Below are positions 1 through 64,000 of a stretch of 64,000 nucleotides of DNA, in pieces. This stretch comes from an uncultured archaeon. GTDB taxonomy: Archaea > Asgardarchaeota > Lokiarchaeia > Sigyniarchaeales > SOKP01. The translations under genes and the position numbers were made by a program. Numbering within the stretch: position 1 is the stretch's first letter; each line of letters begins with the position of its first letter. A model generated the notes under the pieces. The model did not search any database. It was not told the origin of the DNA and saw only the letters and a list, made by a program, of their open reading frames with translations. Location: NCBI GenBank assembly GCA_964486045.1, contig CAZALK010000004.1, forward strand, positions 224,001 through 288,000, written 5' to 3'.

Positions 1-100
1 TTGTATATGAATAAAAGATTGTTTTTACACTTTCTTATTTGGGATAACGTTATGCCTAAGCATTTATCATATTTATATAAAAGAAATTCCCATATTCATT

Positions 101-550
101 ATGGAGAAATTTAATATTGATTTTGGAAAACTGAAAGTTGACCAGTTGGGGTTTGTATTCAAAGATATCGAGAAACAAGCTAAAATTATCGAAGAATTAT
201 ATGGTCTCTCTAAATTTGTATATTTACCAATAGGAGAAGCCCCAACTGAATATAAGGGCAAGAAATCGAAAACTAAAGCAAAACTAGGGTTTAGCCAATT
301 AGGCGATACTGAAATTGAATTAATAGAATGGAAAGAGGGTGAAAGTCCATACAAAGAATTTTTGGAACAAGAACGAGAAGGATTCCACCATATAGGAATT
401 AATGTTGATGATATCGATCCCCACCTTAAGGAATTTAAAGAAAAAGGAATAGAAATTTTATTCTATGGTGAAATTGGCAATAGTAAATTTGCCTATATGG
501 ATACTGAACAGACATTTGGTATAATAGTAGAATTTATCCAAAGGGGCTAA
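101..550 (+). CDS. VOC/glyoxalase-family protein (methylmalonyl-CoA epimerase-like)
   Basis: 149 aa; 'VDQLGFVFKDIE', 'EIELIE', 'GFHHIGINVDD' and C-terminal 'IVEFIQ' match the VOC metal-binding pattern. Confidence 0.8.
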   Translation: MEKFNIDFGKLKVDQLGFVFKDIEKQAKIIEELYGLSKFVYLPIGEAPTEYKGKKSKTKAKLGFSQLGDTEIELIEWKEGESPYKEFLEQEREGFHHIGINVDDIDPHLKEFKEKGIEILFYGEIGNSKFAYMDTEQTFGIIVEFIQRG

Positions 551-736
551 ACCCGGAAGTTTTATCTCACTACTAAATTTTCTTTCGTTTCTGGATGTTT
601 TAAGTTACAGATTGATAAACTTACTAATGAATTATACAAATACATCCACGGCAACAAAGAAGGAATTTAAAACCCTATTTTTTTTAGTTTCTATTATCTG
701 ATCTATTTAACAATAGCATTATATGCTAAGAAGCTT

Positions 737-1174
737 TTACGTGAAAATTTGTTCCACTTGCTTCAGACTTTTTACATTTTTTTTTAAAGTTGAAGGTAGT
801 TTTTTTATAGTTTTGTCATCTGCCGTGATAAAAACTTTTTCTAAACCTATACTTAATCCTAGATAGGAGGCATCATAAATTGAAATCTCATGGTCAACAG
901 CAAATTTTATCATGAGTTTGCGTATCTCCTTTTTAATAGTGATTACTTTAAATCCATAATTCTCTAAACTCTCTCCAGCATCGTTAAGTTCACTTGCATC
1001 AAATAATTGACTATATTTCAATGCATTCAAGACTTCAAAGTATAATAATGATGGAACTATCAACTCAATTTTGCCGTCTATGAACTTATCTCGTAGAAGT
1101 CTTGCTTTATCTGAACCATTTTCTTCTATGAACCACTTAACGACTACACTAGCATCAATAACTATTTCGTTCAT
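737..1174 (-). CDS. vapC: PIN-domain toxin, type II toxin-antitoxin
   Basis: 'IVIDASVVVKW', 'FEVLNAL', 'SIYDASYL' and 'FITADD' acidic PIN motifs; downstream of a small RHH gene. Confidence 0.9.
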   Translation of the reverse strand: MNEIVIDASVVVKWFIEENGSDKARLLRDKFIDGKIELIVPSLLYFEVLNALKYSQLFDASELNDAGESLENYGFKVITIKKEIRKLMIKFAVDHEISIYDASYLGLSIGLEKVFITADDKTIKKLPSTLKKNVKSLKQVEQIFT

Positions 1175-1199
1175 TTAATTTTGCACTCCTAATCTTTTT

Positions 1200-1430
1200 T
1201 TAATGCCTTTCTTCCCTGAATTTACGAATAAGATCCACGCTATTGAAATTTTCAGGAGCCATTTTTCTGATTTTTTCATTTAGCAAAACAGCTTTAGCTC
1301 TATTCATCTCTGTTTCATTCTGAATTTCTGATTTAATAGCTTTCCGAATAACTTCACTCCAGTTAAGGTGCTTAAGCGAATCCATTTTCTTTTTTAATTC
1401 AGGATCTATTCTTACACTTATGTTTGTCAT
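1200..1430 (-). CDS. vapB: Ribbon-helix-helix antitoxin
   Basis: 76 aa 'MTNISVRIDPELKKKMD...NWSEVIRKAI' RHH pattern, immediately upstream of the PIN toxin. Confidence 0.85.
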   Translation of the reverse strand: MTNISVRIDPELKKKMDSLKHLNWSEVIRKAIKSEIQNETEMNRAKAVLLNEKIRKMAPENFNSVDLIRKFREERH

Positions 1431-1440
1431 TTTGCATCAG

Positions 1441-1463
1441 TATATACATATAATACGTATATA
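1441..1463. promoter_or_regulatory. Inverted repeat TATATAC-N9-GTATATA, putative VapBC operator
   Basis: Perfect 7-bp inverted repeat about 10 bp upstream of the antitoxin start; AT-rich, so chance is possible. Confidence 0.45.
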
Positions 1464-1667
1464 AAAATATTACGATTTAAATAAATTTTGTAATGGTATA
1501 TCTTTCGGTCTTGTATCCTTAATAACTGTGAAACATAAAAGCATATTCGACTCATAACTATTTTTTTTGTTATTTTTTTATAAGAATATGAGTTGATTCT
1601 AAACAATCGGTTTGAATTCTCTCATTAGCATCACCAATTCAAATCAAAATTAGAAAATTTATCAAAA

Positions 1668-1680
1668 CAACAATTTATTA
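1668..1680 (+). promoter_or_regulatory. Putative BRE/TATA promoter element CAACAATTTATTA
   Basis: Identical 13-mer about 50 bp upstream of both tandem CoA ligase genes (other copy at 3491-3503). Confidence 0.55.
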
Positions 1681-1732
1681 TAATTTACATGATTCTAAAA
1701 AAATAAAATTACTAATAGGTTTTGAAAAAAAA

Positions 1733-3439
1733 ATGTCATCATCAATTGAAACACTCAGAAAAAATATACAAGAAAAGAATAATATCACTCCCACAACGAG
1801 TTTCGCTGATTTAGTAAAAACTAAAGCAGAGGTAGTCGGCAATAAAGTTTACCTAACATTCATTCGAGATTTTGACAAAGGCATAGATGAAACTTATACA
1901 TACAGCGATATGCATCTGCAATCCAACCGAGTCGCTAACGCTCTATTGAATGCAGGATTGAAAAGAGGAGATGGTATTTCTATCTATCAAATCAACAGTC
2001 CCGAATTTCTGTTTGTATTATTTGGTGCCTGGAAAATTGGAATATATACAGTACTTGTGAATACAGGATTGAAGGGTGATGGACTACAATATATCATAGA
2101 TCATAGTGACAGTAAACTTATTGCAACACATTGGTCTTTAATGGATAATTGTTTAAAGATAAAGGATCAGTTACCAAAAATTGAGCACATTTTAGTAGAC
2201 ATGAATGAAGCCCCTGAAGATTTTACATTACCTGATGGGGTAACATCTCTTCAAGAATTTATGGATGCATCTGATGAGGATACTAATGTTAAAATAGATC
2301 CGAAGGATATGGCTACTCTAATCTATACTTCAGGAACAACAGGACTCCCTAAAGCCACCACTTTCTTTCATAGAGGCATGTATGGAATTGCTTTCATTGG
2401 AGTAATGATATGGGCTTCTAGAATAGCACAACCTGGCTTTAAACTTTATACTTGCTTACCTTTATTTCATGGAAATGCACTACAATTATGCGCTATGCCC
2501 GGGTATTATGGCGAAGTTCCTGTCGTGCTATCTAAACGATTTTCAGCCTCACGGCTTTGGGATATAGTACGAAAATATGAGGTTACCACCTTTAACGTTT
2601 TAGGTTCAATGCCACAATATTTAATGAAACAACCACCTCGTCCAAATGATAAAGGCCATAAAGTTCAATTTGTTGGCTCTGCTGCAGCTCCAAAAGAATT
2701 GGTGAGAGATTTTGAGGAGAGGTTTGGACTAAAATTATGGGAAGGATACGGCGCAGTAGATGGTGGGGGTTTCAGTTTGGGAGCCCAAGGAGACCCAAAT
2801 GCCCCCGTAGGTTCTATGGGAAAAGTACAAGGAGGTACTATTGGCGAAATTATGGATGACGATTTAAATATTTTAGGACCTGATGAGGTTGGGGAATTAG
2901 TCTTTCTAGTTAAGGAAGCCGAAAAAGATCAACGAAAAGTATCCTATTACAAGAATCCAGAAGCATCGGCAGCACGAATTCAAAAAGCTTCTGATGGTAG
3001 GTTTTGGTTTCTCACCGGTGATTTAGCTACTAGAGATGATAATGGTTGGTATTTCTTTGTAGATCGAAAGAAAGATTCAATCCGTCGACGTGGTGAAAAT
3101 ATCGCTGCATGGTCTATTGAACGAGCTATTAATCTACACGATAAAGTACTGGAATCTGCCGCTTATGGTATTAAAGGACATCAAGTTGGAGAAGATTATG
3201 CTGAAGACGAAGTTATGGTTGCTGTAGTATTACAACCAAATCAAACAATGGAAGCTGAAGAATTATTGGATTATCTTCAAGATAAGCTTGCTTATTTTCA
3301 AATACCTCGCTTCATAGATTTTGTTGATGAGTTGCCAAAGTCGAAAGTTCATAGAATAATGAAAAGATTCCTAAAAGAACATGGTGTAACACAAACAACC
3401 TACGACCGAGAAAAGGCAGGTTATGAGGTAAAGAGATAA
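1733..3439 (+). CDS. AMP-forming acyl-CoA synthetase (CaiC-like), paralog 1
   Basis: 'YTSGTTGLPK', 'EGYGAVD', 'TGDL', 'DRKKDSIRRRGENI' and 'LPKS' ANL motifs. Confidence 0.92.
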   Translation: MSSSIETLRKNIQEKNNITPTTSFADLVKTKAEVVGNKVYLTFIRDFDKGIDETYTYSDMHLQSNRVANALLNAGLKRGDGISIYQINSPEFLFVLFGAWKIGIYTVLVNTGLKGDGLQYIIDHSDSKLIATHWSLMDNCLKIKDQLPKIEHILVDMNEAPEDFTLPDGVTSLQEFMDASDEDTNVKIDPKDMATLIYTSGTTGLPKATTFFHRGMYGIAFIGVMIWASRIAQPGFKLYTCLPLFHGNALQLCAMPGYYGEVPVVLSKRFSASRLWDIVRKYEVTTFNVLGSMPQYLMKQPPRPNDKGHKVQFVGSAAAPKELVRDFEERFGLKLWEGYGAVDGGGFSLGAQGDPNAPVGSMGKVQGGTIGEIMDDDLNILGPDEVGELVFLVKEAEKDQRKVSYYKNPEASAARIQKASDGRFWFLTGDLATRDDNGWYFFVDRKKDSIRRRGENIAAWSIERAINLHDKVLESAAYGIKGHQVGEDYAEDEVMVAVVLQPNQTMEAEELLDYLQDKLAYFQIPRFIDFVDELPKSKVHRIMKRFLKEHGVTQTTYDREKAGYEVKR

Positions 3440-3445
3440 GATCAT

Positions 3446-3463
3446 ATTTTTTTTTCCTTTTTC
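3446..3463 (+). terminator. Oligo-T archaeal terminator
   Basis: Long T tract directly after the stop codon. Confidence 0.5.
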
Positions 3464-3490
3464 TTCTGATCTCATTTTATCTAATTGTAT

Positions 3491-3503
3491 CAACAATTTA
3501 TTA
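3491..3503 (+). promoter_or_regulatory. Putative BRE/TATA promoter element CAACAATTTATTA (second copy)
   Basis: Identical to 1668-1680, with similar spacing to the start codon. Confidence 0.55.
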
Positions 3504-3551
3504 AACTTTATACAATTTTACAAACTAAAATTACAAATTGATTGAAGAATT

Positions 3552-5258
3552 ATGGGGATGTCGTTTGAGTCAATTAGGAAGTTTCTAGTTGAGAAGAATA
3601 AGATAACTCCTACATCTACTTTCGCTGATCTCGTAAAAAATAAAGCGGAAACAGTAGGAGATAAAGTTTTCATGACCTATATTAGGGATTTTGACAAAGG
3701 CATTGATGAAAAATACACATATCGAGACATGCATATAATGTCCAATCGATTAGCGAATGGATTTTTAAAGCTGGGGCTACAGCGAGGGGATGGGGTTTCT
3801 ATAGTCCAAATTAATAGTCCTGAATTTCTTTTTGCGCTGTTTGGTGCGTATAAAATTGGGAATTACGTAGTGTTAGTAAATACGGGTTTGAAAGGTGATG
3901 GCCTGCAATATATCATTGATCATTCAGACAGTAAAACTCTCGTAATACACTGGACGTTATTAGACAACTATCTAAATATTAAAGACCAATTACCAAAGAT
4001 CAAGTGTGTCATTGTAGATATAAATGAAGCTCCACCTGATTATAAACTGTCTGATGGTATATTATCACTTCAAAGTGTGATGGAGGCATCAGAGGATGAT
4101 GTAAACGTAGAGATAAAACCAGATGATATGTCAATGTTAATGTATACATCTGGGACTACAGGATTACCAAAAGCCACAACTTCTTTTTTTAGGGGTATGA
4201 TTGGATATGCTCTTCTTGGATCAGCATATTTTGCATACGGTCTGGGACGACCTGGGGACACTTTCTTTACATGCTTACCTCTATTCCATGGAAATGCACT
4301 GGGATTAACAACAATGCCGGCATACACAGCAGAATTTCCCCTTGTGTTAGGTAAAAGATTTTCAGCCTCAAGATTCTGGGATATAATACGAAAATACGGA
4401 GTTACGAACTACAACTTACTCGGTTCGATGCCACAGTATTTAATGAAGCAGCCAGAGCGCCCAAATGATAAAGATCATAAAGTTTGGCGTGTTAATTCAG
4501 CAGCCTGCCCAAAAGAACTCGTAAGAGCTTTTGAAGAGAGATTTGGCTTAAAATTGTATGAAGGATATGGTGCAGTTGATGGGGGTGGTTTTAGCTTAGG
4601 CACAGGAGGTTCTCCGGATGCTCCAGTAGGCTCGATGGGAAGGCCACCTGAAGGAGTTACTGCTGAAATAATGGATGATGATATGAAAATTTTAGGTGCA
4701 GATGTAGTAGGAGAATTAGTCTTCCTTATTAAAGAAGAGGAAAAGGCAACGAGAAAGGTATCTTATTATAAGAATCCCGAAGCATCTGCAGCACGTACTA
4801 AAGTGGCACCGGATGGTAGGTCGTGGTTCCTTTCGGGGGATTTAGCAACTAAAGATGAGAATGGATGGTTCTTTTTTGTAGATCGGAAAAAGGATTCGAT
4901 TAGACGAAGGGGGGAAAATATGTCTGCTTGGAGTATTGAAAGAGTAATTAATGCTCACGATAAAGTACTTGAATCCGCAGCGTATGGTATTAAAGGGCCT
5001 CAAGTAGGAGAAGACTATGCTGAAGATGAAGTAATGGCTGCTGTGATTTTAAAACCCGGTAAAACAATGACAGCTGAGGAATTATTAGATTTTATAAAAG
5101 ATAAGCTAGCATACTTTCAAGTTCCTCGATTCATTGATATTCTAGATGAACTCCCAAAAAGCAAAGTCCATAGGATAATGAAAAGATTCCTAAAAGATCG
5201 CGGTGTAACTGAAACAACCTATGATCGTGAAAAAACGGGTTATGAGATAAAAAGATAG
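3552..5258 (+). CDS. AMP-forming acyl-CoA synthetase (CaiC-like), paralog 2
   Basis: Same ANL motifs; colinear with paralog 1 and also 568 aa. Confidence 0.92.
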   Translation: MGMSFESIRKFLVEKNKITPTSTFADLVKNKAETVGDKVFMTYIRDFDKGIDEKYTYRDMHIMSNRLANGFLKLGLQRGDGVSIVQINSPEFLFALFGAYKIGNYVVLVNTGLKGDGLQYIIDHSDSKTLVIHWTLLDNYLNIKDQLPKIKCVIVDINEAPPDYKLSDGILSLQSVMEASEDDVNVEIKPDDMSMLMYTSGTTGLPKATTSFFRGMIGYALLGSAYFAYGLGRPGDTFFTCLPLFHGNALGLTTMPAYTAEFPLVLGKRFSASRFWDIIRKYGVTNYNLLGSMPQYLMKQPERPNDKDHKVWRVNSAACPKELVRAFEERFGLKLYEGYGAVDGGGFSLGTGGSPDAPVGSMGRPPEGVTAEIMDDDMKILGADVVGELVFLIKEEEKATRKVSYYKNPEASAARTKVAPDGRSWFLSGDLATKDENGWFFFVDRKKDSIRRRGENMSAWSIERVINAHDKVLESAAYGIKGPQVGEDYAEDEVMAAVILKPGKTMTAEELLDFIKDKLAYFQVPRFIDILDELPKSKVHRIMKRFLKDRGVTETTYDREKTGYEIKR

Positions 5259-5436
5259 AGATAACTGATTTGTTATTTTTTTTATTTTTAGAATTTTTAG
5301 TTTAATCCAAAGAGTTTTTCTGGACCTGAAAACAACAAAAAGAATTGTTTATACTAATTTTATATGTGTTTTATTGAAACAAAAAGCCTAAAAATAATAT
5401 AAGTTTATAGAAACCTACTTACTGAGTCTAGAATAT

Positions 5437-6873
5437 ATGATGACAAAGCCAAATATTATCTTGATCTTTCCCGATCAGCATAGAGGAGATGTAATGGGTT
5501 GTATGGGAGATCCAGTAGTTATTACACCAAACCTTGATAAACTTGCAACTGAAGGTGTTGTATTCACTCAATGTTTCACCAATTCTCCATTATGCATTCC
5601 AGCTCGGGCTACACTGATGACAGGGAAATATGTTAGTGATCATGGAGTGATTAATAATAATATAGAGGCTAGTAGCTCAAGTTAGAGTCATGTAAGAAAT
5701 ATTAAAGATGCGGGGTACCATACTGCTGTAATTGGAAAAACCCATTTATATGTCCATGGAGGAAATTCAGAAGAAACTCATACCAATGAAAAGATTGATG
5801 TAATAAAGGAATGGGGTTTTGATGACATTCACGAAATTACCGGCCCAATAGCGTCTATTAGACTTGATTCACCTTATACAGATTATTTAAAAGAAAAAGG
5901 TTTACTAGAAGATCATCGAAAATATCTAAGAGACTATTATGCAGAATGGACTCGTGGTGAAGCAAAACCGTGGAAATTACCCCCCTCTCCTCTCCCATCA
6001 GAAGATCTATTAGATAGTTACACAGGTCAAAAAGCTGTAGAGTGGATACATGATTACGATGGCGAAAAACCTTTTTATCTTCAAATCTGCTTCCCAGGAC
6101 CTCATGATCCATTTGATTCACCTCAAGAATATCGAGATTTGTATGATTCAGAAGAAATGCCTGAAGGAATTTTAGAAATGCCAAAAAAACCATATCCGGG
6201 TAATATCAATTTTGTATTGAACTGGAGTGGGCTTGACGGGATGACATCAGCTCAAAATCAGATAATGAAAACTTTCTATTATGGGAAGATAACTTTAATT
6301 GATGAATGGATCGGGAAAATCGTGAGTGTTTTAGAAGAAAAGGAGTTATTAGATAATACATTGATTATATATACTTCTGATCATGGTGAAATGCTGGGAG
6401 ATCACATGATGAGTCATAAAATTGTATTTTATGAAGGAGCCTTAAGGATTCCACTCATCGTTAGACCACCAGGGGGTACTAATGGGTGGTGTTGTAATGG
6501 ACTCACTGATCAAATCGATATTGCGGTTTCTTTAATTGATACTGCTAATGCAAAACCATTAGAAGATTGCGATGGTAGATCATTGATTCCTCAAATTTTA
6601 GCTGGATCTGAAGATACACATGCACAACAAGGAAAAGATGTTATTTTTAGTCAAGTTCTTCAATATACTATGATCAGGAATGAACAATATAAATTGGTTG
6701 TAAGATCCCATAATCTAGAACCTGTAGAATTTTATGATCTCAAAAAGGATCCGAAAGAATTAGAAAATAAGGTTAAAGATCCATCACTAAGCGATCTTAG
6801 ACAAAAATTAATTGATAAGCATTTAACAATACTACTTGAACCTTCTAGAATGAAAATACCACCTAAATTGTAA
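5437..6873 (+). pseudogene. Sulfatase (choline/aryl-sulfatase-like) interrupted by one in-frame TAG at 5683-5685; about 478 codons if read through
   Basis: 'PNIILIFPDQHR' and 'CIPAR' (CxPxR) precede the TAG. The same frame continues stop-free as 'SHVRNIKDAGYHTAVIGKTHLY...FPGPHDPF' into the 6139..6873 ORF ('YTSDHGEMLGDH', 'FYDLKKDPKE'). Confidence 0.85.
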
Positions 6874-6878
6874 ATTTA

Positions 6879-7397
6879 ATGGTTAAAATGAATGATATTG
6901 ATGTTAGAAAAAAAAGCCCATTCACCATTGTTTCTTCGATATTAGTGTCAGAAAAATTGCTCCCCTCCAAAACAATTAAAGGAGAATATTTAGAAACTTA
7001 TGCCATCACCCCTACAATCATAATAGATAAAATAGATATTCGAAATAAGAAGGATATATTCGAGTTTGCATCAAGAAAAAAAATTTCTGATCAAATATTC
7101 GTACTAGCTCGAATGTATCTTTATGTGGATAACACAAATAATCACATATCATTCTATTTTGATGGTTTTCCTTGGTCTTATCTCTTAGAAAATGTTAATG
7201 AAGAAACCATCAAAAAGATAGATAGAATCTATGAGGAAGATCAAATCGCTGACTGTATCGAAGATAATTATCACCAAATCCAAGATCAACTCTCAAGAAT
7301 GACTGAAATACTCTTAAATGCTGGACATTCACTTACCTGTACTTTAAGATGGGCTGCAATCGAGAAATTGAATCCTCAAAACAGGATTGTAAACTAA
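6879..7397 (+). CDS. Hypothetical protein
   Basis: 172-aa ORF starting 5 bp after the sulfatase stop; no recognised motif. Confidence 0.6.
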   Translation: MVKMNDIDVRKKSPFTIVSSILVSEKLLPSKTIKGEYLETYAITPTIIIDKIDIRNKKDIFEFASRKKISDQIFVLARMYLYVDNTNNHISFYFDGFPWSYLLENVNEETIKKIDRIYEEDQIADCIEDNYHQIQDQLSRMTEILLNAGHSLTCTLRWAAIEKLNPQNRIVN

Positions 7398-7556
7398 ATC
7401 CAATCATAGAAACTTCTTTTTCTATACTTACATAATAGCAAATTATCGAAAATTACAAAGATAAATTTCAATTAATTACTTTTTTATTATTTCTTTCTTT
7501 AAGTTAGTGTATTAGATCTCAAAAAGAAGATATAAATTGATTAAGAGGGTAGAAAA

Positions 7557-9221
7557 ATGTCAGATTTTAAAATAACAGAAACAACCACATTTAATGAAGT
7601 GGTAAAAAATAAAGCTGAAACTATAGGAGACAAGGTTTTTTTAACATATATTCGTGATTTTGATAAGAATCTCGATGAAACTTTCAATTATCGCGATATG
7701 CATTTATATTCAAATAAGGTAGCAAACGGACTATCAAAATTGGGATTGAAAGCAGGAACTGGGCTTTCACTGATGGAAATAAATTCTCCTGAATTTTTAT
7801 TTGTTCTGTTTGCGACATGGAAACTAGGGGGGTATGCGGTGTTAATTAATACTGCCTTAAAAGGCTTAACGTTACAGTATATTATTGATCATAGTGATTC
7901 AGAAGTACTAGTTATACATTGGAGCATGATTGATTCTTACTTAGACATTAAGGATGAATTACCTAAAGTTAAGCATGTTATTGTAGATATTAATGAAGCA
8001 CCAGCAGATTTTAAGCTTCCTCATGGGATGAATTCGCTTCAAAAACTAATGGAATCACCTGATGATGATATCGATGCTGAAGTTGACTTTGAAGAAAAGA
8101 GTTATCTTATGTATACTTCGGGAACTACTGGACCCCCCAAGGCCACTACCTTTTTTTACAAAAAGACCGTTGCTGGTAATGCTTTAAATAACGCTTCTGG
8201 TTTAATAACATTATTTTTAGGGAAGGAAGATCAGGTTATGTTCACTTGTTTACCTTTATTTCACGGAAACGCTCTTCAAATAACAACAGTTCCAGGATAT
8301 CTGACAGAAAATCCCGTGATTCTTTCTAAAAGATTTAGTGCAAGTCGACTTTGGGATATATGCAGAAAATATAATGTTACATCCTTTAACCTATTAGGAG
8401 CGATGCCACAATTTATATTAAAACAACCAGAACGTGCTAATGATGGGGAAAACAAAGTTAAGTTAATTATTTCAGCAGCGTGCCCCAAAGAATTAGTGAT
8501 ACCATTTGAGAAGCGTTTTAATGTTGAGATTAAAGAATTTTATGGTGCTGTTGATGGAGGTGGCTATTTTCTTGGCCCATTTTTCCAAACGAATGTTCCT
8601 GTAGGCTCAATGGGTAAAACTCTAGGAAGTACCAAAGCAGGTATTATGGATGATGAAGGAAACCTATTAGGACCTGATGACGTAGGAGAACTTGTTTTCT
8701 TAGTCAAGAAGGGAGAGTTAGAAATGAGGAAAGTTACCTATTATAAGGATGAAACTTCAACTAATAATAAAATTCGAGTAGCTAAAGATGGAAACTTATG
8801 GCTTCATACAGGAGATCTAGCTACACAGGATGCCGATGGCTGGTTTTATTTTGTAGATAGAAAAAAGGATTCTATTAGGCGGAGAGGTGAGAATATTTCA
8901 CCATGGTCAGTAGAGCGTGTAATAAATCAAAATGACAAGGTGTTAGAGTCTGCTGCTTATGCGGTCCAACCTTCTGGGGTAGTAGAAGATGAGGTAATGG
9001 TTTCAGTCGTATTAAAACCTGGTGAATCAATGATGCCAGAAGAATTACTTGATTATTGTCAAGGTAAGATGGCTTATTTTATGGTACCACGATTCATAGA
9101 TTTCATTGATGAATTACCTAAAAGTAAAGTTCATAGAACCCTGAAACAAATTCTTAGAGATCGTGGAGTAACTGAAGCAACCTACGATAGAGAAAAAACA
9201 GGTTATGAAGTAAAAAAATAA
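7557..9221 (+). CDS. AMP-forming acyl-CoA synthetase (CaiC-like), paralog 3
   Basis: 'YTSGTTGPPK', 'EFYGAVD', 'HTGDL', 'RRRGENIS'; colinear with paralogs 1 and 2. Confidence 0.92.
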   Translation: MSDFKITETTTFNEVVKNKAETIGDKVFLTYIRDFDKNLDETFNYRDMHLYSNKVANGLSKLGLKAGTGLSLMEINSPEFLFVLFATWKLGGYAVLINTALKGLTLQYIIDHSDSEVLVIHWSMIDSYLDIKDELPKVKHVIVDINEAPADFKLPHGMNSLQKLMESPDDDIDAEVDFEEKSYLMYTSGTTGPPKATTFFYKKTVAGNALNNASGLITLFLGKEDQVMFTCLPLFHGNALQITTVPGYLTENPVILSKRFSASRLWDICRKYNVTSFNLLGAMPQFILKQPERANDGENKVKLIISAACPKELVIPFEKRFNVEIKEFYGAVDGGGYFLGPFFQTNVPVGSMGKTLGSTKAGIMDDEGNLLGPDDVGELVFLVKKGELEMRKVTYYKDETSTNNKIRVAKDGNLWLHTGDLATQDADGWFYFVDRKKDSIRRRGENISPWSVERVINQNDKVLESAAYAVQPSGVVEDEVMVSVVLKPGESMMPEELLDYCQGKMAYFMVPRFIDFIDELPKSKVHRTLKQILRDRGVTEATYDREKTGYEVKK

Positions 9222-9379
9222 ATTACATCACTTTTTTTCGATTTTTTTTCCAATTTCGCATTTAAAATTCAGAAAAACTTATTCAACTTAAAAAAGTAGA
9301 TCATTCAAGAATTTCAAAATCAAAACAGTTTTATTAGTTTCAACTTTGTTCTAAACAATTAAATTAATGGTAATGAATT

Positions 9380-10231
9380 ATGGAAACTTATAAATTTATT
9401 ATAGTTGATCAACCTGGGAAATATATAAATCGCATTACTCTAAACCGACCCGAAAAGCGTAATGCTTTAAATAATCAACTTAGAGGAGAAATTTTTAACG
9501 CTCTTGAAAAATCAGAGATGGATCAAGATATCCGAGTAACAATAATTAGGGGAGCTGGTACTTGTTTCTCAGCAGGATATGATCTTAACTCCGATACAAG
9601 AAAGGATCGTCCTTGGTTTACATCACCGGAACTTGGAGTCAGAACTTTTTCGTGGGCTCGACATGTTACCGAAGGATGGTTTAGGATGTGGGATATGGCT
9701 AAACCAATTATAGCACAAGTTCATGGTTACTGTTTAGCAGGTGGAAGTGAATTAGCAACAGCTTGTGATTTAGTATATGTTGCAGATGACGCCCAAATTG
9801 GATATCCTGCTGTCAGATCGATCTCCCCCCCAGATTTACAATATATGGTATGGTTAATGGGTTTGAGAGGAGCAATGGAGTTCATGTTAACAGGGTCTTC
9901 TCTTAGCGGAAGAGAAGCAGCACGTTTAGGCTATGCGAATCGTTCATATCCAGAAAAAGATTTGGAGGAAAAAGTTCTAGAGATAGCTAAAAGTGTTTCC
10001 ACTATCCCTCCTGACTTACAAATACTTAATAAAAGAAGTGTACATCAAGGTATGGAGATTATGGGTATTCGGACTGCTCTCCGTGCAGGTCACCCTTACG
10101 TTTCTTTAGCATGGTACACAAAATCTAATGCAGAATTTTTCAAACAAATGTATTCTGGTGGGGGTTTGAATAAAGCCCTTTCTGACCGCGATGGCAAATG
10201 GGGAGATTATAGAACTAAGAAAAAAGAATAG
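9380..10231 (+). CDS. Enoyl-CoA hydratase/isomerase (crotonase) family
   Basis: 'ITLNRPEKRNAL', 'FSAGYDL', 'KPIIAQVHGYCLAGGSEL'. Confidence 0.9.
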   Translation: METYKFIIVDQPGKYINRITLNRPEKRNALNNQLRGEIFNALEKSEMDQDIRVTIIRGAGTCFSAGYDLNSDTRKDRPWFTSPELGVRTFSWARHVTEGWFRMWDMAKPIIAQVHGYCLAGGSELATACDLVYVADDAQIGYPAVRSISPPDLQYMVWLMGLRGAMEFMLTGSSLSGREAARLGYANRSYPEKDLEEKVLEIAKSVSTIPPDLQILNKRSVHQGMEIMGIRTALRAGHPYVSLAWYTKSNAEFFKQMYSGGGLNKALSDRDGKWGDYRTKKKE

Positions 10232-10259
10232 TTGTTGATCGCGTGTAAAACTCAGTTGC

Positions 10260-11480
10260 TTACTCTATAAAATCCTGACTGGGCAATCCCGGAGGATATC
10301 TCCCCTGTTCTTGCAAGCGACGCATCATTTCATCGCGGAGAATTATGTTAGGGTAAGAGAGCCCCACGCGCGTAAATCCTGGACGGTTATCGCTTAGTAA
10401 GTTGACGTCAAGGGTGTCCGCATATTGGAAATATATGTCGGCAATTTTTTCATTAGCTTCAACAAACCAATCCGCGTTCGGTGGGCGAAACTTTGCATAA
10501 GGAGAACCGGGAGTGGGCACAAATACAAGGGGAGCGCTATAGACGCCTTTTGAAATCCTTTCTTCCAGTCCCTCAACCAACGAGGACATGGGTTCAATTC
10601 CTGTCACCATACTCTGAAAAGTTCCACGACCACGTCCGAATATCTCGACTGCAGTTTCTTGAGCTTCTTTCCAATATTCTTGAGGGTGAGACTTGCTCTT
10701 GCCAGGACATATTGCTTTGAAGTATGCGGGGTCCATAACTTCGAGATCAAATTCGGCGGCATTAATTCCAAGATCTTTCCACTTGTCCATTTCCTCAAAA
10801 TCTTCAGGTGGATACACATTTGCAGCGATATGCAGCTGCGAGAGTATTTTATCATCAAGGGACTCACTTAACCCTGTCATTACTTTTTCGAGACCATTTG
10901 TCATTCTACCGCGTTGTTTCGGAGGGAGTACTCCCCCAGTTATGGCAAATGTGCCCCGCCAGCCGTTTTGAACAGCGATAACAGCCATTTCTATTTGAAA
11001 TGCTGTTAATTGGCGTGTGAAACTAACTGGGAAAGTTTTAATCGCAGGCCTGGCGAAAAGTCCGCAGTATTTACAACCTTGACCTGAGTCGTAGTTATAG
11101 CAGTGATAATTCATGACAATATTGATGATACTGGCTGAACTACCTGAAGTAGAAAATGAAGTTTCAGCAGGTGAACCATTCGTCATCAACTCATTAAGCC
11201 AGGAACGCCGTACTTCCAGTGTCCCCGAACTTATAACTTTTCCCATATCGAAAATAGTCACATTTTCTTCATTAATAACGGCTTCCAAGCGAGAATATAT
11301 ATTTGGTAAAAGAAAAACCACCAATTCGCATCCTTCCATAACAAAGGGACGGAAACTTCTCCCCGTTTTTGGTGACCTCTCCACTTTAAACCGAACGCCT
11401 TCGGAAAGCATCCGAGCTTTAAGATGGATATCTTCTTTAGTAATATTTCTTTTTTCAGTTATGGTCAATTTTATGAGCAC
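10260..11480 (-). CDS. Radical SAM protein with CX8CX2C motif
   Basis: 'CYNYDSGQGCKYC', 'AITGG', 'FDLEVMD...ICPGK', 'VTGIEP' and 'FVPTPGS' TIM-barrel motifs. Confidence 0.8.
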   Translation of the reverse strand: MLIKLTITEKRNITKEDIHLKARMLSEGVRFKVERSPKTGRSFRPFVMEGCELVVFLLPNIYSRLEAVINEENVTIFDMGKVISSGTLEVRRSWLNELMTNGSPAETSFSTSGSSASIINIVMNYHCYNYDSGQGCKYCGLFARPAIKTFPVSFTRQLTAFQIEMAVIAVQNGWRGTFAITGGVLPPKQRGRMTNGLEKVMTGLSESLDDKILSQLHIAANVYPPEDFEEMDKWKDLGINAAEFDLEVMDPAYFKAICPGKSKSHPQEYWKEAQETAVEIFGRGRGTFQSMVTGIEPMSSLVEGLEERISKGVYSAPLVFVPTPGSPYAKFRPPNADWFVEANEKIADIYFQYADTLDVNLLSDNRPGFTRVGLSYPNIILRDEMMRRLQEQGRYPPGLPSQDFIE

Positions 11481-11547
11481 CTATTTCTTTAGGAAGTGAT
11501 ACTCTAAAAAGTCTAAAATATTTTTTTTTAAATATTTCAAGAAAGGA

Positions 11548-13020
11548 TTATGACTCTTTAAATTTTACTTTAAATAACTGAAGGAAAATCAATGCTACAA
11601 TCTGAAAAAACCCCATAGACATTAGTCCTATAGTAAGGATAACCGGATTTGTAGAATTTTCACCTTGAAATATAAACCCGTAGAGTATTGAGGATAATGC
11701 TCCAACTGTACTTGCAGTAAACATCATTAGTCCATTATATGCACCTGAGAGTCGTGTTACTGCTTGATCCTTATTCAGTGATTCCTGGGCATTCTCGATT
11801 AAATGCATCTCGGCGGCACGATCAACCATTTCGTTTAACAATGGTTGGCTGAAAAGAGTAGTTGAATACATACTTCCGATAACTGTGCCAAATGACAATA
11901 CGAAAAAGATTAACCTTAAAGGCACACTCAGTTCAATAAAAAAAATTAACTCAAAGAATGATGCAAATCCCATAATAATCAGGTTCAATTTATAGGTTTT
12001 GAGAAGTTTACCTTGTCTCTTCATTATTATTTTCCAAATAACAAACCATACAAATTTTGTAGAAATACTAATTATGATATATAAAATATAGAAACTACTG
12101 ATTTGTATTGGAAGTAAATTCCGTCCTAATACAAAGGCTATGAAGGGGATAATCGTAAAAGCAAGTGCAAACTGACTCATTTGAGTAATTACTCCAGCAG
12201 CCATAAACTTCATATATTCTTTATCTTTGACCGGAATAAACAAACCTTTAAAAGTATCTTTTATTTTTCTTTTCTCAAAATCTAAGCCTTTTAAATGAAA
12301 ACTCTCGTCGATTGAGAAAAAAGCAATTAGAATACAGATCAATGCTAAAATACCCAAAAAAATTGAAATTGTAGGCAAAGTATTCATTATGAATTTACCA
12401 CTACTAGTCCAATACCCTGTGTCTGTCGAATCGTCAACGAGACTCTGTATAATGATTGGGAATGATGTTCCGATAATTGAACTTATGATCGTTAAGTTTG
12501 CAGATAAAGTTGCGACTTTTTTTCTATTTTTCAATGTTTGAGAAATTTCAGGAAGAATTGAACTGAAAACAATAAGCAATAAACTCCCAAAAATAGCTCT
12601 TATTATGTTCAAAGCCCAATACCATATAGCTGTAGGCCAATATATAACTGTACTTAACATAGCTAGATTTTCAGGTGGGATCCAAGGGGGTAAAAAGGTT
12701 AAAATTGTGGTTATTAGCCAAATTGGTAACGCAATAAGAATATATGGTCTTCTTTTACCTATTCTTTTCGGTTTTGTATTATCCAATATTACACCAAAAA
12801 TTATACTCGAGAATGCCATTGTTACCATACTTAAAGTAGAACCAATTGAGACTAAAATTGAATCCAACCGAATAGTGTATACATAAAACGTATATGAATA
12901 TGATCCTGTAAACATAAACATTAACATAATTCCAAAAAATCCCATAGAATATCCATACAATCTTGTTCCATGGAGCTCTCTTATTGAAGATGAGGTAAGA
13001 CTTTTATCAGGATGTTCCAT
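11548..13020 (-). CDS. MFS transporter (GPH/MelB-like)
   Basis: About 12 hydrophobic segments; 'FGVILDNTKPKRIGKRRPY' motif. Confidence 0.85.
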   Translation of the reverse strand: MEHPDKSLTSSSIRELHGTRLYGYSMGFFGIMLMFMFTGSYSYTFYVYTIRLDSILVSIGSTLSMVTMAFSSIIFGVILDNTKPKRIGKRRPYILIALPIWLITTILTFLPPWIPPENLAMLSTVIYWPTAIWYWALNIIRAIFGSLLLIVFSSILPEISQTLKNRKKVATLSANLTIISSIIGTSFPIIIQSLVDDSTDTGYWTSSGKFIMNTLPTISIFLGILALICILIAFFSIDESFHLKGLDFEKRKIKDTFKGLFIPVKDKEYMKFMAAGVITQMSQFALAFTIIPFIAFVLGRNLLPIQISSFYILYIIISISTKFVWFVIWKIIMKRQGKLLKTYKLNLIIMGFASFFELIFFIELSVPLRLIFFVLSFGTVIGSMYSTTLFSQPLLNEMVDRAAEMHLIENAQESLNKDQAVTRLSGAYNGLMMFTASTVGALSSILYGFIFQGENSTNPVILTIGLMSMGFFQIVALIFLQLFKVKFKES

Positions 13021-13163
13021 TTGGTATCGCGACTCAATTTTGAAATTTTCCTACAAATATTAGGAACATAATTATTTACTGAAATTAAAAGTTTAGATTG
13101 GGTTGAAAAGGTGTGATAAAAGAATTGAATAATTTTTTTAACCTTTCAAAATTTTGATCATGT

Positions 13164-14378
13164 ATGACTTTAGCATTAGAGAATGTTACGATTTTAGATT
13201 TATCACGTATGCTGCCAGGACCATATTGTACTATGATCTTATCCGATCTTGGAGCAGAAGTCATTCGTGTTGAGAACCCAAGCGATCCTATGAGTAATCT
13301 ACCCCCTTTTTTCCGGAAGGGCGACTATTATGAGAGCGCTTTTAATGCTGTTCTCATGAGAAATAAAAAATCAATAACATTAAATTTGAAAACCGATGAA
13401 GCCAGGAATATATTCTATGAACTAGTTAAAAAAGCTGACGTTGTCATGGATACTTTTCGACCAAAGGTTATGGCAAAGTTAAAAATTGATTATAAAACAT
13501 TATCAGCAATTAATCCTTCAATAATCTGTTGTTCTATGACTGGTTATGGACAATATGGTCCTTACGAGCAAAAGGCAGGTCATGATATAAATTACATAGG
13601 AATAAGTGGAATTTTAGATGCTACTCGAGTAAGAGCTGTATATGGGAAGGAAGACCAAGAGAGACCGCCTTTAGTTCCGGGCCTTTCCCCGGCAGATATT
13701 GGAGGAGCATTAGTCGCAGCTATAGGTATACTCAGTGCTCTTTTTGAGAGAGACCAAAACCCAGAAAGAAGAGGTCAATTCGTGGATATCTCGATGACAG
13801 ATTCTACCTTTTTTTTCCAGCCTCTTGCTGCTGCAAGTAAATTTGTGAGAGATTTAAGCGGAAAAAAAGGATGGGGCTCAGGTGGGGGCAGTGGTTCTCC
13901 ATTTTATGGTGTTTATAGAACAAAAGATCACAAATATATAGCAGTTGGAGCAATTGAGCCGAAGTTTTGGCACGCTCTCTGTGAAGGATTAGAAAGAGAG
14001 GATTTGAAAGGAAAGCAATATGTTCGGGGAGAAGAAAATGAAAAAATTATTGCTGAAGTGCAAAGTGAATTCTTAAAGAAGACTCAGGCAGAATGGCTCA
14101 AACATTTTGAAAATTTCGATACTTGCGTCTCAGCTGTTAAAAATTTTTGGGAAGCATGTGAGGATCCACAAATTTTAGCTCGAGAAATGATTGTAAAAAT
14201 GGATCACCCTATTTTAGGAAAGGTTCAAAATCTTGGTTCACCGATTAAATTGTCTAGGACACCAGCTATAATTAGAAGTTTTGCTCCAAAACAAGGTCAA
14301 AATACAGAAGAAATTTTGAAATCTCTTAATTATTCTGAGGAAGACTTTCAAAATTTTAAAAGAAATAAAATTGTATAA
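13164..14378 (+). CDS. Class III CoA-transferase (CaiB/BaiF, AMACR-like)
   Basis: 'LDLSRMLPGPYCTMILSDLGAEVIRVE', 'RNKKSITLNLK', 'GHDINY'. Confidence 0.92.
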   Translation: MTLALENVTILDLSRMLPGPYCTMILSDLGAEVIRVENPSDPMSNLPPFFRKGDYYESAFNAVLMRNKKSITLNLKTDEARNIFYELVKKADVVMDTFRPKVMAKLKIDYKTLSAINPSIICCSMTGYGQYGPYEQKAGHDINYIGISGILDATRVRAVYGKEDQERPPLVPGLSPADIGGALVAAIGILSALFERDQNPERRGQFVDISMTDSTFFFQPLAAASKFVRDLSGKKGWGSGGGSGSPFYGVYRTKDHKYIAVGAIEPKFWHALCEGLEREDLKGKQYVRGEENEKIIAEVQSEFLKKTQAEWLKHFENFDTCVSAVKNFWEACEDPQILAREMIVKMDHPILGKVQNLGSPIKLSRTPAIIRSFAPKQGQNTEEILKSLNYSEEDFQNFKRNKIV

Positions 14379-14415
14379 ATTTATTTTTTAAAATAATTTT
14401 AGGTTATATAAACCT

Positions 14416-15285
14416 TCATTCATTTTTTTCTTCAAGTATAGAGAATGGATTCTCTCCTTGTTCATCAAGCAATGTATTATGATTAGCTTCCATTTCACGG
14501 GATTGCCCATCAACATTTAGAAACATATTCATCCTAGCCTTCGAAGAGGGTAACGCAACAGCTTGCCCAAATAGGTATTGTTCTTCCAAGAGAGCATCTA
14601 CAATTGGTAGTTCTACTCCTGCTAGTACAGATTTTTTTGCAATGGCTATTGATTCCGCAGGAAATGACGCTATCCTATAAGCTAAATTTTCAACATAGAG
14701 GGTTAATTTATCTGGTGGAAGGGCACGGTTAATTAATCCATAAAGCTCGGCCAACTCAGCAGGAAAATCATGACCTCCAAGAACAATCTCCATTGCACGC
14801 CTTCGTCCAACAGTGCGAGGAATTCTAATTGTCCCTCCCCCTCCTGGTATAATTCCGACACCAATTTCTGGTTGAGCAAATACTGCTTTCCCGAGCTCAC
14901 CAAATATCATATCGAAACTCTGAATGAATTCAAATCCTCCTCCACGTACTATTCCTTCAACTTTAGCAATTGAAACCTTCGACATCGTACGATATGTTTC
15001 ATTTATCATATGGACTGTGCCCTCGAGGTTTTCTTTTTTTGGTGCAGCTTCATCAGGCATTACAACTAAACCAGAGACATCAAAGTGTGCAATAAAGAAA
15101 TCAGGATCAGCGCTATCAAAAACCAAAACTCGTACGTTATCATCATTTTGAACAGTTTGAGCAAGACCCGCAAATTCCATTATCATTTGCATATTCAAAA
15201 GATTCATCGGGGGGTTTTCAATTGTCACAAATGCAACGCCTCTATCTACTTTCACTTTTAACATTTTAAGATTGTCGTAACTCAT
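14416..15285 (-). CDS. Enoyl-CoA hydratase/isomerase family
   Basis: 'NPPMNL', 'FFIAHFD', 'RGGGFEF', 'QPEIGVGIIPGGGG'. Confidence 0.9.
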   Translation of the reverse strand: MSYDNLKMLKVKVDRGVAFVTIENPPMNLLNMQMIMEFAGLAQTVQNDDNVRVLVFDSADPDFFIAHFDVSGLVVMPDEAAPKKENLEGTVHMINETYRTMSKVSIAKVEGIVRGGGFEFIQSFDMIFGELGKAVFAQPEIGVGIIPGGGGTIRIPRTVGRRRAMEIVLGGHDFPAELAELYGLINRALPPDKLTLYVENLAYRIASFPAESIAIAKKSVLAGVELPIVDALLEEQYLFGQAVALPSSKARMNMFLNVDGQSREMEANHNTLLDEQGENPFSILEEKNE

Positions 15286-15445
15286 CTTTTTTCATCCTTT
15301 CCATTTATACATATTATAAATTCTTTGATTATTGATTTAGGAATTTATCCTATGAACTTAGTTTAAGCAGAAATATATTTATAAGTTTTGAATTGAGAAA
15401 AAATGAAACTAAATCAAAAAAATAGGGTAAGTAAAAAAAAAAGGA

Positions 15446-16297
15446 TTAAAGATTGTCCCCTAATATTTTTTGCATTTCTTCTAATCTCCTTTTGGGACCT
15501 AATTCACTCTCACGTGTTTGCAACCCGGAATCAAGAACCTGGTTCATCCTTACTTTAGATTCCCCTGATCCTGCTGCTATACCAAAAAGATGACCCTCCT
15601 CAAGTAAACCTTCTTTACGGGGCATTTCCTCAGCAACAACAACAGATCTTTTAACAAGAGCTATAGTTTCAGCCGAAATATAAGCTATGCTATTAGCTAA
15701 AATCTCAACAAACTGTCCAATCTTATCTGCTGGTAATGCTCTATTAATCCAACCATATCGCTCTGCCATCTTAGCAGAGTAAGGCATTAATCCTAACATG
15801 GCTTCTAATGATCGAGATCTTCCCATTAAGCGTGTTAGCCAATGTGTCCCCCCGCCTCCGGCAATAATTCCTACTGCTGCTTCAGTTTGGGAGAAAACAG
15901 CCTTTCCAATCGCTCCAAAACGCATATCAAGAGAAAGACAGAATTCATTTCCTCCTCCACCCACTATTCCTTCGATCTTTGCAATCGTTACTTTAGGTAA
16001 TGTCCGAAATTCCATAAAATACTTTTTCCAGCCTTGTAATTCTTTGGCTGCAGGTGCAGCTTCTTCTGGGAAATCAGTTAAAGCAGTGACATCAAAATGT
16101 GAAATAAAGATTTCCGGATCAGCACTTTGAAAAACAATAACTTTTACATCATCATCTGCTTTGACTTGATTGAAAAAACGTTCCATATCCTCTAAAAAAG
16201 CCATGTTAATTAAATTTACAGGGGGATTATCAATTGTCACCCATGCTATACTATTTTTTACTTCAATCTTCCATACTTTATAATCTTTATACTCCAT
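15446..16297 (-). CDS. Enoyl-CoA hydratase/isomerase family
   Basis: 'NPPVNL', 'FISHFD', 'GGGGNEF', 'QTEAAVGIIAGGGG'; paralog of its neighbours. Confidence 0.9.
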   Translation of the reverse strand: MEYKDYKVWKIEVKNSIAWVTIDNPPVNLINMAFLEDMERFFNQVKADDDVKVIVFQSADPEIFISHFDVTALTDFPEEAAPAAKELQGWKKYFMEFRTLPKVTIAKIEGIVGGGGNEFCLSLDMRFGAIGKAVFSQTEAAVGIIAGGGGTHWLTRLMGRSRSLEAMLGLMPYSAKMAERYGWINRALPADKIGQFVEILANSIAYISAETIALVKRSVVVAEEMPRKEGLLEEGHLFGIAAGSGESKVRMNQVLDSGLQTRESELGPKRRLEEMQKILGDNL

Positions 16298-16422
16298 ATT
16301 TTTAACCTTAATTTTACTAATTTTATTAATATTTTTGACAAAGTATCAAATAAGAAGTTTTTTCTTATGACCCTTAAAAAGATAAAAAAATCTTAGTGTG
16401 GTAGAAAATAATCAATATCTGT

Positions 16423-17307
16423 TTACCAATGAATAATTTTAAGGTTATCTCTGGGTTGTGTCATATATAACCACCATTTTTCTAACCATGGAGAGTAGTT
16501 TCCCTTATCTTGAGCTGATTCAACCAATATTCTTCGTATAATTCGTAATTCTTGACTAATTGGATGATCCGCTTCAGAACCTTTAAACCGAAGATTATCT
16601 TTTGCAATAAGATCGAGGATTTTCTCAACACTTGAAGTAAGTTTTTTCCCTGTAGGGGTTTGAGATGCAGCATAATAAAGCCATTTATCATAAGGATATG
16701 GTTCACCATCAAGAACCATAGCTGCCCTCAAAGCATGAGCTATTGCTTTAGGTAATGATAATAAAACACCAACTGGATCCTGTCTCTCCATCGGATTATC
16801 GCATGCACGATGCTCACTTCGCATTTCTACATAATGAAAAAAGAAAAATAAATCACTTACTTCTTTTCTCATTAGCTGACACGCTAACTTAATTAGCTCA
16901 TTTCCTATACCAGACTTATCTATCACAATTTCTGCATTTCTTAATTGAAAGACAATATCCATATCGCTCTGGTCATAATAATTTTTAAGCTGATGGAAAC
17001 GTTCTGAGAAATCTTCAGTTGATTCTGCATTTAAATGACCTGGTTTATTATTAATCTCAAGATCAAAAAACAATGAATCAGAAACTCTCTTAAGATCAAC
17101 CAGTTCTTCTTCGGGAATTAGGAACCAGAGATCGATATCCGAAAAAGGATCATCAAATCCTAGTGTAATCGACCCATGAAGTATTACAGAAGCATTCTCT
17201 TGAAAGTTCTTAAGTATTGGGTGTTGTTCAAGAAATCCAGGAATATATTTCTTTATTTTTCTCACCCAATCATCCTTCCTTTCGATATTTGGGGTAAATA
17301 TTGTCAT
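16423..17307 (-). CDS. Pol-beta-superfamily nucleotidyltransferase-domain protein (DUF4037-like C-terminus)
   Basis: 'VILHGSITLGFDDPFSDIDLW' (GS..DxD) and 'PYPYDKWL' in the helical C-terminal region. Confidence 0.7.
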   Translation of the reverse strand: MTIFTPNIERKDDWVRKIKKYIPGFLEQHPILKNFQENASVILHGSITLGFDDPFSDIDLWFLIPEEELVDLKRVSDSLFFDLEINNKPGHLNAESTEDFSERFHQLKNYYDQSDMDIVFQLRNAEIVIDKSGIGNELIKLACQLMRKEVSDLFFFFHYVEMRSEHRACDNPMERQDPVGVLLSLPKAIAHALRAAMVLDGEPYPYDKWLYYAASQTPTGKKLTSSVEKILDLIAKDNLRFKGSEADHPISQELRIIRRILVESAQDKGNYSPWLEKWWLYMTQPRDNLKIIHW

Positions 17308-17416
17308 GCTTTTTATTATGTTACAAACTTTTTTATCTTAATTAATTAGGAAAACATCTTAAAGTTTGTAAATGTGGAAAAAAAAAGAATATTTTTTGGC
17401 TCTTGTTTTAAGAGTA

Positions 17417-18265
17417 TTACTTTTCTTCAAGTTTTTTAGTATACTCATCTACTACTTTAAAGATATCAAGTTCACCCTCACGTGTCTGACCACCCATTTG
17501 AACAAACAACCCCATTCTTTCTTTCGCAGCCGCTGATACGCACGTAAGATTGAATAAATGAGTTTCTTCTATCAATCCTTCTACAACAGGCTTTTCTAGA
17601 GCTAGTAAGACGGCTTTTTTTGCTATAGCGATTGTTTCTGCCGGATATGATGCAATCCGATACGCAAGTTCTTCTACAAATGGTGTTAATTCTTCCGGTG
17701 GAAGAGCACGATTAATATACCCATATTTTTCAGCAATATCTGCAGGAAAATCCATGCCACCTACTACAACTTCCATAGCTCGAGACCTTCCTATTAGCCG
17801 TGGGAGTCTTTGAGTGCCACCACCTCCAGGAATAATACCCAATGGTACCTCAATTTGACCTAAAATTGCTTTTCCTAGAGCCCCAAACCGCATATCTAAA
17901 GCTAAACAAAATTCACTCCCTCCCCCTCGAACTCGACCTTCAATTTTTGCTATTGATATCTTTGGCATAGTCCGATATGCCTCTTGCAATTGATGACCCC
18001 CATGTAATTCAGTCGGCTTTGGTGGTGCCTCGTCTGGATATTTAAGCAAGAGATTTACATCATAATGAGCAATAAAATAATCAGGATCGGCACTATCAAA
18101 AATTATTACTTTAACATTATCATCTTTAGCGACTTGATATGCTAACTTACCAAACTCTCCATAGAGTTCATTTGTTAATATATTCATAGGTGGATTATTA
18201 ATAGTTGCGAATAATACGCCACGATCTACACGAATTTCCAAAAGTTCGAACCCATCATAAGACAT
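17417..18265 (-). CDS. Enoyl-CoA hydratase/isomerase family
   Basis: 'NPPMNI', 'YFIAHYD', 'RGGGSEF', 'QIEVPLGIIPGGGGTQRL'. Confidence 0.9.
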   Translation of the reverse strand: MSYDGFELLEIRVDRGVLFATINNPPMNILTNELYGEFGKLAYQVAKDDNVKVIIFDSADPDYFIAHYDVNLLLKYPDEAPPKPTELHGGHQLQEAYRTMPKISIAKIEGRVRGGGSEFCLALDMRFGALGKAILGQIEVPLGIIPGGGGTQRLPRLIGRSRAMEVVVGGMDFPADIAEKYGYINRALPPEELTPFVEELAYRIASYPAETIAIAKKAVLLALEKPVVEGLIEETHLFNLTCVSAAAKERMGLFVQMGGQTREGELDIFKVVDEYTKKLEEK

Positions 18266-18425
18266 TTCATATTTTCCTCCTAATTAGTCATAAATTTAAC
18301 AATAAATATTGTGTTACTACCTAGCTTAATATAAAATAATATATAGATTTTGAAAAATAAAACACAATGATGAAGAATAGGAAATTAGTGTTAGTAAATT
18401 AAATTAAATAGGAGCTGTTGAATGA

Positions 18426-20207
18426 TTAAAATTTCAATTTTCCAGCTTTTACTTGTTCATACAAATCAGGACTGAAGGGGATATAAGATTTTTTGGATGC
18501 ATCCCAACAATAAATTCGGTCTTTTACCTTTTCAATGTCATATCCTTCTCGCTTTAGGTCAACTTTTGTAATTTTATATGAACCGGTCAAAGCGAGAACT
18601 TCCCGAATTCGGAGAAAGACTGGAACAGAATATTTAGGTAAAGCCTCGCTGATAAATTTTGAAACGGTGCTTATATCGATCTCCGAAGCGGATTCAACCA
18701 TTAATGATGCCATACCTGCTTTCCCTTCGGTTTTTGGAATAGATACTCCATAAACTGCACTTGATAGAACCATTTCATTAATATCGAGGATATTTTCGAC
18801 TTCTAGGGTTGAAACATTCTCTCCCTTCCACCTAAAAGTATCACCAAATCTGTCAGCAAAACTAACCCAGTGGTCATCATGTAAATTCAAAAAATCAAAA
18901 GTTTTAAAATAAGCATCTCCCTGCTCAAAAACATTTTGGATTAATCTTTGTTTGGTTTTTTCATTATCCCGGTACTTCGTATAATTTTCAACATCTTCGA
19001 TTTTTAGAAGAGACATTCCTGTATCTCCTGATATACATCTTATCATAAAACCATCCTCATTTTTTAATAATTCTCCTGTTTCGGCATTTACTTTCGCAAT
19101 CGCAGAATTTGGATTAGTATTCCGTCCGATCATACCAGGAACTTCATCAAAATTAACTAACGGACCAAAACCTTCTGTTGATGAATAATATTCATAAATA
19201 TGCTCAATATTGAATCGGGATTTAAATTCTAACCAAATATCTTTTCTAAGACCTAGACCTATTAATTTTTTGAGGGTATGATTCTTATCTTGATCAGAGA
19301 GAGGTCGATTTAGAAGATAGCGAGGAATTTCACCAATATAAAACGCTACTGAAACATTATATTTCCGGATATCGTTCCAATAATTTGAAACTGAGAATCT
19401 TTTCGCTAAAACAAATGTTGAACCCGCGTATGCTGCATTTCCCCATGCTGTACACTGGCCAAGAGAATGATACAAAGGTGTAACTGAATAGATAACATCA
19501 TCAGAATCTAGATGCGCAAGACAAGATCCATAATATAATCCATTAAATGGAAAAGCCCAATTAGGAATTATTACAGCTTTTGGTAAACCTGTCGTTCCAG
19601 AGGTATAAATGTATTCAGCAGTATCTGCTAATTTTGAATCGTGAGTAGTAGGAGGATTTTCTTTAGAGGAAAGTTTCAAATCTTCGCTTAAATCCATATA
19701 TTTATGGGTTTTCTTTTCGGAATTATTTACAACAAAAATATTTTCTTTTTCAATTGATAATTCATCTACGATTTCGTCAAAAAACTCTAAAAATTTTACA
19801 TCTCCGATTATAACCCATTTTGGACTAACTATTTCTATAGCATGAATAAGTGCTTGCTTTCTCTGATTAAGGTTAATCAATGCACTTACCCCTTGGATTT
19901 TGTTGATACCCACTGTGATAAAAATATAATCAGGTGAATTTTCATGAATCAAAGCAATTATGTCTCCCGGTTCCAGACCTATACTACGGAAGTAATTAGA
20001 AACAGCATTACTTTCGTCATTAATTTGACCCCAAGTAAAAGATTCATCCTCAAAATATAAACCGACTTTGTCAGTTTTTTCCTTAGCCCAATGTTCAATC
20101 AAAGTTCCAAGACTTTGTTGGTTAGGATTTTCTCCTAATTTTGGAAGTTCTGCTAAGTATTTTTCTCTAGCTATTGATTCTTTTTCAGTTAAAATTGGTG
20201 GCTCCAT
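18426..20207 (-). CDS. Long-chain acyl-CoA synthetase (FATP/FadD6-like)
   Basis: 'YIYTSGTTGLPKA', 'YIGEIPRYL', 'DRFGDTFRWKGENVST', 'GKAGMA'. Confidence 0.9.
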   Translation of the reverse strand: MEPPILTEKESIAREKYLAELPKLGENPNQQSLGTLIEHWAKEKTDKVGLYFEDESFTWGQINDESNAVSNYFRSIGLEPGDIIALIHENSPDYIFITVGINKIQGVSALINLNQRKQALIHAIEIVSPKWVIIGDVKFLEFFDEIVDELSIEKENIFVVNNSEKKTHKYMDLSEDLKLSSKENPPTTHDSKLADTAEYIYTSGTTGLPKAVIIPNWAFPFNGLYYGSCLAHLDSDDVIYSVTPLYHSLGQCTAWGNAAYAGSTFVLAKRFSVSNYWNDIRKYNVSVAFYIGEIPRYLLNRPLSDQDKNHTLKKLIGLGLRKDIWLEFKSRFNIEHIYEYYSSTEGFGPLVNFDEVPGMIGRNTNPNSAIAKVNAETGELLKNEDGFMIRCISGDTGMSLLKIEDVENYTKYRDNEKTKQRLIQNVFEQGDAYFKTFDFLNLHDDHWVSFADRFGDTFRWKGENVSTLEVENILDINEMVLSSAVYGVSIPKTEGKAGMASLMVESASEIDISTVSKFISEALPKYSVPVFLRIREVLALTGSYKITKVDLKREGYDIEKVKDRIYCWDASKKSYIPFSPDLYEQVKAGKLKF

Positions 20208-20280
20208 AGTGATTCAATAATAATTTCTGAATAATTCTTAGATATAAATTAATAATAAAAAATCAAAAAAAAATAAAAAC

Positions 20281-21507
20281 TTAGAGATCTCTTGAAAAGA
20301 CATGCATTACGTTGGTAAAACCCAAGCCTGGTTGTCCTAAAGTATGTTGAAGTCCCAGATCGAGATGTTTATCAGGAACTTGACGTTTTGCGCATTCTTT
20401 ATTCTTTGTCATTTGCCAATGTATTTCTACAATCTGTCGTACTCCTGTTGCTCCAAGTGGATGACCAACTGACAATAAACCACCACTGGGATTAATAGGA
20501 AGGTCTCCATCTATCTCAACAACTCCATCATTTATCATATCAGCACCTTCACCTTTTTTGCAGAAGCCAAAATCTTCATAATGGACAAATTCTGAGACAG
20601 AAAAACAATCGTGACATTCAACAAAACCTCGGTCATAAAAATCTTTAGCCTCAACTTTAGCCATTTTGTAGACTTTCTGTGCAGTTAAATAATCTGTAAG
20701 AAAACCTGGCGGGTAAGCACTTCCCGTCTTTTCGAACCAAGCTCTTTCATTTGCTCCTCCATAATTACTCCCCATAGCACTCCCTTTAACCCAAATAGGA
20801 GTGTCTATATGATGCTCTTTGACGTAATCTTCACTCATAAGAACCACCGCCGCGGCTCCATCTGTTCGTGGGCAACACTGAGATCTGGTTAATGGATCAT
20901 TTATCATAACATCATCTAAAACCTCATCTAACGTCATGGGATTTTGATATTCTGCTTTGGGATTTTTTGAGCCATTTCTTCTACTTTTAACTGTTATATT
21001 GGCAAAATCTTCCACTTTTGTTCCGTACATCTTCATGTGTACTCGACCCATCAAGGCAAAACCGGCTGCCATACCACCACCGCCACCCCCACCACCTGCC
21101 ATAAAAGAACCATGAGCGAAAGCTTTTGCTTCAATCTGAAACCTGGTTCCACCTCCAACCATACCCATGGATACATCTTTCATTTTTTCGATTCCCATTG
21201 CCAATGAACAGTCACTCAAACCAGAAGCTACATCCATATAAGCTAATCTGAATGCATTTGAACCGGAGCTACAAGCGTTAACTGCTCTAGTAATTGGAAT
21301 CCCAATCATCCCACTTTCATTTATGATTTCATGACCGACTCCTACGCCACCACAACTGCCATAATAAGCACTCTGGACCAGTTTACGATCAATCCCTGCA
21401 TTTTCAATGGCATCCAATACTGCAGGTCTACCAATTTCTTGATATAAAAGTGCATCGAGTCTTCCAAAAGGAGACATTCCCGCACCCACTACTGCTACAT
21501 TTCTCAT
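20281..21507 (-). CDS. SCP2/SCP-x-type thiolase
   Basis: 'NACSSG', 'ECHDCFS', 'NPSGGLLSVGHPLGATG'; start reassigned to 'MRNVAVVG' at 21507. Confidence 0.9.
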   Translation of the reverse strand: MRNVAVVGAGMSPFGRLDALLYQEIGRPAVLDAIENAGIDRKLVQSAYYGSCGGVGVGHEIINESGMIGIPITRAVNACSSGSNAFRLAYMDVASGLSDCSLAMGIEKMKDVSMGMVGGGTRFQIEAKAFAHGSFMAGGGGGGGGMAAGFALMGRVHMKMYGTKVEDFANITVKSRRNGSKNPKAEYQNPMTLDEVLDDVMINDPLTRSQCCPRTDGAAAVVLMSEDYVKEHHIDTPIWVKGSAMGSNYGGANERAWFEKTGSAYPPGFLTDYLTAQKVYKMAKVEAKDFYDRGFVECHDCFSVSEFVHYEDFGFCKKGEGADMINDGVVEIDGDLPINPSGGLLSVGHPLGATGVRQIVEIHWQMTKNKECAKRQVPDKHLDLGLQHTLGQPGLGFTNVMHVFSRDL

Positions 21508-21511
21508 TTTT

Positions 21512-21898
21512 TTAATCCTCCGCGAGTTTAAATAAGTTATACTTCTCAATAGGTAATAACTCTACTTTTTGCCCAATTTCAAGACTATCAATACTTTTTA
21601 CATCAAATGATCCACTTACACCAATAGAATCTTCCCCATTATCAGAAAAAAGTCTGACAGCACCAAAAAATGTTTGTTTATCATCTGCTTTCCTTTTATA
21701 AGATGACGAAAAGGTTGTAATAACCCCCTTAGGTCCAAATACAACCTCTGTAAAATCGGTACCTTGACATTTATTACAGTAAGTCCTTGGTGGATTTCTA
21801 ACATTTCCACAATTGTTACATCGTCTAACTCTTATTTTATTTCCTAATCTTGTTGGAACTTTTACACGTGTTATTAGACTTTCTTGAATACTTTTCAT
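21512..21898 (-). CDS. DUF35 Zn-ribbon/OB-fold thiolase partner
   Basis: 'CNNCGNVRNPPRTYCNKC' plus OB fold, directly upstream of the thiolase. Confidence 0.85.
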   Translation of the reverse strand: MKSIQESLITRVKVPTRLGNKIRVRRCNNCGNVRNPPRTYCNKCQGTDFTEVVFGPKGVITTFSSSYKRKADDKQTFFGAVRLFSDNGEDSIGVSGSFDVKSIDSLEIGQKVELLPIEKYNLFKLAED

Positions 21899-22019
21899 AA
21901 TAGTTTCCCTTAAATTAATTCTAGTTTAGTATATGACTTTTTTATTCATAAAATTTTCTATAGTGTTTCAGTTGAAAAAAACTATAGAACTTATAAAACT
22001 TACAATTTTCTTTTATATA

Positions 22020-22211
22020 CTATTTATTTTGATATTTTGGCTTTCTTCCTTGCGAAATATCCATAAGCCACTCAGCAAAATCCTCCGTTGAGGAAACTAC
22101 ACCATATCCATAGGCATCTAATTCAAGAGCAATATCCATTGGAAGAGATGCTCCAAAGGTGACCATTTGTTTTGCGATTCCAACACCTATGGGGGCACAA
22201 TTATTTAGCAA
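22020..22211 (-). pseudogene. C-terminal remnant of an enoyl-CoA hydratase
   Basis: 'APIGVGIAKQMV...MDIALELDA...STEDFAE...RKPKY' is a crotonase C-terminus; no catalytic core upstream. Confidence 0.7.
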
Positions 22212-22287
22212 AAACGAAGAAATAAAGAAAATACTAAACTAAAAATGGATGTAATAATTTAAGACCAATTATTAGATGAATGAATAA

Positions 22288-23340
22288 TTGGTCTTATTTT
22301 TGCATAAATTAAACTCTGAAACACGTGAAATTGATGGCGTATTTCGATTTCAAATCGATTTTCCTACCTCATATGGGTTAAAATTTGTGTGCATTTATTT
22401 AATTAAAATTGAAGACAAAAATGTGTTAATTGATGCCGGATTAAATTTCCCAGATTGGGAGAAAATTTTTTTTTCAGAACTTCAAAAATTGAATTTATCT
22501 ATCGGAGATATCGATTACTTAATAGTCACACATGGACATCCCGATCATTTAGGTGTTATGAATACTTTAAAAACCAAGAATCCAGACGTTCAAATTTTAA
22601 TGCATGAACTTACTCAGGAAAGTATTGCATGGATGAAAAACACTGATAATCTAGATGAAAAAAGTAAGAGAGCAGAAGAAATGTCGAAACAAATGATGAT
22701 GTACGGTGTTAGCGAAAAACAAGGTAAAAGGATTATGCAGTTTCTTACTGCAATGCGAAGCTTCACAGAATTCCAAGAACCTGATAGAATTTTACTCGAC
22801 AATGAAGAAATCTCTATAGGTAGCAACATATTAAAAATAATTTGGACCCCTGGTCATTCATTAGGTCATATTTGCATTTTTAATGAAAATACTTCTCATT
22901 TATTTGCAGGAGATCATATTCTTTCTAGAATAACTCCGCATATCGGGAGTTTTATGGTCCCTGTGGATATCTCAGCAAATTATCAAAACTATGATTTCAA
23001 TAATATTTTGAAATATTATTTAAAATCTTTGGATCGGATAGATGAGCTAGATCCTAAAATTATTTTTCCTGCTCATCAAGATGTTATATATAATTCCCAT
23101 GAACGTATATTAGAAATGAAAGCTCATCATCAAAGTAGGTTAATTGAAATTTCTCGGTTAATTGAAAATAACCCATTAACTCCTTATGAAATCTCTCAAA
23201 TTCATTTTGGAGATGAATTAGACGAGATAAATACCTTTTTAGGTCTTGGTGAAATTCTAAGCCATCTCATTTATCTGGAAAATCAAGATAAAGTAAAAAG
23301 AATTGAGAAAAATAATAGAATCTATTTTTTAAAAATCTGA
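22288..23340 (+). CDS. MBL-fold metallo-hydrolase
   Basis: 'THGHPDH', 'TPGHSLGH', 'AGDHIL', 'FPAHQ'. Confidence 0.9.
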   Translation: MVLFLHKLNSETREIDGVFRFQIDFPTSYGLKFVCIYLIKIEDKNVLIDAGLNFPDWEKIFFSELQKLNLSIGDIDYLIVTHGHPDHLGVMNTLKTKNPDVQILMHELTQESIAWMKNTDNLDEKSKRAEEMSKQMMMYGVSEKQGKRIMQFLTAMRSFTEFQEPDRILLDNEEISIGSNILKIIWTPGHSLGHICIFNENTSHLFAGDHILSRITPHIGSFMVPVDISANYQNYDFNNILKYYLKSLDRIDELDPKIIFPAHQDVIYNSHERILEMKAHHQSRLIEISRLIENNPLTPYEISQIHFGDELDEINTFLGLGEILSHLIYLENQDKVKRIEKNNRIYFLKI

Positions 23341-23343
23341 TAG

Positions 23344-24189
23344 TTATTCTTCAAATGATTGCAAAATGGCATCGAATCGTTTTTTTACTTGCTCTTTCCA
23401 AAATGAATCATTATGAGTGAAAATATATAATTTCTCCTTTTTAATCGCTTGGAATACAATATCTGCTACTTGATCAGGTAGAAGCATAGGAGATCCTTCC
23501 ATTAACCTTTGTATTTCCTCTGCCCTTTCCTCACTCCTCCCTTCAGGGGATAATAACTCTTTTCTCCGTTTTTCAGATATACGGCTAAGAGCAGATAAAA
23601 ATATATTGGTCTTAACAAATCCGGGACATAGAACTGAAACTTTAATATTTGGTCCATTTTCCTCCAATTCAAAGGCTAGTCTTTCTGTAAGGTGCATTAA
23701 AGCATGTTTACAAACTCCATATGTAGCACCTCCAACTCCGTTAGAAATTACTCCTTCAATTGATGAAGTATTTACAATATGACATTCATTACCTTGTTTG
23801 AGCATGATGGGAATGAACGTACGTATGCCATGAATTACTCCCCACAAATTCACCCCTAAAACCTGTTCCCATTCTTTTAGATCATATTCCCATACCAAAT
23901 TCGGTACTGCAATTCCAGCATTGTTGAACAGTAAATTTACTTCTCCAAAGGTTTCTATTGTTTGTTTCGCTAAATCTTCAACTGCATTAGCTTTTGAAAC
24001 GTCTACTACAACTGAAAGAACTTGCGTTCTTTCCCGTTTGAATTTTCTTTCTAACCTTTTTAAACGTCTCTCATCTATATCTGATATAACTACCTTCATT
24101 CCTTCTATAGCACATTTTTCGGCTAACCCTTGTCCTATGCCACTAGCCGCTCCAGTGATTACTGCTACCTTATCCTTAAATTCTTTCAT
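23344..24189 (-). CDS. Short-chain dehydrogenase/reductase
   Basis: 'TGAASGIG', 'NNAG', 'YGVCK' (YxxxK); start reassigned to 'MKEFKDK' at 24189. Confidence 0.9.
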   Translation of the reverse strand: MKEFKDKVAVITGAASGIGQGLAEKCAIEGMKVVISDIDERRLKRLERKFKRERTQVLSVVVDVSKANAVEDLAKQTIETFGEVNLLFNNAGIAVPNLVWEYDLKEWEQVLGVNLWGVIHGIRTFIPIMLKQGNECHIVNTSSIEGVISNGVGGATYGVCKHALMHLTERLAFELEENGPNIKVSVLCPGFVKTNIFLSALSRISEKRRKELLSPEGRSEERAEEIQRLMEGSPMLLPDQVADIVFQAIKKEKLYIFTHNDSFWKEQVKKRFDAILQSFEE

Positions 24190-24332
24190 ATTAAGTATAT
24201 CATCTATATTCAATAAAAAGCTTATTCCATGCATCTCAAAACTAATCAATCCTTATTAAGAGTGAAAGATAATTAGTTATTTAATAAAATATCAATTTTC
24301 TGTAAAAACAAATTTAACGATCACGATTAATT

Positions 24333-25352
24333 ATGAAAGCGGCAGTTTTTTATGGACCACGAGATATCAAAACAGAAGAAGTGGTGGATTACAAGATTCT
24401 AGATAACGAAATCCTTATAAAAGTTAAAGCTTGTGGAATTTGTGGTTCAGATTTGCATATGTATAAATTGAATCTTTTTTCTATGATACTTGTAAAACCT
24501 TCAAAGAATGGGGGAATCCCCGGTCATGAATTTAGTGGTGAGATTGTAAAAGTAGGAAGTAAAGTCAAGGGATTTATGGAAGGAGATAGAGTTGTCGCAC
24601 TTACTAATGGGGGTATGGCTGAATACGTATCTGTTCCCATTATGGATGGCCTTAATATTATAAAATTACCCTCTGGTGTTAGTTACGAGGAGGCAGCAAC
24701 ACTCGAACCCTTAGCAAATTCTTATCATGCAATGATGAGGGGTAAACCTTTTAAAGGTGCGAATATTGTTATTTTTGGTGTAGGTGCAATAGGATTAGGT
24801 ATAATCCAATGCTTGAGAGCGCTTAGTATAGACGTAAATAAGATAATTGCAATAGATTTATCAGATCATCGTTTAGATGTTGCTAAAAAGTTTGGTGCTG
24901 ATGAAATTATTAATTCCAAAGGGATAGATCCCATTCCAAAAGTTACAAAAATTGTGGGTAGTGTTCCCCTTTTTGGATCCCCCTTATTAAAGATGCCTAA
25001 AGTCGACATTGTGTATGACTGTGTAGGTTACATGAAAGAATATAAAGGACCTATAGTTCTCCAGCAATCTATAAACATGGTTCGTGATAAAACAGGTACT
25101 ATCGTGGTCCACGGGATATTCGAGGATAGTGTCTCTTTAGATCTAGTTTTTATGGTTGGTAAAGAAGTGACAATTAAGGGATCATTTGCGTTTTCTCGAG
25201 AAGAGCTCGAAAAAAGTTTAGAATTAATGCAGAACAAACAAATTGATAGAACTCAAATTATTTCTCATGAATTTTCTATAGATGAAGCAAATAAAGCTTT
25301 TGAAACTCAATGTAACACAGAGGAATCATTAAAGGTTCTAATAAAACCTTAA
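24333..25352 (+). CDS. Zn-dependent alcohol dehydrogenase (MDR family, no structural-Zn Cys cluster)
   Basis: 'CGICGSD', 'GHEFSG', 'EPLA', 'GVGAIG'. Confidence 0.9.
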   Translation: MKAAVFYGPRDIKTEEVVDYKILDNEILIKVKACGICGSDLHMYKLNLFSMILVKPSKNGGIPGHEFSGEIVKVGSKVKGFMEGDRVVALTNGGMAEYVSVPIMDGLNIIKLPSGVSYEEAATLEPLANSYHAMMRGKPFKGANIVIFGVGAIGLGIIQCLRALSIDVNKIIAIDLSDHRLDVAKKFGADEIINSKGIDPIPKVTKIVGSVPLFGSPLLKMPKVDIVYDCVGYMKEYKGPIVLQQSINMVRDKTGTIVVHGIFEDSVSLDLVFMVGKEVTIKGSFAFSREELEKSLELMQNKQIDRTQIISHEFSIDEANKAFETQCNTEESLKVLIKP

Positions 25353-25469
25353 TTTTTTTTAGAAAATATTATACTTAAAAATTAAGCATTTTTTGGTTCA
25401 TTTATCTTATTTATTTTTCTTGTTTCCTTTAATTGTTTTTTAATAAATTTAAAGTAAATAAATTTAGAG

Positions 25470-25660
25470 CTATGAATCAAATGCTTTAAGAATTCCATCA
25501 AATCGTTCTTTAACTCGGCTTTTCATAAATATATCTTTATGAGTAAGAATGTAGAATCTTTCTGCTTTTATTTCTTTCATTATAATCTCAGCAGCTTTTT
25601 CTGGAGAGATAGTAAGTGATTGTTTTAAAGCTTCTTCAACATCAAAATCTAATTTTGAGT
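25470..25660 (-). pseudogene. C-terminal remnant of an SDR
   Basis: Hand translation '...TISPEKAAEIIMKEIKAERFYILTHKDIFMKSRVKERFDGILKAFDS*' aligns with the 23344..24189 C-terminus ('PDQVADIVFQAIKKEKLYIFTH...VKKRFDAILQSFEE'). Confidence 0.8.
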
Positions 25661-25679
25661 AAATTACTTTTTCTAATTA

Positions 25680-26585
25680 TTACATGTAATCTTCGATATT
25701 TATTCCATGTTTATGAAAGTGCTCCCTAAAGGTGTTACCTCGATTTTTTATCCCTTCTGTTAAGAAATTCTCATATTGTTGTGGATCCTTCCCTTTCAAA
25801 GCCAAGATTTCGAGATAAAAAGGATTATCAAAAACATATAATTGATTCTTTTCAATTCCCTCAAGATATTTTTCTACAGCATCGTCAGGTGAAATGGCAC
25901 CTTCGGCAACAGTACCCATCAGGGATTGATAAGCTTCATCTAATTTTTCTTTGCCAAAATCTTTTAAAAGCTTTGGAGGATATTGTATCTTATCAGTATC
26001 AATATTAAGTATGTTAGTTTTTATCCATGCTGGTACAATAACAGATACGTTTATACCAAGATTATTAAGACGTGCAAAAAAAGTTTCTGATAGTCCTACT
26101 ACACCAAATTTAGCCGCGATATATGGAAGTGGTTCTGCCATACCTAAAATACCGGCTCCTGAGGCTACATTTGCTATATGTCCAGATCGTCTTTTAACCA
26201 TGCGCGGTAAAAATGCCTTCATAGAATGGATTATACTCCATAAATCCGTATCGATTACTTTCTTCCAGACCTTTAAATCGATATTGAGCATATCCCCATC
26301 CATAGCAATTCCCGCATTGTTTATTAGAAGATCTACATCTTGAAATTTGTTATAAAATTCATCAGCAGATCTTTCAAAATCTTCATATATCGATACGTCA
26401 CACTTACTCGTAAACACCTTAACATCCTCATTTTCAGCTTCTTTCTTAACTTTTTCTAGCCCCTCAATGTTAATATCCGTGAGAAAGAGATTCATTCCCC
26501 GTTTCGCTAAAGCAAGAGCAAACGAACGTCCGATACCACTGGCTGCTCCAGTTATAAAGCCATTTTTATCTTTAAAATCCTTCAT
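25680..26585 (-). CDS. Short-chain dehydrogenase/reductase
   Basis: 'TGAASGIG', 'NNAG', 'YIAAK'. Confidence 0.9.
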   Translation of the reverse strand: MKDFKDKNGFITGAASGIGRSFALALAKRGMNLFLTDINIEGLEKVKKEAENEDVKVFTSKCDVSIYEDFERSADEFYNKFQDVDLLINNAGIAMDGDMLNIDLKVWKKVIDTDLWSIIHSMKAFLPRMVKRRSGHIANVASGAGILGMAEPLPYIAAKFGVVGLSETFFARLNNLGINVSVIVPAWIKTNILNIDTDKIQYPPKLLKDFGKEKLDEAYQSLMGTVAEGAISPDDAVEKYLEGIEKNQLYVFDNPFYLEILALKGKDPQQYENFLTEGIKNRGNTFREHFHKHGINIEDYM

Positions 26586-26779
26586 AGTTTTTCATTCCTA
26601 TTTTGACATTAATTTATGAAAAATGAAGTTAGGCATAAAAAGTTTTAAAATGTCTACATCAAGCGATTAGTTGAAAAGTTTTTAATTGATAGAATGAAAT
26701 TTGAAGTGTGTCTAATAGTCTTCTATATTGATAATCTGTTTAAAAAATTAAAATCTTAAAATAAAAAAAAAAAAGAATT

Positions 26780-27232
26780 TTAAGGAAGTACTACTTCCTT
26801 TTCACCCATATAATAAAAAATCGCTGTTAACAGACTCCCAATGATCCCTCCATAAAATCCTGCATCAAACCACCACCACCATTCCTCATCTGTCGCAATT
26901 GCAGCAAAAATTATCCCACCTATGATTGAAAGAATAAAAGCGCCAACGGCAGAGTATAATCCATACTTAACATATTTTTTATCAGGGATTTTTTCCGGAA
27001 ATTTAAGCACCAGAATAGAAATAATCATGCTGTAGAGAAGCAAAAATGCCGTTATGATTATTGGTACACCTGACACCCCAGAGAATGCTCCTACTCCCCC
27101 CCACATATAAACACCAAGATAATAATTAGAACCGTTGAAACCACCAAAATCAGTAGCAAGAAGTAGTATTGCTCCCACTGCACTTGTTATTAAAGCACCT
27201 ACAAAAAAAGTTACAGACCTATTTTCTGACAT
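26780..27232 (-). CDS. Hypothetical membrane protein (about 4 TM)
   Basis: Four hydrophobic Gly-rich segments, 'WWWWFDAGFYGG'; likely ATG at 27232. Confidence 0.7.
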   Translation of the reverse strand: MSENRSVTFFVGALITSAVGAILLLATDFGGFNGSNYYLGVYMWGGVGAFSGVSGVPIIITAFLLLYSMIISILVLKFPEKIPDKKYVKYGLYSAVGAFILSIIGGIIFAAIATDEEWWWWFDAGFYGGIIGSLLTAIFYYMGEKEVVLP

Positions 27233-27333
27233 TTTGATCAATTTTTAATTTTGATTCTTTTTTAATATTTGATAATAAAGTTGAGTTATTAAATTATTTA
27301 AAGATTTATTTTATGTTATTAAAATGGGCAAAA

Positions 27334-28257
27334 CTAAAAATTACCCGCTTCTACAGCATCTTTAGAAACGATTTGTATTGTAGATTCAATGATTTTATAC
27401 TTATTAGACAAAAATTCGTTGATCTTTGAAATCAAATCTTCTTGATTTGAAGTAACCATTTCATTCTTTAATTTTATATGCGATGAATATACAGTCATAT
27501 TTGGTATAATTGTCCAAAGATGGGAATCAAAAAAGTCAAGAATTTCAGGAAAATTAGTCTTTAAATCTTCGGTGATTGTTTCAATATCCATTCCCTTTGG
27601 TGCCATTTCAAGCAATATTCGAGTAGAATCTCTTAATATCCTCCACGACCAATAAATAATTACAGCAGATATGCCTAAGCTCACAATAGGGTCAAGAATA
27701 ACGATTCCTGTAAAAATTATAATTATAGCTACAATAACAATGCCTATTGAAGAAGCAGCATCTGCAATCATATGGTAAAAAACACTTTTAACATTTAGGC
27801 TGGTTTTATGAGTACTCTGAAGAATTAGAACGCTTGTTATGTTTACAGCTAATCCAATAAAAGCTACAATAAGCATATAAAAGCCAAATATTTCTTGAGG
27901 ATTTAAAAATCGAAGGATTGCTTCAAAGATGATTATCCCTACAATCGGAATAAGAAATAAACCGTTTATAAAAGCGGCTAATACTTCTGCTCGATATAAT
28001 CCAAAAGTTTTACGATGACTTGCGGGTTTTTTAGAGATCCAATTAGCTAACAAACTAATGCTAATAGCGAAAACATGTGTAAACATATGACCGGAATCGC
28101 TAAATAATGCTATACTATTGGTGATAAAACCCCCTATAATTTCTACTATCATGACAACAGCAGTAATTATAAGAGATAAAAGTAATCTTCTTCTTTCTAC
28201 AGAGCGAAATTGAAACAAATGACCAGTATAAGCACTTTTGGCATCGGTATCTTCCAT
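27334..28257 (-). CDS. Cation diffusion facilitator (CzcD/ZitB-like)
   Basis: 'SIALFSDSGHMFTH', 'TFGLYRAEVLAAFING', 'HMIAD'; start reassigned to 'MEDTDAK' at 28257. Confidence 0.9.
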   Translation of the reverse strand: MEDTDAKSAYTGHLFQFRSVERRRLLLSLIITAVVMIVEIIGGFITNSIALFSDSGHMFTHVFAISISLLANWISKKPASHRKTFGLYRAEVLAAFINGLFLIPIVGIIIFEAILRFLNPQEIFGFYMLIVAFIGLAVNITSVLILQSTHKTSLNVKSVFYHMIADAASSIGIVIVAIIIIFTGIVILDPIVSLGISAVIIYWSWRILRDSTRILLEMAPKGMDIETITEDLKTNFPEILDFFDSHLWTIIPNMTVYSSHIKLKNEMVTSNQEDLISKINEFLSNKYKIIESTIQIVSKDAVEAGNF

Positions 28258-28262
28258 ATCAA

Positions 28263-29393
28263 TCAAGTTTTTTTCTTTTTTTCTCGATTTTTTTTGGTAA
28301 CACAATAAACTGGACCTTTTCTCATGACTACTAAGCAAGAACTACAACTTTTGCATTTTGCTGGTGAAATATCACCACTTTTCCAACGATTAGGTAGATC
28401 AGGTTCGTATATTAAAGGACGACACATCGAAATAAAATCTGCATATTGGTCATCTAGTATTTTTTCTGCAGCGAGGGGATTTTTAATGCCTCCAACCAGA
28501 ATTAATTTTGTATTATTTATAAGAGGTTTTATCAATTTAGCTGTAGGTAAAAAATAGTTTTCACCCTCCGATGATTTAATCGTTTTGCTAGGATAGGGAT
28601 TTCTATGGGTTAATTGACTTTCATAAATTCCTCCACTAGGTTCAATAGCATCAAAACCAGTATCGGCAAGAATCTTGGCTATTTTTGAACTCGTACCTAA
28701 TGTAAGCCCTCCAGGTACCAAATCGTCAGTTTGGAGTTTGACTGTTATAGGGAATTCTTTTCCAAGCTCATCTCTGGTTTGATGGAAGATTTCTACAAGT
28801 ATTTTAGCCATATTTTCAATACTTCCCCCAAATTCATCTGTTCGTCTATTTGTATAAGGTGATAGGAAATTACTTAGCAGGTAGCCATGAGCAGCGTGGA
28901 GTTGGACCATATCATACTCGCATTCGTAGGCTCTAACAGAAGTTTCTTTATATTTTTTAATAAGTTCGTAAATTTCTTTAATACTTAGTTCTTTTGGTGT
29001 TGAACCCGTCGTCTTTTCTGGAATCGGAGAAGGTGCAACGGAAGGGAATTTTGGATGCTCACCTTGCCGCCCCATATGAGCAATCTGCATAGCTAGTTTG
29101 ACATCTGGTTGATCATGAACTAAATTCACTAATTTTTTGTGACCTGGAATATAGGAATCATTATCTAATCGAAGTTGATATGGGCTTCCTGTCGCACTCG
29201 GATCAATTCCGGTAAATCCAGTTATAATTAAACCTGTTCCACCGCGTGCTAAATCATTGTAAAAATCTAGTATTTTTTGACCAACATATCCATATTTTTC
29301 AGCTCTATGCTCAAAAGTAGCAGACCTGACAATTCTATTACTAATCAAAACGTTCCCAATTCTTTGTGGACTGAATAGCGTTTTTAATTTCAT
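28263..29393 (-). CDS. NADH:flavin oxidoreductase (Old Yellow Enzyme family)
   Basis: 'NRIVRSAT', 'QLHAAHGYLLSNFLSP', 'RTDEFGG', 'RPLIYEPDLP', C-terminal 'CKSCSSC'. Confidence 0.9.
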   Translation of the reverse strand: MKLKTLFSPQRIGNVLISNRIVRSATFEHRAEKYGYVGQKILDFYNDLARGGTGLIITGFTGIDPSATGSPYQLRLDNDSYIPGHKKLVNLVHDQPDVKLAMQIAHMGRQGEHPKFPSVAPSPIPEKTTGSTPKELSIKEIYELIKKYKETSVRAYECEYDMVQLHAAHGYLLSNFLSPYTNRRTDEFGGSIENMAKILVEIFHQTRDELGKEFPITVKLQTDDLVPGGLTLGTSSKIAKILADTGFDAIEPSGGIYESQLTHRNPYPSKTIKSSEGENYFLPTAKLIKPLINNTKLILVGGIKNPLAAEKILDDQYADFISMCRPLIYEPDLPNRWKSGDISPAKCKSCSSCLVVMRKGPVYCVTKKNREKKKKT

Positions 29394-29414
29394 TTTTATC
29401 TTGATCTTTATCAT

Positions 29415-30536
29415 TCAGTAATTATCAGGGATTTTGCGAAAGTTTTTTATATATTTTTTTTCCAAATTCTTCTTTGTTACACAATATGTTCCGGTATTCA
29501 TTGTAGTAAAGCAGGAATTACAACTGATGCATTTCGCTGGCGATAAGTCACCACTTTTCCAACGATTGGGAAGATCTGGTTCATGAATTAATGGTCTAGA
29601 AAGTGAAATAAAATCTACTTCCCCTCTTTCTAAGATTTTTTCAACAGATATCGGATTTCGAATCCCACCCACCAATATTAAGGCACAATCATTCATTAAC
29701 GGTTTCATTTTTTTTACAGTAGGAAGAAAATAATTTTCATGTTCCTCTTTTTTAACTATTTTACTTGAAGGTGTACCACTTGGCTCAATTCCGTCGAATC
29801 CAATGTCAGAAAGAATTTTTGAGATTTCGATTCCTACTTCCTTAGTAATCCTATTTGGGAGTAAATCTAATGATTGAAATTTTATTAATATCGGAAATTG
29901 TTTTCCGAGTTGATCTCTGATTCCGTTATGAATATCTCTCAAAACTTTAGTTCTCTCTTGAATATTTCCTCCAAACTCATCAGTCCGCTTGTTTGTAAAA
30001 GGAGAAAGAAAATTATTTAAAAAATAGCCATGAGCAGCATGGAGTTGGACCATGTCATATCCACATTCGTATGCCTTAAGGCCTGATTCTACAAATTTCT
30101 CAATATAATCCTTAACTTCGTCAGTTGTCAAACCCCGTGGTATTATTCCTGTTGCTTCATTAGGGATTGGTGAAGGTGCAACTGTAGGGTATTTTGGATG
30201 AATTCCTTGACGCCCAGAGTGCTGAATTTGCAAAGCAATTTTGGTATCATCATGATCATGTACCAATTTAACTAGTTTCTTGTTCCCTGGAAGATGAGAT
30301 TTATCATACATAACCATTTGATACGGACCACCTGCACCACCTGGATCTACCGCTGCAGCTCCCGTTATGATTAAACCTGTACCACCCTCTGCCAATTCTT
30401 CGTACATTTTAAGAAGACGCTCCCCAACATAACCATCTTTCTCGGCTACATGCATAAATGTTGCAGAACGTACAATACGGTTTTTAATCTGGACATTTCC
30501 AATTTTTTCCGGGCTGAAAAGGATTTTAAGTTCCAT
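29415..30536 (-). CDS. NADH:flavin oxidoreductase (OYE family), tandem paralog
   Basis: Same motifs, with 'CISCNSC'. Confidence 0.9.
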   Translation of the reverse strand: MELKILFSPEKIGNVQIKNRIVRSATFMHVAEKDGYVGERLLKMYEELAEGGTGLIITGAAAVDPGGAGGPYQMVMYDKSHLPGNKKLVKLVHDHDDTKIALQIQHSGRQGIHPKYPTVAPSPIPNEATGIIPRGLTTDEVKDYIEKFVESGLKAYECGYDMVQLHAAHGYFLNNFLSPFTNKRTDEFGGNIQERTKVLRDIHNGIRDQLGKQFPILIKFQSLDLLPNRITKEVGIEISKILSDIGFDGIEPSGTPSSKIVKKEEHENYFLPTVKKMKPLMNDCALILVGGIRNPISVEKILERGEVDFISLSRPLIHEPDLPNRWKSGDLSPAKCISCNSCFTTMNTGTYCVTKKNLEKKYIKNFRKIPDNY

Positions 30537-30737
30537 TTATGTCTCAATTTTAGCTAATTTTTGTTATGTCAATTTATATTTAATATTAACAGTTCTGATC
30601 TTTTCGGGGCTAAATAAAGTTTTTACATTCACATAAATCGCTTTTATTATGATGTTGAAATAAAATATGAATTTAATAATTATTATTTTGTGATTTTATA
30701 AAAGAAGAAATTACGTAAAACAAGGTTAAATGTTAAA

Positions 30738-31145
30738 CTAATTCTCAGCTTTAAACTTTTCAAGGATTTGTTTTAAGGAATTGTAATTAATTGCTCCAGG
30801 TTGTCTTTTCAATACTTGACCGCCTTTAAGAAATATAGTTGTTGGAATAGCTGTAATACCAAATTGTTGAGCTATTAACGGATTTTCATCAGTGTCAATT
30901 TTAACGAAAATAAAATCTTTATAATATTCTTGTTGTATTTTTTTAAAGATTGGTGCAAAAATCTTACAAGGACCACACCAGACTGCCCAAAAATCAATCA
31001 CTATTATTTTTTCATTAAAATCATACGACAATCTCTTCAAATCTTCTTCATTTTTTATTGAAACAATTTCTTTGGGGATTGATTGGAGTTTCAATAGCAT
31101 TTCCGCTTTTTTCTGACGTATTTTTTCTAGTTCATCATCGGACAT
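30738..31145 (-). CDS. trxA: Thioredoxin with N-terminal helical extension
   Basis: 'DFWAVWCGPC' and cis-Pro 'AIPT'; start reassigned to 'MSDDELEKIR' at 31145. Confidence 0.88.
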   Translation of the reverse strand: MSDDELEKIRQKKAEMLLKLQSIPKEIVSIKNEEDLKRLSYDFNEKIIVIDFWAVWCGPCKIFAPIFKKIQQEYYKDFIFVKIDTDENPLIAQQFGITAIPTTIFLKGGQVLKRQPGAINYNSLKQILEKFKAEN

Positions 31146-31451
31146 TCTGATCCCAATATTCGGTTTTTTAATCTTCTTGAAACTTTTATATAAAACAAGT
31201 GAATGTATTAATTTAAACACCATGATTATTAGTGATATTTCATAATATAAGAACGGCTTTGGTAAATAATTTGAAAAAAAAAAATCCGGATTTTTAATAA
31301 ATGGATGAAAAAGGGTTTTAAACAGTTTATTCACAGAAAGATGATATTTAATCTAAAAATTTTAATAATTAGATCCATGTTTTCTTTAAAAATCCTTTTA
31401 AGATTAAAATCCTTTAAATTTACTTATAGGAGTAGTTAAGTATTAATTTTC

Positions 31452-32210
31452 ATGAAAATTCATTCTCTCTTTATCCTAAAAAAAACTGGGATTTGTATCT
31501 ATAATCGAAATTTTACCACCGATTTTGAAAATATTGAGGTTAATTTGATTACACCCTTTTTTTCCGCTATTTTTTCTTTTTCTGAGAATGTAATTTCAAA
31601 AAAAACACCTGAAATCCTTGAAATGAGCGAATTAAGATTTGTGTTTAAAATTCATGAAGGCTTTATTTTCACTATCTTATCTGATTCAAGTGCAAGTCTT
31701 ATTTTCGTTAATTCTCGGTTATCAAGGATAATAGACGAGTTTCTTGACTTATTCCCCGATCTAAGCCAGGTTAAAGATTATCAACAAATAGAGGAACCGA
31801 AATTTGATGAACTGGTTGATTCGATAATTACGGGAGAAGAAGAGATATATTTAAGTAAAGTTTTTTTCCAGAAAATAATTGATGTTTTTAAAGCTTTAAT
31901 GTATGAGAACGAAATCGTTGGGGCAGCTCTTCTCTCAATTAAGGGAAACGTTATTTATACTTCACTTCCTAATGAGATACTTGTAAATTCACTTAAAGAA
32001 TTAGAAATCAGATATAGAGTTGGGGCATTGACACTACCAGAAATGTATAGTCGATTAGAAAATGGCCAAAAAGTAGTTTCCAAAATAATTGATATTCCCT
32101 GGAAATTAGATCCACTTTTAGTTGTTATTTTATATGAAAGCACCGTGCCGTTGGGAATGGCAGAAGTAAATCTAGATAAAATAGCTAACAAAATCATTCA
32201 TATAATATAA
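31452..32210 (+). CDS. Putative longin-like + Roadblock-like two-domain protein
   Basis: N-half 'IHSLFILKKTGICIYNRNF...LITPFFSAIFSF' (longin-like); C-half 'IVGAALLSIKGNVIY...LLVVILYESTVPLGMA' (Roadblock-like). Confidence 0.6.
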   Translation: MKIHSLFILKKTGICIYNRNFTTDFENIEVNLITPFFSAIFSFSENVISKKTPEILEMSELRFVFKIHEGFIFTILSDSSASLIFVNSRLSRIIDEFLDLFPDLSQVKDYQQIEEPKFDELVDSIITGEEEIYLSKVFFQKIIDVFKALMYENEIVGAALLSIKGNVIYTSLPNEILVNSLKELEIRYRVGALTLPEMYSRLENGQKVVSKIIDIPWKLDPLLVVILYESTVPLGMAEVNLDKIANKIIHII

Positions 32211-32262
32211 CAACAATCGAATCTTCTCATAATAAATAAAAAAAAAGGGGAGATTGTTATAT

Positions 32263-32532
32263 TTATAAATTTTTCATGCTGAAAGTAAATTTTCGTGGGT
32301 TTAAGCTGTAATAACTAAATGATTCTTTATATCTTTTGTCTGAACGTCGTCGTTCCCTTTTCGAATCACGATTTTTTTTGCTTCTTATTTTTTTTATCCT
32401 TTTAGGGGGTGTATCTACATCAGACTCGAAAACATGAATGAATTTAATGAGCGATTTCTTTTTAGTATTAGCCTCGATTTCTAATTCTTTTTCTAAAACC
32501 AAATCATCTACAATTTTTTCTTTTGACTCCAT
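32263..32532 (-). CDS. Small hypothetical basic protein
   Basis: 89-aa ORF filling an intergenic gap; K/R-rich. Confidence 0.45.
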   Translation of the reverse strand: MESKEKIVDDLVLEKELEIEANTKKKSLIKFIHVFESDVDTPPKRIKKIRSKKNRDSKRERRRSDKRYKESFSYYSLNPRKFTFSMKNL

Positions 32533-32808
32533 AAAAGATCAACAATGAGATTTAAGTAAATAAAAAAGTGAAAATTTTTTTCTCTTATAGATCACACATA
32601 AATTGCTCAATATTTAAATTAATTTTTAAAAAAGAAATTGCGTCCTAGAATAACATAAAAGGGTTTGTTGTAAAAAATAGATGGAATTTTATGAAGTTAA
32701 AAAAGATATAAAATTTTCTCAATGCCGTAAAAATTCCAATTCTAAAAATTAAAAACCTAAATTTAATTATTTAAAGTAATTTTATACAAGAATTCCTACT
32801 GGTTAAAT

Positions 32809-34077
32809 ATGTATGATGTTGTAATCATTGGTGCTGGAGTGTCGGGTTCAATTTTTGCTTCAAAAATTTCAAAACACGCTAATACTCTACTTATAGAATC
32901 TCAAGATTATCAAAAAGAGATACCTATAAGAACAAATATCTTTCCGGAACATAATAAACCGTTTGTTAAAGAAGAGCTTGATTGGGATAACAAAGAAATC
33001 TTCCCAAGTCTCCACACTACCTCAAATTATATGAGTGATGAGTTTAATGGCGTAATCAACTCTAATGAATTTGGTCTTCCTTTAGGAAATGTAAGTTACA
33101 CGGAAAACATGATACAATATTTAATTCATAAGTTTGAACAACAGGGAGGAACCTTTAATTCTAATGAAAAGATTTCAAAAATTAATAAACATCCTGATTA
33201 TTTAGAATTATTGAATGCTAAAGGAGAATCATACACTACAAAACTATTAGTATTAGCAACTGGCTCACGAGGGTTTGAATTACAAAAGTCTCTCGGTTTT
33301 GGGATTCCTGATTCTTTTACGGGGGTGTATCTTCATCTTTTTGGAAGTGAAGATAAAATTAATGAAAATTTAAAATGGAATTATAGTTTTCATATTAATC
33401 CTAAGATCAGTAGAAATGGTCCCTTTTTCCTTAATAAAGGAATCGAAAGAATCTCTGCAGGATATTTAGGAGAAAAAAATCAATCGAAGGAAGAGGTAGT
33501 GCCAAAACTAGAGAGAATATTAAAAAATTATAAACCGATACAACCTATCGTAAACGGTTTATCCTATAATTTATCAGATGCCGTAGTAGGGAAAATATCT
33601 AAACATCCAATAAAAAAGTACTCGAATGATCGAGTTCTCATTTTAGGGGAAGCAGCTGGACTAGTCTCTGCGTTCTTTTATGAAGGATTATTACCAGGCG
33701 TTGCTTGTGCGCATATCGCATCTGATACTCTAAAACCTTTGTTCGAAGGTGGTAGCAACTTTACTCGAGGAGAGTTGCAAAAATATGATAAAGAAGTTAA
33801 CCGTGTTCTAATGACGTACTTTAAGAATGGAAATGCCATGGAACACTTGATTTACAATGATAGCTCCTCTGTAAAGTCTTTATGGCGTTTATACACGAAA
33901 TTGCTAAACGAAAACAAGACTTGTAGAAAATTTATACATGAGGCGTACGTAAACCAGGATCTTTCAAAACATATAGTGGCAAACGATAGATATGTAGGAG
34001 AGAAACTTTTCGGGATGCTCCCTACCCTCTCAAAACTTACGCTTAGTCCAAAATTCTTTAAAGCCATGCTGATGTAA
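32809..34077 (+). CDS. FAD-dependent oxidoreductase (geranylgeranyl-reductase-like)
   Basis: 'YDVVIIGAGVSGS', 'LVLATG', 'LILGEAAGLV...EGL'. Confidence 0.75.
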   Translation: MYDVVIIGAGVSGSIFASKISKHANTLLIESQDYQKEIPIRTNIFPEHNKPFVKEELDWDNKEIFPSLHTTSNYMSDEFNGVINSNEFGLPLGNVSYTENMIQYLIHKFEQQGGTFNSNEKISKINKHPDYLELLNAKGESYTTKLLVLATGSRGFELQKSLGFGIPDSFTGVYLHLFGSEDKINENLKWNYSFHINPKISRNGPFFLNKGIERISAGYLGEKNQSKEEVVPKLERILKNYKPIQPIVNGLSYNLSDAVVGKISKHPIKKYSNDRVLILGEAAGLVSAFFYEGLLPGVACAHIASDTLKPLFEGGSNFTRGELQKYDKEVNRVLMTYFKNGNAMEHLIYNDSSSVKSLWRLYTKLLNENKTCRKFIHEAYVNQDLSKHIVANDRYVGEKLFGMLPTLSKLTLSPKFFKAMLM

Positions 34078-34178
34078 TCCCCTAATAACATGTAAATCAG
34101 ACAAAATGAAACTATAGAAGAAAACTTTTACGATTCTTTGAAAAAGAAGAAGACTGAATAAAATTACTCAAAAAATTT

Positions 34179-34379
34179 TTACTCGTAGGCGAGTATTGGG
34201 CAGTTTACCTTCCCAATTGCCTTAAACTCTTTTAGTTGTTTATCAATTTTAACACTAACTTTTGTTTCACAATTGGTGCAATTCCAATCATAACGATTTC
34301 TATCTTCTGAAAATATAACTCCATTGTCAAAGTTATGTTTAACACCGCACGGAAAATCACTCACCTTTTTTACCATCAC
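34179..34379 (-). CDS. Small Cys-containing hypothetical protein
   Basis: 66 aa with 4 Cys including 'CTNC'. Confidence 0.5.
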   Translation of the reverse strand: MMVKKVSDFPCGVKHNFDNGVIFSEDRNRYDWNCTNCETKVSVKIDKQLKEFKAIGKVNCPILAYE

Positions 34380-34723
34380 CTAGAATTTTACTTTTTTTAG
34401 ATTTTTCGTTGAAACCTAAATTTTTTTCAATAAATGTTTTTTTTTGACTATTATCAAACTTATTGATGTATCAAATAATGTATCAATTTCACTTATTTAA
34501 AGTTACCCCCATGTATTTCCCACTCATTAAAATATTAGTAAATTGTTAGATCCGACAAAATAAAGTAGATTAGATAGAATAATGAACGAATCTATTATCA
34601 TGTCATGTTTTTATAAATAATTTTCATAATGAATTTAAATTTTGTGGGGAATTTTGAAAAAAATGTTTAAAATTAGGAGAGTGATGAAAAAAATTGGATT
34701 TTTTCTAAAAATCTTTTCCTTTA

Positions 34724-37072
34724 TTATCTATTTATAAAAGATAATGAAAGTATTTCTTGAAGTTTGTTGATTAGACTTTTCAATTCTTTAATGAGATGGT
34801 TAATCCCCATGGCCAGGTTTGGATCGAGTTTAATCGCTTTCTCAAGATGTTCAATAGCTCTATGATAATCTTTCTTTTCGAAGTAAGCATACCCCATGAA
34901 GAACCATGCTTTAGCAAAACTAGGTTCCAATTCAGTTGCTTTAACATAGCTTTCAATTGCTTTATCAAATTCATTAATTTGTTCATAAATATTACCTATA
35001 TTAAACCATCCAATAAAATAGTCAGGATCAATCTCAATAGTTTTGTTTAAGAAACTTAGCGCGTTTTCAAACTCATTTTTAGCCATATAAGCTAATCCGA
35101 TCAAATTCCATGATTCAATATGAGATTTATTGTAATTCAATGCTTTTTGAAAGCTCTCGATTGCAGCATCGTATTTTTTTTTGTAGTTATAAGCTTGTCC
35201 AATGTAATAATGAGCATCTACAAACTTTTCATCTAACTCAACCGCTTTTCTGCCATCATCTATTGCATTATCGTATTGTTTATTTTCTATTTCAACCTTT
35301 ATTTTATTTATCAATTCTTTTTTGTAACTTTCTTTAACTAAATCCTTGTTTTTTACATCAGGGACCTCCATCATATCATTAACTTTTAGTGCCCTTTCAT
35401 AAAAATTAAAAGCTTCTTCGAATGCTTTCTTTTCCGCGAGTTGATTTCCTTGTTCGATCAAGAATTTAATTTCCTCAGAATGAACATCGTCAATCATATT
35501 TTTGATTTTGTTCATTTCTTCAACTTGACGTTCTGGATCCTCAATAGATTGAGCGTATTCTAATCTTTTTTGGAGTTTTCCTATTTCTTTCTCTTTAGTC
35601 TCCTGTTGTTCATCTAATTTCCCTTTCCCAACTAACTGTTTTACTTCAGCGTCATAAATAAGACTTTTTATCAAGTTAACCTCTTCTTCCATTTCTTTAG
35701 TGAGATACATTTTATTAGTCATATTCAGGGCTTCCTTGAAGACTTCTAAGGCTTTCTCATATTCATTTTGACCAATTAGATCTTTTCCCCTATTAATAAC
35801 TTCTTTATTTTTGGTAGAATAAACTTTATTTATTATACTTTTTAAATCTTGTAATACTGCATTATCTTCTTCTGGATATGCCATTTGTTTTGCAATACTT
35901 AAAGCGACGTATATTTCATTAATAGCTTCTTCATATTTTTGCTTTCCGATTAATTGAATTGATTTATCTTTGATAACATTAATTCCGGGTAAACAAGCTT
36001 GGTTAATTGAGTCATTGATTTTTTTAATCTCTAAGTCTTTTCTCTCTGAATTAACCATGGTTTCCGTGATAATTATCGCTTTGTTAAAAATCGCAATAGC
36101 TTCATTTATCATTGTAATTGATTCTTTAAAATTATCTGTTTGAGTTACTGCGATTCCTTCTTCTAAAATTGGCCTAATTCGTTCAATATGTATTGGATTT
36201 ATCGCTTCTGCGATAAGGCTGATCTCAAGTTTTTTTAATTCAGAATCATACATTTTTTCCGCAATGATTAATGCATTCTCTAACTCGGATATAGCTTCAT
36301 CTTTTAACCCATCTTTAATTAAATCTTTTCCTTTCTCAACCATTAACTTAATTTGCTTAGAATAAATTTCATTTGAAAGATTAATAATGTTAACAATTTC
36401 AGTTTTCATCGCATTAGCAGAGAAAGATTTTTCAATATGACTCTTTGCTTTTTCAAAAACTTTAATTGCTTGGTCAAATTGACCTTTCTGCTTCAACTCA
36501 GTTCCCTGGTGTAATATTAGCCTGAATTGGGATTCATTCGTTTTATCAATTTCATTCTTAATCTTGGAAGTATATTCTCTCTTACCCTCGAGATGTCGAA
36601 ATTTTTCCACGAGAATCAACCCATCTTCAAATACCTTAATTGCATCATTTAAGTTGTTTTCTTCCTCTCTTTTTTTTATTCCTTTTAGTATAATCTGTTC
36701 TATTTCAACTTCCTTAATCAGTTCATTTATTTCTGCGATTTCAGCATCTCTGAGTTCTTTATCACTAATTTTTTCATTAGCAATCCTAATTCCTTTCTTA
36801 AAATTAGTTTTAGCCTTTTCATACTCTTTTAATGAAATTAACCGAGTTGATTCTTGAATAAGGTGGCTTATCTCAACTGAATGTGTTTGATTAATAGCAT
36901 TTTTTATATTTTCAATCTCAACTTTCTTTTCACTAGGCTCATCGACTTTTATATTAATAAAATTGAGAGCTTGTTCGAATTTTTCTATCGATTTTTGAAA
37001 TTTATTTTTATCTTTTAAAGTATTGGCTTCTTCAATTATTGTAATTAATTTCTTTAAGATTGATGGTTTCAT
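34724..37072 (-). CDS. Helical-repeat protein with C-terminal TPRs
   Basis: About 60-aa helical repeats, then canonical TPRs ('AHYYIGQAY...A...F.KAL', 'AWFFMGYAY'). Confidence 0.85.
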   Translation of the reverse strand: MKPSILKKLITIIEEANTLKDKNKFQKSIEKFEQALNFINIKVDEPSEKKVEIENIKNAINQTHSVEISHLIQESTRLISLKEYEKAKTNFKKGIRIANEKISDKELRDAEIAEINELIKEVEIEQIILKGIKKREEENNLNDAIKVFEDGLILVEKFRHLEGKREYTSKIKNEIDKTNESQFRLILHQGTELKQKGQFDQAIKVFEKAKSHIEKSFSANAMKTEIVNIINLSNEIYSKQIKLMVEKGKDLIKDGLKDEAISELENALIIAEKMYDSELKKLEISLIAEAINPIHIERIRPILEEGIAVTQTDNFKESITMINEAIAIFNKAIIITETMVNSERKDLEIKKINDSINQACLPGINVIKDKSIQLIGKQKYEEAINEIYVALSIAKQMAYPEEDNAVLQDLKSIINKVYSTKNKEVINRGKDLIGQNEYEKALEVFKEALNMTNKMYLTKEMEEEVNLIKSLIYDAEVKQLVGKGKLDEQQETKEKEIGKLQKRLEYAQSIEDPERQVEEMNKIKNMIDDVHSEEIKFLIEQGNQLAEKKAFEEAFNFYERALKVNDMMEVPDVKNKDLVKESYKKELINKIKVEIENKQYDNAIDDGRKAVELDEKFVDAHYYIGQAYNYKKKYDAAIESFQKALNYNKSHIESWNLIGLAYMAKNEFENALSFLNKTIEIDPDYFIGWFNIGNIYEQINEFDKAIESYVKATELEPSFAKAWFFMGYAYFEKKDYHRAIEHLEKAIKLDPNLAMGINHLIKELKSLINKLQEILSLSFINR

Positions 37073-37188
37073 TTTCGTATCTCTTATGATTTAATCCTAT
37101 GGAATATAATAGCAATAATTATATAAACCTTATATCTTTCGGAATGTAAGTATAAATATCTGACTCTGTAAGATTGAAATTAATAAAA

Positions 37189-38784
37189 ATGGCTAGTAAG
37201 ATACCGGCAAGAAAAATATTCTACAACGGAATTATTATCACACTGGAAGAAAAACACCCGAGTGTTGAAGCTGTGGGAATTGAAGGAGAAAAGATTTTAG
37301 CTATAGGGATGTTAGAAAAAGTTAAAGAAGAGCTTGGTGTTGAAAACGAGCTGATAGATTTGGGGGGAAACACCCTCCTCCCTGGCTTTATAGATTCACA
37401 TATGCATCCAATTGGATCTATGTTCATGTTAATGAACCTTGATCTTTCTACCATAGCAAGCTTAGAAAAACTTCAAGAAGTATTGAAAAATTCTGCTGAA
37501 AAAAGAGGAAAGGGAGATTTAATATTTGGATTCAGGTTAAAAGAAGAACTCTTTGAAATTCCAAAATTACCCACTCGGTGGGACCTAGATATTGCTTGTC
37601 CCGGGAATCCTGTTTTTATTTTACGGTATGATGGTCATATTGGAATTGCAAATACTAAAACCCTAGAATTAGCTGGAGTTAACTCCCAAACAAAAGTTCC
37701 TACGGGTGGTGAAATTAGGAAGGATGAAAATGGAGAATTAACCGGTGTTATCAGCGAAAATGCATTAACTGTACTCTATTCTAAAGTTTCTAAATATTTA
37801 TTTCCCAAACCTGAAGCTCTTCAGGAAATAGCGAAAAAATATTTTAATTCACTAGCTAGTAAAGGAATCACTTCAATTCATGGGATCACCTCTCTTCAAC
37901 GTGATTTCCCCGTTTATTCATTAGTTAAAGAAGAAGTACTTCAAAGCTGGTATTCACTAATTTCTATCGTAGATCCGACAAAACTTAAAGACCTAAAAAA
38001 GCAATCCTTAGACACTAATAAGGAAGATAGCAAATTTAAAACTAGGTGTTGGAAAGGTTATTTTGATGGTACTTTGGGTGCGAAAACAGCGTTAATGCAT
38101 GAACCCTTTTCTGATGCTCCTGATAAGAAGGGATTTTCCGTAGTCGATGAAGAAACCATGTTTAAAAGAATGAAAATAGCACATGATGATGGTTTTCAAA
38201 TCAGTATTCATGCAATTGGAGATAAAGGGAATCGAAAATGCGTTGATTTATATAAGAAATTACTAACACAATCCCCGAAAGAAAATCATCGCCATCGAAT
38301 TGAACATGCCTCATTATTAACTGAGGATGTTATTAAAGATATTAAAAAATATAATATAATTGTTGCGTGCCAACCTCCCTTTATTAATTCAGAATATACT
38401 TGGTTGGAGAAGCGTTTGGGTAAAAAACGATGTAATTATATCTATCCATTCAAATCCATCATTGATTCGGGGATTATAATGGCATCAGGATCGGATAGCC
38501 CTATAGAAGATCCTGACATAATTATGGGGCTCCATGCTTTAGTTACACGGAACGGTTTTGTTCCGGAACAATGTATCACGATGGAAGAGGCATTAAAAAC
38601 TTATACTATTAACGGTGCTTACGCCGCATTCGAAGAAAATGTTAAAGGGAGTATTAAGGTTGGTAAATTAGCAGATTTTGTTGTATTGGATAAAAATCCC
38701 CTTGAGGTAGATAAAGACCATATTAGAGAAATTCAGGTAATTGAAACGATAATTAGAGGAAAGAGTGTTTTTAAAAAAGATTGA
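37189..38784 (+). CDS. Amidohydrolase (YtcJ-like)
   Basis: 'PGFIDSHMH', 'HAIGD', 'RIEHAS', 'GSDSP', 'GSIKVGKLADFVVL'. Confidence 0.92.
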   Translation: MASKIPARKIFYNGIIITLEEKHPSVEAVGIEGEKILAIGMLEKVKEELGVENELIDLGGNTLLPGFIDSHMHPIGSMFMLMNLDLSTIASLEKLQEVLKNSAEKRGKGDLIFGFRLKEELFEIPKLPTRWDLDIACPGNPVFILRYDGHIGIANTKTLELAGVNSQTKVPTGGEIRKDENGELTGVISENALTVLYSKVSKYLFPKPEALQEIAKKYFNSLASKGITSIHGITSLQRDFPVYSLVKEEVLQSWYSLISIVDPTKLKDLKKQSLDTNKEDSKFKTRCWKGYFDGTLGAKTALMHEPFSDAPDKKGFSVVDEETMFKRMKIAHDDGFQISIHAIGDKGNRKCVDLYKKLLTQSPKENHRHRIEHASLLTEDVIKDIKKYNIIVACQPPFINSEYTWLEKRLGKKRCNYIYPFKSIIDSGIIMASGSDSPIEDPDIIMGLHALVTRNGFVPEQCITMEEALKTYTINGAYAAFEENVKGSIKVGKLADFVVLDKNPLEVDKDHIREIQVIETIIRGKSVFKKD

Positions 38785-38827
38785 ATAATCTCAAAAGCAA
38801 ATATATTTATATCTAAAATAATCCTCT

Positions 38828-40339
38828 TTATTTTATTTCTGGAATTAGGATTACAAAATTGCTCCCTTTCTCAAAGTCATTTTTGACTCTATCTTCGACC
38901 CATATTTTTCCTTTATAGGAGTCAATAATTTTTTTCACTAGTGACAATCCTAAACCCATACCACGGTCACTTGTTTCTTCACTATATCTTCTCTGAAAAA
39001 CTTTCTCTTTTCTGGAATCCTCTATTCCAAATCCATTATCCATAATTTCTATTTTAATATAATTGATGTTTTCTATTTTCTCTTTGGAAATCTTTACGAG
39101 GATTTCAAGAGCTAGTTTATCATTAAATTTAATTGAATTAACTAAGATATTTTCAAATATATCTTCTAGGAGTTCATTAGCATGCACATAAAGTTTTTTA
39201 CCAATAGAATCAACTTGAATTTTTATATTTTTTTCCTGGTAAGCATTTTTTACATAAGTAATTGACTTCTCTAAAATGGTGCAAATTTCGACATTTTTAA
39301 TTAACATTTCCGTTTCATCAAGCTTTGAGAGTTTGCGGATATTAGAAACCAATGTTGCTCCTCTCTTAATTTGATTTTTTATAATGCTATAGTACTCACT
39401 TAATTTTTTTAGCTTTTCTGTTCTTCCAATTTCCATTTCACTGAGTTGTATTCCAGATAATATGTTTTGTAAAATGTTATTTATGTCATGGGTGAATAAA
39501 TCTTTGTAAAATTCTGCCCGATTATAAGCCTCACGATATTCCTTCTCAGACTTTTTTAAAGCTTCTTCAACCTTCTTCTGTTCAGTGATGTTTGTAAAAA
39601 TAACTGCAAAATGATCTTTTTTAGGAGAATACGCTATGGCATTGTACCATTGATCAAGAGGTTCTGCATAGTTTTGAAATGTCAGTGGGATTCCTGTAAG
39701 GGCCACTTTACCATACTTACCGATCCAGTCTGCAGGATCATTCTCTACTCCTGGAAGTATCTCTTTCACGGTTTTTCCGATGATGTCATGTACTTTTAAA
39801 CCTGTCAGGGCTTCAAAAGCGGCATTTGCTTCTAAAAATTGATAATCAATTGGATTATTATTTTCATCCACAATTATTTTGTGATAAGCAAATCCCCCAA
39901 TCATATTTTCAAAGAGTGAACGATAGGCTTTTTCTGATTCCTTTACTTTTTGTTCTGCTCTTACACGCTCGGTGACGTCGTTAAAAATCATTCCAAGGCC
40001 TTCAATTAATTTAAAAGCGTGTATTGATAAATGTATGTTCCCAAATTTAGGAAGTTGTTCAGCATCATCAGCATAGAATGGTTTTCCTGTTTTTATGACA
40101 TTTAAATAAGCATTATATCTCCCAGTTTTTTCAAGACCAGGGGTTATCTCAAGTATGTGTTTACCAATTACGGCCTCTCTGCGCATGTTAATAATCCGTA
40201 ACGCAGAATCGTTGATCTCACGCAATTTTAAGCTTGAATCGTAAACAAGGAAACCTTCAGTTGCGGCTTCCATGAAGTCTTTTAACTTTTTTTCACTTTC
40301 TTTTAATTTTTCCTTGGTTGACTTTTCACGTTCAGTCAT
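38828..40339 (-). CDS. Cytoplasmic PAS-PAS sensor histidine kinase
   Basis: Two PAS/PAC units; 'THDINN' H-box, 'ENILVNSIK', 'DNGFGI', 'GMGLGL'; no TM segment. Confidence 0.92.
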   Translation of the reverse strand: MTEREKSTKEKLKESEKKLKDFMEAATEGFLVYDSSLKLREINDSALRIINMRREAVIGKHILEITPGLEKTGRYNAYLNVIKTGKPFYADDAEQLPKFGNIHLSIHAFKLIEGLGMIFNDVTERVRAEQKVKESEKAYRSLFENMIGGFAYHKIIVDENNNPIDYQFLEANAAFEALTGLKVHDIIGKTVKEILPGVENDPADWIGKYGKVALTGIPLTFQNYAEPLDQWYNAIAYSPKKDHFAVIFTNITEQKKVEEALKKSEKEYREAYNRAEFYKDLFTHDINNILQNILSGIQLSEMEIGRTEKLKKLSEYYSIIKNQIKRGATLVSNIRKLSKLDETEMLIKNVEICTILEKSITYVKNAYQEKNIKIQVDSIGKKLYVHANELLEDIFENILVNSIKFNDKLALEILVKISKEKIENINYIKIEIMDNGFGIEDSRKEKVFQRRYSEETSDRGMGLGLSLVKKIIDSYKGKIWVEDRVKNDFEKGSNFVILIPEIK

Positions 40340-40431
40340 AGGTTCTATTAGAAGTAATTCCTATTTCATTCCCCCAACTCAACACAAAATAAAACAATTA
40401 AACAACAGAGAACAGATCATATAATTAACAC

Positions 40432-41364
40432 TTAATCATTTCTCTGGATAATAAAATCTTCTCTGGAGTAATCTATACCTTCAGCTTTTATTTCAAGCAG
40501 TCTTGCTGCCTGTTTTTGAATCAAAATACTATTTTCTTGTTTATTTGCAACAAAGGGGAAAATTTTATTTCCTATAATAATCTCAATTTCTTCTGGCTTT
40601 AAACTGTCATCTGAATCTTGTTTATTAGCAACTATCAAGAGTTCTGCATGTGGAATTATCTTATCCGTTATTTCTACCATCAATTTACTCTCCTCCGCAT
40701 TTTTTTGGGTTGAATCAAGGACTAAAATTACGGCATCCGATCCTAATATAAAAGATTGCCATACTTGTTGGCTTATATCTTCTTGATCAGGAATATCCCA
40801 TAATAAAATCGGCATTCCAAATAGATCTGCCTTATACTTCTTTAACTGAGTAGTTTCTTTATACTTTTTTGGCATTTTCCCACTTTTAATCATCTCAGTT
40901 ATATGAGATTTTCCAACAAAGTCATAACCGATTACGCTAATCTTTGCAGGTCTTAGCATTAGCAGATCATCGATCAATGGGGAACATTTGGAATCGAGAA
41001 GTTTTTTATTTTCTTCTGAGATTTTTCCTGCTGTAGATACGCCTGTTTTTTCTAAAAACGTTCTTAAAATTTTTAGAATCTTATGCATTTTAGGAAATAT
41101 TTGCTCTGGAAGTGAGGAATCATCATACGTTAGTGATATAAACAAGGGAATTGGATTTTTCATTTTATAACAAATAATTTTCAATGTTATGATATCTATT
41201 ACGAGATCTTCTTCATAAAAACCCCTTGAAGTTAATTCCTCATCAATATTCTTGAGCATTTGCGGTAAAACTTCGGGATTTCTAAATGAAACAGCAAAAT
41301 CTTTATGTAAATATATCTCTTCGCCTTTTAAAATAGTAATATTTTTTAACAATCTTTTATCCAC
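40432..41364 (-). CDS. N-terminal (possibly longin-like) domain + degenerate Arf/Ras-like GTPase
   Basis: 'VIGYDFVGKS', 'LWDIPDQ', 'VILVLDS', 'ANKQD'; GTG start. Confidence 0.75.
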   Translation of the reverse strand: MDKRLLKNITILKGEEIYLHKDFAVSFRNPEVLPQMLKNIDEELTSRGFYEEDLVIDIITLKIICYKMKNPIPLFISLTYDDSSLPEQIFPKMHKILKILRTFLEKTGVSTAGKISEENKKLLDSKCSPLIDDLLMLRPAKISVIGYDFVGKSHITEMIKSGKMPKKYKETTQLKKYKADLFGMPILLWDIPDQEDISQQVWQSFILGSDAVILVLDSTQKNAEESKLMVEITDKIIPHAELLIVANKQDSDDSLKPEEIEIIIGNKIFPFVANKQENSILIQKQAARLLEIKAEGIDYSREDFIIQRND

Positions 41365-41519
41365 TCCTAATTTTCACTATTAATCTAAAAATATTTATTA
41401 AAATGTAATAATATAGTAAAAAGCGTTATTTTAAAGTTAAGTTAAAACAAAAGTTATAATCACGAGTGCGAATCGAAAAAAATTATTAGATATAAACCAT
41501 TATCTTTCACTACTCATCA

Positions 41520-42083
41520 ATGAAAGAATTTAAAATTAGTGATCTCTTTACAGTTAAATTGGAAGATAACAAAACTATAATATACATCTCCAATAAAAAA
41601 GTTATTCAATGTAAATACCTATTACTAAATGATAATGATGTTGGCAGTAAAACTGAAAATGATAGTTTGGCTAAATTATCAATAGATACTCAATCTAAAA
41701 ATTTGAATCATTCTTTAGAATTGATTGATGAAAATGATATCCCTCCTGAAGTTGAGTTTTGGGCACATTCATCAAATTTACAAGCATGGTACGAGCATGA
41801 ATACGACACGCAATTACTTCATAGTAATTTAGCATTCCCACTATTGAAGAAATTAGCTCAAGCAGGTGACCTCATGGCTAAGCGAGCATTTAAAAAAGAA
41901 ATTAAAAAGAGATTTCGCGAAGGGGACTTAAATGTCATGACTTTCTTGGTTATAGAAGGTTATTTGGATGAGTTAAGTATAGAAGAATCAGAGAATTTGT
42001 ATGAAGAATTAGATTTCGAGGTATATAAAAGACTTCTAGAGCGTTTAAGGGAAACGGAAAAAAGAGAAGTTTTCATTGATTAA
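41520..42083 (+). CDS. Lokiarchaeal conserved hypothetical domain protein
   Basis: 'PEVEFWAHSSNLQAWYEHEYDTQLLHSNLAFPLLKKL' is a module I recall from the N-termini of lokiarchaeal LRR proteins. Confidence 0.65.
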   Translation: MKEFKISDLFTVKLEDNKTIIYISNKKVIQCKYLLLNDNDVGSKTENDSLAKLSIDTQSKNLNHSLELIDENDIPPEVEFWAHSSNLQAWYEHEYDTQLLHSNLAFPLLKKLAQAGDLMAKRAFKKEIKKRFREGDLNVMTFLVIEGYLDELSIEESENLYEELDFEVYKRLLERLRETEKREVFID

Positions 42084-42137
42084 AAACTTCATTCTAAATA
42101 ACCCATCCCCAAATTTTCCAGTTCTAAATGTTAAAAA

Positions 42138-43187
42138 TTAATATCCTTCCTTTAAATCTACGATATTAAGAAAATCAGTCCTATCTTCTGCCATACGTTT
42201 GATATTCTCAATTACTTCATCCCAAGGGAAGTTTACCATGGGTGAAGCGGCTCGGTGGGGGGAGAGGACCACATTACTTAAATTTTGGAAGGGGCATGAA
42301 AAGGGGTATTTTTTTCCATCACTATCTTCCTTTGGAGAATAATTCCATAAAACATCTATTGCCGCTCCTGCTATTATATTATCATATAACGCTGTATAAA
42401 GAGATTCTTCATCAATAATCGCACCACGTCCAACATTTACAAGTAAGCCATCATGCCCAAGAAACTTCAACTCTTCCAGTCTAATCATTCCTTCCGTTTG
42501 GGAGGTTAAAGGAGCTGCAATAATAAGAGTGTCTATTTCCTTCAAAAATTCGTGGAGCTCTGGAAAGAGGAATTTTTTGATAGTTGTTGGAGGTGTTTCT
42601 GTTTGTTTATCCCAATTTTTTCTTAATGCCGAAAACTCTACTTTAAAACCTGAAAGAAAACGGTGAACCCATGAATTAATTGCTCCATACCCTAACAGTC
42701 CTATTTTTCTCGATTTTAGTGGAATTGTAGCAGCATCGCTATCATTTTTTCGCCATTGACCATTACTCAACCAGTTGTGATGAGGGATTATCTTATTGAG
42801 AAGAGTTAGTAACATTGCTACTGCGTGTTGCGCACAGGGATATGCATGACCATGTCCGTTTACTAGGACAACTTTTCTGGTTTTATTTACTTCACGAAAT
42901 ATGGAAATTATTCTTTGAACTCCTGTTCCGGGATTTATATATAATTTTACTTTCTTAGCATTCTGAAAAAGATCATTGGGAGGGCGCCAACCTACAATTA
43001 CATCAGCTCGCGGTAGTAGCTGTTTCAATTCTTGACTGGTTCTTGAATAGTCTTTTGCGAAAAGGAAGTTTACTTGCGGAATATCACTAAACTGTTCTAC
43101 TAATGTTTTTCTGGCAATTTGAGGGAGATCCCAAATAAAAAGTACGTTTATATCTTTGACAAATTTCCTTTGACTAACTTTAAACAC
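42138..43187 (-). CDS. D-2-hydroxyacid dehydrogenase family
   Basis: 'GLLGYGAIN', 'PLTSQTEGMI', 'VNVGRG', 'AAIDV', 'SPHRA'. Confidence 0.88.
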   Translation of the reverse strand: MFKVSQRKFVKDINVLFIWDLPQIARKTLVEQFSDIPQVNFLFAKDYSRTSQELKQLLPRADVIVGWRPPNDLFQNAKKVKLYINPGTGVQRIISIFREVNKTRKVVLVNGHGHAYPCAQHAVAMLLTLLNKIIPHHNWLSNGQWRKNDSDAATIPLKSRKIGLLGYGAINSWVHRFLSGFKVEFSALRKNWDKQTETPPTTIKKFLFPELHEFLKEIDTLIIAAPLTSQTEGMIRLEELKFLGHDGLLVNVGRGAIIDEESLYTALYDNIIAGAAIDVLWNYSPKEDSDGKKYPFSCPFQNLSNVVLSPHRAASPMVNFPWDEVIENIKRMAEDRTDFLNIVDLKEGY

Positions 43188-43413
43188 CTTAATTTAATTA
43201 TAAAAAGAATATTCTAGTGTGTTAAGTAAATCATTACTGGATTTATTTTTTTCTTACCAAATATTTAGAGATTATTTTTTATCTTTTTCCAGATTAATAC
43301 TTATTTTATTATATTTGAGGAATCCCTTTTAAAATAACTATATTCTCGTAATTGAAATATTAATAAAGGAAAAACAGGTTAAAAAGAAATTTTTTAATCT
43401 ATTTAATGAAAAA

Positions 43414-44589
43414 TCAATCTGTGAAGTAGAGATGTTCATCGTGTCCTGTTGTTTTTAGCAGATCTTGTCCAAGCTTCTGAATCGCGTTCTTAGTTGGGGT
43501 TTGCAGTATTTTCCTCGATATATTAATAACTTTAGCTAATTTAGTGTCAGCAAACTCCCTGACGATATTATCGTAACGAGAGAAGTCTAACCCAGCTGTA
43601 TAAACTCCTGTAGTACCATGACTCGCTTGAGAAGAGACTTGCCAATGTTCTACCTTGAGTTCAATCTTAGATAGTAAAGCCGAACAGAAAAACCATTCTA
43701 AATATAAATTCTGTCTTTTTGATTTTCTTTTAGTTGTTTGGAGCATCTTTAATGCTTTATTTAATCTATCAGGGTGTATCTGTCCAAATACCCTTTCATA
43801 ATGATCCTTCATATTTTCTTTCACATGGGATCGAATCATTTGCATAATTACTTCAACTTTTTTTGCTCTTTCTCCAGTTACTTCATGTTGAATTGATTGA
43901 ATATGCTGATCAATTGCATTCTGGGTTGCTTGACTGTTTTCTATAGTAGTAGAAGGTTGATTTGAGCTTCCACCTGATTGATTTCTTGATGGGGGTCTAC
44001 CCATTTGTTGTACTTCTTCCGGTATACTTATAATTTCTTTGGGGGGTAAGGTAAATAATGCTTCTAATTTTGAGGGATCTTCTTTAACTTCTTTGAATTT
44101 TTCTTGAATATCTTGATGAGAATATCCTATCTGGTTAAGATAAAATGCAGCGCTTGAGAGTTGATTTTCTAGTGCTGCAGAAGTGCCACCTGGTGCTCCA
44201 AACTCTTTTTCTATTTGTTCATCTGCAATATTACTAATTTTAGCCTCTTTAATGTCATTTAACTTTAAAGATCCCAGCTTAGTCAGAATATACTGAATCT
44301 GATTAGAAGCTAAGTAGCTTAAATTACCAGTAGGACCAATCATATACGATATTTTTTCCATTTTTTTGAGAACTTCAGCAAGATCTTCTTGTTTCTTCCC
44401 TTTTGATATGATTAAGAAATGTTCTAAGAAATTTTGGTCAAAACCCGCAATAATTTTTAGATATTTTTCGTCGTACTTATTAAGATGCTCGTGCAATTTC
44501 CTTCCTTCAAGGTCTGAGGGTAAAGTGATTTGATATACCAGAATATTGTCGGCAATCATATACACATAGTCTGAACTTTGCATAAGCAT
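43414..44589 (-). CDS. Hypothetical protein
   Basis: 391-aa ORF with a central S/Q/N-rich linker; no recognised motif. Confidence 0.75.
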   Translation of the reverse strand: MLMQSSDYVYMIADNILVYQITLPSDLEGRKLHEHLNKYDEKYLKIIAGFDQNFLEHFLIISKGKKQEDLAEVLKKMEKISYMIGPTGNLSYLASNQIQYILTKLGSLKLNDIKEAKISNIADEQIEKEFGAPGGTSAALENQLSSAAFYLNQIGYSHQDIQEKFKEVKEDPSKLEALFTLPPKEIISIPEEVQQMGRPPSRNQSGGSSNQPSTTIENSQATQNAIDQHIQSIQHEVTGERAKKVEVIMQMIRSHVKENMKDHYERVFGQIHPDRLNKALKMLQTTKRKSKRQNLYLEWFFCSALLSKIELKVEHWQVSSQASHGTTGVYTAGLDFSRYDNIVREFADTKLAKVINISRKILQTPTKNAIQKLGQDLLKTTGHDEHLYFTD

Positions 44590-44663
44590 CTATCCCTTTT
44601 AGTAATTTTGCTATAAAGAAAAAAATATTCTTAATAATTAAATAAATTACGTTCTTAAATATT

Positions 44664-45158
44664 TTACATTATAGTTTTTTGATATTTTCTAGCTATTTTT
44701 CGTGCTAAATCCATCTGTTCTTTTGTTTCTAAACAACATGATCTTAATTTACGAATCCATTTTACTGGATCTATTCCATTAGGTATATAACCATTATAAG
44801 CTGCCCAGGTTACAATCATTAAACCTGACCTTCCACAACCAGCTACACAATGAACTACTACTGGTTCATTATTTGTACTACTCTCACTAGTTATTTTAAA
44901 AAATCTTCTTATTTGTGCTTCTGTGGGTGTACCAAAGTCTGCAATATTGACATGGAGATACTTGAATTCCTTTGGTATATCTTCCTTGTTATCAAATTCA
45001 GAACAATTTATTATTACTTTAATTCCTTCTTTTCGATAGGTTTCGATTACTGACGGATCTGGCCACCAAGAAGCTGCCATTTTTCCTTTAATTATCCAAG
45101 TAAAAGGTTCTGTTCGTTCGGGCATTCCATTCTTTGGCCAATACCATGGACGAACCAT
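44664..45158 (-). CDS. Dual-specificity protein phosphatase
   Basis: 'VHCVAGCGRSG' (HCX5R) and 'IADFGTP' acid loop. Confidence 0.9.
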   Translation of the reverse strand: MVRPWYWPKNGMPERTEPFTWIIKGKMAASWWPDPSVIETYRKEGIKVIINCSEFDNKEDIPKEFKYLHVNIADFGTPTEAQIRRFFKITSESSTNNEPVVVHCVAGCGRSGLMIVTWAAYNGYIPNGIDPVKWIRKLRSCCLETKEQMDLARKIARKYQKTIM

Positions 45159-45235
45159 ATTATTTCAGCAAATCATTAATCTTTATAATTTGTCAATTCC
45201 AATACTATTTAAAGTATATTGTAAAATGTAAAGTT

Positions 45236-45706
45236 ATGGTTGATAGGGAAAAACTTACTGCTTTTGATACAAGACGATATCCAATACGTCCTCACGTCGG
45301 TGTTGGCATTCTTCTGGTTAGAAATAAACATTTACTTTTAATTAAAAGAAAATATAACCCCGACGCGGGGTATTGGTCAATCCCCGGGGGGCATCTAGAT
45401 ATAGGAGAAGAAGTTGAAAAAGCTGCTAAAAGAGAGGGATTTGAGGAAACTGGTTTTAAAGTAAAAGTTACTAAATTAGCAGGCATTATCGATAAGATTA
45501 TGTATGATGATGATGGGAAAATCGAATACCATTATGTTCTTCTCAATTTTTTTGTAGAACAAATAGAAGGAGATAGTAATCAAGCACCTATTGCAGATGA
45601 TGATGCTTTGGATGCTAAATTTGTCCCTTTTAATGAATTAAAGGAATATGAATTAACAACATCACTAATTAAATTACTAAAACAATTGAAAATTGGATTT
45701 GAATAG
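45236..45706 (+). CDS. NUDIX hydrolase
   Basis: 'PGGHLDIGEEVEKAAKREGFEETG' Nudix box; start reassigned to 45236. Confidence 0.9.
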   Translation: MVDREKLTAFDTRRYPIRPHVGVGILLVRNKHLLLIKRKYNPDAGYWSIPGGHLDIGEEVEKAAKREGFEETGFKVKVTKLAGIIDKIMYDDDGKIEYHYVLLNFFVEQIEGDSNQAPIADDDALDAKFVPFNELKEYELTTSLIKLLKQLKIGFE

Positions 45707-45846
45707 TTTAATTATTAAAAAAAAAGTTACAATTTTGTAGTAATCTATTTAGTAATTCGGATTAAAAAAATACTAGTGCAATAATTAAGTATTTTACAAA
45801 TATTGTTTTATTTTCTAAATAATAATCAAACTTGGGAGATTTCATT

Positions 45847-47256
45847 ATGATTGATTTCGAAAAATTATTCAACCCCAGAAGTATTGGGATCATTGGTGTT
45901 AATGAAAAACGTGCTGGTAGATATTGGTTAAGTTGTCTTCAAAATTTTGGTTTCGAAAATCCTATATACCTCTTTAATCCCCGCTTAAAAGGAAAATTTA
46001 TAGCAGATATTCCTGTCTATGGTTCGGTTCTAGAAATACCTGATGATAAGCCCATTGATTATGTAATTATCGCTGTTCCGGCAAGGTTTTGTCCCGCTGT
46101 TCTAGAAGAATGTGGAAAGAAAGGAGTTTCATTTGCAACCATATTTGCATCTGGATTTTCTGAGGTAGGGAATCGCCATTTAGAAGTAGAGGTTCTTGAA
46201 GTTGTAAAAAAGTATAATATAAGAGTAATAGGTCCAAATTGTATGGGAATTTTTGTTCCAAAAAACAACATCTCTTTTACTCCTGGTCTTCTTTCTAAAG
46301 AATCGGGCAATTTTGGTGGAATTTTTCAGTCTGGAGGGTTAGCTATTTATATTTCAGCAAAGGGGCAGTCGATCTATGGAACAAATCCAAGTAAGATTCT
46401 TTCAATTGGAAATCAGATCGATTTGAATTTTGTTGATTTTTTGCAATATTTTCTAGAAGATGATGAAACGAAAATCATTGCACTTTATGTAGAAAACATA
46501 AAAAGTCAGGCAATAGGCAGAAAATTTTTGAATATAGTTAAAAAATTGACACTTAAGGGGAAACCGGTGATCCTTTGGAAAGTTGGAAGTGGTGAAGCTA
46601 CAAAAGAGACAATTATGTCTCATACTGGGGGTTTAGCGGGATCTTTAAAAATCTGGGAGGCTATGACCAAACAAACTGGGGCTTTAATGGTTAAAGATTC
46701 AAATGAACTAATTAACTTAGCTATGCTTTTTCAGAACATCAGCAACATGTCTATGAATAGAAATATGGGGATTACTACAGGAGGGGGTGGTGCTTCAATT
46801 GAAACTACTGATACTTTTGAAAGGAATAATTTAAATATTCCCAAATTTGCGCCAGAAACTGCTGACAAATTTCGAGAATTTGTTCCTGATGTAAATACTA
46901 TCTTTCGAAACCCACTTGATCTAGGAGGAAGCATGGGAAATCCGGAGATTTTTTATAAATCACTTTTGACATTAGACTCGGATCCAAATATTTCTGCTGT
47001 AATTTTCATTAAAGTGTATGACTTTAATCATATCTTTCTCCAAACAATTAAACGGGCTTATAAAGAGATGAAAAAACCTCTTATATGTATAGCTTATAAA
47101 ATTGTCGACGATACGAGTGATTATGCAAATAAAATACTTTTTAAACGGGAATTATTCAAACTAAAGATTCCCGTATTCGAGTCTGTTGCTTTGGCCGCTA
47201 AATCTTTAGATAAAATGTGCACTTTCAGAGAATTTCAAGATACGCATAACTTATAA
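45847..47256 (+). CDS. ADP-forming acyl-CoA synthetase, alpha-type subunit
   Basis: 'LFNPRSIGIIG', 'IGPNCMG', 'QSGG', 'SHTGGLAG', 'NPLDL'; no ATP-grasp beta domain in the ORF. Confidence 0.88.
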   Translation: MIDFEKLFNPRSIGIIGVNEKRAGRYWLSCLQNFGFENPIYLFNPRLKGKFIADIPVYGSVLEIPDDKPIDYVIIAVPARFCPAVLEECGKKGVSFATIFASGFSEVGNRHLEVEVLEVVKKYNIRVIGPNCMGIFVPKNNISFTPGLLSKESGNFGGIFQSGGLAIYISAKGQSIYGTNPSKILSIGNQIDLNFVDFLQYFLEDDETKIIALYVENIKSQAIGRKFLNIVKKLTLKGKPVILWKVGSGEATKETIMSHTGGLAGSLKIWEAMTKQTGALMVKDSNELINLAMLFQNISNMSMNRNMGITTGGGGASIETTDTFERNNLNIPKFAPETADKFREFVPDVNTIFRNPLDLGGSMGNPEIFYKSLLTLDSDPNISAVIFIKVYDFNHIFLQTIKRAYKEMKKPLICIAYKIVDDTSDYANKILFKRELFKLKIPVFESVALAAKSLDKMCTFREFQDTHNL

Positions 47257-47428
47257 CAGAATAATTCTAATTTTTTTTTAATATTTTCCCTTTTTTCATA
47301 TTTAATTTTTGTTTAATAATTCATTTTTAGTTTAGAAGACAAAAGAATATAATTTTGTTATAATTATTGTGTAATAGAGATAATTTTACCCTATTAAGAA
47401 TGAATTAATGAATTAGAGGTATAACAGC

Positions 47429-48748
47429 TTGTCTACATTAATGAGAATTGCTAGGAATGGGAATTATACTAAAGAAATGGAGATTGTTTCTCAAATTGAG
47501 AAAGTCGATGTAGAATTCATACGACGGGGTGTTGAGAAGGGAAGAATAATCATTGCTAAATCAAATCGACGAGAATTGGATACCCCATTAGGGATTGGTA
47601 AGGGTTTATTAGTTAAAATTAATGCTAATGTTGGTTCTTCAAAGACTCATTTTGATATCAATGAAGAAGTAGAAAAAGCTAAGATCGCTGTAAAATTTGG
47701 GGCAGATACAGTTATGGATTTAAGCACTGGTGTTACCGAAGCTGACATAATTTCCATTAGGAAAAGAATAATTGATGAGGTTAAAGTCCCTTTAGGAACA
47801 GTTCCCATCTATCAAACTGCTCTAAGAGCTCTTGAGAATAAAGGAGCAATCATCCACATGGATGAGGATGACATGTTTAATGTTGTCGAAGAACAAGCAA
47901 AGGAAGGAGTCGATTTTTTCACTATTCATGTTGGGGTAACCCGAGAAATTGTTAATTTTCTAATAAAACACCCCAGGTTGATGGGAGTAGTTTCTAGAGG
48001 TGGAACATTCTTAGCATCATGGATCTTAGAAAATAATATGGAAAACCCTTTCAATAGAAGATATGATTATCTACTAGAGATGGCTCAAGAATACGATTTC
48101 ACACTTTCTCTCGGGGATGGAATGAGACCAGGCAGTATATTTGACTCAACTGATTTCGCACAGGTCCAAGAGCTATTAGAAATTTCTAAATTAGTAAAAC
48201 GAGCATGGGCTGCTGATGTCCAAGTTATGGTTGAAGGCCCAGGTCACATCCCTGCGAATGAAATTGAAAGAAATGTCAAAATGCAGAAATCATTATGTGA
48301 TGAAGCGCCATTTTATGTATTAGGTCCGCTTGTGACTGATATTGCCCCCGGATATGATGATATAGTGGGGGCTATTGGAGGTGTAATCGCGGGATTAGCT
48401 GGTGCTGATTATCTATGCTATGTTACCCCCGCTGAACATTTAGGGTTGCCCACCATAGATGATGTAAAGAGAGGTGTTATCTCATCCAAAATTGCTGCTC
48501 ATGCTGTTAATATCGCGCGATATGGGAAACGAGCTTCAGACTGGGATTATAGGATGGATATCGCAAGAAAGGAACTTGACTGGGAAGGCATGATTGAACA
48601 AGCAATTGATCCAGAACTAGCTAGAGAGATACATTACCGAAATGGTTGTGCTGAAGAAGATGGAGATGTATGTAGCATGTGTGGAGAATTCTGTGCGATA
48701 AAACTATTAAAAGATACTCTAGAAAGTAAAAGAAATTCTGCTTTATAA
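47429..48748 (+). CDS. thiC: Phosphomethylpyrimidine synthase
   Basis: 'KINANVG', 'ADTVMDLSTG', 'VSRGG', 'EGPGH', 'CYVTPAEHL', 'CSMCGEFC'; adjacent to thiD. Confidence 0.93.
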   Translation: MSTLMRIARNGNYTKEMEIVSQIEKVDVEFIRRGVEKGRIIIAKSNRRELDTPLGIGKGLLVKINANVGSSKTHFDINEEVEKAKIAVKFGADTVMDLSTGVTEADIISIRKRIIDEVKVPLGTVPIYQTALRALENKGAIIHMDEDDMFNVVEEQAKEGVDFFTIHVGVTREIVNFLIKHPRLMGVVSRGGTFLASWILENNMENPFNRRYDYLLEMAQEYDFTLSLGDGMRPGSIFDSTDFAQVQELLEISKLVKRAWAADVQVMVEGPGHIPANEIERNVKMQKSLCDEAPFYVLGPLVTDIAPGYDDIVGAIGGVIAGLAGADYLCYVTPAEHLGLPTIDDVKRGVISSKIAAHAVNIARYGKRASDWDYRMDIARKELDWEGMIEQAIDPELAREIHYRNGCAEEDGDVCSMCGEFCAIKLLKDTLESKRNSAL

Positions 48749-48915
48749 GTTGAATATCCGATACTATACTCATTTTTATCAACTACTAATTTTTTCGCTT
48801 ATTAGGTAGGCTTTCTTTCCCAGATTTTTATTGACCAGAAAATGGTGAATTCCTTTTATTTCAATAAAACTTTAAGAAATTTTTTATAAAATTAAGGTAT
48901 AATTTACTAAGGGAA

Positions 48916-49743
48916 ATGAAAAAAGTACTCACTATTGCGGGATCTGATTCTGGTGGTGGTGCGGGAATTCAAGCAGATTTGAAAACTTTTTCTGCCCGTG
49001 GAGTTTATGGAATGAGCGCAATTACAGCACTTACGGCACAAAATACTATGGGTGTTCAGAGAGTTTATGAAATGGATCCTAGTTTTGTTGGGGAACAAAT
49101 TGATTCGGTCATGTCGGATATAGGTGCAGATACGTGGAAAACAGGGATGTTAGCAAATACAGAGATAATTCGAATTGTGGCGAATAGAGCTCGTAAATAC
49201 AATATAAAATTATTAGTAACAGATCCTGTAATGATTGCAAAAAATGGGGATCATTTATTAAAACCTGCAGCTAATGACGCATTGATCTCAGAGCTCGTTC
49301 CGCTGGCATATGTTATAACACCAAACCACCATGAAGCTCAAACATTAACAAAAATAAATATTGAAAATTTGACAGATGCTCGAGAAGCGGCTCAAGAGAT
49401 TCATAATCAAGGAGCCCAAAATGTTGTGATTAAAGGTGGCCATTTACCAGATATTCAATATGCTATTGATATACTATATGATGGAAATAATTTCACAGAA
49501 TTTCATGCCCCCCGTATTAACACCAAAAACACACATGGTACGGGGTGTACTTTTGCATCTGCAATAGCAGCAGAATTAGCAAAAGGAAACGATGTAAAAT
49601 CAGCAGTTCACATAGCCAAAGCTTATTTAACTGCAGCAATTCAAAAGGCAGATAGCTTGAGAATTGGTAAAGGACATGGACCTACAAATCATTCTCAGGG
49701 AAATATTGTAGAAGTAGATCTTAGTTTAGTAAAAGTAAAATAA
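48916..49743 (+). CDS. thiD: Hydroxymethylpyrimidine/phosphomethylpyrimidine kinase
   Basis: 'LTIAGSDSGGGAGIQADLKT', 'THGTGCT', 'GKGHGP'. Confidence 0.95.
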   Translation: MKKVLTIAGSDSGGGAGIQADLKTFSARGVYGMSAITALTAQNTMGVQRVYEMDPSFVGEQIDSVMSDIGADTWKTGMLANTEIIRIVANRARKYNIKLLVTDPVMIAKNGDHLLKPAANDALISELVPLAYVITPNHHEAQTLTKINIENLTDAREAAQEIHNQGAQNVVIKGGHLPDIQYAIDILYDGNNFTEFHAPRINTKNTHGTGCTFASAIAAELAKGNDVKSAVHIAKAYLTAAIQKADSLRIGKGHGPTNHSQGNIVEVDLSLVKVK

Positions 49744-49761
49744 GCAATTTATTTAAAATAA

Positions 49762-50343
49762 CTACTCTGTTTTAGCTCTATCAAAAGCCCATTTTGCCTT
49801 ATCGTGCAATCCAAGCTTTTCATAGGCTTTTCCCAAATATAAAAAACCATCAGGAAAATCAAATCTAAGTTTTACTAGTTTGAATAAAAAATTTATTGTG
49901 AGGTCAAATCGTCCTTTCAAAAAATTCGTTTTTCCCAGAATAAATAGTACCTTTAAGTTTTTTGCTTCAGATGAGCCTTCTTCATATAATTCCAAAAGTT
50001 TTTCTATAGCCTCCTCATATTGTTTTTCTTCAATTAATTGCTCAATTTCTTCAATAACTTTTAGGAAAATAGTTTCATTTGTTAATTCTTCCATTTTTCT
50101 CAAATCTTCTTTCTTTTTTTCAACCTCTATAGCATCCAGTTTCTCTTGCGTTTTTTTTTCAAGGTGTTCTTTAAACTGATTGATAACATTCTGTGAATAG
50201 GGTTCAGTGCATAATGGACAATTTTGTGAATGTAATAACCATTCAGCTAAACAATTTTTATGGATGGGATGTTCATTTGTGCACGTGAAAAGAGAATTTG
50301 GTGTTTTTCCTATTTCTAAATGACAAACGATACAAGAAGGCAT
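49762..50343 (-). CDS. RING-H2 finger + coiled coil + TPR protein (putative E3 ligase)
   Basis: C-x2-C-x13-C-x3-H-x2-H-x2-C-x3-W-x6-C-x2-C at the N-terminus; TPR-like 'GFLYLGKAYEKLG..DKA'. Confidence 0.85.
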   Translation of the reverse strand: MPSCIVCHLEIGKTPNSLFTCTNEHPIHKNCLAEWLLHSQNCPLCTEPYSQNVINQFKEHLEKKTQEKLDAIEVEKKKEDLRKMEELTNETIFLKVIEEIEQLIEEKQYEEAIEKLLELYEEGSSEAKNLKVLFILGKTNFLKGRFDLTINFLFKLVKLRFDFPDGFLYLGKAYEKLGLHDKAKWAFDRAKTE

Positions 50344-50525
50344 TATAGTTTTATTACTAATTCCTAGGATAATTATATTTTACAATCTATAGGTTTTTTT
50401 AATAATAAAATTATAGGCTAAAAACTTAAAAGTATTGGTTTTAGTAAAATCGATTTAAAAAATAATAAATAAAACTTCTGTTATTGTTATTTTAACTAAA
50501 TAATAAATAAAGGGTAAAACTAGAC

Positions 50526-52112
50526 TTGTCGATTAATCGAACTGCACTCTTCACGGAGCTTTTTGATCAATTTTTACAATCAAACTCCGATGTTGAGGGG
50601 GTGATCGTGAGTGATCAGCTAGGTTTCGTCATCGCTGGTCAAAAAAGAAGCGATGTGGACATGGAAATTGTTTCAGTTTTGACGTCTATCATAAATCCAA
50701 TTGTAGAAAGAATACGTGATGAGTTTGCTTTCAAAAAATTTGGTACAGCTAGCTTTGATACAGAATTCTATAGACTCTTATTTATCTCTTTAGATGAAAG
50801 TAGAACCTTGAGCATCGTTTTAAATAATTTAGCTTCGGTAGATAAAGCTTCTCCTTATGCATACCTTCTTGCAGAAAAATCGGTACAAATTTTAAATGCT
50901 GAAGAAGGTGATAATATACAGCTAAATATTCCTAATTTTGAATATGAAACAGATGAAACCTCTTACTCCGAAAGAGTAAAAAATCAAATATATCAAATGC
51001 GATTAGATCAAGGAGGAACTTATAGATTCAAGTTTGTTGTAATAGGGGATCATGAAGTCGGAAAAACGAGTCTAGTTAGGCGATTTGTAGAAAATAAATT
51101 TTTACATGACTATCGTGCTACTATAGGATTAAATATCTTAAGTCATTCATATGAATTCTATGGAAATAATATTATATATAGTTTATGGGATGTTGGAGCT
51201 CAACAGTATTTTAAGAGATTTCGACAAACATACTATCTAGGTGCACAAGCAGCGTTTATAGTTTTTGATCTTACGAACCGACAAACTTTTGATGATGTAA
51301 TACAATGGTACCAAGAATTAGAAAGTTTTATTGGTGGTCGAGAAATCCCAATTATTCTTATCGGAAATAAAATGGATTTAAAAGACCAGAAAGTTATTAA
51401 ATATGAAGAAGGAGTGAAATTAACAAATGATTTATCTCAAAAGGCTAATCTTAAGATCTCATATATTGAAACGAGTGCTTTATCAGGTGAAAACGTTGAA
51501 GACGCCTTTACATTAATTGCATATCATTACATATCTAAAAGTAAAGAAGAAGAGGAAGAAAGAGTTAAAAGCGATTTGTTAGATGAACTCAACTCGATCT
51601 TGAAGGAGAAAAAAGTAATTGGAGAAGACTTTGAATCTTTATTAACCCTAACCATCATTTCTGAAAATGAATTTTGGAGCCCGGGGTTACAAATTCTGTC
51701 AGAAATAAATGGGTTAGATGAGTGTAAGAAGCTGAAAGATCAAAGAGATGAGAAATTGTATAAATTCTCTAACGGAGTGACCATTAAAAATTATCTTTAC
51801 CACAATTTTGAAGTTTCTGACGCCGATGGGATTTTTTGCATATTTGACGCTCGGTATAAGGATCATGTTGATCCTGCATGGAGAGATGTTGTCGTGAAAA
51901 TCATAAACGAAATGGAAGAAAATAAGGTAGTTTTAATTGGTATTCGAGTTTCAGATAAAAGTGATTGGTCTCTAATAATGGAAGAATTTGATGTAAATGA
52001 GTTATTAGAACAAAAGATGATATCATTGCTGTTTTTCAAGTTAGGTATTGAATATCGATTGGAAATTTACGATCAACTTAAAGTAATGTTAAATACAATA
52101 AAATATTTATAA
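50526..52112 (+). CDS. Roadblock + Rab-like small GTPase + degenerate G-domain protein, paralog 1
   Basis: 'EGVIVSDQLGFVIAG' (Roadblock); 'GDHEVGKTS', 'ATIG', 'WDVGAQ', 'GNKMD', 'ETSAL'; TTG start. Confidence 0.88.
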   Translation: MSINRTALFTELFDQFLQSNSDVEGVIVSDQLGFVIAGQKRSDVDMEIVSVLTSIINPIVERIRDEFAFKKFGTASFDTEFYRLLFISLDESRTLSIVLNNLASVDKASPYAYLLAEKSVQILNAEEGDNIQLNIPNFEYETDETSYSERVKNQIYQMRLDQGGTYRFKFVVIGDHEVGKTSLVRRFVENKFLHDYRATIGLNILSHSYEFYGNNIIYSLWDVGAQQYFKRFRQTYYLGAQAAFIVFDLTNRQTFDDVIQWYQELESFIGGREIPIILIGNKMDLKDQKVIKYEEGVKLTNDLSQKANLKISYIETSALSGENVEDAFTLIAYHYISKSKEEEEERVKSDLLDELNSILKEKKVIGEDFESLLTLTIISENEFWSPGLQILSEINGLDECKKLKDQRDEKLYKFSNGVTIKNYLYHNFEVSDADGIFCIFDARYKDHVDPAWRDVVVKIINEMEENKVVLIGIRVSDKSDWSLIMEEFDVNELLEQKMISLLFFKLGIEYRLEIYDQLKVMLNTIKYL

Positions 52113-52263
52113 GGAAATTCTCTCATTTTATTGTATTTTTATGATAGTTGTAATATGTTATGTTCTAACTTAAGTAATCACATTTCATAATCTCCTAAGA
52201 ATAACAAAAAATAATAACAAGTAAAACTATAATATAGATATAAATAAATGGGTTAGACGATCC

Positions 52264-53823
52264 TTGGTAATAAGTAAAAATAAGATCTTTTTCGAATTGT
52301 TTAACAATTTCTTAGAAATAAATGAGGAAGTAGAAGCCGTTATTGTTTCAGATAGCGAAGGTCTTATTATCGCAGGGGAGAAGAGGAAAGATGTAGATAT
52401 TGAACTTATTTCAGTTTTAACCTCAATAATTAACCCTGTTTTAGAACGTATGCGAAATGAATTTTCTTTCAAGAAATTTGGGAATACAAGTTTTGATACA
52501 GAAGATCATCGTCTTTTGTTTATCTCTGTTGATGAGGAGCACATCCTAAGCCTAGTTTTAGACAATATGGCTTCTCTTGAGAAACTCTCACCATATGGTC
52601 TATTTCTCGCTGAAAAAACAGCACAAATTTTGACCGCTGAGGAAGATGACCATATCCAATTGACTGTACCGAATTTTGAATTCGAAGCTGAAAATGTTCA
52701 AAGGTTGAAAAATCAACTATATCAGATGGATCTGACAACCCATGGAGAATATCGCTTTAAATTTGTTATTTTGGGGGATCACGAAGTTGGTAAGACTTCG
52801 ATCATTCGAAGATTTGTCGAAAACAAGTATACGGAAGATTATCGGGCAACTATAGGACTAAATGTTTTGACACACACCTTTGAATTTTTTGGGAATGAAA
52901 TTGGGGTGACCTTATTTGACTTAGGTGCCCAAAAATTTTTCCGTCGTTTTCGAAAAGTGTATTACTCAGGCGCTCAAGCAGCTTTTATCGTTTTTGATTT
53001 ATCAAACCGTGAATCTTTTAGTAATGCGTTGAATTGGCATCAAGAATTAAAGGAATTTACATCCGATCAAGAAATTCCTATAGTATTAGTTGGTAATAAA
53101 TCAGACTTAAACGAAGAACGACAAGTTTTTTATCAAGAAGGGGTGAAACAAGCAAATGAATTGTCTGAGAAAGAAATTATTAAGTTATCTTATATTGAGA
53201 CAAGTGCCTTGACAGGAGAGAATATTGAGGATGCATTCAATTTGATATCATATCATTACGTAATGAGAAGTAAAGAAATCGAAGATGAGAGACGTGGTGA
53301 CCTATTATTTGAAAAAATAACCTCTATTATTAAGAAAAAGATTGTATTAACAATATCTTTTATTTCAGAAAATACAATGTGGAGTCCAGGTCTTCAAATT
53401 ATCGCCAATATAAAGAAATTAGGAGAACAAACACTAGTTAGAGATTATGACGATGAGCAAGTCTACCAATATCTCAATGGGTTAATCACCAAACAGCATA
53501 TTTTTTCTGCGGCTGATGATATCTCAAGTTCTGATGGCGTATTTTGTATATTTGATTTAAGAGATAAAGAACATGTCGATCCTAAATGGAAAGAAATTAT
53601 TATTAAAATTATTGAAAATTCTAAAGATAAGGGAGTAGTATTAATTGGGATTAGAGCTGTGGAAAGTAGTAGTTGGTCTCAGATAATAGAAGAATTAAAT
53701 GTCGATGAACGATTAGAAAATAAAGTAATTGATCTCTTCTTCTTTAGAATTGGAACAGATTTCCGCTTAGATATTTTCGATCAGCTAAAGTCGATGCTTT
53801 CAGTTATTGATGATAAGTATTAA
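52264..53823 (+). CDS. Roadblock + Rab-like small GTPase + degenerate G-domain protein, paralog 2
   Basis: 'EAVIVSDSEGLIIAG'; 'GDHEVGKTS', 'ATIG', 'FDLGAQ', 'GNKSD', 'ETSAL'; TTG start. Confidence 0.88.
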   Translation: MVISKNKIFFELFNNFLEINEEVEAVIVSDSEGLIIAGEKRKDVDIELISVLTSIINPVLERMRNEFSFKKFGNTSFDTEDHRLLFISVDEEHILSLVLDNMASLEKLSPYGLFLAEKTAQILTAEEDDHIQLTVPNFEFEAENVQRLKNQLYQMDLTTHGEYRFKFVILGDHEVGKTSIIRRFVENKYTEDYRATIGLNVLTHTFEFFGNEIGVTLFDLGAQKFFRRFRKVYYSGAQAAFIVFDLSNRESFSNALNWHQELKEFTSDQEIPIVLVGNKSDLNEERQVFYQEGVKQANELSEKEIIKLSYIETSALTGENIEDAFNLISYHYVMRSKEIEDERRGDLLFEKITSIIKKKIVLTISFISENTMWSPGLQIIANIKKLGEQTLVRDYDDEQVYQYLNGLITKQHIFSAADDISSSDGVFCIFDLRDKEHVDPKWKEIIIKIIENSKDKGVVLIGIRAVESSSWSQIIEELNVDERLENKVIDLFFFRIGTDFRLDIFDQLKSMLSVIDDKY

Positions 53824-53833
53824 ACATTGGTTA

Positions 53834-54901
53834 TTATCTTTTTAATCCTGATTTTAATTTATCTGCTATTAAATCTCCCATCTCTTTTGTATTTAGGTTT
53901 TTTATTTGAGGATTTTGAAGATCAATTGTCCGACCTTCTTCTAGGGCTTGTTCAACAGAGATTTCTATTTCGTTGGCAATGTCAGGAGAATGAAATGATT
54001 CTTGCAACATTAATTTAACACTAAGTATAGTTCCAATTGGGTTTGCTATTCCCTTTCCTGAGATATCTGGGGCAGAACCGTGAATAGGTTCATACATGGA
54101 TATTTTCCCGGGATGAATATTCCCACTCGAAGCCATTCCTAAGCTCCCTATAAGAAAAGCACCCTCATCACTTATTATGTCACCAAACATGTTACCAGTT
54201 ACAACAGTTTGGAATTTATCTGGTGCACGAATTAACCATTGGCAGTATGCATCGATGTAGAAATCCTCCTTTTGAAGATCGGAATACTGGGCCCCAATTT
54301 CGTGAAAAATCTTGCGCCATAGTTGACTTGGTTTTAATATGTTAGCTTTATCTACAGAAGTAACTTTAGTGTGTCCCATTTTTGTAGCAAATTCATATGC
54401 ATACCGGATGATTCGTTCACACCCTTTTCGGGTGTAAATCATAAGATTTTCAGCTCGATCGTCTGAGATATCTCCTATATTTGCATATAATCCTTCAGTG
54501 TTTTCTCGAACAAAAGTGATATCAATTCCACTCCCAATAAACTCATCTTTAAGAGGACATCTATCTCTAAGTGGTTCATAAAGTTTAATAGGTCTTAAAT
54601 TAATATACAAATCTAATTCTTGTCTTAGTCTAAGAATAGCAGATTCAGCAACACCCGGTGCTAAGTCTGGGAGCCCTACTGCCCCAAATAAAAGCGCATC
54701 AGCACCTTTTATTATATCAAAAGATTTCTCAGGAAGGTTTTCACCATACTTTTTATATATTTCTCCTCCTGCTGGTGCATCTCTAAATTCAAAAGAAAAT
54801 TCAGTGAATTCGGCTACAATCTTTAAAATTTTAAGTCCCTCATTAACAACTTCAGGACCTACACCGTCTCCTCTAGTTATTGCTATAATCTTCTCTTCCA
54901 T
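53834..54901 (-). CDS. leuB: 3-isopropylmalate dehydrogenase (isocitrate/isopropylmalate dehydrogenase family)
   Basis: 'GDGVGPEV', 'LRQELDLYINLRP', 'RENTEGLY', 'NMFGDIISD', 'EPIHGSAPDI'. Confidence 0.82.
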   Translation of the reverse strand: MEEKIIAITRGDGVGPEVVNEGLKILKIVAEFTEFSFEFRDAPAGGEIYKKYGENLPEKSFDIIKGADALLFGAVGLPDLAPGVAESAILRLRQELDLYINLRPIKLYEPLRDRCPLKDEFIGSGIDITFVRENTEGLYANIGDISDDRAENLMIYTRKGCERIIRYAYEFATKMGHTKVTSVDKANILKPSQLWRKIFHEIGAQYSDLQKEDFYIDAYCQWLIRAPDKFQTVVTGNMFGDIISDEGAFLIGSLGMASSGNIHPGKISMYEPIHGSAPDISGKGIANPIGTILSVKLMLQESFHSPDIANEIEISVEQALEEGRTIDLQNPQIKNLNTKEMGDLIADKLKSGLKR

Positions 54902-55122
54902 ATTAGATCATCAATATCTAAAATCGATTAATAATCTTCTGGATTTGGTAAAATAATAAATTTTCTGAGATTTATGATTCTTAAACATTTTCTGATAAAT
55001 TTTATGCTAAATTGATTAAAACTATTTCATAAATGTAAAAAATCAATCATATGGTTAATTTAATTCGCTTAATTGTGAAAAGCAAAATATATTAGGTGAT
55101 TATTAATTTTTTCATATGGATA

Positions 55123-55590
55123 ATGATTAAAAAACAATTTAAATTACTCATTGGAAGTATCATTTATATCTCTACTTTAGGATTTTTGATTCCATTTTTA
55201 ATAAGTAAATTTGATTTGTTTGGGGAGATTTACGATTTTTTTGGAAGATTAGCCAGTGCGGGGTTTTTCTTCTTTTTATTTCTTATGTCAACTTTTTTCT
55301 TCTTCCCTTTTATTTATGCGACTATGGTAAAAGAAAAATTGAGTTTTAACATCGAACGTAGTAAAAAAAAACAGAAAAATCCCCGTTTTTATGCTTCAAT
55401 ACTAATTGTTATTGGATTTCCTATAATGATTTGGTTGATTCTTGGAAATTTAGGATATTACTCCATTACTGAAGTAAGCGGTGGATTAGGAAATTTTATA
55501 CATAATGGGTTTTTAGTGAGTTTTATTGTTCTTCAATATTTCTGCATACTTCCTGCGATAATTTTAGGTTTGAAAAAGAACAGATTTTAA
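55123..55590 (+). CDS. Hypothetical membrane protein (about 4 TM)
   Basis: Four Phe/Ile-rich hydrophobic segments. Confidence 0.65.
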   Translation: MIKKQFKLLIGSIIYISTLGFLIPFLISKFDLFGEIYDFFGRLASAGFFFFLFLMSTFFFFPFIYATMVKEKLSFNIERSKKKQKNPRFYASILIVIGFPIMIWLILGNLGYYSITEVSGGLGNFIHNGFLVSFIVLQYFCILPAIILGLKKNRF

Positions 55591-55731
55591 ATTTGGTGAT
55601 CTGGAACTTAAACATTCTAAATTGAAAATATAATTTTTTATTCTGCTTTTCATATTAAAAGGTATCATTTAATTCATTTTGATTTATTAGAATCAAATAA
55701 TCATAATTAGAATTATTAGAAGGAGCTTGAA

Positions 55732-56301
55732 ATGGAATTAATAATAAAATCTTTAGCAGCAAATCTCCTAGATGACTTTATTGAGTATTTTGAGAATGTG
55801 GGATTTACTGATAATCCTGAATGGGATGAATGTTATTGTTATTACCACCATTGTCCAGGAGGAATCAAAGAATTTAACAAACAGACAAAAGAGGAACATA
55901 AAACATCAACGATTGAATTAATTCGGTCTGGTAAATTAAATGGATTTCTCGCATATTCAAATGGGAAACCAGTAGGGTGGTGTAAGGCTGATTTAAAAGA
56001 AAATTTTGTAAATTTGCCTTTCAAAGACGATGAAACATCATTAATTAATGTCAAACTAGCATCTGTAGCTTGTTTTTTGATCGCTCCTACGCAACGGAGG
56101 CAAGGAATTGCGCGAAAACTCCTTCAACATACATGCTCAAGCTTTAGTAATCAAGGATATAAGATGGTAGAAGGATATCCAAGGAAGGGAATGCATTCTG
56201 ATGCTCATAGCTATAATGGGCCATTATCATTGTATAAGTCGGAAGGATTCATGATCTTTAAAGAGTTGGAGAATATTTTTATCACTCGCAAAATTCTATA
56301 A
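55732..56301 (+). CDS. GNAT-family N-acetyltransferase
   Basis: 'W..CYC', 'PVGWC', 'CFLIAPTQRRQGIARKLL', 'EGYP', 'LYKSEGF'. Confidence 0.9.
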   Translation: MELIIKSLAANLLDDFIEYFENVGFTDNPEWDECYCYYHHCPGGIKEFNKQTKEEHKTSTIELIRSGKLNGFLAYSNGKPVGWCKADLKENFVNLPFKDDETSLINVKLASVACFLIAPTQRRQGIARKLLQHTCSSFSNQGYKMVEGYPRKGMHSDAHSYNGPLSLYKSEGFMIFKELENIFITRKIL

Positions 56302-56731
56302 TGGAATCAACATTTCTAATAAATTGTTGGTAATTAATCTATTCAACATAAAAATTCAAAACTCCATTACAAAAAAACTATTCAAGATTCTCATTTTCGA
56401 GGAATGTGCTAAAATTCTTTATAAAGTTACTTAGATCTTCCATAATTTTAATATTTAAAAATAATCTTAGATCTAATAGCTCGGAAGTATCTCTACCAAT
56501 TTTCTTCTAGGACATCAGTATTTTGAGGTTATTAACCCAAACATATTGTATCGAAGATCTACCGTAATCCTTATATATCTAAAATAAGTAATATAACTTA
56601 AAGAAGTTTTTTGTAAAAATTAAAGAACTTTTTAAATAAAATTTACATAGTGACAAAATAAAATAGTTGGTAATTACCCTTAAAAGTAGAGGAAATTATC
56701 CAAAATATGATAAAAGTGGAGGAATAAAATT

Positions 56732-56944
56732 ATGGCAAAAAAAGTTTTTGCTTGGAGTCCAGTTAGAAAGTTAATGAAAGACAATGGCGCTGAAATGGTT
56801 GCCCGAGATGCTGTAGATGCCTTAATTGATTATTTAGAAAAATTAGCTAGAGGCATGACAAATAAAGCTCTTGAGATGACCCGACACGCCGGTCGTAAGA
56901 AATTAACTCTCAATGACATGGACCTAGCAATGGATTTAATATAG
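56732..56944 (+). CDS. Archaeal histone (single histone fold, no tail)
   Basis: 'PVRKLMK..GAEMVARDAV..L...LE...A...T.HAGRKKL...D'; GGAGG ribosome-binding site upstream. Confidence 0.93.
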   Translation: MAKKVFAWSPVRKLMKDNGAEMVARDAVDALIDYLEKLARGMTNKALEMTRHAGRKKLTLNDMDLAMDLI

Positions 56945-56977
56945 AAAGTGTTTAATTAAACGATAATTTAAACTTAA

Positions 56978-56998
56978 TTTTTTTTCTTTTTTTTCTTT
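56978..56998 (+). terminator. Oligo-T terminator of the histone gene
   Basis: Consecutive T tracts after the stop codon. Confidence 0.55.
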
Positions 56999-57061
56999 AT
57001 TCCCTAAAAATACCTCTTTACAAGTTGATAATAGCCGTCTATTCTGATCTTATTCAAATAA

Positions 57062-57223
57062 TCAATAAAAACAATTATTAAAGAAAAATAATCCGAGAGT
57101 AGGTTCGGTCATTCCCGGAATATGCATCATCGCTTCAATAAACATGTAGGATAAATCGTTGGAGCCATCAGTCCCATCAGGTTTCAACCCCCCAACATCA
57201 TGATGGTGCCTTGGCATATGCAT
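57062..57223 (-). pseudogene. Internal fragment of a glycyl-radical enzyme (PFL-like family)
   Basis: Hand translation 'MHMPRHHHDVGGLKPDGTDGSNDLSYMFIEAMMHIPGMTEPTLGL...' resembles the GRE segment GGxxxDGxDxxNxLSYxxxEA...xP. GC about 46% over 57091-57230 in an AT-rich intergenic region. Confidence 0.65.
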
Positions 57224-57307
57224 TTTCTCATTGAAAATAATATAGATTTAGTAATGAAAGTATAGGTAAAACCTAAAATATTTATAAATTTATTACTTTT
57301 TTTTTAA

Positions 57308-57898
57308 CTAATCTAAAAAATAATTATTATTTAAGGAAATAACAAACTGATCTACATCTTCTTGTATATCACCGCAAATTTTAAGCAAATGGGAATTCGT
57401 TAAGGTGATTTTCTCTACTCTAAAACCGTACTCTCTAGCTAAGATTTCACACGCATTCAAATCATCAATTTTAGTGGTGTTATACTCTGCACATTTAGAA
57501 CCAAGAGAAATCTTGCGAAAACAATGGGCTCCTGCTTCTTTATCTTTCGCATCAAAAGTTCTATATCGACATAAACCATATTTTTTTTCTGGTCTCGCTA
57601 AAAAAATAACATCTTTCATCTCAGTCGTACAATAGACAATCTCCCCAATTTTCACTTTTTCCAAGAACTTTTTGGACCGTACTTGTATTTTATCTGCAAG
57701 ATAATCATGATATAAAAGCTTATCTTTAAGCCCAGGACAAATCTTTAGCGCTTCAATTTTAAAAGATTTACTAAGTTCTACAAAGGAATTAAAAAACCTA
57801 CAATAAATAATATTCTTGCGTAATATCTTAAACTGGCAACCCTTAAAAGCACTCAAGCAAATGTAAGAATCTTGGATATTCGAATAATTGCTTTCCAT
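57308..57898 (-). CDS. Hypothetical protein; candidate immunity partner of the upstream giant protein
   Basis: 196 aa, Cys-rich, starts 40 bp after the giant ORF stop on the same strand. Confidence 0.6.
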   Translation of the reverse strand: MESNYSNIQDSYICLSAFKGCQFKILRKNIIYCRFFNSFVELSKSFKIEALKICPGLKDKLLYHDYLADKIQVRSKKFLEKVKIGEIVYCTTEMKDVIFLARPEKKYGLCRYRTFDAKDKEAGAHCFRKISLGSKCAEYNTTKIDDLNACEILAREYGFRVEKITLTNSHLLKICGDIQEDVDQFVISLNNNYFLD

Positions 57899-57938
57899 AT
57901 ATAATAAATAAGAAAATAAAAATATATAATTTTAACTA

Positions 57939-60900
57939 TCAGAATGAGCTTAAAATGTTCCGATAATTTTTAATTTTCTTCTGAGGAGCATCTGTACCAG
58001 TTAATCTTTTATACTCATCTGATATATATGCTTGCATATCACTATATTTGACGGTATAAGGAACAACAATCAGATCAACCCCATTCTTTTTGCAGAGTTC
58101 TACCTTTAATTTATCATTTTGTTGAATTCTCTGTAGTCTTTTTAATGCAACATCCCTACTTAATTTATAAACCTTTATATGGAACTCTAAATCATAATGT
58201 TGAGGACCGTTATACTCAATTGCTAACCTCAACTTTTCGTTGTAACCATCTAATTCAAGTAATCCACCAACCCCCTGTAACCATTTCACTGATCCCTTAG
58301 GATATTTTCTAAATCTTGCATTAAAAATATACTTCATATAAGCACGCGAAAGCATTTCTGGCTCCGTGTCTTTAGAATGTCTATTTATGAAATTCCTTAT
58401 GATTCGGGATGCTTTTTGTTGGATACTAACTAAATCATCATGACTGATTGCATAATGTGTGATTTTTTCAAATTCAGTGGTCGTTAAATCTTCTATATTC
58501 TGAATCATTCTTGTTAAAGTTTCAAGAGCAGGATTAGTATAAACTCGCTGTCCAAAAAAGCTTTCAAATAGATTATATCTATGACCATAAAGTAATAAAG
58601 ATAGAGCAATTCGTGATTTTAATGAACCTTGCGGAAATAAGGCTATCAATCTGCCAACTAACTTTCCACGAGGTGTATGGGAAATCTCTAAGGGAACTAA
58701 ATCATTAGCAGAAACTGTAGCAAAAAAGATGTCAAATGATTTAATAAATGAATCGTATACATTATGGGCTTGTAAATCTTCAGAATGCTTAGATTTCAAT
58801 TCACCAAATAACTTAGCATATATTGATGGTGTAATCCCACGGGAAGCGTCACTTCTCATTAAAGATAAAGTCGCTGAAAAAGCTACTTTAAATTTCTTCT
58901 CAAAAATTCTAACTGATTGCTTATCTATGATCTTGGCTTTATAAAAAATCAAAGCTAAACTTCGTGATAGTGTTAAAAGAGGTAAATAGCTAGGATTCTC
59001 TATAGTCTGGTAAACCGGTGTTTCATAATATTCTGTAAAGACATCCAAAATATCTAAAATATCGTCAAAGTGATTTTTTTCCTCTATTACTGATTTTTGG
59101 TACAATTTCAACTTAGCAATTGATAATAAATCAAAGAGAAATTTCTCTGTTACTTTTTCAAGATTTCCCTTTCCAATTTGGTATCTTGTAGCAGTAAAAT
59201 AATTCTCATTGACTTCGAAAAAATTTGCAAGTTGAGTGTCAAAAAAATCAATACCAAACACTTCAGATAATTTATCCTTTAACCGAGAGGTGAACCTGTT
59301 ATAAGCATTTAGACTTACTTTCCGGCCGTTATAACGTATCAATTTATTCATAAATGCCTCTGTAGCGGTAAACATTCGACTCAGCGCTTTAATCAATTTA
59401 GGATTAGGTAGGACTGCCGCACCGCTAACTTGTCCAACCGGGAGGATTTGTTCGTTTGGATCGTTAAATAGATAAAACTTTCCATCAATAACAACTCCAT
59501 CCTCGAGATTGTTAGGGACAGGACTTAATTTTCCATCGTCTGTTATGTCCTGCATCACATCAGAAATACCTACCATATCAAGATCAGAAATAATTTTTGC
59601 AGATTCACTTGATGATGATTGAACCACTATATTATGAATAATGGTTTTATGTATCTTGAAGCTCTTGGAGAACGTCTTAATCGCTGAAAATCCGGCAACA
59701 AGTGTGCCACTGAAGAACATCGGTCCGCCAATGCCGACAAGTGCAGCCCCGAGTACAAGGGAGGCTCCGGTCTTTATTATAGAGCTCCATTGGGGTTTTA
59801 TTTTGATGTGAGATTCTCTTTCGCTAATTGTCTCTAGAGCAGCTTTTTCTGCTGAAATCTCATTAGTTATGTGGCGTTCGGACACTAAATTTTGAGTGTT
59901 CGTTTGGGTGTCTCCGAATAGGAATTGGGACATCGGACCTGTGATAGACTCACGTCCTCCTTCTACGAGGCTATTAATAAACACCTGCATGAAAATATCC
60001 AGACCTAAGCCTGCAACAAGCTCAGATACGACAATTTCGAGAAGGGGGTCTGTAAAAATTTCTTGCAGTGATTCAAAAATCGGGGATGTAATGAATTTTA
60101 CTAATGTCGTACTAGCTGCCATGCCGGCGATCATAGTTCCAATGGTAGGTCTAATAGCCCACTTAGAAACATCATCTAAAAGGCTTTGTGTAAACGTTGG
60201 AATCATGGCGGCGCTTGCTCCTTTAGTTAAATATTTTGCAAGTTTACCTATACCGAAAGTAGCACCCACAGTAAGAATTGTACTTATTGTAGTTACGAAA
60301 ACGGTATAACACATCTGTGACAAAGTCTCTTGTGTAATTTGAGCGTTTCTGTATTGATAGGTATATTCGAGTATGTTCTGTTCGATAGCTTGCATGGTGG
60401 CAACGCGATTTTCATCTGAATTGGTAGGATCAAGCGCTTGATATTTAGAAACTTTTATCTCGAATACATAAAACACTTCATAGTCGGGATCACCGATGTA
60501 TGCACTTGCCTTAGCTTGAGCATTCGATATTAAGTAAGAATAGACACTGTCGCCAAGAGTTAAGACTCCTGTTGTTTTGCTAAATGAGAATGTGTGGTTC
60601 AGATATGAGCCAACAAATCTATTATTATGAATGTCATTACCGTTCGAGTCTATACCTAAGTATTCATATTGATATACATCTATTTGTTGAATATCGGCAT
60701 ATATCATATGAATTTTATCTTCAGGGATAAGTTCAATATCTTGTGAACTTTCAGTATCAAATATTTTATAAATAGTAAATTGGTCATTTTCAACTGTGGA
60801 GTAGCTACTAGAATCTACAAATATTGGATATTCGTGATAAAATTCGGGTATAGGGAATCCGGTATTTGCACCTGCAAATTGGAAGGTTGGAACAAAAACT

Positions 60901-63900
60901 CCGTCGTTACGTTGCAAGTATGGGTAAAGTTTGTTGTATTCCCCGTTAGTCTCCTTGTTAATTGCGTTTTCTAAACCCATGATAGCATTTGGACTCTGAG
61001 TAGAAGTGAATGAATGTGGCGATAGCCGAGGATCATCGATATCCGAATACCCTGAATAATCACGCGTCTGTATGGCGTAATCAAGCGAAATAGGAAAATT
61101 GGAACCCCAATTTGTCTTCTTCCACCCTTGTGGGGCGAGAATAAGGGCTCCCTTGAAGTCATGGTTGTCGTATTCTAAAAATACATCACTGTACACACCG
61201 GCAGAACTCCCTATGATCATATCAGGGATTGATCCCCCCCATACCCTATCAGCCTCATTTTTGCTCGAGAGGGTAATAGCACCGTCATAATCTTCATTAT
61301 AAAGCGTTTGAGAAGCTACTAGTTGGGTGTTATCATGAGCTTGTTTCATAGCATTGAGAGCGCTGAGAATTGCATACATGAGTATGAAACCCGCGGTGCC
61401 AGTATGTGTTACGATCCCAAACAGAGTTGAAATAAGTGCAGCCCCAACTTGCCATAAAATGTCTTGAACCATTCTACCTTGTATAGATTGAACAAACTGA
61501 CTTGAGGTTATGGCTGAGACCTCTCTCATTAGTGTACTAGTCTCTGTATTATACATTATTTTCCAAACATCATATAATGAATCAGAGAATACATCGTCTA
61601 AGAAATATCCATCGTAAGAATTATAATCCCGCAAAAATACCCTATTTTGAGGCCCAAGGTTTGAAAAATCCCATAATCCGCTAGATGTGGAACTTATAAG
61701 ATGTTTTTCACTAAAGATTTTCTTGTTTGGCTCAAAATGAGAATTGTAATCGTAATCAAAACCTATTGCAAGTACTTTCTCGTCTCTGTTAACGACGAAA
61801 ATAGTGTCGAAAACTCCGTCTTGAGCGCTGGAATAAAACCAATATTCACCGCCAACGTCTACTTTTCTAGGATTTGTTTTCGGATTGCTGTCAATAATTA
61901 CTTTTCCATCATCAGGAATAATTTGGATTACTTCTAAGGTAGAAGATACCTTATCTGACCTTGAGAGAGAATCTGGAATTGATACTGTCTTTTGAACGGT
62001 CAAGATGTTTTCAAAAACTAGTGAGTCGGTAATGGTGGTTTTACTATCAAACAGAGCAGGAACATTGTCGGTAGTATGAGTGAAGCCCAAAAGCTCTTCT
62101 AATGCAGGGGCTTGAAGTGTGAGGTCATTTGATGGATCTTCATCCCCGTTATCGTTAGTAATTACCTTTAAATAAGTATTAGGATCGTATTTTGCAGATA
62201 GCTCATTAGCGAAAGTATCTTCATAAATCCGAACTGAGCTTACTTCGCCATATTCATAATCTCTAAAGGTAAATAAGTGGGATTTAGCAGAAGTCTCAAC
62301 GAAAGAGTCACGCAACTCTGTAATGGTCCCCTCGGGGAACATTTTGGTGCTAAAAACATCATCTAAGAAAAATCCCATGATTTCTGTAGTATATGTAGTC
62401 GTCTCTGAAAATGTACTCGATGCTTCAAATGTGATGTCTTTATCAATAAGCCCATCTAAATCGAGGTCTTTTTGAATAATTACTGTTGTCTTTGTAGTGG
62501 TGCTAGTCGTGGTGGTATTTGTTATTAATGTTCTTCGACCAAAAAGGGTTCCGACCATATAAGGAATACCATTTTTATTTTCTACATAAAATTTATCTCC
62601 AAAAATTGTATTATCACCTGCAATCTCATAATACTTAGTACTTCTTACATCGCTGGTCTTTTGCGTCTCTACGTTAGTTGTCTTTGTCTTGATTAAGGTG
62701 GTATGGAACACAATCTCCCCTGCGGAGTTAACTTCTCCATATTTATAAACATCGTAAATGCCGTCGATGTCAACATCCTGACTTTGTATGACTAACTCGT
62801 GTTCTCCATCAAGGCTAAAATCATAAAGCTCTAGGGCAGTTCGTTTATCATCCTTTCTTGAGAAATTTGCGAAGTCAGTAAGCTGAATATCGTTATTAAA
62901 CTCATATTCTGAAGTTAAGGTATTATAAATAACAAAATTAACATTTCTCACATATTCAAGGTATTCAAAAAGCGAATCATCAGAGCCAACCGCATAATCT
63001 TCCATAAGTAGGAAGTAATCAATATCATTGTATTCGTAATCAACATAGATGCTGTCATTCTTGGTCCAAGCAGGTGGTCCTGATTTATCTTTCCCATTTT
63101 GAAGTAGCCTGAATTGAGTGTAATCAGAATAAGCACCTTCAGTAAAGTTAAGATATACAATAACCTTCTCAAAATTTCTCAAACTAATGCTATTTGGCGC
63201 TTGAATTTGAATCGATTCTCCGTCAGGGAAATTAGAATCTGCTGGATCAAAATCGACCTCAGATTCGTTGAAAAAGAGTCCTTTTATCATCATGATTTCT
63301 AGGTTTTGGGCATCGGAATAATCTTGTGATAAGTCAAATGTATCTGTATCTCCTTCCGAATTATAAGGGAAAATATTCTCAATTGCGATGTGTCGTGCTT
63401 CAAATTCGTTTAGGGATTGATCATATGCGACAGATTGATATTCTTCCAAAATCTCATCGTACCATTCAAAAGTGATATCCATTGTGCTGATATTTACGTT
63501 TGGGGTCTCAATGGTGTGCCATTCGTTCCATGCATTTTGGTCTGCCCATGAAAGGTAGAGGTATCTGAAAGTGTCAATATGAGGATTATAATATTCAAAT
63601 AAGTCTTGAAGATCCGAATCTTGGTCACGGTAGGCATAATAATATTCTTCGTTGTATTGAGGATTCCAAGTAATATCATAAACCCCTGAAGTCGTTTCTT
63701 GACCACTTAAGTGTTCATCAAAATAATACCAATTACCATCACTATCAAATGCATCGAAATAATAAGTCTCGTTTATTGCAGGATCGTCTTGATATAACGG
63801 GAGAAACTCGCTTGCGTCTAGGATTATAGATTCACTATAAATATTCGCATAATCCCCCACATAAAACTTTTCTAAATGGTTATTTTCAAAAATATCGAAA

Positions 63901-64000
63901 ATATCTGAATCGTATAGGGTTGTGTTTTCTTCAAATTCGAATAGAAAAACGGAATCGATTATTAATTCATAGCGTGGGTCGTTGGATGTAATAAGAATGT
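57939..64000 (-). CDS. Giant multidomain protein (5'-partial, >2000 aa) with C-terminal PD-(D/E)XK-like nuclease; polymorphic-toxin-like
   Basis: The frame stays open from 63860 to the window edge. Acidic D/E/Y/T-rich body with DxDxDG motifs, hydrophobic helices, then a basic C-terminus with 'LELDGYNEKLRLAIEYNGPQHY...ND..K...C...G..LI.VPY'. Confidence 0.85.
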   Translation of the reverse strand, partial: ILITSNDPRYELIIDSVFLFEFEENTTLYDSDIFDIFENNHLEKFYVGDYANIYSESIILDASEFLPLYQDDPAINETYYFDAFDSDGNWYYFDEHLSGQETTSGVYDITWNPQYNEEYYYAYRDQDSDLQDLFEYYNPHIDTFRYLYLSWADQNAWNEWHTIETPNVNISTMDITFEWYDEILEEYQSVAYDQSLNEFEARHIAIENIFPYNSEGDTDTFDLSQDYSDAQNLEIMMIKGLFFNESEVDFDPADSNFPDGESIQIQAPNSISLRNFEKVIVYLNFTEGAYSDYTQFRLLQNGKDKSGPPAWTKNDSIYVDYEYNDIDYFLLMEDYAVGSDDSLFEYLEYVRNVNFVIYNTLTSEYEFNNDIQLTDFANFSRKDDKRTALELYDFSLDGEHELVIQSQDVDIDGIYDVYKYGEVNSAGEIVFHTTLIKTKTTNVETQKTSDVRSTKYYEIAGDNTIFGDKFYVENKNGIPYMVGTLFGRRTLITNTTTTSTTTKTTVIIQKDLDLDGLIDKDITFEASSTFSETTTYTTEIMGFFLDDVFSTKMFPEGTITELRDSFVETSAKSHLFTFRDYEYGEVSSVRIYEDTFANELSAKYDPNTYLKVITNDNGDEDPSNDLTLQAPALEELLGFTHTTDNVPALFDSKTTITDSLVFENILTVQKTVSIPDSLSRSDKVSSTLEVIQIIPDDGKVIIDSNPKTNPRKVDVGGEYWFYSSAQDGVFDTIFVVNRDEKVLAIGFDYDYNSHFEPNKKIFSEKHLISSTSSGLWDFSNLGPQNRVFLRDYNSYDGYFLDDVFSDSLYDVWKIMYNTETSTLMREVSAITSSQFVQSIQGRMVQDILWQVGAALISTLFGIVTHTGTAGFILMYAILSALNAMKQAHDNTQLVASQTLYNEDYDGAITLSSKNEADRVWGGSIPDMIIGSSAGVYSDVFLEYDNHDFKGALILAPQGWKKTNWGSNFPISLDYAIQTRDYSGYSDIDDPRLSPHSFTSTQSPNAIMGLENAINKETNGEYNKLYPYLQRNDGVFVPTFQFAGANTGFPIPEFYHEYPIFVDSSSYSTVENDQFTIYKIFDTESSQDIELIPEDKIHMIYADIQQIDVYQYEYLGIDSNGNDIHNNRFVGSYLNHTFSFSKTTGVLTLGDSVYSYLISNAQAKASAYIGDPDYEVFYVFEIKVSKYQALDPTNSDENRVATMQAIEQNILEYTYQYRNAQITQETLSQMCYTVFVTTISTILTVGATFGIGKLAKYLTKGASAAMIPTFTQSLLDDVSKWAIRPTIGTMIAGMAASTTLVKFITSPIFESLQEIFTDPLLEIVVSELVAGLGLDIFMQVFINSLVEGGRESITGPMSQFLFGDTQTNTQNLVSERHITNEISAEKAALETISERESHIKIKPQWSSIIKTGASLVLGAALVGIGGPMFFSGTLVAGFSAIKTFSKSFKIHKTIIHNIVVQSSSSESAKIISDLDMVGISDVMQDITDDGKLSPVPNNLEDGVVIDGKFYLFNDPNEQILPVGQVSGAAVLPNPKLIKALSRMFTATEAFMNKLIRYNGRKVSLNAYNRFTSRLKDKLSEVFGIDFFDTQLANFFEVNENYFTATRYQIGKGNLEKVTEKFLFDLLSIAKLKLYQKSVIEEKNHFDDILDILDVFTEYYETPVYQTIENPSYLPLLTLSRSLALIFYKAKIIDKQSVRIFEKKFKVAFSATLSLMRSDASRGITPSIYAKLFGELKSKHSEDLQAHNVYDSFIKSFDIFFATVSANDLVPLEISHTPRGKLVGRLIALFPQGSLKSRIALSLLLYGHRYNLFESFFGQRVYTNPALETLTRMIQNIEDLTTTEFEKITHYAISHDDLVSIQQKASRIIRNFINRHSKDTEPEMLSRAYMKYIFNARFRKYPKGSVKWLQGVGGLLELDGYNEKLRLAIEYNGPQHYDLEFHIKVYKLSRDVALKRLQRIQQNDKLKVELCKKNGVDLIVVPYTVKYSDMQAYISDEYKRLTGTDAPQKKIKNYRNILSSF

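Follow-up and report, generated by a model that had tools for sequence, protein, structure and literature searches.

The 64,000-nt window of archaeal DNA analyzed here contains two adjacent, co-oriented ORFs (genes A and B) and, divergent from gene A, a gene for a RING-H2/coiled-coil/TPR protein (RING-TPR; Table 1). A first-pass annotation of the window had described the pair as colinear paralogs of 528 and 519 aa, each with an N-terminal Roadblock domain, a Rab-like G domain and a third domain. Both ORFs matched exactly in position, orientation and length, and the layout was confirmed in A and in B, each of which also carries a helix of ~40 residues between the G domain and the third domain.

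Table 1. Coordinates of genes A and B, their domains, and the adjoining features in the window.
Feature	Position	Strand	Description
RING-H2/coiled-coil/TPR protein	49762..50343	-	193 aa; divergent from gene A
Divergent intergenic region	50344..50525		182 bp, AT-rich, common to the RING-TPR gene and gene A; sequence read
Gene A	50526..52112	+	528 aa; Roadblock - Rab-like GTPase - helix - predicted pseudoGTPase
A Roadblock domain	50526..50909	+	residues 1-128; from AF2 element order and family profile vs 7YH1
A linker	50910..51017	+	residues 129-164; modeled as disordered, holds invariant P136 and K152
A Rab-like G domain	51018..51530	+	residues 165-335; GDHEVGKT (G1), switch-I T199, DVGAQ (G3), NKMD (G4), ETSA (G5)
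A charged helix	51531..51641	+	extends last G-domain helix (model helix 324-364), then short linker
A third domain	51642..52109	+	residues 373-528; modeled small-GTPase fold without P-loop, DxxG, NKxD, or SAK
Spacer between A and B	52113..52263		151 bp; sequence read
Gene B	52264..53823	+	519 aa; four-part layout as in A
B Roadblock domain	52264..52647	+	residues 1-128; Pfam Robl_LC7 E 0.005 over residues 21-95; aligns to A domain
B Rab-like G domain	52741..53262	+	~residues 160-333; GDHEVGKT, DLGAQ, NKSD, ETSA
B predicted pseudoGTPase domain	53344..53820	+	residues 361-519; 49% identity to A domain

Gene models and the divergent RING-TPR gene

The predicted A and B proteins align end to end with 55% identity, 78% positives, and 12 gap positions. 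Identity was 63% in the G domain, 62% in the Roadblock domain, 55% in the linker, and 49% in the third domain, and the charged helix was the least conserved segment (38%). Both genes begin with TTG. Their orthologs start with ATG or TTG at that codon and possess a GGT-containing, ribosome-binding-like motif ~8-10 nt 5′ of the start, and on these grounds the gene models of A and B hold. Orthologs of A were 73-91% identical and nearly all exactly 528 aa long, while full-length orthologs of B were 66-92% identical and mostly exactly 519 aa. The spacer between the genes has T-rich tracts past the stop codon of A and a TATA-like, GGT-containing stretch ahead of the start of B, features that suggest terminator and promoter roles.

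The RING-TPR protein scored 27.9 bits against Pfam zf-RING_2 (cut-off 27.3), gave TPR matches, and has all eight zinc ligands (C4-x2-C7-x13-C21-x3-H25-x2-H28-x2-C31-x10-C42-x2-C45; C3H2C3). In the source genome, three UQ_con genes (E2-like) passed the Pfam cut-off. The locus is ordered thiD, RING-TPR gene, GTPase gene, and isocitrate/isopropylmalate dehydrogenase gene (Iso_dh family); except for thiD and the dehydrogenase gene, the other neighbors in the window vary among genomes. The products of thiC and thiD, the Iso_dh-family dehydrogenase, a GNAT protein, and a CoA ligase were considered as functional partners and rejected, there being no functional link.

Domain structure of A and B

The N-terminal domain of A was modeled by AF2 with the order α-β-β-α-β-β-β-α (H5-19, E23-30, E35-40, H46-66, E74-78, E82-88, E93-100, H105-123), and the family profile of this region matched a solved "Roadblock/LC7 domain protein" (7YH1, E 2.4e-4). 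Together these predict the Roadblock fold that had been proposed for the N-terminus. Matches to Pfam Robl_LC7 were sub-threshold (15.6-18.7 bits vs a gathering cut-off of 23; 15 of 21 family members), and the match of the family profile to MglB was weak (E 0.3-0.8). Roadblock domains generally dimerize, by way of the edge strand and helix 2; a complex prediction for the A and B Roadblock domains (128 residues each), run without controls, returned a score of 0.22 (mark 0.32). In the linker that follows, pLDDT fell below 50 at residues 136-162.

The G domains are Rab-like rather than Rag-like, as had been claimed. Pfam Ras was matched at 146.9 bits by A (E 5e-43) and 143.7 bits by B (E 4.8e-42) against a cut-off of 21.6, NCBIfam small_GTP was matched at 78 and 86 bits (cut-off 42.5), and neither protein matched Gtr1_RagA (PF04670) at E up to 1. 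The nearest solved structures found by Foldseek were Rab8, Rab1, Rab10, and Rab6 (30-35% identity). A few relatives from a third clade carry a weak precomputed Gtr1_RagA match. The C-terminal cysteine prenylation motif of the Rab family proper is absent, the proteins ending in ...IKYL and ...DDKY, and the G domain is trailed by the helix and a 155-residue domain rather than by a hypervariable Rab tail.

GDHEVGKT, RATIG, NKMD/NKSD, and ETSAL are present in A and B, and the G1, switch-I threonine, G4, and G5 motifs are invariant across the family. Between A and B, G1, switch I, and G5 are identical, and G3 and G4 are near-identical. Neither protein has a G3 DxxG with the switch-II glycine: A has D-V-G-A-Q and B has D-L-G-A-Q, alanine taking the place of the glycine. 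DxGAQ replaced the DxxGQ of small GTPases in all 62 members of the family (f1) that were examined, and among 79 G-domain matches in the source genome it occurred only in A and B; distant relatives have DFGGQ or DIGAH at G3. Every f1 member examined has kept the P-loop lysine, the threonine of switch I, the glutamine that follows G3, NKxD, and SAL.

The third domain was modeled confidently (pLDDT 89.2), while the arrangement of domains in the full-length AF2 model was of low confidence (pTM 0.56). Foldseek matches of the third domain were almost all Rab, Arf, or Ras proteins (E 5e-6, TM 0.5-0.59), among them the Ras G60A structure 1XCM. Alignment with VIA-align gave Z-scores of 12.4 to 8OUL (rmsd 3.7, 150 residues aligned), 11.7 to 8YL2, and 11.0 to MglA. 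Structural matches within that range (Z 12.4 to 11.0) included Asgard Arf, Asgard Rag-like proteins, MglA, and RagD and covered 142-152 of 163 residues, and dozens more small GTPases exceeded Z 9. None of GxxxxGK[ST], DxxG, NKxD, or SAK was found in a 32-sequence alignment of the domain; the conserved motifs were instead WSPGLQ, FCIFDAR, and LIGIR. The modeled fold and the motif content indicate that the third domain is a pseudoGTPase, i.e., a GTPase fold that has apparently lost its nucleotide-binding motifs. A protein-atlas look-up scored below 0.9 throughout, and its CENP-M (0.88), Ras, and Arf clusters serve as leads only. Compared with the G domain of the same family, the third-domain profile gave a marginal match (E 1.6e-3, probability 16%, 42 columns) that pairs its β4-α3-β5 with the same elements of the G domain. 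That the third domain is homologous to G domains would rest on the fold plus this one marginal match, which is suggestive, but no proof, of an origin by internal duplication of the G domain.

These observations bear on whether A and B are true switches. Ras G60A and Gs-alpha G226A show that the replaced glycine is needed for the GTP-dependent change in switch II. A protein with alanine in its place might therefore bind GTP and yet have lost the normal conformational change or efficient hydrolysis, acting as a nucleotide-loaded scaffold of two GTPase-shaped modules. The universality of DxGAQ in the family and its uniqueness within the genome are in keeping with such a scaffold, as is a second GTPase-shaped domain that already appears dead. 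However, the conserved G3 glutamine, switch-I threonine, P-loop lysine, NKxD, and SAL fit selection for nucleotide chemistry, and the glycine one position earlier (D-x-G-A-Q) could compensate. We consider it unlikely that the switch has been lost.

Distribution and ancestry of the family

The third-domain profile found a match in 67 of the 68 f1 genomes. There was none in 29 other Asgard families, bar one 4.3-kb contig that nests within this genus, and none in 11 genomes of the sister family f2; a search of 1.84 billion representative proteins recovered only 41 relatives, all from f1. Weak relatives of the architecture were seen in two sister families. The first-pass annotation had suggested relevance to the origin of endomembrane and TORC1-type signaling. 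With the architecture limited to one archaeal family, apart from those weak relatives, its range speaks against a part in the origin of eukaryotes or of TORC1, and the suggestion is weakened further by the existence in Asgard archaea of true Rag-like proteins, in which the G domain precedes the Roadblock domain (PMC10933270; 8YL2, 9M28). As one part of the explanation set out below, the three-domain family is probably a lineage-specific invention and no forerunner of Rag or TORC1.

Within the genus of the source genome, 20 of 24 others (one draw) had the A-then-B tandem, as did many genomes of a second genus. Nearly all genomes of the two genera have a short A-B spacer (85-565 nt); in genome G024 the genes lie ~4.8 kb apart, and some second-genus genomes have offsets of ~4.8-5 kb. 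In trees built by quick searches with SH-aLRT support only, the upstream genes of both genera formed one clade (support 96-98) and the downstream genes another (93-95). One A/B tree took in two unrelated ORFs (L054 1-2904 and L055 2-1558), which formed a long outgroup branch and left the A and B clades unaffected. Stems were longer for B (0.26-0.35) than for A (0.11-0.18), B being the faster evolving. Seven other genera of the family have a single such gene at the same locus; in g12, g13, and g15-g18 it lies in the thiD, RING-TPR, dehydrogenase setting, and g13 also has a separate tandem duplication of its own. Further family paralogs occur at unlinked loci. Three genomes of the source genome's genus (99, 99, and 96% complete) retain B next to the RING gene without an A anywhere, and two others lack A, B, and the RING gene. 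Since A and B orthologs occur in the same order in two genera, the pair is no strain-specific recent duplicate, a case that would have undone the earlier proposal. The tandem pair is old, and A and B are paralogs within a three-domain signaling GTPase family of one Lokiarchaeial lineage. Their ancestor was one gene, head-to-head with the RING-H2/coiled-coil/TPR gene and between thiD and the Iso_dh-family gene; it was duplicated in place before the two genera split, and both copies were retained in the order A then B.

This history can be set against the obligate heterodimer of the first-pass annotation, a Rag-like complex in which A and B would occur only as a 1:1 pair joined by the Roadblock domains, the G domain of one being in the opposite nucleotide state to that of the other, as for RagA:RagC. 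Where an ancestral protein paired with itself, its paralogous descendants often bind one another, and A and B have been kept adjacent and in the same order in two genera. Moreover, an adjacent Rag-like pair of Prometheoarchaeum MK-D1 is predicted to heterodimerize through its Roadblock domains (PMC10933270). However, a single gene is the ancestral and most widespread state at this locus, and the seven single-copy genera together with the three near-complete B-only genomes make obligate pairing quite improbable. In addition, the near-identical G motifs give no hint of a Rag-type division of labor, and both A and B are preceded by a ribosome-binding-like and TATA-like stretch of their own. The single-copy loci and B-only genomes argue against obligate pairing, not against optional A:B pairing.

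It is possible, although we do not favor it, that A and B are instead independent, subfunctionalized paralogs, forming separate homodimers or acting as monomers with their own partners or timing, and that they are neighbors merely as tandem duplicates. Divergence is concentrated in the helix and the predicted pseudoGTPase domain rather than in the Roadblock and G domains, evolution is faster in B than in A, and the paralogs at unlinked loci, the separate duplication in g13, and the wider A-B gaps in G024 and some second-genus genomes all fit such independence. Against it, the A-then-B order and short spacer have been retained more than is usual for genes of unrelated function.

At all sampled f1 loci with sufficient flanking sequence, from eight genera, the RING-TPR gene lay head-to-head with the GTPase gene, and no RING-TPR match was obtained in the two same-genus genomes without A and B (95 and 98% complete). 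In three extra paralogs the same three-domain core continues into a C-terminal array of ~5-7 TPR repeats, a fusion that we treat as a lead only, TPR repeats being promiscuous. Homologs of the RING-TPR protein also occur in all 11 genomes of a sister family that lacks the Roadblock-Rab-pseudoGTPases, and in five sister-family loci examined they did not lie beside a GTPase gene; the RING gene is thus independent of the GTPase family. At one of the sister-family loci the divergent neighbor encodes an MFS transporter. The conserved adjacency among related genomes can in part reflect shared ancestry rather than function.

Proposed mechanism and comparison with known systems

Taken as a whole, the data are on balance best explained by a lineage-specific Roadblock-Rab-pseudoGTPase that was duplicated in place, is linked to the RING-TPR gene, and dimerizes. 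By analogy with other Roadblock domains, those of A and B would dimerize, giving a homodimer in single-copy species and homodimers, an A:B heterodimer, or both in species with two genes. The dimer could serve the tethered G domain as an integral regulatory platform, in the way that MglB serves MglA, and the choice of partner by each paralog may lie in the pseudoGTPase domain and helix, the segments that differ most between A and B. The neighboring RING-TPR protein, a putative scaffold or E3 ligase, probably acts together with this module. A bolder version, which we regard as doubtful, would make the three genes one machine, a GTPase-gated, ubiquitin-type ligase in which A and B form a heterodimeric switch and their pseudoGTPase domains pick different targets; the ligase would modify the GTPase, or the GTPase would control the ligase. 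If true, small-GTPase and ubiquitin signaling would be coupled here in an Asgard-specific way, with eukaryote-like parts in an arrangement not known from eukaryotes.

In the explanation we favor, a Roadblock-GTPase design that already existed would have acquired a modified switch and a second, dead GTPase domain, become tied to the gene of a RING-type ligase, and later been duplicated in place. Compact, with only three genes, the system is well suited to the study, in Asgard archaea, of how a tethered GTPase is regulated by a Roadblock domain and of whether small-GTPase and ubiquitin-like signaling are already coupled there. No description of the three-domain design, of its RING linkage, or of Asgard pseudoGTPases was found in the literature, and the nearest comparisons are with parts of other systems. 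In eukaryotes, p190RhoGAP contains two pseudoGTPase domains and CENP-M is a stand-alone pseudoGTPase. As apparently in A and B, a motif-less GTPase fold is kept there as an interaction module beside, or instead of, a working G domain, but no sequence relationship to A and B was found, and the surrounding domains and organisms differ. A RING-type E3 ligase with TPR repeats is the CHIP-like design, and RNF152 is a RING ligase that acts on RagA; here, a full RING-H2 and TPR protein is encoded beside a GTPase gene, and the likeness is one of gene adjacency alone. In the MglA/MglB system of Myxococcus and Thermus, a Roadblock dimer regulates a Ras-like GTPase, with the two as separate proteins, whereas A and B have both in one chain, and by this analogy their Roadblock domains may regulate their G domains.

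Closer in architecture are the Roadblock-fused small GTPases ("RG") published for the Loki-type Asgard archaeon MK-D1 (Tran et al., PMC10933270), which, like A and B, have an N-terminal Roadblock domain joined to a Ras/Rab-like G domain. The source genome also holds five two-domain Roadblock-GTPase paralogs (open frames of 321-410 aa). For MK-D1, four "RG" entries are listed and a three-domain form is absent (Tran et al., PMC10933270); to that design A and B add the long helix, the predicted C-terminal pseudoGTPase, the DxGAQ switch, and the RING-TPR neighbor. The "operon pair" of Tran et al. was considered as the same thing and rejected, as WP_147663117 and WP_147663118 have the G domain before the Roadblock domain.

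Precursors of the membrane and nutrient signaling of eukaryotes are being sought in Asgard archaea, and at first glance the A/B pair looks like an inverted Rag heterodimer. The Rag/Gtr proteins (RagA/B:RagC/D, Gtr1:Gtr2) and the Asgard Rag-like proteins (8YL2, 9M28, WP_147663117/WP_147663118) are likewise fusions of a small GTPase and a Roadblock domain that occur as side-by-side paralog pairs, and the inversion of domain order relative to Rag/Gtr was borne out in both A and B. In contrast to Rag/Gtr, however, A and B have the Roadblock domain first, a Rab-like G domain without a Gtr1_RagA match, a third domain, pairing that is probably not obligatory, and a range of one archaeal family, a caution that not every Roadblock-GTPase pair is a proto-Rag.

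The gene pair and its history

Two adjacent, co-oriented and fully colinear genes, A and B, had been proposed in the first-pass annotation; both open frames were confirmed with exact coordinates (Table), and their products can be aligned end to end with 55% identity. The genes are separated by 151 nt, and each starts with TTG. Orthologs have ATG or TTG at the equivalent start codon and a GGT-containing motif ~8-10 nt 5' of it, which makes both TTG starts credible.

Coordinates of A, B, their neighbors and related GTPase genes (window, positions in the 64,000-nt stretch; G000, this genome; C, contig; L, extracted locus)
Feature	Location	Strand	Description
Gene A	window 50526-52112	+	528-aa ORF
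Gene B	window 52264-53823	+	519-aa ORF
RING-TPR gene	window 49762..50343	-	RING-H2/coiled-coil/TPR, divergent from A
Upstream genes	window 45832-49743		ADP-forming acyl-CoA synthetase-like protein, ThiC, ThiD
Downstream genes	window 57308-63860	-	1973-aa ORF and small 196-aa ORF, no Pfam match
TPR-fused paralog	L027:1597-4284	-	
TPR-fused paralog	L050:1687-4155	+	
TPR-fused paralog	L050:9526-12216	+	
Two-domain Roadblock-GTPase paralogs (L003-L006, L009)	G000 C1:525081, C21:40879, C11:52328, C10:65982, C11:43036		
GTPase ORF	G000:C1:288650-289237		196 codons
GTPase ORF	G000:C16:114490-115077		196 codons

A check of conservation showed that the pair is not a strain-specific recent duplicate, as orthologs of A and B occur in order in two genera. 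The A-then-B tandem was found in 20 of 24 other genomes of the home genus (one draw); overall, orthologs of A and B were identified in 40 or more genomes. In ten of the home-genus genomes analyzed in detail, A was always 528 aa and B 519 aa, with a few B open frames of 522-525 aa arising from an earlier start, and the spacer measured 85-565 nt, bar one 4.8-kb insertion. This insertion, in genome G024 (L018:4197-9000), contains three ORFs of 327, 508, and 338 aa. In the trees, the tandem genes of a second genus fall into two groups: its upstream ones join A (support 96-98), its downstream ones B (93-95). Since the A and B clades each span two genera, the duplication is older than the split of those genera. 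A third genus carries its own, separate tandem duplication.

Genera g12, g13, and g15-g18 (g, genus label; f, family label; this genome belongs to g1 and f1) possess a single three-domain gene in the same setting, indicating that the A/B pair arose when one ancestral gene was duplicated in place. The ancestral-type locus consists of thiD or a related kinase, the RING-TPR gene on the opposite strand, the GTPase gene and usually an Iso_dh family gene (isocitrate/isopropylmalate dehydrogenase). Three home-genus genomes (99%, 99%, and 96% complete) carry a single gene, of the B type, beside the RING gene. These lone genes branch as sister to the remaining B genes of the genus; A was therefore lost in the three genomes. 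In two further home-genus genomes (95% and 98% complete), neither A/B nor RING-TPR was matched.

Domain structure and an altered switch

The predicted structure of A was determined using AlphaFold2 (49 homologs in the alignment; mean pLDDT 74.8). An N-terminal Roadblock domain and a Rab-like G domain had been noted from sequence, and both were upheld. Residues 5-123 of A follow the Roadblock order, alpha-beta-beta-alpha-beta-beta-beta-alpha, and the family's Roadblock profile matches 7YH1, a solved structure named "Roadblock/LC7 domain protein" (E 2.4e-4), with a weak match to MglB as well. Pfam matches of the A and B N-termini to Roadblock/LC7 were sub-threshold only, as were those of 15 of 21 family members to Robl_LC7. 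Residues 124-164 were modeled with low confidence yet include invariant residues. The G domain follows (residues 165-330); it gives a strong Pfam Ras match in the middle of both proteins (E about 1e-43), and the structures nearest to that of A are Rab8, Rab1, Rab10, and Rab6, with 30-35% identity. A single long helix (residues 324-364) leads to a second alpha/beta domain (residues 373-527). The helix and this third domain are the most diverged parts of A and B (38% and 49% identity, respectively).

When modeled alone with 32 homologs, the third domain reached a pLDDT of 89, and nearly all of its Foldseek matches were structures of Rab, Arf, or Ras proteins. An exhaustive structural aligner gave Z scores of 12.4 against an Asgard Arf (8OUL), 11.7 and 11.4 against two Lokiarchaeal Rag-like GTPases (8YL2 and 9M28) and 11.0 against MglA and RagD, with alignments spanning 142-152 of 163 residues. 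When the third-domain profile was compared with that of the G domain in the same family, beta4-alpha3-beta5 aligned on equivalent elements, at marginal significance. None of the P-loop, DxxG, NKxD, and SAK motifs occurs in the third-domain alignment; the motifs conserved there are WSPGLQ, FCIFDAR, and LIGIR. With a GTPase fold and no nucleotide-binding motifs, the third domain is predicted to be a pseudoGTPase.

In all members examined from the family of this genome, the central G domain retains every nucleotide-binding and catalytic position, namely the GDHEVGKT, NKxD, and ETSAL motifs, the threonine of switch I and the glutamine that follows G3. Its G3 motif reads D-x-G-A-Q in 62 of 62 members, and distant relatives in a sister family have DFGGQ. 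Among the 79 G-domain matches of this genome, only A and B carry alanine at that position. Studies of Ras G60A and Gs-alpha G226A established that the switch-II glycine links switch II to the gamma-phosphate; with this glycine replaced, the DxGAQ switch likely behaves unusually.

Range of the family and its RING-TPR neighbor

For small GTPases, this 5.18-Mb Asgard assembly gives 65 BLAST matches to A, or 79 matches to a G-domain profile. The third domain is missing from five two-domain Roadblock-GTPase paralogs (open frames of 321-410 aa, 30-38% identity to A), each of which has a canonical G3 motif (DxxGQ or DxGGI). About 13 of the 79 matches have Glu in place of the catalytic Gln after G3 (DFGGE, DFAGE, and similar), and several others have degenerate P-loops (e.g., GDAPGSKQA, SELGRHKTA); these motifs suggest that the genome holds more atypical or dead GTPases. 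Two 196-codon GTPase ORFs share identical P-loop, G3, and G4 motifs, an equal score against A and a similar degenerate neighbor; they stem either from a segment repeated in the genome or from duplication during assembly (genome contamination, 7.8%).

Among 1.84 billion representative proteins searched, 41 were relatives of the third domain of A, all in this protein family, and the A/B orthologs carry the NCBI labels Promethearchaeota or Lokiarchaeota. The third-domain profile was positive in 67 of 68 genomes of family f1 (nine genera) and in 0 of 29 other Asgard families, save one 4.3-kb contig. That contig (L049; G317:C309, 4330 bp), from a genome assigned to another Asgard family, encodes RING-TPR, A, B, and the dehydrogenase; its sequences nest within the home genus beside genome G002, and it is therefore probably misbinned. 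Single, very distant copies (29-36% identity over the full length) occur in two sister families belonging to the same order. No third-domain match was found in 11 genomes of sister family f2, which seems to include MK-D1.

The RING-TPR gene lies head-to-head with the GTPase gene at every f1 locus with enough flank (eight genera), and its usual neighbor in other genomes is thiD or a related kinase. It is absent beside extra family paralogs at unlinked loci; RING-TPR homologs also occur in a sister family that lacks these GTPases, where none of the five loci examined has an adjacent GTPase. All eight zinc ligands of the RING domain are present, and the genome contains E2-like genes. Three paralogs of 822-896 aa join the Roadblock-GTPase-pseudoGTPase core to ~5-7 C-terminal TPR repeats; one also has a weak Gtr1_RagA match.

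Pairing, mechanism and known systems

The Roadblock domain may dimerize and regulate its tethered G domain much as MglB acts on MglA, the diverged helix and pseudoGTPase domain may set partner specificity, and the RING-TPR protein may work with the three-domain GTPase module. An obligate A:B heterodimer, as first suggested, is unlikely given the ancestral single-copy state and the existence of genomes with B alone; A and B may still pair optionally where both are present. A bearing on the origin of TORC1-type signaling had also been suggested, but the pair, narrow in range and lineage-specific, cannot be taken as evidence of a proto-Rag/TORC1 machine. Taken as a whole, A and B are real and conserved, and they represent a variant of the Asgard Roadblock-GTPase theme that is specific to one lineage. 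Being compact, the system lends itself to work on how Roadblock domains regulate GTPases and, with RING-TPR, on a possible connection of GTPases to a ubiquitin-type ligase.

Searches of open-access papers and preprints found no description of this three-domain layout, of DxGAQ as a signature or of the linkage to RING. Tran et al. 2024 (PMC10933270) list an "RG" architecture for MK-D1, and the predicted heterodimeric pair of MK-D1 described there has the G domain followed by Roadblock, unlike the Roadblock-first order of A and B.
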